Below are positions 1 through 32,000 of a DNA stretch of 32,000 nucleotides, in pieces. Origin of the DNA: Pseudothioglobus sp. nBUS_23 (GTDB lineage Bacteria > Pseudomonadota > Gammaproteobacteria > PS1 > Pseudothioglobaceae). The notes under the pieces are model-generated. The model was not told the DNA's origin, made no database searches, and saw only the letters and a list, made by a program, of their open reading frames with translations. Made by a program: the position numbers and the translations under genes. Numbering within the stretch: position 1 is the first letter of the stretch; the number at the start of each line of letters is the position of its first letter. Where the stretch lies: assembly GCF_051201565.1 (NCBI RefSeq), contig NZ_CP179200.1:1380001-1412000 (forward strand). Direction: 5' to 3'.

Positions 1-174
1 AGCAATAGCAAAAAGACCAATATTTTTAGTTAGTATTTCAGCTGTATTTTTGCTCCTTACCAATCCAGCCTCTAGCATTGAAAAGCCAGCTGCCATCCAC
101 ATAACAAGTGCACCCATTACCAAAAAGTAAAAGGTATCCATTGCATATTGTAATTCCAATATTTGATTTTCCAT
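1..174 (-). CDS. amtB: Ammonium transporter (Amt/AmtB), N-terminal fragment; the gene runs off the window start
   Basis: Minus-strand ATG at 172-174, 9 nt after the glnK stop. Hand translation MENQILELQYAMDTFYFLVMGALVMWMAAGFSMLEAGLVRSKNTAEILTKNIGLFAIA shows the conserved Amt TM1 region (GF.MLE.G.VR.KN). This is the canonical glnK-amtB pairing. Confidence 0.85.
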   Translation of the reverse strand, partial: MENQILELQYAMDTFYFLVMGALVMWMAAGFSMLEAGLVRSKNTAEILTKNIGLFAIA

Positions 175-183
175 TTCCTGCTC

Positions 184-528
184 CTATAGTGCCTCAGGAC
201 CAGATTCGCCCGTACGAATACGAACAACCTGCTCTAGGCTTGTAACAAAAATTTTGCCATCTCCGATCTTTCCGCCATTAATCTTGCAAGCAGAACTGAT
301 GGTTTCAATAACTTCATCAACTTGCTCGTCGGTAATTGCAATTTCTAATTTAACTTTAGGCAGGAACTCCACCACATACTCTGCACCTCTGTAGAGCTCA
401 GTGTGGCCTTTTTGTCTTCCAAACCCCTTTACTTCCGTAACAGAAACACCATTAATATCAATTTCTGAAAGAACTTGTCTCACGCTATCCAGTCTTTTTG
501 GCTGAATGTAAGCTGTTATCATTTTCAT
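184..528 (-). CDS. glnK: Nitrogen regulatory protein P-II (GlnK type)
   Basis: The 114-aa ORF is almost collinear with enterobacterial P-II. It has the T-loop GRQKGHTELYRGAEY with Tyr51 and the C-terminal GDGKIFV...IRIRTGE. GGAG Shine-Dalgarno upstream (tggagtaatgatATG). Directly followed by amtB. Confidence 0.95.
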   Translation of the reverse strand: MKMITAYIQPKRLDSVRQVLSEIDINGVSVTEVKGFGRQKGHTELYRGAEYVVEFLPKVKLEIAITDEQVDEVIETISSACKINGGKIGDGKIFVTSLEQVVRIRTGESGPEAL

Positions 529-544
529 ATCATTACTCCAATGT

Positions 545-589
545 TATAAACAAAGAAGCCCGCTACCTTCGAGAAAGTAGCGGGCTTCT
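545..589 (-). terminator. GC-rich hairpin followed on the minus strand by TTTGTTTAT; looks like an intrinsic terminator
   Basis: Stem 554-566 (agaagcccgctac) pairs with 577-589 (gtagcgggcttct), giving 13 bp and a 10-nt loop. The T-rich tail on the minus strand ends about 15 nt before the glnK Shine-Dalgarno. Confidence 0.45.
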
Positions 590-619
590 ATACCAGTTCA
601 GCTCATCTTTAAACTGACG

Positions 620-658
620 AAAAAAAACGCTTACCTGGGTTAGAACCCAAATAAACGT
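620..658 (-). terminator. Imperfect hairpin plus T8 tract on the minus strand, downstream of the ligase gene
   Basis: 627-658 folds as acgcTTAccTGGGT-taga-ACCCAaaTAAacgt with a core of 5 GC-rich bp plus extensions. It is followed on the minus strand by eight T (plus-strand A run 620-627). It lies about 60 nt after the ligase stop at 721. Confidence 0.45.
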
Positions 659-720
659 CAATGTCTTAACTTAAAACCAACTTCGGAATTAAGATGAACG
701 TTATTATATATAAAAAAATT

Positions 721-2619
721 TTAGGTATTGAGTTTTTTTAAATATTCAGACTCAGTTATGATTTCAACCTTATGTTTTTTTGCATCATTCATTTTTGATT
801 GACCAACATTTTCTCCAATAATCAGAAAATCTGTTTTTGAGCTTACGCTCTTTGCAACAGAGATACCGAGCATTTTGGCTTGTTTTTCAAGTTCGGAGCG
901 TGAATGACTCATGGCGCCCGTAAACACAATTTTTTTATTATGAAAGGGGCTCTCAATTAAAGCGACTTCATCACTAAGGGGGGTTTTTTCTAGCTCAAAT
1001 CCAGTCTTTATCAAAATTTGGTATTCATCTCTAATAGATTCTAACCCTTTAAAAATTTGCTCTGCAGTTAGCTCTGCGAAACCATCTATATTTGCAATTT
1101 CATCGGCTGTTAATTCAAAAACCTCTTCTATAGGATAATTTTTGAATAAATTTTCACAGTTGCCCATCCCGAGTCTTTGCACACCAAAAGCAGCCAAAAA
1201 ACGCCAATCCTCAATACTTTCATGTCGCGACCTATTAAGCTGATCTATTAGATTTTTTGAGGTTTTCTCTCCAAAGCCCATTGCAATTAATTGATCTATC
1301 TCTAGAAGATAAATTTCACTAACGCGACGAATACCGTTTTCATAAAGCTTTTTAATAGTCGCTTGTCCAAAGCCATCATTATTTGCAAGAATTTTAAAAA
1401 AATATATCATTTTTCCTCTAACTTGATCAGGACAAGAATTGATATTAGGACACATAAGGAAGTCCGCATCCCAAATAAGCTGTGACTCACAACTTGGGCA
1501 ATTAGAGGGAATATTTACTTCTGCTTTTTTTAGGACTTTATTAATTTTTGGAATAACCATTCCGCTTCGAGTTAACTCGACAATGCTTCCAGCTCCGAGA
1601 CCTTGCTCCTTTACTAAGCCAAAATGATGGCCTGTGGCTCTGTAGATTGTTGCTCCACTGAGCTGGGTTGGCTCTAACTCTGCAACTGGCGTAATTTTTC
1701 CAGTTCTTCCAACTTGTGGTGTTATTGAAATGACTTTGACTTGTGCTTTTTCTTTATTTTCCTTAAAGGCAATTTGCCATCGATGAAACTTTCGGTTTGA
1801 CCCCATATGTATTTTTAAATCAGTATTTACGACTTCAAAAACAACACCGTCAATATCAAAATCAACACCTTGTTCTAATTCTGAGACTATTTCAGCAAAC
1901 TGATCCTTAAACTGTTTGATACTCCCTTGCCAAAAGGGGAGTTGCTTAAAGGGAACAAATAAAGCAGCCTTGACATTTATTGCATCTTTAGCGAAATGGT
2001 CCAACTCTTTTTCTTTAATTAGACTCGCTTGAAAGTTTCGCGGGTATTCAAAATGACCACTTAAATGGTTTTCAAAGTAACTTCTCTTAACAACTATCTC
2101 ACCAGGACCTTGCCCTCTTTCACTATCATTAAGGATTCCAAGGCCTCTATCAAATACTCTTGATATATCACTCCCCTTATTGCCATCGCCACGAGTGTAG
2201 AGTTTAGCCCCATCATCATATCCTGCAAATCCATCAAGCTTTGCAGTTCCTTTGATTAAAACTTCATCTAATGGAAATTCAAAATCATCAGAAAATTTAG
2301 CAATCCTCTCTAGCCATTTCTCGACCTCACCCCATGTATAGGCTTTATCAGTTGACAGCATCTTCTCTGGAAGCTTAATTTTCTCTTCTGAAAACCCTTC
2401 AATCTCGTCTTCGATTTGCTTAAGAAAAGGGTGGCTAGGAATTCTTTTGGCGAGCTCTGAAATGAAAATAAAATCATAATTCTCATCAGTGACAATTGGA
2501 ATACCTGCTCGGTATCTTTGATTCGCTATCTTACAGAATTCTACTAGATGATTATCTGACAAATCACTGACTAAAGTGATTTGATCAGATATATCTTGAA
2601 TTTGTTTTTCTGTAAGCAT
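721..2619 (-). CDS. ligA: NAD+-dependent DNA ligase with full LigA architecture but divergent sequence
   Basis: 632 aa. Adenylation motif GTAKLDGFAG (KxDG). Ia-domain pattern RY..(8)..DENYD. Motif DGVVFEV. Four-Cys zinc finger CPSCESQLIWDADFLMCPNINSC. HhH region. C-terminal BRCT (KKIVFTGAM...DFLIIGENVGQSK..AKK). Confidence 0.88.
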   Translation of the reverse strand: MLTEKQIQDISDQITLVSDLSDNHLVEFCKIANQRYRAGIPIVTDENYDFIFISELAKRIPSHPFLKQIEDEIEGFSEEKIKLPEKMLSTDKAYTWGEVEKWLERIAKFSDDFEFPLDEVLIKGTAKLDGFAGYDDGAKLYTRGDGNKGSDISRVFDRGLGILNDSERGQGPGEIVVKRSYFENHLSGHFEYPRNFQASLIKEKELDHFAKDAINVKAALFVPFKQLPFWQGSIKQFKDQFAEIVSELEQGVDFDIDGVVFEVVNTDLKIHMGSNRKFHRWQIAFKENKEKAQVKVISITPQVGRTGKITPVAELEPTQLSGATIYRATGHHFGLVKEQGLGAGSIVELTRSGMVIPKINKVLKKAEVNIPSNCPSCESQLIWDADFLMCPNINSCPDQVRGKMIYFFKILANNDGFGQATIKKLYENGIRRVSEIYLLEIDQLIAMGFGEKTSKNLIDQLNRSRHESIEDWRFLAAFGVQRLGMGNCENLFKNYPIEEVFELTADEIANIDGFAELTAEQIFKGLESIRDEYQILIKTGFELEKTPLSDEVALIESPFHNKKIVFTGAMSHSRSELEKQAKMLGISVAKSVSSKTDFLIIGENVGQSKMNDAKKHKVEIITESEYLKKLNT

Positions 2620-2649
2620 GATTTTTACAATCTAGCTTTTATTATTAAA

Positions 2650-3711
2650 TTAGAACTTAGAGGCGATTTGGTCAAATAGTTCTGCGCTATAACTAATCGT
2701 TTTCTCGTCATTTTCTTCACTAAGGTCAACAAAGATTACTCTAGTTTGTGAATTGATATCTTCTTTCAGAATTAATTGATACGTTTTGGTCATCGATGCA
2801 CTAGCAAGGAGCTTTGAGAATAAGCTCTTATTTGGAGTGACATTAATAAAGTAACTTCCTTCAATCTGATCACGATCCTCAATATCAATACTAAGTTCAT
2901 CAAGCGCCCATCCTATGAGCTTCCATGATTCCTTTTTATCGAATGGAAATATCAAGTTTGCATAACCTGTTTCAGAGAGCTCAACTATTACATTTGAAAT
3001 ATTTTCAGCTGTATTGGATTGAATTTTAGATACAGCATCTGAACGATCGTTTCCTAGAAAAACCATCAACTGAAGAAGCATTTCAGTTTCAAGTTCAACG
3101 TCTTTTTCTCTTGGCTGCCATACTCTAGTTGCGCCGCTGACGACTTCCCCTATTGAGCTCAATGTTAAGTATACTTCAGACTTCATTGGGTCATCTGTTG
3201 GCTCAATTCTTATTCTATATTTATCAGCAATAGGGAGCCCATATTGAGTTTTTAATGCTTTCGACAATGCAGCGCGTATTGAGCCCAATGACTTATCTGG
3301 AACTTGCGTCTCAATTTCGAGGTAATCTGTCTCAATGAGTCCAATTTTTTGATTTTCATTCTCTATTTTGAAGCCATAAGAGCGAAAAAATTCTTTTGAC
3401 AAAACCCAAACCTCATTTGGAGAAAGATTAACTAAAAGCCAACGACGATATTTATCTCTTTGAATCTCAATATTTTGAACCCTCTGTGCAACTTCTCCAT
3501 CATCAGCAATTTCCTCAACTTCAGTTAAGGCCTGAAGAGCGCTAGGCTTAGTAAGATCTGGAGGAATAATAAGAGAATCAACTTTTTCGTCAGCTTGATA
3601 ATTGATATCCCGACTGCCTAAACCAATTTCCTTTACTGGATCAGTGACTTTTGAGCAGCTAGCTAAAAATAAACTTATTAATACAATATTAAAATAATTT
3701 ACAATCTTCAT
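2650..3711 (-). CDS. bamC: Outer-membrane protein assembly factor BamC (NlpB) lipoprotein
   Basis: 353 aa. Lipobox LFLASC|S. Collinear with E. coli NlpB at LIIPPDLTKP and VWVLSKEFF..YGFKIE.E....GLIETDY. Sits immediately after dapA with an ATGA overlap, the classical dapA-bamC arrangement. Confidence 0.85.
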   Translation of the reverse strand: MKIVNYFNIVLISLFLASCSKVTDPVKEIGLGSRDINYQADEKVDSLIIPPDLTKPSALQALTEVEEIADDGEVAQRVQNIEIQRDKYRRWLLVNLSPNEVWVLSKEFFRSYGFKIENENQKIGLIETDYLEIETQVPDKSLGSIRAALSKALKTQYGLPIADKYRIRIEPTDDPMKSEVYLTLSSIGEVVSGATRVWQPREKDVELETEMLLQLMVFLGNDRSDAVSKIQSNTAENISNVIVELSETGYANLIFPFDKKESWKLIGWALDELSIDIEDRDQIEGSYFINVTPNKSLFSKLLASASMTKTYQLILKEDINSQTRVIFVDLSEENDEKTISYSAELFDQIASKF

Positions 3712-4598
3712 ATTAGGTTTAATTCCTTTAAATCATTCTCTATTAATGGTCTGAATTCACTCGACAACTCTATCAGTGGCAGCCTTATTCCTTTTGAACA
3801 CATGCCCATTTTATGAAGAGCCCATTTAACCGGAATTGGATTGGATTCTACAAACAAATTCTGATGAAGACTTGTCAGCTCTTTATTCGCCTTTTTGGCT
3901 AAGTCAGCATTTCCGGCGATAGCCGTCATGTAAACTTTTTGAAGCTCTTTAGGCGTCACATTAGCGGTAACAGAGATTCCGCCATGCCCTCCCAAAAGCA
4001 GAAAATCGACAGCAGTGGCGTCATCTCCAGTCAATAGTAAAAAATCTTCAGGGCAGCTTTTAACAAGCCCTTTAATTACTGCAAGATCTCCAGTCGCATC
4101 TTTGATGCCAATTATATTTGAGATTTTGGATAGCCTTGCAGTTGTTTCTACAGACATATTTACTGCAGTTCTTCCAGGCACATTATATAAGATCTGATTA
4201 ATATCTACACTCTCAGCAATCAGCTTAAAATGTTGAAACAAGCCTTCCTGGGTTGGCTTGTTATAGTAAGGCGTAACAAGAAGGCAAGCATCGGCACCAA
4301 GATTTTTAGCCTCTTGAGTCAGCTCAATCGCCTCTGAAGTTGAGTTAGCCCCTGTTCCCGCAATTATTGGAATTCTTCTTGCTGCATACTCAATTGTATG
4401 CTTGATTATTTTAAGGTGCTCTTTTACTCCTACAGTTGCTGACTCTCCTGTAGTTCCAACTGATACAATCGAGCTCGTTCCAGCATCGATATGAAAGTCA
4501 ATGAGATTATTCAGAGACTCATAATCTACAGCGCCATCATCAAACATTGGAGTTATCAAAGCAACATTTGAGCCTTTATAGGAGTGTTTTATTGTCAT
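3708..4598 (-). CDS. dapA: 4-hydroxy-tetrahydrodipicolinate synthase
   Basis: 296 aa. Contains GSNVALITPM, VGTTGES, YNVPGRT and the IIGIKDATG region with the active-site Lys. Typical DapA length. Confidence 0.95.
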   Translation of the reverse strand: MTIKHSYKGSNVALITPMFDDGAVDYESLNNLIDFHIDAGTSSIVSVGTTGESATVGVKEHLKIIKHTIEYAARRIPIIAGTGANSTSEAIELTQEAKNLGADACLLVTPYYNKPTQEGLFQHFKLIAESVDINQILYNVPGRTAVNMSVETTARLSKISNIIGIKDATGDLAVIKGLVKSCPEDFLLLTGDDATAVDFLLLGGHGGISVTANVTPKELQKVYMTAIAGNADLAKKANKELTSLHQNLFVESNPIPVKWALHKMGMCSKGIRLPLIELSSEFRPLIENDLKELNLI

Positions 4599-4678
4599 AA
4601 AGTGTTTATTAAAGTGTTGTTAAATTATATACGATTGGCCTCACAATAACAATTCAGGAAGGTGTTTAAATCAAGCAA

Positions 4679-5353
4679 CTAACTGGATAAAATGTCAGGT
4701 CTTTTCTGTTTTGTTTTCTTCATTGCCTGCTCTTGCCGCCAAGCATCAATTTTAGCCTGATTACCACTCAATAAGACCTCGGGCACGGATTCACCGTCAA
4801 TACTCTCGGGCCTTGTATAGTGGGGATAATCAAGCAAATTATCTGCAAATGAGTCATTCAGAGAGTCTTTGTTTCCAAGCACATTATCTAAACGCCTGCT
4901 AACCGCATCAATTAATACCATTGAGGCCAATTCTCCTCCACTAATGACATAATCACCTATTGAAACTTCAAAGTCTACATCATTTTCGATTACTCTCTCA
5001 TCGACACCTTCGTAACGACCACAAAGGAGTGTCAATGAATCAAATTTTGTCAACTTCTCAACTAGTTTCTGATTTAAGGGCTCTCCCTGAGGTGACAAAT
5101 AAATGACCTTTGTATCAGGCTCCAATTCTTTGATTTTTGTTAGGCAATCCCTTATTGGTTTTACCTGCATGACCATCCCTGCACCGCCGCCATAAGGCTT
5201 ATCATCAACATTTTTATATTTGTTACTGCTAAAGTCTCTAAGTTGCCATTCTCTTATGGAAATGATTGAATTCTTAAGTGCCCTTGAAATGACACCCTCT
5301 TCTTTGATAGCAGAAAACATTTCAGGGAAGAGTGTAATGATATCAAATTTCAT
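4679..5353 (-). CDS. trmD: tRNA (guanine37-N1)-methyltransferase
   Basis: 224 aa. Collinear with E. coli TrmD at ITLFPEMF, VDDKPYGGGAGMVM, YLSPQG, CGRYEGVDERV, IGDYVISGGE and HYTRP. Confidence 0.93.
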   Translation of the reverse strand: MKFDIITLFPEMFSAIKEEGVISRALKNSIISIREWQLRDFSSNKYKNVDDKPYGGGAGMVMQVKPIRDCLTKIKELEPDTKVIYLSPQGEPLNQKLVEKLTKFDSLTLLCGRYEGVDERVIENDVDFEVSIGDYVISGGELASMVLIDAVSRRLDNVLGNKDSLNDSFADNLLDYPHYTRPESIDGESVPEVLLSGNQAKIDAWRQEQAMKKTKQKRPDILSS

Positions 5354-5365
5354 TTAGTACCCCTA

Positions 5366-6502
5366 CTAGACGAGTATCTTCGCTAGAACTCCACAATAGA
5401 TTTTGCTTAAATCTTCTAGATCTTGAACTAATACAGATTCATTAACCTGATGAATCGTTGCGTTGACTGGTCCAAGCTCTACAACCTGGGTACCTTTTTG
5501 AGCAATAAATCTTCCATCTGAAGTTCCTCCAGATGTTGATAGCTCTGGTTCAATACCTTTAGTTTCTTGAATCGAGCTGACGCAGGCTGAAACCAAATCA
5601 CCTACCGGAGTCAAAAATGGATACCCAGAGTGAGACCAATCGATGGTGTAGTCAATTTTATGCAAATCCAAAATTTCATGGACCTTAGTCATCAATTCTT
5701 CTTTTGTCGTTTCTGTTGAGTAGCGAAAGTTGAACATAACTTTAGCTTCACCCGGAATAACATTTGTCACACCATCACCAGAATGAAAATTTGAAATTTG
5801 AAATGAGGTTGCTGGAAAATACTCATTGCCACTATCCCATTCTTGAAGACATAAATCATTGAGCGCTGGAGCAATAAAGTGAATGGGATTTTTAGCCAAA
5901 TGAGGGTAAGCAACATGGCCCTGCTGACCTTTAACATTAATCACTCCGTTTAGTGAGCCCCTTCTACCATTTTTAATAACGTCCCCAGTAATTGAGGTGG
6001 AAGAAGGCTCTCCAAGCACACAGTAATCAATTTTTGTGTCATTTTCTTTGAGATAATCCATTACTTTTACTGTTCCATTGACAGCAACTCCCTCTTCATC
6101 AGATGTAATCAAAAAAGCAATAGTTCCCTCATGATTCGGATTGTCTTTAACAAAGTTTTCGGTTGCAGTAACCATAGCTGCAAGTCCACCTTTCATGTCG
6201 GCCGAACCCCTACCAAACAAGAAACCATCCTTGATGGTAGGTTCAAAAGGCTTAGTATTCCAAGCCTCTTCATTTCCAGCTGGGACAACGTCAGTGTGGC
6301 CTGCAAAAGCAAAGATAGGGCGGTTATTACCGCGAGTAGCCCAGAAGTTATCAACATCTCCAAATTTCAGTGGATGAATATCAAAACCAATTTTTTTGAG
6401 TCGCTCTATCATTATTGCCTGGCAGCCATTATCGTCAGGTGTAACTGAGGCATGGCTTATAAGTGATTTAGCTAGTTCTACTGTTTTACTCATGGCTGTC
6501 AT
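5366..6502 (-). CDS. dapE: Succinyl-diaminopimelate desuccinylase
   Basis: 378 aa M20 peptidase. Contains SVTPDDNGCQ, AGHTDVVP, GRGSADMKG and SDEEG. The start at 6502 overlaps the ccmI stop (ATGA). The alternative ATG at 6493 (MSKTVEL...) aligns slightly better with E. coli DapE. Confidence 0.92.
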   Translation of the reverse strand: MTAMSKTVELAKSLISHASVTPDDNGCQAIMIERLKKIGFDIHPLKFGDVDNFWATRGNNRPIFAFAGHTDVVPAGNEEAWNTKPFEPTIKDGFLFGRGSADMKGGLAAMVTATENFVKDNPNHEGTIAFLITSDEEGVAVNGTVKVMDYLKENDTKIDYCVLGEPSSTSITGDVIKNGRRGSLNGVINVKGQQGHVAYPHLAKNPIHFIAPALNDLCLQEWDSGNEYFPATSFQISNFHSGDGVTNVIPGEAKVMFNFRYSTETTKEELMTKVHEILDLHKIDYTIDWSHSGYPFLTPVGDLVSACVSSIQETKGIEPELSTSGGTSDGRFIAQKGTQVVELGPVNATIHQVNESVLVQDLEDLSKIYCGVLAKILV

Positions 6503-7308
6503 TTTACTTGTAAATTCAATACGGTATCTAAAGCCTCTTCGATTATATTTCTGTCAGGATGATCTACAGGCATAAGGTAAAGTGCCTTTTGCCAAAAATC
6601 AATTGCAACATTAAGATTCCCCTCGTGCGCTGCAACAATACCTGAAAAATACAAAACCTGAACAGATTGAGAATCTAGATTAAAAGCCTCCTCAATCAAG
6701 TCTCTAGACTTTCCATCAAACTGGCCTTCTTGAGTTGCAGCAATGGCACTCGCATATTGAAGCAATAAGTCAATATCTTTAGGATTTATTTGGTATGCCC
6801 TCTCAAAAGCCACAATTGATTCATCTGTATTACCGATTCCAATCTGAGCAAGGCCCATCATCTTTAAGGCTTGGAAATCATCTGGATTCTCTTCCAAAAA
6901 AGTTTGAAGCTTTTTGATACTCTCATTCATAGTCATTGGTTCAGATAAAACCTGACTACCTGGAAGGAACTTTGGTGACAATTGAGAGTATAGAGCGATC
7001 GATAAGGCACTTAAACACATAAATACTGCAATCGTCCAATTGATCGGCTTTATTTTAACGCTAGCTTTATTGTTATTCGTTAATTCATTAGCCAGTGTGT
7101 TTACGATCTCTGATCCTGCAACCTGGAACTGCTCATCATCAATGAATCCTTGATTGATATCAATTTCTAACTCTTCCTGCCTTTGCTTATTAATTGCAAT
7201 ATTTGATTCATCCTGACTTAAGCCAGATTTTATTGGTCTGTAAAGAAACCAACCAATAAATAGACATGTCAAAATAAGCATAATGAGGAATTGCCAAGAA
7301 AAAATCAT
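6499..7308 (-). CDS. ccmI: c-type cytochrome biogenesis protein CcmI (CycH), TPR-containing
   Basis: 269 aa. N-terminal TM helix, then LYRP, a second TM helix and C-terminal TPR-like repeats (AFERAYQINPKD, WQKALYLMP). Follows ccmF directly with an ATGA overlap. Confidence 0.75.
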   Translation of the reverse strand: MIFSWQFLIMLILTCLFIGWFLYRPIKSGLSQDESNIAINKQRQEELEIDINQGFIDDEQFQVAGSEIVNTLANELTNNNKASVKIKPINWTIAVFMCLSALSIALYSQLSPKFLPGSQVLSEPMTMNESIKKLQTFLEENPDDFQALKMMGLAQIGIGNTDESIVAFERAYQINPKDIDLLLQYASAIAATQEGQFDGKSRDLIEEAFNLDSQSVQVLYFSGIVAAHEGNLNVAIDFWQKALYLMPVDHPDRNIIEEALDTVLNLQVK

Positions 7309-9212
7309 GACTTTATCCTCGTTATGTATCTTCGATCAACCGCTGCTAAAAATGCTCCAAGGGCAATCATAAGTCCGCCAAGCCATATCCAGCGAACCAG
7401 TGGCTTGTAGTAGATTCTTACGCTCCAAGCGCCGCCCTCTAAACTTTCACCCAGTGCAACATAAAGATCACGAGTTAGTGATGGATCAATTGATGCCTCT
7501 GTCATTGGCATTCCAGTTTGGTATAAACGCTTCTCAGGTTTTAGCTGAGTGACTTTCTTGTTGTTTCTAGAAACACTAATATCACCAATGAATCCTGAAT
7601 AATTATCTTTCGAGTGAGGACTTACGCCATTAAATATAAAATCAAATCCAGCAATCGTTTGCTTTTCCCCAACGGTCATTTTGATATCTTTTTCGACTCC
7701 TAGCTGAGTGGTCACAGTTGCTCCAAGAACGAACACAGCTATTCCAAGATGAGCAACAACCATACCAAGGAAAGACATAGTTACTTTAGATTTTGTTTTT
7801 AGCCTTTTAATTAATAGAACCATGACATGGTTTACCACCCAGATAAATAGCCCTATTGCAACAATAACAAAAATATTTTTAGTAATGAAAACCCATGAAA
7901 GTATGGTTAAAAGAGAAATGTATATCCACTGAAGTTTCAACAAGTTAAAAACCCTTGTTGATGAATCTTTTTTCCATCTAACATAAGGAAAAATTGCAAG
8001 TGCAAGAACTCCTGGAATCATAATTGGTACAAATACTGCATTGAAATAGGGCGCACCAACCGAAATTTTACCAAGATTAAGTGAATCCAAAATAAGTGGG
8101 TAAAGGGTACCCAAAAGAACACTCAACATGGCTGTGACTAGCAGGATATTATTTATCAGAAGGCCTGTCTCTCTGGATAATAAAGAAAAAGGATTACTTT
8201 GCTGTAATAAGCTAGAGCGCCATGTATAGAGGACAAGCGATCCGCCTATCACTATAAATAAAAATATGAGTATGAACAAGCCCCTTGTTGGATCAGTTGC
8301 AAAGGCATGGACTGAAGTCAATACTCCTGATCGCACCAAAAAAGTTCCAAGTAGGCTCAATGAAAAGCCTCCAATGGCAAGCAGAACAGTCCACTGCTTG
8401 AAAGCGCCTCGTTTTTCACTGACACTGAGAGAATGAATTAAGGCTGTTGCAACTAGCCAAGGCATGAATGAGGCATTCTCGACTGGATCCCAAAACCACC
8501 AGCCTCCCCAACCAAGCTCGTAATAAGCCCACCAACTGCCAAGCGTTATGCCAATAGTCAAAAATGACCAGGATACCAGTGTCCAGGGCCTCGTCCATCT
8601 AATCCAAGTACTATCAAGTTGGCCTCTAATAAGAGCAGATAATACAAAAGCGAATGGAACAGCTAGGCCGACATAGCCCATATAAAGCATTGGAGGATGA
8701 ACAGCAAGTCCAAAGTCTTGAAGAAGAGGATTAAGTTCTCGGCCCTCCATAGGAGGCATCATTAATCGCTCAAACGGATTGGACGTATACAAAAGAAAAA
8801 GTAAAAAACCCAAACTAATAGCCCCTAGAACTATCAAAGTCAGATTAATTAAGTCTGATGGAATTCGTTTAGAAAAAATCGAAACAGCAACAGTCCATAG
8901 AGATAGCACAAAAACCCATAATAGTAGAGAGCCTTCATGAGCACCCCAAACGGCTGAGGCCTTATATAAAAGTGGAAGTTGAGTATTTGAATTCTCTGCA
9001 ACATATTTAACTGAAAAATCATTCGTTAAAAATGCTGTTAGTAACACAAAGAATGCTACAGCTATCCAAAAACCTTGAGCCCAGACTAATGGCTTTGCAA
9101 GCTGAGCAAGAGATTCTTTATTTTGATAGAGTCCTATAGATGGAACTGCAATCAAAAATAGGGAAATAACTAGAGCGAGAACAAGTGCAAAATGCCCAAC
9201 TTCAATCAACAT
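7305..9212 (-). CDS. ccmF: Cytochrome c-type biogenesis heme lyase subunit CcmF
   Basis: 635-aa polytopic membrane protein carrying the WWD signature WGGWWFWDPVENASFMPWL and conserved His residues. Confidence 0.93.
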   Translation of the reverse strand: MLIEVGHFALVLALVISLFLIAVPSIGLYQNKESLAQLAKPLVWAQGFWIAVAFFVLLTAFLTNDFSVKYVAENSNTQLPLLYKASAVWGAHEGSLLLWVFVLSLWTVAVSIFSKRIPSDLINLTLIVLGAISLGFLLFLLYTSNPFERLMMPPMEGRELNPLLQDFGLAVHPPMLYMGYVGLAVPFAFVLSALIRGQLDSTWIRWTRPWTLVSWSFLTIGITLGSWWAYYELGWGGWWFWDPVENASFMPWLVATALIHSLSVSEKRGAFKQWTVLLAIGGFSLSLLGTFLVRSGVLTSVHAFATDPTRGLFILIFLFIVIGGSLVLYTWRSSLLQQSNPFSLLSRETGLLINNILLVTAMLSVLLGTLYPLILDSLNLGKISVGAPYFNAVFVPIMIPGVLALAIFPYVRWKKDSSTRVFNLLKLQWIYISLLTILSWVFITKNIFVIVAIGLFIWVVNHVMVLLIKRLKTKSKVTMSFLGMVVAHLGIAVFVLGATVTTQLGVEKDIKMTVGEKQTIAGFDFIFNGVSPHSKDNYSGFIGDISVSRNNKKVTQLKPEKRLYQTGMPMTEASIDPSLTRDLYVALGESLEGGAWSVRIYYKPLVRWIWLGGLMIALGAFLAAVDRRYITRIKS

Positions 9213-9322
9213 ATAGCCATACTTTTATTGTGTTTTTAAGAGCTAATATTTTACAGGATTTCTTATGTTTAATCCTAATAGACGTTGCTAAATTAAAAAG
9301 GAATATCCCAAAAAATATCAAA

Positions 9323-10528
9323 ATGACTGACTACTCACTCATAATAAGATATAATCATTTAAAATTGATCACGGAGGCATACTTGGAATTTTTTTTTACA
9401 ATACTTAATATCATTAAATATCTGATTTATATTCTAATAGCAATTGCTATTGTCATATTTATCTTTCTTAAAGTATCTCCAGCTTTCGGAGGCACACCAG
9501 ATAAAGATGCACTAAAAACTATTGAAAACTCTCAAAATTTTATTGAAGGAAAGTTTCAAAACATAAAAACAAACTATACTAACTTTCGTTCTTCAGAAAA
9601 AAAAGCGACTTTCAAGGATTGGTTCTCACCACCTAAAGATAAAAATCCATTAAAGCCACTTCCAACAATAAAATTTAAAGGCAAAGACTTAATTGAAGGA
9701 AAGTTTGTTTGGCTTGGCCACTCTACCCTTCTAATGAATACTGAAGGCTTGGTTGTGATGACCGATCCTGTCTTTAATAGAGCATCTCCTCTGCCATCAT
9801 TTAACTCTAACAGTAAAAGCAACTTCTTCAATGGAAAGCCCTTTGAGTTTGAAAATCCGATATTAATTGACGACCTTCCTAAGGTTGATGTTGTTATCAT
9901 TTCTCATGATCATTATGATCACCTTGATTCAAAAGCAATTAAAGATTTATCAGGCCTAGTAGATCACTTTATTGTCCCTTTAGGTGTCGGTGCTCATCTA
10001 GAAAGGTGGGGGGTAATTAAAAATAAAATTACTGAGCTTGACTGGTATGAGAGCAATAACTATAAAGATATTGAGTTTACCTTTGCCCCTGCACTTCACT
10101 TTAGTGGCCGCGGAGTGTTTAATGGCAACTCAACGTTATGGGGCTCTTGGATCGTAAAGTCCAAGTCTTTAAGTGCATATTTCAGCGGAGATGGTGGGTA
10201 CTCAGAAACATTTAAAAAATTAGGTGAGGAGTATGGGCCTTTCGACATTGCCTTTATTGAGAACGGTGCATATAACGTTGACTGGTCGAATGTTCATATG
10301 TATCCAGATGAGGCAGTACAGGCCAGTATCGATTTAAAAGCAGAAATCCTGTTTCCAATCCATTGGTCAAAATTTGATTTATCAATTCATCCTTGGGATG
10401 AGCCAATCATTCGAATCACTGAAGAGGCGGCAAAAAAGAACGTCAACATAGCAACGCCAATGATTGGTGAAGTATTTGAATTAAGTAATATACCAAAAAA
10501 ATCATGGTGGGAAAAACTAAGAATCTAA
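9323..10528 (+). CDS. Membrane-anchored MBL-fold metallo-hydrolase (NAPE-PLD/COG2220-like)
   Basis: Metal motif ISHDHYDHLD (HxHxDH), later FSGDGGY and FPIHW. N-terminal hydrophobic helix. I prefer the ATG at 9323 over the track start 9185, which overlaps ccmF and adds a low-complexity, non-conserved-looking extension. Confidence 0.8.
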   Translation: MTDYSLIIRYNHLKLITEAYLEFFFTILNIIKYLIYILIAIAIVIFIFLKVSPAFGGTPDKDALKTIENSQNFIEGKFQNIKTNYTNFRSSEKKATFKDWFSPPKDKNPLKPLPTIKFKGKDLIEGKFVWLGHSTLLMNTEGLVVMTDPVFNRASPLPSFNSNSKSNFFNGKPFEFENPILIDDLPKVDVVIISHDHYDHLDSKAIKDLSGLVDHFIVPLGVGAHLERWGVIKNKITELDWYESNNYKDIEFTFAPALHFSGRGVFNGNSTLWGSWIVKSKSLSAYFSGDGGYSETFKKLGEEYGPFDIAFIENGAYNVDWSNVHMYPDEAVQASIDLKAEILFPIHWSKFDLSIHPWDEPIIRITEEAAKKNVNIATPMIGEVFELSNIPKKSWWEKLRI

Positions 10529-10550
10529 TGCAATATTATTTAAGGAAGAG

Positions 10551-11453
10551 ATGAAAAAAGAAAATTGGAATGAATCAAATATCTCTGATCAGTCAGGCAA
10601 AATTATTATAGTGACTGGACCAACGAGCGGCCTTGGTGAGGAAACAGCTAAAGTTCTTTCTCGAAAAAATGCTACCGTTATTATGGCTGCTAGAAACATT
10701 AAAAAAGCTGAGTCTGTAGCAAACGAAATTCTTGTTGAAAATAAAAATGCAAAGATAGATATTGAAGAACTAGATTTAACAAGCCTTGAATCAATTAGTA
10801 GCTTTTCTCAATCGATTATTAAGAAATACAAAACGTTAGATTGTCTAATCAATAACGCTGGCATTATGGCCTGCCCTTATTCAAAAACGAAAGATGGGTT
10901 TGAAATCCAGATGGGCACGAATCATTTGGGTCATTTTGCTTTAACAGGTCAGCTGATGTCTCTTCTAAAAAAGATACCTAACTCAAGAGTAGTGAATGTC
11001 TCTAGCATTGCTCACCTGTCAGGAAATATTAATTTTAATGACCTAAATTGGGAAAAAAGAAAATACAGAACTTGGAGCGCCTATAGTGACAGCAAGCTTG
11101 CAAATCTGTACTTTACATATGAACTCTCACGCAAACTAAAGCAAACTAAAGGTCATCCCCATGTAATTGCATCACATCCTGGATACACTGACACTAAACT
11201 TCAACGTTACTCAAAAATATGGAAAATTTTAAATAAAATTGCTGCACAAAAAGTCTCAATTGGAGCGTTAGGCGGGATTCGTGCTGCTACTGACCTAACT
11301 GCAGAATCAGGTGATTATTTTGGCTCTCCATCAATGGGTGGTATGAGAGGTTACCCAGTCTTAGTTCAGTCAAACGAACTATCGTATAATGTAGATAACG
11401 CAAAAAAACTTTGGAAGATATCTGAAGAATTAACTGGGGTAATCTATGACTAA
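10551..11453 (+). CDS. Short-chain dehydrogenase/reductase (classical SDR, retinol-dehydrogenase-like)
   Basis: 300 aa. Cofactor motif VTGPTSGLG, NNAG, and catalytic YSDSK (YxxxK). Confidence 0.88.
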   Translation: MKKENWNESNISDQSGKIIIVTGPTSGLGEETAKVLSRKNATVIMAARNIKKAESVANEILVENKNAKIDIEELDLTSLESISSFSQSIIKKYKTLDCLINNAGIMACPYSKTKDGFEIQMGTNHLGHFALTGQLMSLLKKIPNSRVVNVSSIAHLSGNINFNDLNWEKRKYRTWSAYSDSKLANLYFTYELSRKLKQTKGHPHVIASHPGYTDTKLQRYSKIWKILNKIAAQKVSIGALGGIRAATDLTAESGDYFGSPSMGGMRGYPVLVQSNELSYNVDNAKKLWKISEELTGVIYD

Positions 11454-12016
11454 TGACAATGCTCTCAACCAAAGATAAAATCTATCAGAGCGCTTTAGAT
11501 CTGTTTGCGAGTCAAGGCATTCAATCAACTTCAACTGCTCAAATCAGTAAAAAAGCAGGGGTTGCCTCTGGCACACTTTTTGTTCACTTTAAATCTAAGC
11601 AAGAGCTTATTGATACAATATACATAAGTATTAAAAAAAATGCTTTTTCTGACTTAAATGACAATATGCCTAATGATTCAAGTGTTGAACTTCAAATCAA
11701 AAACGGTTCAAGAAAAATTATTGAGTATTTTTTGAATAACTATAACGAATTTATTTTTTTAGGTTTAGTGGATAATGACCCTATGGTTTCTGAGAATGCA
11801 AGAGCAATAGGCTTTAAAAATTTTGAAAAGTCGATGGCTGATTTGAAGCAATGGTTTATAGAAGGGCATTTTAAAGAGATAGATTTTGATTTACTGATGC
11901 AAATCAACTGGTCCACTACAGAGGCCATCATTAAGAACCTCAAGTTAAGAAATCTTAAAAAGCCAAGTAAGAGTGAACTGAACGTAATCTGGGATGTTAT
12001 GAAAAAGAGCTCCTGA
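11453..12016 (+). CDS. TetR/AcrR-family transcriptional regulator
   Basis: 187 aa. N-terminal HTH typical of TetR (ALDLFASQGIQSTSTAQISKKAGVASGTLFVHFKSKQEL). Its start overlaps the SDR stop (TAATG). Confidence 0.88.
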   Translation: MTMLSTKDKIYQSALDLFASQGIQSTSTAQISKKAGVASGTLFVHFKSKQELIDTIYISIKKNAFSDLNDNMPNDSSVELQIKNGSRKIIEYFLNNYNEFIFLGLVDNDPMVSENARAIGFKNFEKSMADLKQWFIEGHFKEIDFDLLMQINWSTTEAIIKNLKLRNLKKPSKSELNVIWDVMKKSS

Positions 12017-12024
12017 GAGCTCTT
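12001..12024 (-). terminator. Hairpin AAGAGCTC-N4-GAGCTCTT with T-run on the minus strand; likely terminator of tRNA-Leu and possibly bidirectional
   Basis: 8-bp stem 12005-12012/17-24 with a 4-nt loop. On the minus strand it is followed by TTTC, so with the stem it reads CTCTTTTTC. It lies 13 nt downstream of the tRNA 3' end and overlaps the TetR stop codon. Confidence 0.4.
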
Positions 12025-12037
12025 GAAATCAAATTTA

Positions 12038-12122
12038 TGGTGCGGAAGGAGAGACTCGAACTCTCACGTCTTGCGACACTGGAACCTAAATCCAGCGTGT
12101 CTACCAATTCCACCACTCCCGC
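12038..12122 (-). tRNA. tRNA-Leu (anticodon UAG)
   Basis: 85-nt cloverleaf read on the minus strand. Acceptor GCGGGAG/CTTCCGC (one G-U). D-loop with GG. Anticodon stem CTGGA/TCCAG with loop TTTAGGT. Long variable arm GTCGCAAGAC (class II). T-arm GAGAG-TTCGAGT-CTCTC. Discriminator A and encoded CCA. Confidence 0.93.
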
Positions 12123-12186
12123 GAAGAATTCGAATTATACCCAATTAAATTAAATATTTCTTAATTAAGAAAATAGATTTCAATAA

Positions 12187-13569
12187 TTATGTGCCGTACC
12201 AATTCAACTTTTCATTGAGCCTAACAACCTCACCCACAATCATCAGGGTTGGTGCATGAATATCTTCTGTTGCTAATAGATCTGGCAATTTAGTTAATGA
12301 TGAAATATAGACCTTTTGCTCTGGCATTGTGCCTTTTTCAATTATTGCAATAGGCATATCTTTATCCATCCCATGCTCCATGAGTTTCTGGCATATATAA
12401 TTAGCGCCGCTCAAAGCCATGTAAAAAACAATAGTTTGCTGATCAATCACGAACTCATCCCATGGAAGGTTGGTTGTGCCATTCTTCAGGTGTGCAGTTA
12501 CAAATCTGCAGGACTGGGAATAGTCCCTATGAGTTAATGGTATTCCAGCGTATGAAGAGCATCCCGATGCAGCAGTGATACCGGGAACAACCTGAAATGG
12601 AATACCGTGCTCAGATAATGATTCAATTTCTTCGCCGCCTCGTCCAAAAATAAATGGGTCGCCCCCCTTAAGTCTGCAAACTCTTTTCCCAGATTTGGCA
12701 AGCTCTACTAATTGATCATTAATGTCAATCTGTCGAGTAGATTCTTGACTTCCACCTTTCTTTCCAACATAGATTAGCTCAGAGTCTCTTCGAACTAACT
12801 CCATCACGCCCTTGGAAACAAGCCGGTCATAAAGAACAACATCAGCCTGCTGAATCAATCTCAAAGCCTTAAAGGTTAATAGATCAGGATCACCTGGGCC
12901 AGCACCCACTAGATAAACTTCTCCGAGCTCAATTTCGGAGGCACGTTTAAGCTGCTTGTCGATGTCATCCTTTGCCTCATTGATTCTCCCTGAAAAAACT
13001 TTTTCAGCGATTACGCCGGAAAATATGGACTCCCAAAAAGCTCTTCTATCCTTAATTTTAGAAAAGCGATCTTTCACTTTTTGTCTAAACTCACCAGCAA
13101 TTTCTGCCAAGACTCCATAAGCACTAGGAATGACGGTCTCTAATTTTGCCCTGATGATTCTTACTAAAACAGGCGCCCTACCAGCAGAAGATACTGCAAT
13201 AATAACTGGTGACCGATCAACTATTGATGGCATTATGAAGCTTGATAATTCTGGTGAATCGACAACATTTACCGGGATTCTTGCTTTTTTTGCTGACTTG
13301 GAGATTAATGCGTTAACTGATGAGTCGTCTGTTGAAGCAATAATGATTGCATACTCTTTGATGTCATCTGACTCAAAACGTTTTTGAATGAGATTGACAT
13401 CTCCATTTTGAGATAGATTAGTAATTCCTTCGCAGAATAAAGGAGAAAGGCAGTCAACCTTGGCTTGGGCTTTAATCAATAAATTAATCTTCCTTAAAGC
13501 AATATCACCACCCCCTATTACTAGGCAAGGGTTTTGTCTTACATTAATAAATATTGGAAGATGGTCCAT
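12187..13569 (-). CDS. cysG: Siroheme synthase (precorrin-2 dehydrogenase/sirohydrochlorin ferrochelatase fused to uroporphyrinogen-III C-methyltransferase)
   Basis: 460 aa. N-terminal Rossmann VIGGGDIALRK. C-terminal SUMT domain with VYLVGAGPGDPDLLT and GGDPFIFGRGGEE. Confidence 0.93.
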   Translation of the reverse strand: MDHLPIFINVRQNPCLVIGGGDIALRKINLLIKAQAKVDCLSPLFCEGITNLSQNGDVNLIQKRFESDDIKEYAIIIASTDDSSVNALISKSAKKARIPVNVVDSPELSSFIMPSIVDRSPVIIAVSSAGRAPVLVRIIRAKLETVIPSAYGVLAEIAGEFRQKVKDRFSKIKDRRAFWESIFSGVIAEKVFSGRINEAKDDIDKQLKRASEIELGEVYLVGAGPGDPDLLTFKALRLIQQADVVLYDRLVSKGVMELVRRDSELIYVGKKGGSQESTRQIDINDQLVELAKSGKRVCRLKGGDPFIFGRGGEEIESLSEHGIPFQVVPGITAASGCSSYAGIPLTHRDYSQSCRFVTAHLKNGTTNLPWDEFVIDQQTIVFYMALSGANYICQKLMEHGMDKDMPIAIIEKGTMPEQKVYISSLTKLPDLLATEDIHAPTLMIVGEVVRLNEKLNWYGT

Positions 13570-13713
13570 ATAAATATTCTGCCTTTATTGAGCAAAAATG
13601 CTAATTAAAGCATTGCGTGGAGTATAGTAAATAATTCTATTAATAAAAAATTTAAATATCAAAAGATATAAAATTTTCTTTAATTTAAATATTAATAGAA
13701 AAATATTTTAATT

Positions 13714-14391
13714 TCATTGGTTATTCAAGTTTAAGAATTCTCTAACAAAGGGAATTGAAATAGGTTTTTTTGATTGAAGAGAGGCCTTATCTAAGTCATT
13801 GAGAGTAGATAATAATAGCTTTAAATCTCGAGAGACGTTTTTGAATAGATATTTATAGACTTTAGAGTCAATCTTAAGATTTCTTTCAATCATTTGACTG
13901 TCAATTACCATCACAGTCAACTCATCGTTCAGCTCTTCGAGCTTAAAAACAGCTGTTAAACTGAGTCTTGTTTTGATGTCTTTCATTACCCTGAGTTCTA
14001 CTGGTAAAGAATCTCCACTCACTAAAATGTTTACTTCGGATTGCCTAGCTTGATTGAATAAATCAAAAAATATTTCTTCGTTTTCCTTTGCTATGAGATG
14101 AACATTATCAAAGCTAATCAAGCTGATTTGATCAATAAACTCTACTAAATGTTCAGGCAAAGAATCTGAGCAATCTATATACAATGCATTTTTATCATCT
14201 GCCAAAGACTTTAATACAGCTCCTTGTAGAACGTGCGTCTTTCCACTACCCGATGCGCCATAGATATATAACTCAGATGATTTTTGATTCAAAAAGAGCT
14301 GATTGATTAACCTTAAAAGCTCCTCATTAGCAACAAAATTTTCCAGTAGCATTGAAGAGTTGAGGGAAATTGGTAAGCCAAGTTGGTTCAT
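13714..14391 (-). CDS. hda: DnaA-inactivating protein Hda
   Basis: Collinear with E. coli Hda. Shows the N-terminal clamp-binding motif QLGLPI, Walker A GASGSGKTH, and C-terminal SIPFVREFL. I prefer the ATG at 14391 (MNQLGLPISL) because it forms an ATGA overlap with the upstream gene's stop. The track start at 14427 would add 12 aa. Confidence 0.88.
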   Translation of the reverse strand: MNQLGLPISLNSSMLLENFVANEELLRLINQLFLNQKSSELYIYGASGSGKTHVLQGAVLKSLADDKNALYIDCSDSLPEHLVEFIDQISLISFDNVHLIAKENEEIFFDLFNQARQSEVNILVSGDSLPVELRVMKDIKTRLSLTAVFKLEELNDELTVMVIDSQMIERNLKIDSKVYKYLFKNVSRDLKLLLSTLNDLDKASLQSKKPISIPFVREFLNLNNQ

Positions 14392-14948
14392 TTTTTTGAC
14401 TCTTGTAAAATAAATTTCTTGACCCAAAGCAGCCCATAATCTGCACCGCTCAGAGCAGTTGAGGTCGCAACAATAATAAAGACCATATCTTGAAAACCAT
14501 CAATTCCAACATAAATCTGAATTATGAGTAGATATAAAACCAAAGCAATCTGCAATACTGTATTCACTTTACTAATCAGACTTGGTTCTAATAAGTCACT
14601 TTCAGAGTTCTCATCTCCAAGAAAATAGCCCAGAGCACCAGCAATGATTATCACGTCGCGAACAAAAATAATCATAAGGAGCCACAACGGCAAAACCTCA
14701 ATCCAATAAAGTGCGACAAAGGAACATGTTAATAAGACTTTGTCCGCAACAGGATCTAAAATCGATCCAAGTCGTGACTGCAAAGAAAACTGTTTAGCAA
14801 TCCACCCATCTAAAGCGTCAGAGACCCCAGCAACTAAAAATAGTAGTAATGTAAGAAGATACTGCTCTTTTAGTAGTGCTATAACTATTGGAACTGTTAA
14901 AATAATGCGTATTATTGAAAGCGCATTAGGAAGCATTGAAAAGCTCAT
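14388..14948 (-). CDS. CDP-alcohol phosphatidyltransferase family protein (PgsA-like)
   Basis: 186-aa polytopic protein carrying the family motif D(x)2DG(x)2A(x)8G(x)3D(x)3D as SDALDGWIAKQFSLQSRLGSILDPVADK. Confidence 0.85.
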   Translation of the reverse strand: MSFSMLPNALSIIRIILTVPIVIALLKEQYLLTLLLFLVAGVSDALDGWIAKQFSLQSRLGSILDPVADKVLLTCSFVALYWIEVLPLWLLMIIFVRDVIIIAGALGYFLGDENSESDLLEPSLISKVNTVLQIALVLYLLIIQIYVGIDGFQDMVFIIVATSTALSGADYGLLWVKKFILQESKK

Positions 14949-15001
14949 TGTTTTGCTTGATTTAATCCATTTTTTAAGACCTTAATTATACGGAAAACAT
15001 C

Positions 15002-16006
15002 ATGTCATCATTGACTTATAAGGACTCAGGGGTTGATATCACTAAAGGAAATCAACTAATTGAGAAAATTAAGCCTATTGCAAAATCAACACTAAGACCT
15101 GGCGTATTAGGAGGTCTAGGCGGTTTTGGCGCTATGTTTGAAATCCCTTTAGAAAAATACAAAAATCCAGTACTCATTTCTGGGACAGATGGCGTTGGCA
15201 CCAAGCTCAAGGTAGCAGAGATGCTAAATAAGCATGACACTATCGGAATAGATTTAGTTGCAATGTGCGTGAATGATTTAATAGTTCAAGGTGCAGAGCC
15301 ATTATTCTTTCTTGATTACTACGCTACTGGGTCATTAAACCCTGAGATTGCAACTTCTGTCATTGAAGGAATTGGTGAAGGTTGTCGGCAATCAGGCTGC
15401 TCATTAATTGGTGGTGAAACAGCTGAAATGCCTGGTATGTATAATGGTGAAGAATATGATTTGGCAGGTTTTTGTGTAGGCATTGTTGACAAAAATCAAG
15501 TAATTGATGGCTCTAAAGTTAATGAGGGTGATCATATTGTAGCTCTAGGCTCATCTGGGCCCCATTCTAACGGATACTCATTAATTCGAAAAGTTCTAGA
15601 AAAGTCCACGCCATCATCTGAGCAGCTTAATTCATTGATTGAGCCTACCAGAATTTATGTTAAATCTATATTATCTCTGGCGAATACCCTACCAGTCCAT
15701 GCGATATCTCACATTACAGGAGGAGGGCTACTCGAAAATATACCCCGAGTTTTGCCTGATGATTTTGCAGCAAAGCTCAATTCAAACTCATGGAGTCAGC
15801 CTGAAATTTTTAAATGGCTTCAGAAAGAGGGAAATATCGACTCTCATGAAATGTATAGAGTTCTTAACTGCGGCGTTGGAATGGTTGTCATCATATCGAA
15901 GGAGTCATCAAGTCAAACTATAGAACACTTAAATGCATGCGGTGAGAATGCTTGGCTTATAGGTGAAGTTGTTCATTCAAAGGGTGAGCGGGTCATTATC
16001 GAGTAA
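15002..16006 (+). CDS. purM: Phosphoribosylformylglycinamidine cyclo-ligase (AIR synthetase)
   Basis: 334 aa. Contains [33 protein letters not shown] and ITGGG. Confidence 0.96.
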
Positions 16007-16008
16007 TA

Positions 16009-16617
16009 ATGAAGGGAGTTATTTTAATTTCAGGAAATGGCTCTAATTTACAATCTATCATTGAGCATGCTGACAGTATAGACCTTCAAATTTCAGCTGT
16101 AATAAGCAATGAAAAGAATGCTTATGGCCTTGAACGAGCAAAAGCAGCTGGCATTAAAACTTACTTTGTAGATCCAAAAAAATTTTCTGAAAGAGTCGAC
16201 TTTGATCAAGAGCTAGTAAAAATAATTGATAGTCTGAATGTTGAACTAATTGTCCTTGCAGGCTTCATGAGGATACTATCTACTTTATTTATTAATCATT
16301 TTTCTGGGAAAGTACTTAATATTCATCCTTCACTACTTCCCAAATATCCAGGGCTTGATACGCATCAAAGAGCAATCAATGCTTCAGATAAACAACACGG
16401 TGCAACTGTTCATTTTGTTACTAGAGAACTGGATGGAGGACCAATCATTAGTCAGGTGGTGGTTAATGTAGATAGTCATGACACAGAGACGTCTCTTGCC
16501 AAAAAGGTTTTAAAAAAAGAACACATTCTTTATCCCAAAGTTATTCATTGGTATACTCAAAGAAGGCTAAAGCTCGAAAATGAAGGCTCGGCTTCACTTG
16601 ATGGAAAAATTATATGA
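16009..16617 (+). CDS. purN: Phosphoribosylglycinamide formyltransferase
   Basis: 202 aa. Contains ISGNGSNLQ, LAGFMRIL, NIHPSLLP and HGATVHFV..ELDGGPII. Confidence 0.95.
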   Translation: MKGVILISGNGSNLQSIIEHADSIDLQISAVISNEKNAYGLERAKAAGIKTYFVDPKKFSERVDFDQELVKIIDSLNVELIVLAGFMRILSTLFINHFSGKVLNIHPSLLPKYPGLDTHQRAINASDKQHGATVHFVTRELDGGPIISQVVVNVDSHDTETSLAKKVLKKEHILYPKVIHWYTQRRLKLENEGSASLDGKII

Positions 16618-17303
16618 AGAAAATTTCTTTCTTATTCTTAAGCTTTATCTTTTCTAATACCCTTGCGCTCTCTCCCTATATTGGAACTTATGAGCTCTAC
16701 GCTGATACAAAAATGGGTAACTTAAAAATTGGAACGGCCACTCTCAATCTCGATGTCATCGAGGACCAATTTACGTTCGCCACTGAAGCCAAAACTGAGT
16801 CTTTATGGAAGGCTCTATACGACTACTCCAGATCTGAAAAAAGCACCGGCAATGAGGTGGATGGACAAGTCATAAATAAATATTTCAGTGTCATCGAAAA
16901 AATCAAAGATGAAGTCAAAAAGAATTATGAAATAAATATTGCCACGGATAAAAATTATGCGATTTCAAGTACCGGTGAGGAGTGGGAAATAAAACCAGGC
17001 CTCCTAGTCGATCCTCTTAGCGTTTACCTTGCGCTTTCAAATGACATGCTCAACAACCCAGATCAAAATGAATTTACCTATCAGGTCGTCGATCAGGATG
17101 GAGTGAAATATCTTGAGTTTAGGATTGATGGCAATGAAATGATTGAGATCAATGGAAGCGAAATTGAAACTTTAAGGGTGGCATGCGATGAGCTTGAACT
17201 CACTCTTAATTTATCTGCCAAAGATAATTTTCAGCCGGTTAAGATTCACAAGGTTAACGGTAAAACTGAATTTACAATGATTCTTATAGAGTTTCAAGGA
17301 TAG
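16614..17303 (+). CDS. DUF3108-family protein with signal peptide
   Basis: 229 aa with an N-terminal signal sequence. Its position right after purN (ATGA overlap) matches the conserved purM-purN-DUF3108 neighbourhood of gammaproteobacteria. The family call rests on synteny plus the general sequence pattern recalled from memory. Confidence 0.6.
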   Translation: MKKISFLFLSFIFSNTLALSPYIGTYELYADTKMGNLKIGTATLNLDVIEDQFTFATEAKTESLWKALYDYSRSEKSTGNEVDGQVINKYFSVIEKIKDEVKKNYEINIATDKNYAISSTGEEWEIKPGLLVDPLSVYLALSNDMLNNPDQNEFTYQVVDQDGVKYLEFRIDGNEMIEINGSEIETLRVACDELELTLNLSAKDNFQPVKIHKVNGKTEFTMILIEFQG

Positions 17304-17314
17304 CTTTGTAAGCT

Positions 17315-20131
17315 CTAAAGGTGCTGCTTAAGGAACTGGCCAGTAAAAGACTTTTTATTCATAACCACTTCCTCTGGCGTGCCATAAGCAATTATTTCAC
17401 CGCCCTTGTTGCCGCCTTCTGGACCCAAGTCAACTATCCAATCAGCAGTTTTAATAACATCTAGGTTGTGCTCGATAATGACAATAGTATTGTCTCGATC
17501 TCTGAGTCTAAAAATGACTGAGAGTAGCTGTTTTATATCATGAAAATGAAGTCCGCTCGTTGGCTCATCCAATATGTATAAGGTTTGACCCGTATCAGAC
17601 TTTGATAATTCTTTAGCCAGCTTGATACGCTGCGCTTCACCGCCCGAGAGAGTTGTAGCATTTTGACCCAGGGTAATGTAGGAAAGACCAACATCCATGA
17701 GGGTTTGTATTTTTTGATTGATCTTTGGTATTGGCTTAAAGAATTCCAGCGCATCCTCAACCGTCATTTCTAAGACTTCAGCTATAGATTTTCCTTTGTA
17801 TTTTATCTCTAGAGTTTCTCTGTTGTATCGATGTCCACTGCAGACATCGCATGAAACGTACACATCTGGAAGAAAGTGCATCTCAACTTTAATTAAGCCG
17901 TCCCCTTTGCAGGCCTCACATCTTCCACCTTTAACATTAAAACTAAATCGTCCAGATTTATATCCTCTCGATCTAGACTCTAGTGTGAGTGCGAATAGGT
18001 CTCGAATTAAAGTAAATACACCGGTATAAGTTGCCGGATTAGATCTTGGTGTTCTACCTATAGGGCTTTGATTTATATTCACAACCTTGTCAAATAAATT
18101 CATTCCTTTTACTTCTTTGAAAGGGGCGATATCTGTTTGAGCGCCATTTAATGTTTGTGCTGCTAGCTCATACAACGTGTTATTAATCAAGGTAGATTTC
18201 CCAGATCCAGAAACTCCAGTAATACAAGTCAAAACTCCTACAGGGATTTTTAAATCGACATTCTTTAAATTATTTCCACTAGCGCCTGTAATCTCGAGCC
18301 ATCCATCTGATCTTTTTCTTTTCTTGGGGATGCTAATCTCTTGACGACCACTGAGATAGTCACCAGTCAGTGACTTAGTATTCGCAATGACTTCATCTGG
18401 CGTTCCACTGGCAACAATTTGTCCACCATGAATGCCCGCTCCTGGGCCAATGTCAATCACATGATCTGCCTGCCTGATTGCATCCTCGTCGTGCTCGACT
18501 ACAATGACTGTGTTTCCTAAGTCTCTGAGATAAGTTAAAGTGTCCAATAGTTTTTGATTGTCTCTTTGATGAAGGCCAATAGAGGGCTCATCAAGTACAT
18601 AAAGAACTCCAATTAGTCCTGCTCCAATCTGTGATGCCAATCTAATTCTTTGTGCTTCTCCGCCTGATAAAGAATTTGCTTTTCTTTCTAAATTTAAATA
18701 GTCCAAGCCAACATTAATTAAGAAATGGAGTCTTTGCGAAATTTCATTCAGGATTTTGCTGGCGATCTCTCCTCGCTGACCATCGAGCTCAAGTTTTTCA
18801 AAAAACTCATAGACCTGATCAATAGTTAATTTTGTTAAATCTGATATATTGTTGTCGTTGATAAAAACATTTCTGGCCGCTGCATTTAGTCGATCTCCAT
18901 GACAGCTGGCACATGGCTTGCTTATTACATAGCGAGATAGATCTTCTCTAACTGAACGAATATCGCTATCAGCGTATCTCCGCATCATTCTGGGAATGAT
19001 CCCCTCGAAAGGTTTTTTACGACTAGACCAACCTCTTCTACCTTTAATTTTAGAAAAATCAATAGACTGATTTCCGCTTCCATAGAGCACAATTTTTTTG
19101 TGCTCATCTGAAAGCTCATTGAATGGTGTTGATACACTAAAGTTATAAAAATTACCAACAAGAGTTAGCATTTGATAGAAGTAGGCATTATTTTTGCTCC
19201 AGCCGTAAACCGCTCCATCCTCAAGACTTAGCTCTGGATTGGCTACAACTCTTTCCTCATCAAAAACATCTTTAACGCCCAGACCATCACACGCTTCGCA
19301 TGCGCCGACAGGATTATTGAATGAAAAAAGGCGAGGCTCTAATTCATTTAATGAATACCCGCATTGGACACAGGAGAACTTGGCTGAAAAAGTCAACTCC
19401 TTCCAATCAGTATTCGAATCCATTGGACTTGCAATGGCAATACCAGAGCTCATATTTAGCGCTGTTTCGAGGGACTCTGACAACCTTGAAGATATATCTT
19501 GCCTCACCTTAAGTCGGTCAACCACTATTTCAATGGTGTGATTTTTATTACCATCTAGCTCTTCAACTTCTTCAAGGAATTGAACCTCTCCATCAATACG
19601 AGCGCGCAAAAATCCCTCATGAGAAAGTTCAAGAAGGAGCTTTTGATGACTCCCCTTTCTATTTCTGACGATTGGAGCCAAAATCATAATTTTAGAATCT
19701 TCTGGCAGCCCCAGAATTGAGTCGACCATTTGAGAGATCGTTTGGGCTTGGAGTTTAACTCCATGATCTGGGCACCTTGGTGAGCCAACTCTTGCAAAAA
19801 GAAGTCTTAAGTAATCATAAATCTCCGTAATGGTTCCAACGGTTGATCTTGGATTATGCGAGGTTGCCTTTTGTTCAATTGAGATTGCGGGAGAAAGGCC
19901 TTCTATATGGTCTACGTCAGGCTTCTCCATTAAAGACAAAAACTGCCTCGCGTAGGCTGAGAGAGATTCAACATATCTTCTTTGACCTTCAGCATAAATA
20001 GTGTCAAATGCCAATGAAGATTTACCTGAACCGGATAGTCCAGTTAACACAACGAGTTTATTTCTGGGTAGACTTACATCTATATTTTTTAAATTATGGA
20101 CTTTTGCTCCACGAATACTTATTGAATCCAT
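17315..20131 (-). CDS. uvrA: Excinuclease ABC subunit A
   Basis: 938 aa. Two ABC modules ([26 protein letters not shown] twice), zinc-finger Cys clusters, and N-terminus [12 protein letters not shown]. Confidence 0.97.
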
Positions 20132-20216
20132 AAACTCTTGATTTTTATGACGGACAAAGGGTTCATTATACTCATCCCTTGTGTAAAATCACAATTTTGT
20201 ATTGAATTCTTAAGAC

Positions 20217-20939
20217 ATGGTTTCCTATCGACGAATCTTACTTAAATTGAGTGGTGAAGCGCTCTCAAGTAGCAATCAAAACATAGACTCTGAAATGCTG
20301 AAGAAGGTTGTAAGCATTGTTCAATCAGCACTTGATTTGGGTGTTGAAATTGCTATCGTTATGGGTGGCGGTAATTTGTATAGAGGGGCCAGTTTGTCTG
20401 CAGAAGGGATGGACAAGATTACTGGTGATCACATCGGAATGCTAGCAACTGTGATGAATGCGTTAGCTCTATCTGACGCATTTGAAAGAAACAAAATACC
20501 CTCAATGGTGATGTCTGGGTTTCCAATCGGAGGCGGCGTTTGTGAACCATTCAATCATTCCAAAGCAAAAAATGAACTAGCAAATGGCAAGGTTGTCATT
20601 TTCTCTGCTGGGACTGGAAGTCCATGCTTTACTACCGATACAGCAGCAGCACTCAGAGCGATTGAGATAGGTGCAGATATTGTCTTTAAGGCAACAAAAG
20701 TTGATGGCATATATTCTAGTGACCCTATGCAAGATCCATCAGCCATCAAATATGACTCGCTCACCTTTGACTCGGCAATCGAACAAAATATTAAGGTCAT
20801 GGATACAGCCGCTTTTGCCCTTTGCAGAGAAAATAACATAAAGATTTGTGTTTTTAGCATGTTGGAGGATAATTACTCCCTTGCAAATATAATTAAAGGT
20901 CATGCAATTGGAACAACTGTTAGTCAAACTGGAGATTAG
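20217..20939 (+). CDS. pyrH: UMP kinase
   Basis: 240 aa. Contains [21 protein letters not shown] and [13 protein letters not shown]. Confidence 0.95.
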
Positions 20940-20941
20940 AG

Positions 20942-21499
20942 ATGATAAATGAAATTCATAGTGATGCAAATAGTCGAATGGATAAATCACTTGCCTCTCT
21001 TGAAAATGACTTCAGCAAAATTCGAGCTGGAAGAGCGCATCCATCTCTGCTTGAACAGGTTACTGTAGAGTACTATGGCGCAATGGTGCCTTTATCACAG
21101 GTCTCAAACATTACTGCAGAGGATGCAAGGACGTTGAAGGTTTCGCCTTGGGAAAAGGATATGGTTGGTCCGATTGAAAAAGCAATTTTGACTTCTGATT
21201 TAGGCCTTAATCCAAATACTCAGGGGCAGGTAATGCGTATACCCCTTCCACCTCTCACAGAAGATCGAAGAAGAGAACTCGTAAGGGTTGTTAGAGATGA
21301 AGCAGAAAATGCTAGAGTCGCAGTTAGAAATATTCGTAGAGATGCAATATCTGACTTTAGAGAGCTTCTCAAAGAAAAGGAAATTTCTGAGGATGAGGCT
21401 AGAAAGGCTGAAGACAATATTCAAAAAATTACTGACCAGCACATAGCATCAATTGACGGCTCTTTAAGCGACAAAGAGAACTCTCTACTTGAGATTTAG
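20942..21499 (+). CDS. frr: Ribosome recycling factor
   Basis: 185 aa. Contains [33 protein letters not shown]-like and RNIRRDA. Confidence 0.96.
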
Positions 21500-21509
21500 A
21501 AAAGCTGAT

Positions 21510-23111
21510 CTATCTTTTTGAGCCAACACAATCGATATACTTTTGCCACCTATTCGCTGTGAATTCAGTTCCATTGGTCACTTGTGGCCCCACATTTCCA
21601 AGGTAACCACCGGCTAATGCTTTTTTGAATAGTTCAATATTACTCTCAGATAAACCTAGATTAACTTTGCAGTAATCGTGGATTGCCTCGGTTACAATTT
21701 CTCCAGAAATCGCTCCAACAAACTCTTCTTCTGCCAACTTATCTGTCGCCTCTTTAATGAGCTCCTCCGAAATAGTTGACTTATACTCTCCAGATAAATT
21801 GAACTCTTCTAACTCTGCAAGTAAGTCATCCTTGATCTTTGTAACTCTTTTTTCATAGGCTACTTTTGCTTGATAAGCAGCAGTTGATGCGGCAGCAGCA
21901 GCTTTTTCATCTTCTAACTTTTGCAGGAAAGCCTCAAGTGCAGCAGCTCTTGCCATTTCCTGTAATATTTCTGCCATCATCTCTGCAGAAGCTAGTTCTG
22001 CCTCGAGCTGTGCTTCAAATGCAGCGAGCTCTGCTTCTAATAGCGAGTCTCTATAGGCCTGAGTCGCAGCAGCAGCGGCCGCTCTTTCATGCTCTAACTT
22101 TTGCTGGAATGCAGCAAGTGCAGCAGCTCTTGCCATTTCTTCTTCAATCTCTGCCATCATCTCTGCAGCAGCTAGTTCTGCCTCGAGCTGTGCTTCGAAT
22201 AAAGCAAGCTCTTTTTCAATGGCTAGTTGTTCCATACGAGAGACTATTTCAGCATCTCTAGCTAACTTGGATTGATAGGCAGCAGTTGATTTTGCAGCGG
22301 CCGCTCTTTCATGCTCTAACTTTTGCTGGAATGCAGCAAGTGCAGCAGCTCTTGCCATTTCTTCTTCAATCTCTGCCATCATCTCTGCAGCAGCTAGTTC
22401 TGCCTCGAGCTGTGCTTCGAATAAAGCAAGCTCTTTTTCAATGGCTAGTTGTTCCATACGAGAGACTATTTCAGCATCTCTAGCTAACTTGGATTGATAG
22501 GCAGCAGTTGATTTTGCAGCAGCGGCTCTTTCATGCTCTAACTTTTGCTGGAATGCAGCAAGTGCAGCAGCTCTTGCCATTTCTTCTTCAATCTCTGCCA
22601 TCATCTCTGCAGCAGCTAGCTTAGCCTGAATTGCAGCTTCTGAATCCGCAAATACAAAAATCATTTGCTCTGGATCTTCCTCAATTGATACAATCAAATC
22701 TGAACATGGGACAACAAAATCCATAACAAACTCTTCAATTGTTAAAACATTCGAGCCTTTTCCTACGAGTTTGTCACCAATTGAAAAGGATCTAAAACCT
22801 GTTTCAGCAGTTTGATAATAAGTGAGCTGTTTTTTTTCTGAGTCATAGGACTCAACAATTGCCTTAACATTGCTTGAGCTCATTATTTCATCACCTTGAT
22901 TAAATGAACCTTCTCCCTTAAGTAGCATCACTGAGGTTATGTTGTCATCTTCATCGATATCAGTTTCTAGCTGATCAAAACAGGGGTCTTTCATCAAAAC
23001 CATATCTAGCTCTTCCTGAAGTACAGAAATCTCATCACCCACAGAGTAAACAGAAGAAGACATTAGAAGGATAAAAAAGGAGGAAAGAAAGCTACTAAAA
23101 AATTTATTCAT
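21510..23111 (-). CDS. Uncharacterised secreted protein: signal peptide, ~140-aa N-terminal domain, four Ala/Glu-rich helical repeat modules, and a two-Cys C-terminal domain (downstream paralogue)
   Basis: 533-aa ORF with signal-like N-terminus MNKFFSSFLSSFFILLMSSSVYS|VG. The 74-aa module AAAEMMAEIEEEMARAAALAAFQQKLEHERAAAAKSTAAYQSKLARDAEIVSRMEQLAIEKELALFEAQLEAEL is repeated exactly. The C-terminus CKVNLGLS...NGTEF...RW..Y.DC is shared with the neighbouring gene. No family recognised. Confidence 0.8.
   Translation of the reverse strand: MNKFFSSFLSSFFILLMSSSVYSVGDEISVLQEELDMVLMKDPCFDQLETDIDEDDNITSVMLLKGEGSFNQGDEIMSSSNVKAIVESYDSEKKQLTYYQTAETGFRSFSIGDKLVGKGSNVLTIEEFVMDFVVPCSDLIVSIEEDPEQMIFVFADSEAAIQAKLAAAEMMAEIEEEMARAAALAAFQQKLEHERAAAAKSTAAYQSKLARDAEIVSRMEQLAIEKELALFEAQLEAELAAAEMMAEIEEEMARAAALAAFQQKLEHERAAAAKSTAAYQSKLARDAEIVSRMEQLAIEKELALFEAQLEAELAAAEMMAEIEEEMARAAALAAFQQKLEHERAAAAAATQAYRDSLLEAELAAFEAQLEAELASAEMMAEILQEMARAAALEAFLQKLEDEKAAAAASTAAYQAKVAYEKRVTKIKDDLLAELEEFNLSGEYKSTISEELIKEATDKLAEEEFVGAISGEIVTEAIHDYCKVNLGLSESNIELFKKALAGGYLGNVGPQVTNGTEFTANRWQKYIDCVGSKR
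21873..22121. repeat. Dispersed repeat copy 1, shared with 23470-23718 in the paralogous gene
   Basis: Gap-free hand alignment at a constant offset of 1597 nt gives about 20 mismatches in about 250 nt. The shared sequence includes gctttttcatcttctaacttttgcaggaaagcctcaagtgcagcagctcttgccatttc... and ctagttctgcctcgagctgtgcttcaaatgcagcgagctctgcttctaatagcgagtctctataggc. Confidence 0.85.
22081..22619. repeat. Near-perfect 222-bp (74-codon) tandem repeat, about 2.4 copies, inside the 533-aa gene
   Basis: The string gctctttcatgctctaacttttgctggaatgcagcaagtgcagcagctcttgcc... recurs at 22081, 22303 and 22525. Copies 1 and 2 differ only at a few nt at the unit junction (gcagcggcc vs gcagcagcg). Copy 3 is identical for about 95 nt and then diverges. 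Confidence 0.95.
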
Positions 23112-23126
23112 TTGAAGATTATAAAT

Positions 23127-23158
23127 AAAAAAACCCAGAGCAAGCTCTGGGTTTTTTT
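23127..23158 (-). terminator. Strong symmetric intrinsic terminator (A7-CCCAGAG-CAAG-CTCTGGG-T7) between the two repeat-protein genes
   Basis: 7-bp GC-rich stem 23134-23140/23145-23151 with a 4-nt loop, flanked by an A7 run and a T7 run, so a T-tract follows the stem on either strand. It lies 56 nt after the stop of the 338-aa gene. Confidence 0.85.
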
Positions 23159-23214
23159 AATTTTGAACTAAAGTTATGTTAAATCATCATAACAAAAGAC
23201 TCTAGCCTTATAAG

Positions 23215-24231
23215 TTAGAATGGATTGACATAATTACTTACGCAGTTTGCATAAGCATCCCATCTACTGGCACCAAACTCTGTACCATTTGAACTCTGAG
23301 GACCTTTATTGAATAAGGTTCCATCAGCCAAAGCAGTTTCGAAAAGAGCAATGTTGGCATCGGATAAGCCCAGAGCATACTTGCATGCTTCATGAGCCTC
23401 TTCAGTTACCACTATCACCTCATCTTCTACCACGAGTTCTCCAATCACTTCATCCTCAAGAGATGCTCTATAGGCAGCAGTTGCCGCAGCAGCAGCAGCT
23501 TTTTCATCTTCTAACTTTTGCAGGAAAGCCTCAAGTGCAGCAGCTCTTGCCATTTCTTCTTCAATCTCTGCCATCATCTCTGCAGCAGCTAGTTCTGCCT
23601 CGAGCTGTGCTTCAAATGCAGCGAGCTCTGCTTCTAATAGCGAGTCTCTATAGGCTTGAGTTGCAGCAGCGGCAGCGGCTCTTTCATCCTCTAACTTTTG
23701 TTGGAATGCAGCGAGTGCCATTTCTCTTTCAATCTCAGCCATCATTTCTGCAGCAGCAGCCTCGGCAGCAAGTTGCGCTTCGAAAGCAGCTATTTCTTTT
23801 TCAATTTCAATTTCTGCCATACGAGCAGCAATCTCAGCGTCTCTGGCTAACTTAGATTGATAAGCAGCAGTTGATTTTGCTGCAGCAGCACGCTCTTCCT
23901 CAAGTTTTTGTTGGAAAGCTTCAAGTGCAGCTTGTCTAGCCATCTCAGCCTCAATCTCAGCCATCATTTCTTGAGCAGCTAATTCAGCTTCAAGTTGCGC
24001 TTCAAAAGCGGCGAGTTCATTTTCAACTTTTTGTTCTGCAAGTGCAGCTTCCATTTCTGCTTTAAACGCATCAATTTCAGCTTTCGCTTGTTCTTCAGCA
24101 AGCTGGGCTTCAAATGCAGCTAATTCTTCATCAAGGTTTTCATAATAGACCTGATCCCTGTCATCGCCACCTGCATAGACATTAAGTGTCAAAAACAGAA
24201 GCGCTAAAAATTTTATTGATTTATTAATCAC
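23215..24231 (-). CDS. Uncharacterised secreted protein: signal peptide, Ala/Glu-rich helical repeat modules, and a two-Cys C-terminal domain (upstream paralogue)
   Basis: 338-aa ORF. GTG start (plus-strand cac at 24229-24231) preceded by AGGGGA 5 nt upstream. Signal peptide MINKSIKFLALLFLTLNVYA|GGDD. Repeated ELAAFEAQLEAELAAAEMMAEIE.EMAR.AALEAFQQKLE.ERAAAAA modules. C-terminus CKYALGLS...NGTEF...RW..Y.NC. Confidence 0.8.
   Translation of the reverse strand: MINKSIKFLALLFLTLNVYAGGDDRDQVYYENLDEELAAFEAQLAEEQAKAEIDAFKAEMEAALAEQKVENELAAFEAQLEAELAAQEMMAEIEAEMARQAALEAFQQKLEEERAAAAKSTAAYQSKLARDAEIAARMAEIEIEKEIAAFEAQLAAEAAAAEMMAEIEREMALAAFQQKLEDERAAAAAATQAYRDSLLEAELAAFEAQLEAELAAAEMMAEIEEEMARAAALEAFLQKLEDEKAAAAAATAAYRASLEDEVIGELVVEDEVIVVTEEAHEACKYALGLSDANIALFETALADGTLFNKGPQSSNGTEFGASRWDAYANCVSNYVNPF
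23470..23718. repeat. Dispersed repeat copy 2, shared with 21873-22121
   Basis: Same alignment as for 21873-22121. Confidence 0.85.
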
Positions 24232-24319
24232 GTTAATCCCCTAAAAGAGTTAAAAGTAACATATATATGTATCTACACTTTATTTTATACTAGATATATT
24301 TTGCTGAAAGATCTAATTC

Positions 24320-25285
24320 ATGAAATTATTTGAAGATAAGTTTGAGTCATTTTTTAGTGATACAGAACTCCAAAAATTCAAGGAAGAGTGCCTGCGAAAA
24401 AGCCTTATGGCGTTCAACATTAAGAATGGCAATGTCCCTAAATGGACTGATGCATTAAACAAGTTAAATTCTACTAAAAAGGGCGAATTAGGTCTAAATG
24501 ATCCATATATATCAATCAAAAATATTGACTCCTCTTCAGAAAATATTGAAACCAATTTGAAGCAATTATTACCCTGGCGAAAAGGTCCATTTATTCTCAA
24601 TAATTTAAAATTAGAGAGCGAGTGGATTGGAGACTTAAAATGGCAACGTATCAAAAACAAGATTAAACCGCTCAAAAATAAACGGGTTCTTGATGTAGGT
24701 GCTGGAAACGGATATTTCACAATTAGGATGGCCCTTGAAGGTGCAAGTAAGGCGCTTGGAGTTGAACCTTTTCTGTTATTCAATTATCAATTTGCAGCAA
24801 TCGATACTTTGACTAAAAGCAACTCAAACTCAATGCTGATTCCATTAAGGCTCGAAGAATTACCAAATATGCCTATATTTGAAAGTGTGTTTTCTATGGG
24901 GGTACTCTATCATCAGAGAGATCATTTGGAGCACCTATCTAAGCTAAAAAAAATGATGGCGCCGAACTCAGAACTGATACTTGAAACATTGATAGTTGAT
25001 GGTCAAAAAAACTACGCATTAATTCCTGAAGGAAGGTACGCAAACATGAGGAATGTTCATTGTCTTCCGAGCACTGAGACACTCAAGTCTTGGCTTTCTG
25101 ATGTGGGCTTTAGAAGTATAAAGCTTATAGATGTCTCTGTAACAACTCCTCAAGAACAAAGAAAAACCCCATGGATTGGAGATAACCCAGCATCACTTGA
25201 GGATTTTCTTGATCCTTCTAATCCGTCACTAACAATTGAAGGTTATCCAGCGCCAAAGCGAGCAATACTTACATGCAGCAACTAA
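24320..25285 (+). CDS. cmoB: tRNA U34 carboxymethyltransferase
   Basis: 321 aa, collinear with E. coli CmoB at LLPWRKGPF, WIGDLKW, VLDVGAGNGY, FSMGVLYHQRDHLEHL, LETLVIDG, YANMRNV and EGYPAPKRAIL. Confidence 0.93.
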   Translation: MKLFEDKFESFFSDTELQKFKEECLRKSLMAFNIKNGNVPKWTDALNKLNSTKKGELGLNDPYISIKNIDSSSENIETNLKQLLPWRKGPFILNNLKLESEWIGDLKWQRIKNKIKPLKNKRVLDVGAGNGYFTIRMALEGASKALGVEPFLLFNYQFAAIDTLTKSNSNSMLIPLRLEELPNMPIFESVFSMGVLYHQRDHLEHLSKLKKMMAPNSELILETLIVDGQKNYALIPEGRYANMRNVHCLPSTETLKSWLSDVGFRSIKLIDVSVTTPQEQRKTPWIGDNPASLEDFLDPSNPSLTIEGYPAPKRAILTCSN

Positions 25286-25340
25286 TTAATCGATGATTTA
25301 CTCAATCAGCGTATAATTTACCTTCACTTTGAGGCATGCT

Positions 25341-26246
25341 ATGAAATTTCGACTTATACTCGGTTTAATCTTTGTTGTTTTATTTAAAAGTATTTATGCT
25401 CAATCAACACCTCAAGTTGTAGTTAGCATAAAGCCAATTCATAGTATCGTTGAATCTCTGATGGACGGCATTGCCTCTCCTGAACTTCTTCTAAAGTCTA
25501 ATAACTCCGCGCATACTTTTCATCTCAAGCCCTCACAGATCAGAATGATTGAAGATGCCGACTTGGTAGTCTCGATTGGTGACCAATTTGAAATTGGACT
25601 TCGCAAAGCACTTAAAAATTTAAACAGTAAGAATCGAGTTGAAATCATGAGTCTCAATAATCTTGTCATTCATCAATACAGGGCTGATAAGATCTATGAG
25701 AAAGATCATCAGGAACATGATCAGGAAACTTCAACTTACGATATGCACTTATGGCTAGATATTAGCAACATGAAAAAAATAGCCCATCATATCTATTTAT
25801 TGTTAGTTGATGTCGATCCAGTTAACACAAGCAGATACAATCAAAATCTGCAATTATTAACTTCAAAGCTTGATGCTTTGGAAACAGAAATCGAGGCACA
25901 AATGCATCCATTTTCATCAAAAATCTATGCAACCTTCTCAGATACTATTCAATATTTTGAAAAAAAATATCGATTAGGAAGGCCAGTGATAGTAACGCCT
26001 TATCACGGTGCAAGACTCAGCATCAACAGAACTCTTGCATCAAAAAATACGATGAATGATTTTGAGGTTTCGTGTCTCATTTATGGCACAGAAGTTAGAA
26101 AAAGTCAGATATCTGTCTTGTCTGAGGGACTTAATCTTAAAGTCCATAGAATAGACATTCTTGGCCAGGAATTTAGTGCGGGTCCTGAACAGTATTTTAA
26201 TTTAATGAAGAAAATTTCAAATCAGGTTGCCTCATGTCTCAAGTAA
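25341..26246 (+). CDS. ZnuA-like periplasmic metal-binding protein (cluster A-I solute-binding protein)
   Basis: Signal peptide MKFRLILGLIFVVLFKSIYA|Q. Shows VVVSIKPIHSIV, SAHTFHLKPSQ, an acidic/His-rich loop KDHQEHDQETSTYDMHLWL, YFEKKY, and a C-terminal NQVASCLK resembling E. coli ZnuA NQYASCLK. The ATG at 25341 is preceded by GAGG. The track begins at an upstream TTG (25329). Confidence 0.8.
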   Translation: MKFRLILGLIFVVLFKSIYAQSTPQVVVSIKPIHSIVESLMDGIASPELLLKSNNSAHTFHLKPSQIRMIEDADLVVSIGDQFEIGLRKALKNLNSKNRVEIMSLNNLVIHQYRADKIYEKDHQEHDQETSTYDMHLWLDISNMKKIAHHIYLLLVDVDPVNTSRYNQNLQLLTSKLDALETEIEAQMHPFSSKIYATFSDTIQYFEKKYRLGRPVIVTPYHGARLSINRTLASKNTMNDFEVSCLIYGTEVRKSQISVLSEGLNLKVHRIDILGQEFSAGPEQYFNLMKKISNQVASCLK

Positions 26247-27019
26247 GGAGCAGTTTTAATAAAGCTTCAAGCATCTACAATGAGAATGCATTTCTTCAAA
26301 ATGAGATTGCAAAAAGACTTGCTGAGAAACTAAAAGTCATCTCTATTCAGCCAGAAACCATTATCGATCTTGGATCAGGTACGGGCTTTCTTAGCGAGAA
26401 AACCTCTTCGATATTTCCTGATGCACAGTTAGTTTGTATCGATTTTGCACAGCGCTCGTTGAGTATGAATTCCCAAAAACTTAAAGTTTGTGCTGACTCA
26501 TGCCAGCTCCCTTTAAAATCAAATAGTGTAGATTTTGTTGTTTCAAACCTTATGATGCAGTGGTGCAGTGATTTAAAGACACTTTTTGATGAGTGTCACA
26601 GAGTGCTTAAACCTCAAGGTTTAATATTATTTACAACGTTTGGTCCTGAAACACTAAAAGAGTTGAAGAGAAGTTGGTCTGTGGTTGATAGCAGTCCTCA
26701 TGTAAATGAATTTATTGACATGCATGATATTGGTGACCAGATGATTCAGTCAGGCTTTCAGAGCCCCATCATGGAGATGGAAAAGCTTACTCTGACCTAT
26801 GAAAAAGTTCTAGACTTGATGAGGGATCTCAAAGGGATAGGTGCTCAGAGTGTTGAAAATAGATCAAAGTCGCTGACTGGAAAAACCAAATTTAAGAAGA
26901 TGTTAGAGATGTACGAAAGCTATCGTGAGAACGGAAAAATTCCTGCGACTTATGAGGTTATCTATGGGCATGCTTGGAAAAACGACGTTAAGTTTGAAGC
27001 CATTTCATTGGAGAATTAA
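26234..27019 (+). CDS. bioC: Malonyl-[acyl-carrier protein] O-methyltransferase
   Basis: 261 aa. SAM motif IIDLGSGTGF. BioC-typical FNKASSIYNENAFLQ, SNLMMQWCSDL, RVLKPQGLILFTTFGPETLKEL..SW, LKGIGA and ATYEVIYGHAW. Overlaps the preceding gene by 13 nt. Confidence 0.85.
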   Translation: MSQVRSSFNKASSIYNENAFLQNEIAKRLAEKLKVISIQPETIIDLGSGTGFLSEKTSSIFPDAQLVCIDFAQRSLSMNSQKLKVCADSCQLPLKSNSVDFVVSNLMMQWCSDLKTLFDECHRVLKPQGLILFTTFGPETLKELKRSWSVVDSSPHVNEFIDMHDIGDQMIQSGFQSPIMEMEKLTLTYEKVLDLMRDLKGIGAQSVENRSKSLTGKTKFKKMLEMYESYRENGKIPATYEVIYGHAWKNDVKFEAISLEN

Positions 27020-27028
27020 TTAATCCAG

Positions 27029-27868
27029 TTAAGCTATTTCAAGCAAATCTCCAACTCGCAGAACAGCATTGTCGCCAAGTAAAATTGCATTTTGACCAAA
27101 AAATGCTCCGTTTTTTTCCTCACTAAACTTTAGCTTAGCAAGCGTTGCCAAAGGCTCTTTAGGATTTTCGATAACACCTGTATCTTGATCAATCGTCGTA
27201 ATTTTGCATCGCTTACAAGGCTTTCTCAATCCAAACAGATAACCACTCTTTTCGCATACCAAATTAGATGAGGTCATCATCTCAACATTGGGTAATCCTT
27301 TGAGCACTATATTAGGTCTGAATCGATTCATTGAAACTTCGAATGAATCATTTTCTGAAAGGCCAGTATTTAGCTTACTGAGGGACTCCCATGAGGTGAT
27401 TAGATATGGAAACTGATCAGAGAATGCACTTTCAGCATGAACGCCATCTAAATATTTTTTAGGGACTGGTCGCTCGCCCTCTTGGTCAAACCTGACAAGT
27501 CTTAGCGCACTTCCACCATATGTTCCAAGAACATCAGTGAGCCATCGAGAGGCATCATCACCCTCATCGAACCCATCACAAACATCATCCCAAACCATTG
27601 CTCTGACTTTATTGCTTCTTGATGAATTAAGCGGAATCTTGAGAACCTTTTGATTATTTGAAGTAAGAATTAATGAAAGAGAATCTATACCTGTCTCAAT
27701 TGTAGTCATTAGCTCTATTTCACGCTGAGATATAAAATTGTATTGATCATCAGTAACCATCCACTCACGGTCAAACTCAAGACCGCGCTTTGCAGTTTGG
27801 GCTTCAGTTAGAGCAATACCCTTAAGAGATTTGACTGGGTAAATATATAGATCAGTAATTTGAGCCAT
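27029..27868 (-). CDS. MOSC domain protein (YcbX-like, without the C-terminal 2Fe-2S ferredoxin domain)
   Basis: 279 aa. N-terminal beta-barrel signature ITDLYIYPVKSLKGI, FRPNIVL, and the conserved Cys region CKRCKITTIDQDTG. Confidence 0.85.
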   Translation of the reverse strand: MAQITDLYIYPVKSLKGIALTEAQTAKRGLEFDREWMVTDDQYNFISQREIELMTTIETGIDSLSLILTSNNQKVLKIPLNSSRSNKVRAMVWDDVCDGFDEGDDASRWLTDVLGTYGGSALRLVRFDQEGERPVPKKYLDGVHAESAFSDQFPYLITSWESLSKLNTGLSENDSFEVSMNRFRPNIVLKGLPNVEMMTSSNLVCEKSGYLFGLRKPCKRCKITTIDQDTGVIENPKEPLATLAKLKFSEEKNGAFFGQNAILLGDNAVLRVGDLLEIA

Positions 27869-27887
27869 AACTTCCCCTTGAGCCTTA

Positions 27888-28649
27888 TTATTGTTTTAGT
27901 TTATATCCAGTTCGAAACATCCAAGCTATTATAGCAATACAAATAGCAAGAAATAGAAACACCATGAATAAACTAATACCGACGCTCACATCCGAAACTT
28001 CAAAAAAGCTCCACCTAAAACCACTGACAAGATATAGAACTGGATTAAAGAGAGTCACCTTCTGCCAAAGATCAGGGAGCATACTGATTGAATAAAAACT
28101 TCCACCAAGGAAAACCAATGGAGTAATTATGAGTAGCGGAATGATTTGTAGTTTCTCAAAGTTATCAGCCCAGAGTCCAATGATAAAACCAAACAAGCTA
28201 AAAGCGATACAGGTTAAAACGAGGAAGCCCAGCATCCAGAATGGATGAGCAATATTTAAATCTACAAACAGGTTAGCTGTCGCTAAGATAATTGTTGCTA
28301 GAATCAGAGACTTCGTTGCAGCTGCACCGACATAACCAATTAAAGTCTCATAAAAAGACACAGGAGCAGACAAAAGCTCATAGATTGTTCCAGTAAACTT
28401 GGGGAAGAAAATGCCAAACGAGGCATTTGAAATGCTCTGCGTTAAGACTGACAACATGGTTAGACCTGGAACAATAAATAGGCCGTATGATACGCCTTCA
28501 ATGTTCTCTATTCTGGATCCAATAGCTGAGCCAAATACCACAAAATAGAGAGCTGTCGATATAACAGGGGAGGCGACGCTTTGAAAAAGTGTGTTCCAGA
28601 AACGAAGCATCTCATTGAAATAGATGACCTTAATTGCTGTTAAATTCAT
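27888..28649 (-). CDS. ABC-2 type transporter permease (YadH-like)
   Basis: 253-aa six-helix hydrophobic protein. It has an ATGA overlap with the upstream ATPase gene. Confidence 0.85.
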
Positions 28650-29572
28650 GACTCCTCCTTAACTAGGTCAACAAAAATATCCTCCAGTGAGCTTTGCTCC
28701 ACCTTCAGATCTTTTAACAATAATCCAGAGTTTGTAATTTTATTAAGTATCTCAGATACATCCGCCGTCTCATCCTTGACAACATAGGTATAAGAAATCT
28801 GAGTTCCGCCATCATTCAGCTCGATATTGTATTCCTCTAATGAGCTTGGGATCTCTTTCACTGGCTCTTTTAAATCAATTACAAGCTGTTTCTTTCCAAG
28901 GCTCTGCATCAGTTCATCTTTTTTCTCAACCAATAAAAGCTCACCATTACTAATGACGCCAACCCTATCAGCTATTTCTTCAGCCTCTTCAATGTAGTGA
29001 GTTGTTAGAATAATGGTCACTCCTTGATTGCGAAGTTTATTGACGATCTTCCACATGTCTTTTCTGAGCTCGACATCTACTCCGGCTGTTGGCTCATCCA
29101 AAAATAACACTTTAGGTTGGTGAGAAAGAGCCTTAGCAATTAAAACTCTTCTTTTCATCCCTCCAGACAAGGCTCTGATTTCTGAGTCTTTTTTATCAAA
29201 GAGTGAAAGATCTTTAAGTAGTTGCTCTAGATAAGCATCATCCCTCTTTGCACCAAACAATCCTCTACTAAATCTCACAGTTCCCAAGACGGTATCAAAA
29301 GACCCCAAAGTCAACTCTTGAGGAACGAGACCAATCATAGATCTTGTTTTTCGAAAGTCCTTGATAATGTCAAATCCATCAACTGAAACGGAACCTGATG
29401 ATGGGGAGATGATTCCACAGATAGTTGAAATTAAAGTGGTTTTTCCAGCACCATTAGGACCTAAGAGCGCGAGAATTTCGCCACGGTTAATCTCCAGATC
29501 TACGGTTTTAAGTGCCTCAAAACCAGATTTATAGGTCTTCGATAAGGCTTTAATTGAAATGATTGAATACAT
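28646..29572 (-). CDS. ABC transporter ATP-binding protein (YadG-like)
   Basis: 308 aa. Walker [10 protein letters not shown], signature LSGGMKRR, Walker [13 protein letters not shown]-loop TTH. Confidence 0.92.
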
Positions 29573-29697
29573 TATCTAATCCTATTTAATGAAATTAAGA
29601 AGGTGTAGATTTTACTTACTATATTTTTCTTTAAATGACTATATAGAGTTTAATATTTTTCTTTCAAGTAGTCAGAATAAATATAGATCTTCATTCT

Positions 29698-30621
29698 CTA
29701 AAGCTCTTCTTGCCAGGGCGGGTTTGCACCTTTTCTGGTGACCGTAATACTCGCCACTTTGTTAGCAAATGAGAGTGCTGCTTCAAGCTGAGATTCAGTT
29801 AAAGTATTGAGACTATCAATCTCCAATAAACCCTGCTCATCAAGATTTAGAAGGAAGCCCGCATTAAACGTATCACCGGCAGCAATCGTATCGACAACAT
29901 CAACCTTTTGACTCTCAGCAAATACCTCACTGCCATTTTTATAGATTACTTTTGATCCCTCAGAGCCTAAAGTCAATATGACAAGCTTTACTCCATTTTC
30001 AATCCATTCTTTACTGACCTTATTAAAATCTTGCGCACCATAGAGGTAGCGATAGTCTTCATCTGAAATTTTAATAATATCAACCTTGTAGGTAAGCTCA
30101 ATAAAGCGAGCTATATAGTTCTGTTTGTTTTCAATAAAGTCAGGGCGCACGTTTGCATCAAAATAAATCGGTAAATATCCTGATACTTGTTCAATAAGCC
30201 ACTGCCAACTCGATCCACAAGGCTCTGCTTGAAGACTGATTCCTCCAACCAGTAATGCCTCTGCCTTCTTTACTCTATTGATAAATGGGTTTAAGCTCTT
30301 TTGATCTAATAGTCGTCCAGCTGAGTGCTCATCAACAAAGGTGTACTCTGCTATGCCATTAACAACGTCTGCATAGGCAAGCGTGGTTGGCCTATTGGTC
30401 TTAATGACAAAGTCTTCCTTCACTTCAGAATGCCTTAATGTATTCTCTATAAGTTCCCCATAACTGTCATTGGATACGGCGCCAAAATAATAGCTATCAG
30501 CCCCCAACCGGCCAAGTGCAATTGATGAGTTGAAATTACTTCCTCCAACATGAGGAGTATATTCAGGCTCTCCTTTGAAAGAAACCATATCGATTAAGGA
30601 TTCGCCGGCGCAGATAATCAT
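29698..30621 (-). CDS. PfkB-family carbohydrate kinase, probably fructokinase
   Basis: 307 aa. N-terminal CAGESLIDMV..GGSNFN. C-terminal DTIAAGDTFNAGFL and the GANPPW region. Confidence 0.75.
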   Translation of the reverse strand: MIICAGESLIDMVSFKGEPEYTPHVGGSNFNSSIALGRLGADSYYFGAVSNDSYGELIENTLRHSEVKEDFVIKTNRPTTLAYADVVNGIAEYTFVDEHSAGRLLDQKSLNPFINRVKKAEALLVGGISLQAEPCGSSWQWLIEQVSGYLPIYFDANVRPDFIENKQNYIARFIELTYKVDIIKISDEDYRYLYGAQDFNKVSKEWIENGVKLVILTLGSEGSKVIYKNGSEVFAESQKVDVVDTIAAGDTFNAGFLLNLDEQGLLEIDSLNTLTESQLEAALSFANKVASITVTRKGANPPWQEEL

Positions 30622-30716
30622 TTAGACTTTAAACTTTTTTACATATTAAATCGTAATTTTACAATACGCTCTCTTAAGCATTTAGATATTGAATGAGTAA
30701 TTAGAAAGTTTAAAAA

Positions 30717-31064
30717 CTATAAAAGACGTGAACCATTATCGATAGGTAAATCATTAGTAGCTAGCACCACTGAATTATCGAGACGATAAAATCCCAGAAC
30801 CAAGCACTCACTCATAATTGGGCCAACCTGTTTGGGCGCAAAATTTACGACGCCCATAACTTGCTTATCTTGCAGTTGTTCCTTGTTATATAGGTCTGTA
30901 ATTTGTGAACTTGATTTTTTTATTCCAATTTCAGAGCCAAAGTCAACATGGAGAATGTAAGCAGGCTTTCTGGCCTCTGGAAAATCCTCAACCTTGATTA
31001 TCGTTCCAATTCTTATATCAACTTTTTCAAAATCTTGCCATGTAATGGTCACATCATCTCCCAT
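30717..31064 (-). CDS. csaA: tRNA-binding domain protein CsaA
   Basis: 115 aa, collinear with B. subtilis CsaA at DFEKVDIRIGTI.KVEDFPEARKPAY.L.VDFGSEIGIKKSSSQIT and VNF.PK...G..SE.LVLG. Confidence 0.85.
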   Translation of the reverse strand: MGDDVTITWQDFEKVDIRIGTIIKVEDFPEARKPAYILHVDFGSEIGIKKSSSQITDLYNKEQLQDKQVMGVVNFAPKQVGPIMSECLVLGFYRLDNSVVLATNDLPIDNGSRLL

Positions 31065-32000
31065 TATTGCTCTCCAAGTAGCTGATTTAATCCATTTTCT
31101 AATGCTAAAGTAAAGCCTTTATCATTGCCTGGATTGGCAGCGCAATGACCAAATGGTGAATCAAAGGGTCTGAATTCAACATTTGCTATAAAGCTAGCTT
31201 CAATGGCATTATCTTCAGGAGGAAAATATAAATCTTGAGAACACGGCATCAGAATGGTTTTAGCCTTTATTGATTTAAGTGCCATCTCAAAATTGCCATT
31301 ATAAATCGGACCAATACTAATGTCACTGGTCTGCCAAGTCCTTAGCTTAGAAATAAGGTTGTTGGCATCCCAATTTGTAGCGTGGTCTTCTTCCCAATCA
31401 ACCAATAAATCCTCAAATGACTCAAAACCTAGTGTTTTATAGAGTGAGTCTCGATAGAACGTTTGGGAAAAAGCCCATCCCGCATAAACTCTCGCAAATG
31501 CTTTTAGTCCATCAACAGGAGGTGAGCTATAGTCTCCATTATTCCAGTGTTGGTCTGCGCAAAGTGCCGCCCTTACACCTTCAAGAAATACAAAGTTGTG
31601 TGGTGAAGTTTTTGCAGAGGCGCAGAAGGGCAAAATAGCATCAACAAAATCAGGGTACTGGGCAGCCCACTGATAAGCTTGGCAGCCGGCCATTGACCAT
31701 CCTGTCACCAGAGCAATCCTATTTACTCCTAATGCCTCAGTCAGAAGTCGATACTGGCATGCAATATTATCCCAGAGTGAAACATGAGGGAACCTTGGGC
31801 CATCCTGAGGAGACTCAGTATTGCTTGGAGAGGAAGAAATTCCATTACCAAACATATTAATTGAAACAATGAAGTGCCTATCAGGATCTATGGCTCTTTC
31901 AGGACCGAAGAATCCTTCATTTCTTTGATGTGATCCAGTATAAAAGGTAGGCAAGACAACAACATTACTTTTATTGGCATCCAATTTGCCGTAGGTTTTA
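31064..32000 (-). CDS. MetX-like alpha/beta hydrolase (homoserine O-acetyltransferase family), probably 5'-truncated by the window end
   Basis: Nucleophile elbow GWSMAGCQAY, C-terminal FGHCA (catalytic His region), and N-terminal NVVVLPTFYTGSH. The reading frame stays open to the window edge. Its stop overlaps the csaA start (TAATG). Confidence 0.75.
   Translation of the reverse strand, partial: KTYGKLDANKSNVVVLPTFYTGSHQRNEGFFGPERAIDPDRHFIVSINMFGNGISSSPSNTESPQDGPRFPHVSLWDNIACQYRLLTEALGVNRIALVTGWSMAGCQAYQWAAQYPDFVDAILPFCASAKTSPHNFVFLEGVRAALCADQHWNNGDYSSPPVDGLKAFARVYAGWAFSQTFYRDSLYKTLGFESFEDLLVDWEEDHATNWDANNLISKLRTWQTSDISIGPIYNGNFEMALKSIKAKTILMPCSQDLYFPPEDNAIEASFIANVEFRPFDSPFGHCAANPGNDKGFTLALENGLNQLLGEQ

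Follow-up and report, generated by a model that had tools for sequence, protein, structure and literature searches.

Between the housekeeping genes frr and cmoB of Pseudothioglobus sp. nBUS_23 lie two neighboring genes for apparently secreted, Ala/Glu-rich repeat proteins. An earlier note on this DNA, made from the sequence alone, could place them in no family and regarded them as a candidate undescribed envelope or extracellular system. The locus thus raises the question of what kind of protein is encoded here, which of its parts are conserved, and where in the cell it might act. We analyzed the pair in a window of 32,000 nucleotides; all coordinates are counted from the first letter of that window.

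Genomic context and expression signals

Gene A (23215..24231, minus strand; 338 aa, GTG start) and gene B (21510..23111, minus strand; 533 aa, ATG start), the A-type and B-type paralogs, share 60% identity (BLASTP, E 2e-69). The description of the two as same-strand neighbors holds for the pair itself, with the correction that both genes are on the minus strand. Gene A encodes a signal peptide, an N-terminal motif, four Ala/Glu modules, and a C-domain, and its protein has an identical copy on an independent ENA contig. Pfam matches on both sides confirmed the location between frr (RRF, E 2.7e-65) and cmoB (Methyltransf_9/CmoB, E 7e-97), and ZnuA, pyrH, and MOSC were also matched nearby, znuA being two genes off in a separate, divergently placed unit. 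In line with the earlier note, none of the 7 flanking ORFs scanned matched a mobility gene.

The same note had pointed out that the pair sits where gammaproteobacteria usually continue frr-uppS-cdsA. When the frr-cmoB interval was compared among relatives, as it had suggested, the family gene was found beside frr, and convergent with frr-pyrH-uvrA, in every context read; the frr-adjacent locus is a syntenic, vertically inherited position across Thioglobaceae, not an odd insertion. Because no partner genes were co-located with the family gene in any genome examined, the term "system" is unjustified. Dedicated outer-membrane export or secretion genes were not found adjoining A/B, and none of the gene contexts read held sulfur-oxidation genes beside the family gene.

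The Shine-Dalgarno and terminator attributed to the upstream gene were both located: a Shine-Dalgarno-like AGGGGA (24237..24242, minus strand) stands 5 nt before the GTG of A, and an intrinsic-terminator-like hairpin of 15 pairs with a T-run (23126..23159, minus strand) follows the gene. This hairpin is kept in 9 relatives, with 98.6% of cells paired and one pair varying as A-U, G-C, or G-U. Upstream of B, a Shine-Dalgarno is absent, and the last base of a conserved TATAAT (23118..23123, minus strand) lies 7 nt before the A of the ATG; given this element just ahead of the ATG, the start of B is possibly leaderless.

Conserved ends and B-specific parts

Both proteins begin with a putative Sec-type leader lacking a lipobox Cys, as had been proposed. 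The signal peptide of A, read from its sequence (residues 1-20, MINKSIKFLALLFLTLNVYA; 24172..24231, minus strand), is conserved in L005, L014, L019, L021, and L025, and is followed by the mature N-terminal motif GGDDRDQVYYENLDE (24127..24171, minus strand), which corresponds to the family motif GGDDRD..E.LD. In B, the signal peptide (residues 1-23) and N-motif together span 22992..23111 (minus strand), and the motif reads VGDEISVLQEELDMVLM, where relatives carry GGDDISVLQEELD. In each leader, an n-region with K is followed by a hydrophobic core and a c-region of small residues, Cys is absent, and the putative cleavage site is ..NVYA/GGDD in A and ..SVYS/VGDE in B. In the family alignment, leaders of Sec type are kept in homologs and AGGDDRD is nearly invariant.

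At the other end, two Cys bracket the terminal domain, in agreement with the earlier note: C283/C330 in the C-terminal region of A (residues 263-338; 23218..23445, minus strand) and C481/C528 in the C-domain of B (residues 466-533; 21513..21716, minus strand). This Cys pair is invariant in the family alignment, and the AF2 secondary structure of a B homolog gives a beta-hairpin plus three helices, the model of the C-region being moderate only (pLDDT 72). The signature residues of the domain are N(I/V)..F, N.GP, and RW..Y.

The claim that both proteins share one architecture was borne out for the modules and the Cys-bracketed C-domain, but a domain of ~115 aa and a linker of ~50 aa occur in B alone. 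The B-specific N-domain (residues 41-155; 22647..22991, minus strand), bracketed by C44/C136, has a small beta-barrel core, modeled by AF2 at pLDDT 79-90 over construct residues 41-100. It has 41 homologs, every one from the same clade, and Foldseek returned no fold match at E<0.05. The B-specific helical linker covers residues 415-465 (21717..21869, minus strand). Both this conserved linker and the Cys-bracketed beta-barrel had been overlooked by the earlier reader.

Helical repeat regions

Four acidic, Ala-rich modules were found in each protein, matching the approximate count given before. In the repeat region of A (residues 36-262; 23446..24126, minus strand) they measure 36, 74, and 56 aa, with a fourth of ~56 aa running into the C-region; in that of B (residues 156-414; 21870..22646, minus strand) they measure 67, 74, and 60 aa, with a fourth of ~54 aa. 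Within B, TRF identified a 222-bp unit present 2.5 times at 99% identity (22072-22619). Gly and Pro are lacking in A residues 23-263 and B residues 148-440, the proteins have a pI of about 4.1-4.4 and a net charge of -50 to -55, and each module holds three Met (MMAEIEEEM), while no His or Cys ligand motifs occur within the repeats.

The first module was modeled by AF2 as a continuous helix. Hydrophobic periodicity peaked at 3.35 residues, above all 300 shuffles, which is compatible with the amphipathic helix suggested earlier; a clean heptad, as a canonical coiled coil would have, was not seen, and the two peaks (3.35 and 4.35 residues) correspond to harmonics of the 74-aa repeat. A and B have a common 288-nt stretch of 88% identity; compared as DNA, module cores are up to 94-99% identical inside one genome vs. 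at most 73-82% between genomes. The modules are homogenized within each genome, that is, they undergo concerted evolution, and their number differs between genomes.

Family definition, range, and evolution

Three features delimit the family: a Sec leader, a GGDD(R)D..E.LD mature N-terminus, and a C-x46-C C-domain. All three are found in A and B, the N-motif being degenerate in B. Judged from the alignments, the family is defined by its mature N-terminus and ~60-aa C-domain rather than by the helical repeats, and the Ala/Glu module described in the earlier note was inserted, in a lineage-specific manner, into a small protein found throughout SUP05. When 1.84 billion representative proteins were searched with a profile, only 79 matched at E<=1e-3; the organism-named bacterial, signal-peptide-bearing matches were all from Ca. 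Pseudothioglobus, Ca. Thioglobus, SUP05, or the Bathymodiolus heckerae gill symbiont. In the searches made, the family was found only in the SUP05/Arctic96BD-19 clade (Thioglobaceae).

The smallest member has 109 aa (P0194), and between the conserved ends lie anywhere from about 15 to 400 aa, with Ala/Glu-rich (P0153), Pro/Thr-rich (P0163), or Lys-rich (P0171) inserts at the same locus. Lengths among relatives run from 325 to 611 aa for B and from 177 to 437 aa for A, and the L014 paralogs have 177, 303, and 611 aa in one genome. These comparisons indicate an ancestral protein that was small, with a Sec leader and ~90 mature residues made up of a nearly invariant GGDDRD-x-GPVESL, a short variable segment, and the ~60-aa domain; its middle segment tolerates any low-complexity insert. 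In the Pseudothioglobus lineage, a 60/74-aa Ala/Glu-rich module came to fill the middle by duplicating in tandem, the gene was duplicated into 2-3 copies, and B gained its extra disulfide-bracketed beta-barrel.

Across every region of A/B, dN/dS was 0.01-0.14, with values of 0.01-0.08 for the C-domain of B and 0.01 for its linker (vs. L005), and of about 0.14 for the repeats of A (vs. L014) and 0.13-0.14 for N-domain plus repeats. All regions, repeats included, are under purifying selection, and these values argue that the genes are genuine, as the earlier note had assumed. A and B belong to a real family without classification.

The sole outside relative was a 42-residue core, N(I/L)..F..AL..G.L.N.GP....GT.F...RW..Y, common to uncharacterized phage proteins (P0176, P0179, P0180, P0182, P0184, and P0188, from IMG/VR loci L040-L045; hhalign probability 98.5%, E 2.7e-15, 50% identity). 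The phage proteins differ in lacking both signal peptide and Cys pair and in their layout, in which an N-terminal core leads into a charged region and, at the C-terminus, a distinct tail. Their genes neighbor a terminase gene or are flanked by a large ORF on one side and a 324-aa ORF on the other.

Comparison with known families

That the proteins belong to no recognized family was upheld: Pfam, NCBIfam, PHROGs, and PDB sequence profiles gave no convincing match for A/B, nor did Foldseek against PDB and BFVD. The match to PF02899 (phage integrase N-terminal SAM-like; 27.1 bits for B and 20.9 for A, cut-off 22.3) was judged compositional; it is a single stretch inside the Ala-rich repeats of each protein, an adjoining tyrosine-recombinase catalytic domain is absent, and both proteins carry export signals.

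Like TolA and TonB, the family joins conserved ends by a long Ala/Glu-rich or low-complexity spacer whose length varies among taxa. Unlike TolA, it is acidic with few Lys, and it appears to have a cleavable leader, ending AXA-like before a conserved acidic mature end, in place of an N-terminal membrane anchor. TolA domain III/TonB_C had no Pfam or NCBIfam match (best Foldseek E against PDB, 2), and the neighbors are frr, pyrH, uvrA, cmoB, and znuA rather than a tol-pal/exbBD operon. JGI pipelines had labeled family fragments "colicin import membrane protein." Braun lipoprotein Lpp and further helical envelope spacers are likewise exported rods of the envelope, and the family's leader ends lipobox-like (..(V/I)AG-G); an Lpp-like lipoprotein was rejected, given that the leaders of A and B end ..AGG or ..YSV without Cys, AGG recurs throughout the family alignment, and position +1 is Gly, never Cys. 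A C-terminal Lys for peptidoglycan linkage is also missing, and the family is much longer than Lpp and repeat-variable.

M protein, the antigen I/II A-region, and PspA resemble A/B in their helical tandem repeats rich in Ala/Glu, in a copy number that varies among strains, and in the concerted evolution of these repeats, but they are Gram-positive fibrillar proteins, whereas the host of A/B is Gram-negative and neither LPXTG nor a choline-binding anchor occurs; the antigen I/II model NF033804 reached 13.1 bits, its cut-off being 1500. Type I antifreeze proteins were set aside on periodicity (3.35/4.35 residues, not 11) and on Thr, which is outside the ten commonest residues. Phasins and exchangeable apolipoproteins resemble A/B in their long Ala-rich amphipathic helices without Gly or Pro; the A/B family differs in being exported, in its conserved globular ends, and in giving no Pfam phasin or apolipoprotein match. 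With the sulfur globule proteins SgpA-D of purple sulfur bacteria and the putative sgp products of Ca. Thioglobus autotrophicus (PMC6509183), it may have in common that they are Sec-exported, small, paralogous structural proteins of sulfur oxidizers with periplasmic globules; A and B have the leaders, and their clade forms such globules. It differs in composition and in its disulfide-stabilized globular core, and no Sgp profile match was obtained in the libraries searched.

In strain EF1, the most abundant extracellular protein, of 34 kDa, is the SUP05 S-layer protein SP60_01315 (332 aa). Its neighbor SP60_01325 is a 155-aa membrane protein that misfits the X-frr-pyrH order, which speaks weakly against SP60_01315 being a family member.

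Discussion

We tentatively favor the reading that A and B are envelope-resident acidic rods or tethers, probably periplasmic; a scaffold, spacer, or adhesin role, as named in the earlier note, is speculation. The proteins would be exported by Sec, form disulfides, and then stay in the envelope, most likely in the periplasm. Export to an oxidizing compartment is suggested because the leaders are conserved, the C-domain cysteines are invariant, and B has a second pair. The N-terminal peptide and C-domain would dock on envelope partners or, since they are co-conserved, may pack against each other, with the insert projecting as a helical hairpin. Given the lack of Gly and Pro over 240-290 residues, the acidity, the AF2 helix, and the periodicity above shuffles, the Ala/Glu repeats would form a strongly anionic helical rod with a net charge of about -50, about 35-43 nm long when extended and half that if folded back. 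Such a rod could serve as a spacer in the envelope structure, as a tether, or as charged filler, its length tuned by repeat gain and loss; a fixed-distance ruler is disfavored because the L014 paralogs differ several-fold in length.

Counting against the periplasm, a repeat number that varies among strains and an expansion into paralogs are seen more typically in proteins at the cell surface; combined with concerted evolution, which is also found here, they characterize exposed fibrillar proteins such as M protein and the antigen I/II A-region. At 35-43 nm, a fully extended helix would also exceed the rough expected width of the periplasm. These traits would suit a surface-exposed fibril or S-layer-associated rod that passes the outer membrane after Sec export, type II secretion being one conceivable route, an alternative we consider rather unlikely. 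The C-domain would anchor to the outer membrane, LPS, or S-layer, and the acidic rods would form an outer brush whose length varies, as repeats are gained and lost, under phage or grazer pressure. All cultured Thioglobus strains, PS1 included, have a hexagonal S-layer (PMC6509183), and the core shared with phage proteins is compatible with an interface exploited by phages. However, signal peptides are missing from the phage relatives, whose genes lie with head/packaging genes, not tail genes; no autotransporter barrel, LPXTG, or CTERM sorting tag was recognized with Pfam and NCBIfam, and no secretion genes lie near A/B. Minimal members of 9 kDa resemble ordinary periplasmic proteins, and the family also occurs in a mussel gill symbiont.

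The minimal form, at about 9-10 kDa mature, is similar in size to known Sgp proteins, and the family is confined to a clade of sulfur oxidizers. Its members might coat periplasmic sulfur globules, with amphipathic Ala/Glu/Met/Leu helices on the S0 surface and a polyanionic face outward, stabilizing the globules as phasins do PHB granules. Besides the Sec leaders and the amphipathic signal of the repeats, this agrees with Ca. Thioglobus autotrophicus, which deposits its sulfur as globules in the periplasm; of its four putative sgp paralogs, three have been detected at the protein level (PMC6509183). We nevertheless hold a coat to be quite improbable, in that family conservation falls on a short acidic peptide and on a small disulfide domain rather than on amphipathic helices, the insert of many members is rich in Pro/Thr or Lys instead, and no sulfur-oxidation genes adjoin the family gene in the contexts read. 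Known Sgp proteins are Gly/Tyr-rich, and no sequence link to any of them was established.

It is very improbable that the proteins serve as a periplasmic polyanion or cation buffer whose Glu-rich, Met-containing repeats and acidic GGDDRD bind Ca2+, Mg2+, or trace metals. The net charge, low pI, three Met per module, and znuA two genes off would fit such a role, but the repeats lack His/Cys ligand motifs, znuA is a separate, divergently placed unit, and charge is not the conserved property, because the inserts of other members are basic or Pro/Thr-rich.

Finally, mis-assembled or non-coding low-complexity ORFs are a scarcely credible and largely refuted explanation: many metagenomic homologs are fragmented, frameshifted, or chimeric (P0080, P0082, P0088, P0092), 17 of ~40 family ORFs are cut at contig ends, the exact B protein has no record elsewhere, and an exact copy count is difficult to assemble for a 222-bp repeat at 99% identity, but in the closed chromosome NZ_CP159805 and a 442-kb scaffold intact or recognizable copies stand at the same locus and keep the 222/180-nt module spacing, which answers the concern about assembly raised earlier, and the dN/dS of 0.01-0.14 and the conserved leaders, Cys pairs, and regulatory signals likewise oppose it.

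Short-read assemblies break into fragments and chimeras at this locus on account of the 222-bp repeats, which are nearly identical, and automatic names given here (TolA, SRP GTPase, T6SS component) are misleading; therefore, genome and pangenome analyses of the clade systematically miss or mis-annotate A/B-type genes. SUP05/Arctic96BD-19 bacteria are among the most abundant sulfur oxidizers of the dark ocean and of oxygen-minimum zones, and include animal symbionts. A clade-only, strongly selected, exported, and position-fixed family is likely part of what sets the SUP05 envelope apart, candidate features being the S-layer, periplasmic sulfur storage, and phage interfaces. It is conceivable, though clearly unlikely, that the family is a new structural part of this envelope, either a sulfur-globule coat or a rod from outer membrane to S-layer, with a C-domain of new fold that phages borrowed for head-assembly or virion proteins. 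If so, strains would differ in repeat length as an adaptation of their envelope geometry or of their resistance to phages.

Organization of the A-B locus

Genes A (23215-24231, minus strand; 338 aa, GTG start) and B (21510-23111, minus strand; 533 aa, ATG start) encode paralogs with 60% identity (E 2e-69), and they lie between frr (20942-21499, plus strand; Pfam RRF, E 2.7e-65) and a gene for a CmoB-type methyltransferase (24320-25285, plus strand; Methyltransf_9, E 7e-97). A Pfam scan of flanking ORFs placed pyrH, uvrA, znuA, a second methyltransferase, and a MOSC protein in the wider surroundings. The earlier note had described a pair of secreted Ala/Glu-rich repeat proteins at this position without mobility genes nearby, and the observation holds: we found leaders, four modules in each protein, and Cys-bracketed C-termini, and none of the seven flanking ORFs matched a mobility gene in the profile scan. 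Gene A also has the Shine-Dalgarno sequence (AGGGGA, 5 nt upstream of GTG) and the strong terminator (a 15-pair hairpin and T-run 3' of the gene) attributed to it.

At 23112-23160 (minus strand), TATAAT comes right after the terminator hairpin of A, its last base 7 nt before the A of the ATG of B, and no Shine-Dalgarno sequence precedes this ATG. The hairpin-TATAAT-ATG layout is kept in nine relatives (loci L005, L006, L010, L014, L018, L019, L021, L022, and L023), while the remaining spacer has diverged. Such geometry would fit a leaderless mRNA for B or, alternatively, a promoter that overlaps the terminator. Rfam elements were absent from the A-B locus, and the sole Rfam match across the window was a tRNA gene (12041-12122, minus strand; 55.6 bits). 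Two Gln/Leu/Pro-rich plus-strand ORFs inside the repeats, of 131 aa (21866-22261) and 156 aa (23385-23855), were set aside as mirror images of GCN/GAR codon repeats without independent support.

Architecture of the two proteins

Both proteins start with a Sec-type leader without Cys, MINKSIKFLALLFLTLNVYA ahead of GGDD in A and MNKFFSSFLSSFFILLMSSSVYS ahead of VGDE in B. The N-terminal motif is GGDDRDQVYYENLDE in A and the degenerate VGDEISVLQEELD in B, near relatives having GGDDISVLQEELD. At the leader end (24172-24180; family alignment A6), a lipobox-like (V/I)-A-G is followed by Gly at the lipoprotein Cys position and then by Asp-Asp, and the family leader resembles a lipoprotein signal in which Gly has replaced Cys; no member of A6 has Cys at the lipobox position. 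A double-glycine bacteriocin leader was considered for the GG and ruled out, since the leader is hydrophobic in the manner typical of Sec signals.

The four modules measure 36, 74, 56, and ~56 aa in A and 67, 74, 60, and ~54 aa in B. A 222-bp unit is repeated 2.5 times with 99% identity at 22072-22619 (Tandem Repeats Finder; copy number as assembled), and a 288-nt stretch is common to A and B with 88% identity. Gly and Pro are absent from the repeat regions over 240 residues in A and 290 residues in B, and the mature proteins have a pI of 4.1-4.4 and a net charge of about -50 to -55. In keeping with the 3-4 spacing of hydrophobic residues proposed earlier, large hydrophobic residues have a periodicity peak at 3.35 residues, above 300 of 300 shuffles, though the 74-aa repeat itself has these peaks as its harmonics and there is no clean heptad.

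The C-terminal domain (C-domain) lies between C283 and C330 in A and between C481 and C528 in B. The earlier claim of one architecture for both proteins holds for leader, modules, and Cys-bracketed end, and fails for B in an additional ~115-aa domain (residues 41-155), which has a further Cys pair (C44/C136), and in a conserved ~50-aa helical linker ahead of the C-domain. AlphaFold2 predicted a confident small beta-barrel core for the B N-domain (pLDDT 79-90) and, with moderate confidence (pLDDT 72), two linker helices, a beta-hairpin, three helices, and a long conserved loop for the B C-region.

A family with conserved ends and a variable middle

The B C-terminal region, used as a query, retrieved 78 proteins and the B N-domain 41, all unannotated and most of them fragments of 80-290 aa; those with organism names belonged to Ca. 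Pseudothioglobus singularis or Ca. Thioglobus. The C-domain profile had only 79 matches at E<=1e-3 among 1.84 billion representative proteins. The more distant of these matches show what is conserved in the family: (i) a Sec leader ending in ..(V/I)A, (ii) a near-invariant mature N-terminus, GGDDRD-x-GPVESL(D/E), and (iii) a ~60-aa C-terminal unit, ..V(T/S)..AH..C..L.L.E.NI..F..A...G.LYN.GP....GT.FSP.RWD.YF.C.., in which neither Cys varies. The stretch from (ii) to (iii) can be almost anything: ~15 residues in the minimal form (P0194, a 109-aa protein from a Ca. Thioglobus MAG), Ala/Glu-rich helices in P0153, Pro/Thr-rich repeats in P0163, and a Lys-rich tract in P0171. Named bacterial members came from the thiotrophic gill symbiont of Bathymodiolus heckerae, a hydrothermal-vent SUP05 symbiont, and several Ca. 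Thioglobus MAGs. The earlier note, accurate in its description, thus centred on the least conserved part of the family, the module, the ends being conserved instead.

When the frr-cmoB interval was compared across relatives, the family gene lay beside frr and convergent with frr-pyrH-uvrA in every genomic context read, mostly with cmoB opposite, and this convergence with frr also holds for members with very different inserts. The constant frr-side position therefore indicates an old, vertically inherited locus in Thioglobaceae, not an insertion. In L019, L021, and L023, pyrH no longer adjoins frr and uvrA follows frr directly, with the adjacency of family gene and frr retained. What is special to the window lineage is an expansion: duplication into A-type and B-type genes, gain of the beta-barrel in B, and amplification of the 60/74-aa Ala/Glu module.

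Gene reality, selection, and repeat dynamics

A and B are real genes. Between cmoB and frr, the closed chromosome NZ_CP159805 (Ca. Pseudothioglobus sp. Uisw_041, locus L014) has three paralogs, with lengths of 177, 303, and 611 aa, and its module spacing (222, 222, and 180 nt) is identical to that of the window. SCGC AB-629-P17 (locus L021) has two paralogs, of 437 and 406 aa. A 442-kb scaffold also has a matching locus; we read the splits in its family genes as sequencing errors, because uvrA and znuA on that scaffold are also split. Compared with the close relative L005, C-domain and B linker each had a dN/dS of 0.01, the B N-domain had 0.13, and the repeats had 0.14, and repeat values against L014 were 0.09-0.14; the repeat sequence, too, is therefore constrained. 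An assembly artefact, against which the closed chromosome and these ratios argue, is very improbable. A database search found no other record of the exact B protein.

The third paralog of L014 (2730-3263, plus strand) is short, has one module, and precedes the A-type and B-type genes; the cluster therefore has one, two, or three genes, depending on the clade member. In species-representative genomes, complete B-type proteins span 325-611 aa and A-type proteins 177-437 aa, and contig ends truncate ~17 of the 40 family ORFs. In the A-type protein of L021 (3538-4851, plus strand), another unit, 20 aa long (LEADLASDALEKEIAEFEAQ), occurs six times in tandem; this insert region has therefore also amplified a second type of repeat.

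Each genome has its own substitutions in the module cores, common to all copies of both paralogs (for example FQAKLAADK in L014 versus FQQKLE(H/D)ER in the window), and DNA identity of the cores reaches 94-99% within a genome versus a maximum of 73-82% between genomes. This pattern reflects concerted evolution of the modules by recombination or gene conversion, which also accounts for chimeric and frameshifted metagenome proteins such as P0080, the N-terminus of B joined to the C-terminus of A. Short-read assemblies break up or become scrambled at the near-identical repeats. Many public gene calls at the locus (P0080, P0082, P0088, P0092, and P0116; L002) are fragmentary, frameshifted, or B/A chimeras, and some bear misleading automatic names (colicin import membrane protein, SRP GTPase, chorismate mutase, T6SS component).

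Comparison with known families and phage proteins

As the earlier note had anticipated, the proteins belong to no named family in the libraries searched: Pfam, NCBIfam, and PHROGs gave no convincing match for A, B, the isolated C-domain, or the minimal family, and PDB sequence and profile searches gave nothing below E 0.04. Tested on the features that define each group, A and B do not belong with TolA, lipoproteins, LPXTG adhesins, type I antifreeze proteins, or integrases. A match of B to PF02899 (Phage_int_SAM_1; 27.1 bits, cut-off 22.3) was rejected as a lone stretch in Ala-rich repeats of an exported protein without a recombinase domain, and weak matches to Tudor_RapA, XseB, CowN, SMC, RsaA_NTD, DUF5484, and phrog_14989 were low-complexity or sub-threshold noise. 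A PG_binding_1-like three-helix domain, which we took the C-domain pattern to resemble, is unsupported, with no such match by hmmscan (E<=10, 11 members) or PDB profile searches.

The weakest significant profile matches were proteins that lack both signal peptide and Cys pair but have the 42-residue C-domain core near the N-terminus (P0176, P0179, P0180, P0182, P0184, and P0188; loci L030, L033, and L040-L045). Family and phage cores aligned with an hhalign probability of 98.5% (E 2.7e-15, 50% identity). One relative has a DUF5681 gene on one side and a large terminase gene (phrog_2, E 6.5e-46) on the other. On IMG/VR viral contigs that encode a primase/helicase as well, others come after an 851-905-aa ORF and before an ORF of 324 or 210 aa. 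The arrangement recalls portal, scaffold, and capsid genes, for which profiles gave no confirmation, and the phage relatives may be scaffold-like head proteins. INPHARED phages had no tblastn match to the C-domain or P0179, and IMG/VR had none to the bacterial C-domain profile. A small module thus occurs both in envelope proteins of SUP05 and in uncharacterised proteins of marine phages, which suggests a role of the core in protein-protein interaction.

Proposed function

Export signals, conserved termini, and an unconstrained middle characterize the family, and in the window lineage the repeat region is constrained, Gly/Pro-free, strongly acidic, and variable in length. The two or four conserved Cys imply an oxidising compartment, and we favour the periplasm given the Sec signal alone, the absence of adjacent export genes, and the likeness of minimal and gill-symbiont members to ordinary small periplasmic proteins. 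There, the conserved N-terminal peptide and C-domain would be the working ends, docking on envelope partners or, alternatively, packing together so that the insert would project as a hairpin. The Ala/Glu repeats would form an anionic rod, ~35-43 nm if extended, serving as structural spacer, tether, or filler. Taken as a whole, this periplasmic statement is tentative, with somewhat less than an even chance of being correct.

Repeat polymorphism, paralog expansion, and rod length would suit a fibril exposed at the surface, associated with the S-layer, and selected by phages or grazers, and all cultured Thioglobus strains have an S-layer (PMC6509183). We consider this main rival doubtful, at perhaps one chance in a handful. 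A sulfur-globule coat is attractive yet improbable: the clade keeps sulfur in periplasmic globules, and Ca. Thioglobus autotrophicus has putative paralogous sulfur globule protein (sgp) genes (PMC6509183), but no sequence link between the family and sgp was established and the conserved family parts are not amphipathic helices. In the proteome supplement of PMC6509183, no locus tags or peptides of the family were identified that would tie it to the S-layer protein of strain EF1 or to the sgp genes of that strain. Cation buffering is more unlikely still.

The "system" of the earlier note is not demonstrable, and an exported, repeat-variable envelope protein is of a familiar kind. The family is real, strongly selected, seen only in the SUP05/Arctic96BD-19 clade, and unclassified in curated libraries, and its domains are without known relatives except uncharacterised phage proteins. 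Its interest is moderate, and its importance comes mainly from the ecological weight of SUP05 and from a locus that is systematically broken and mis-annotated in assemblies.
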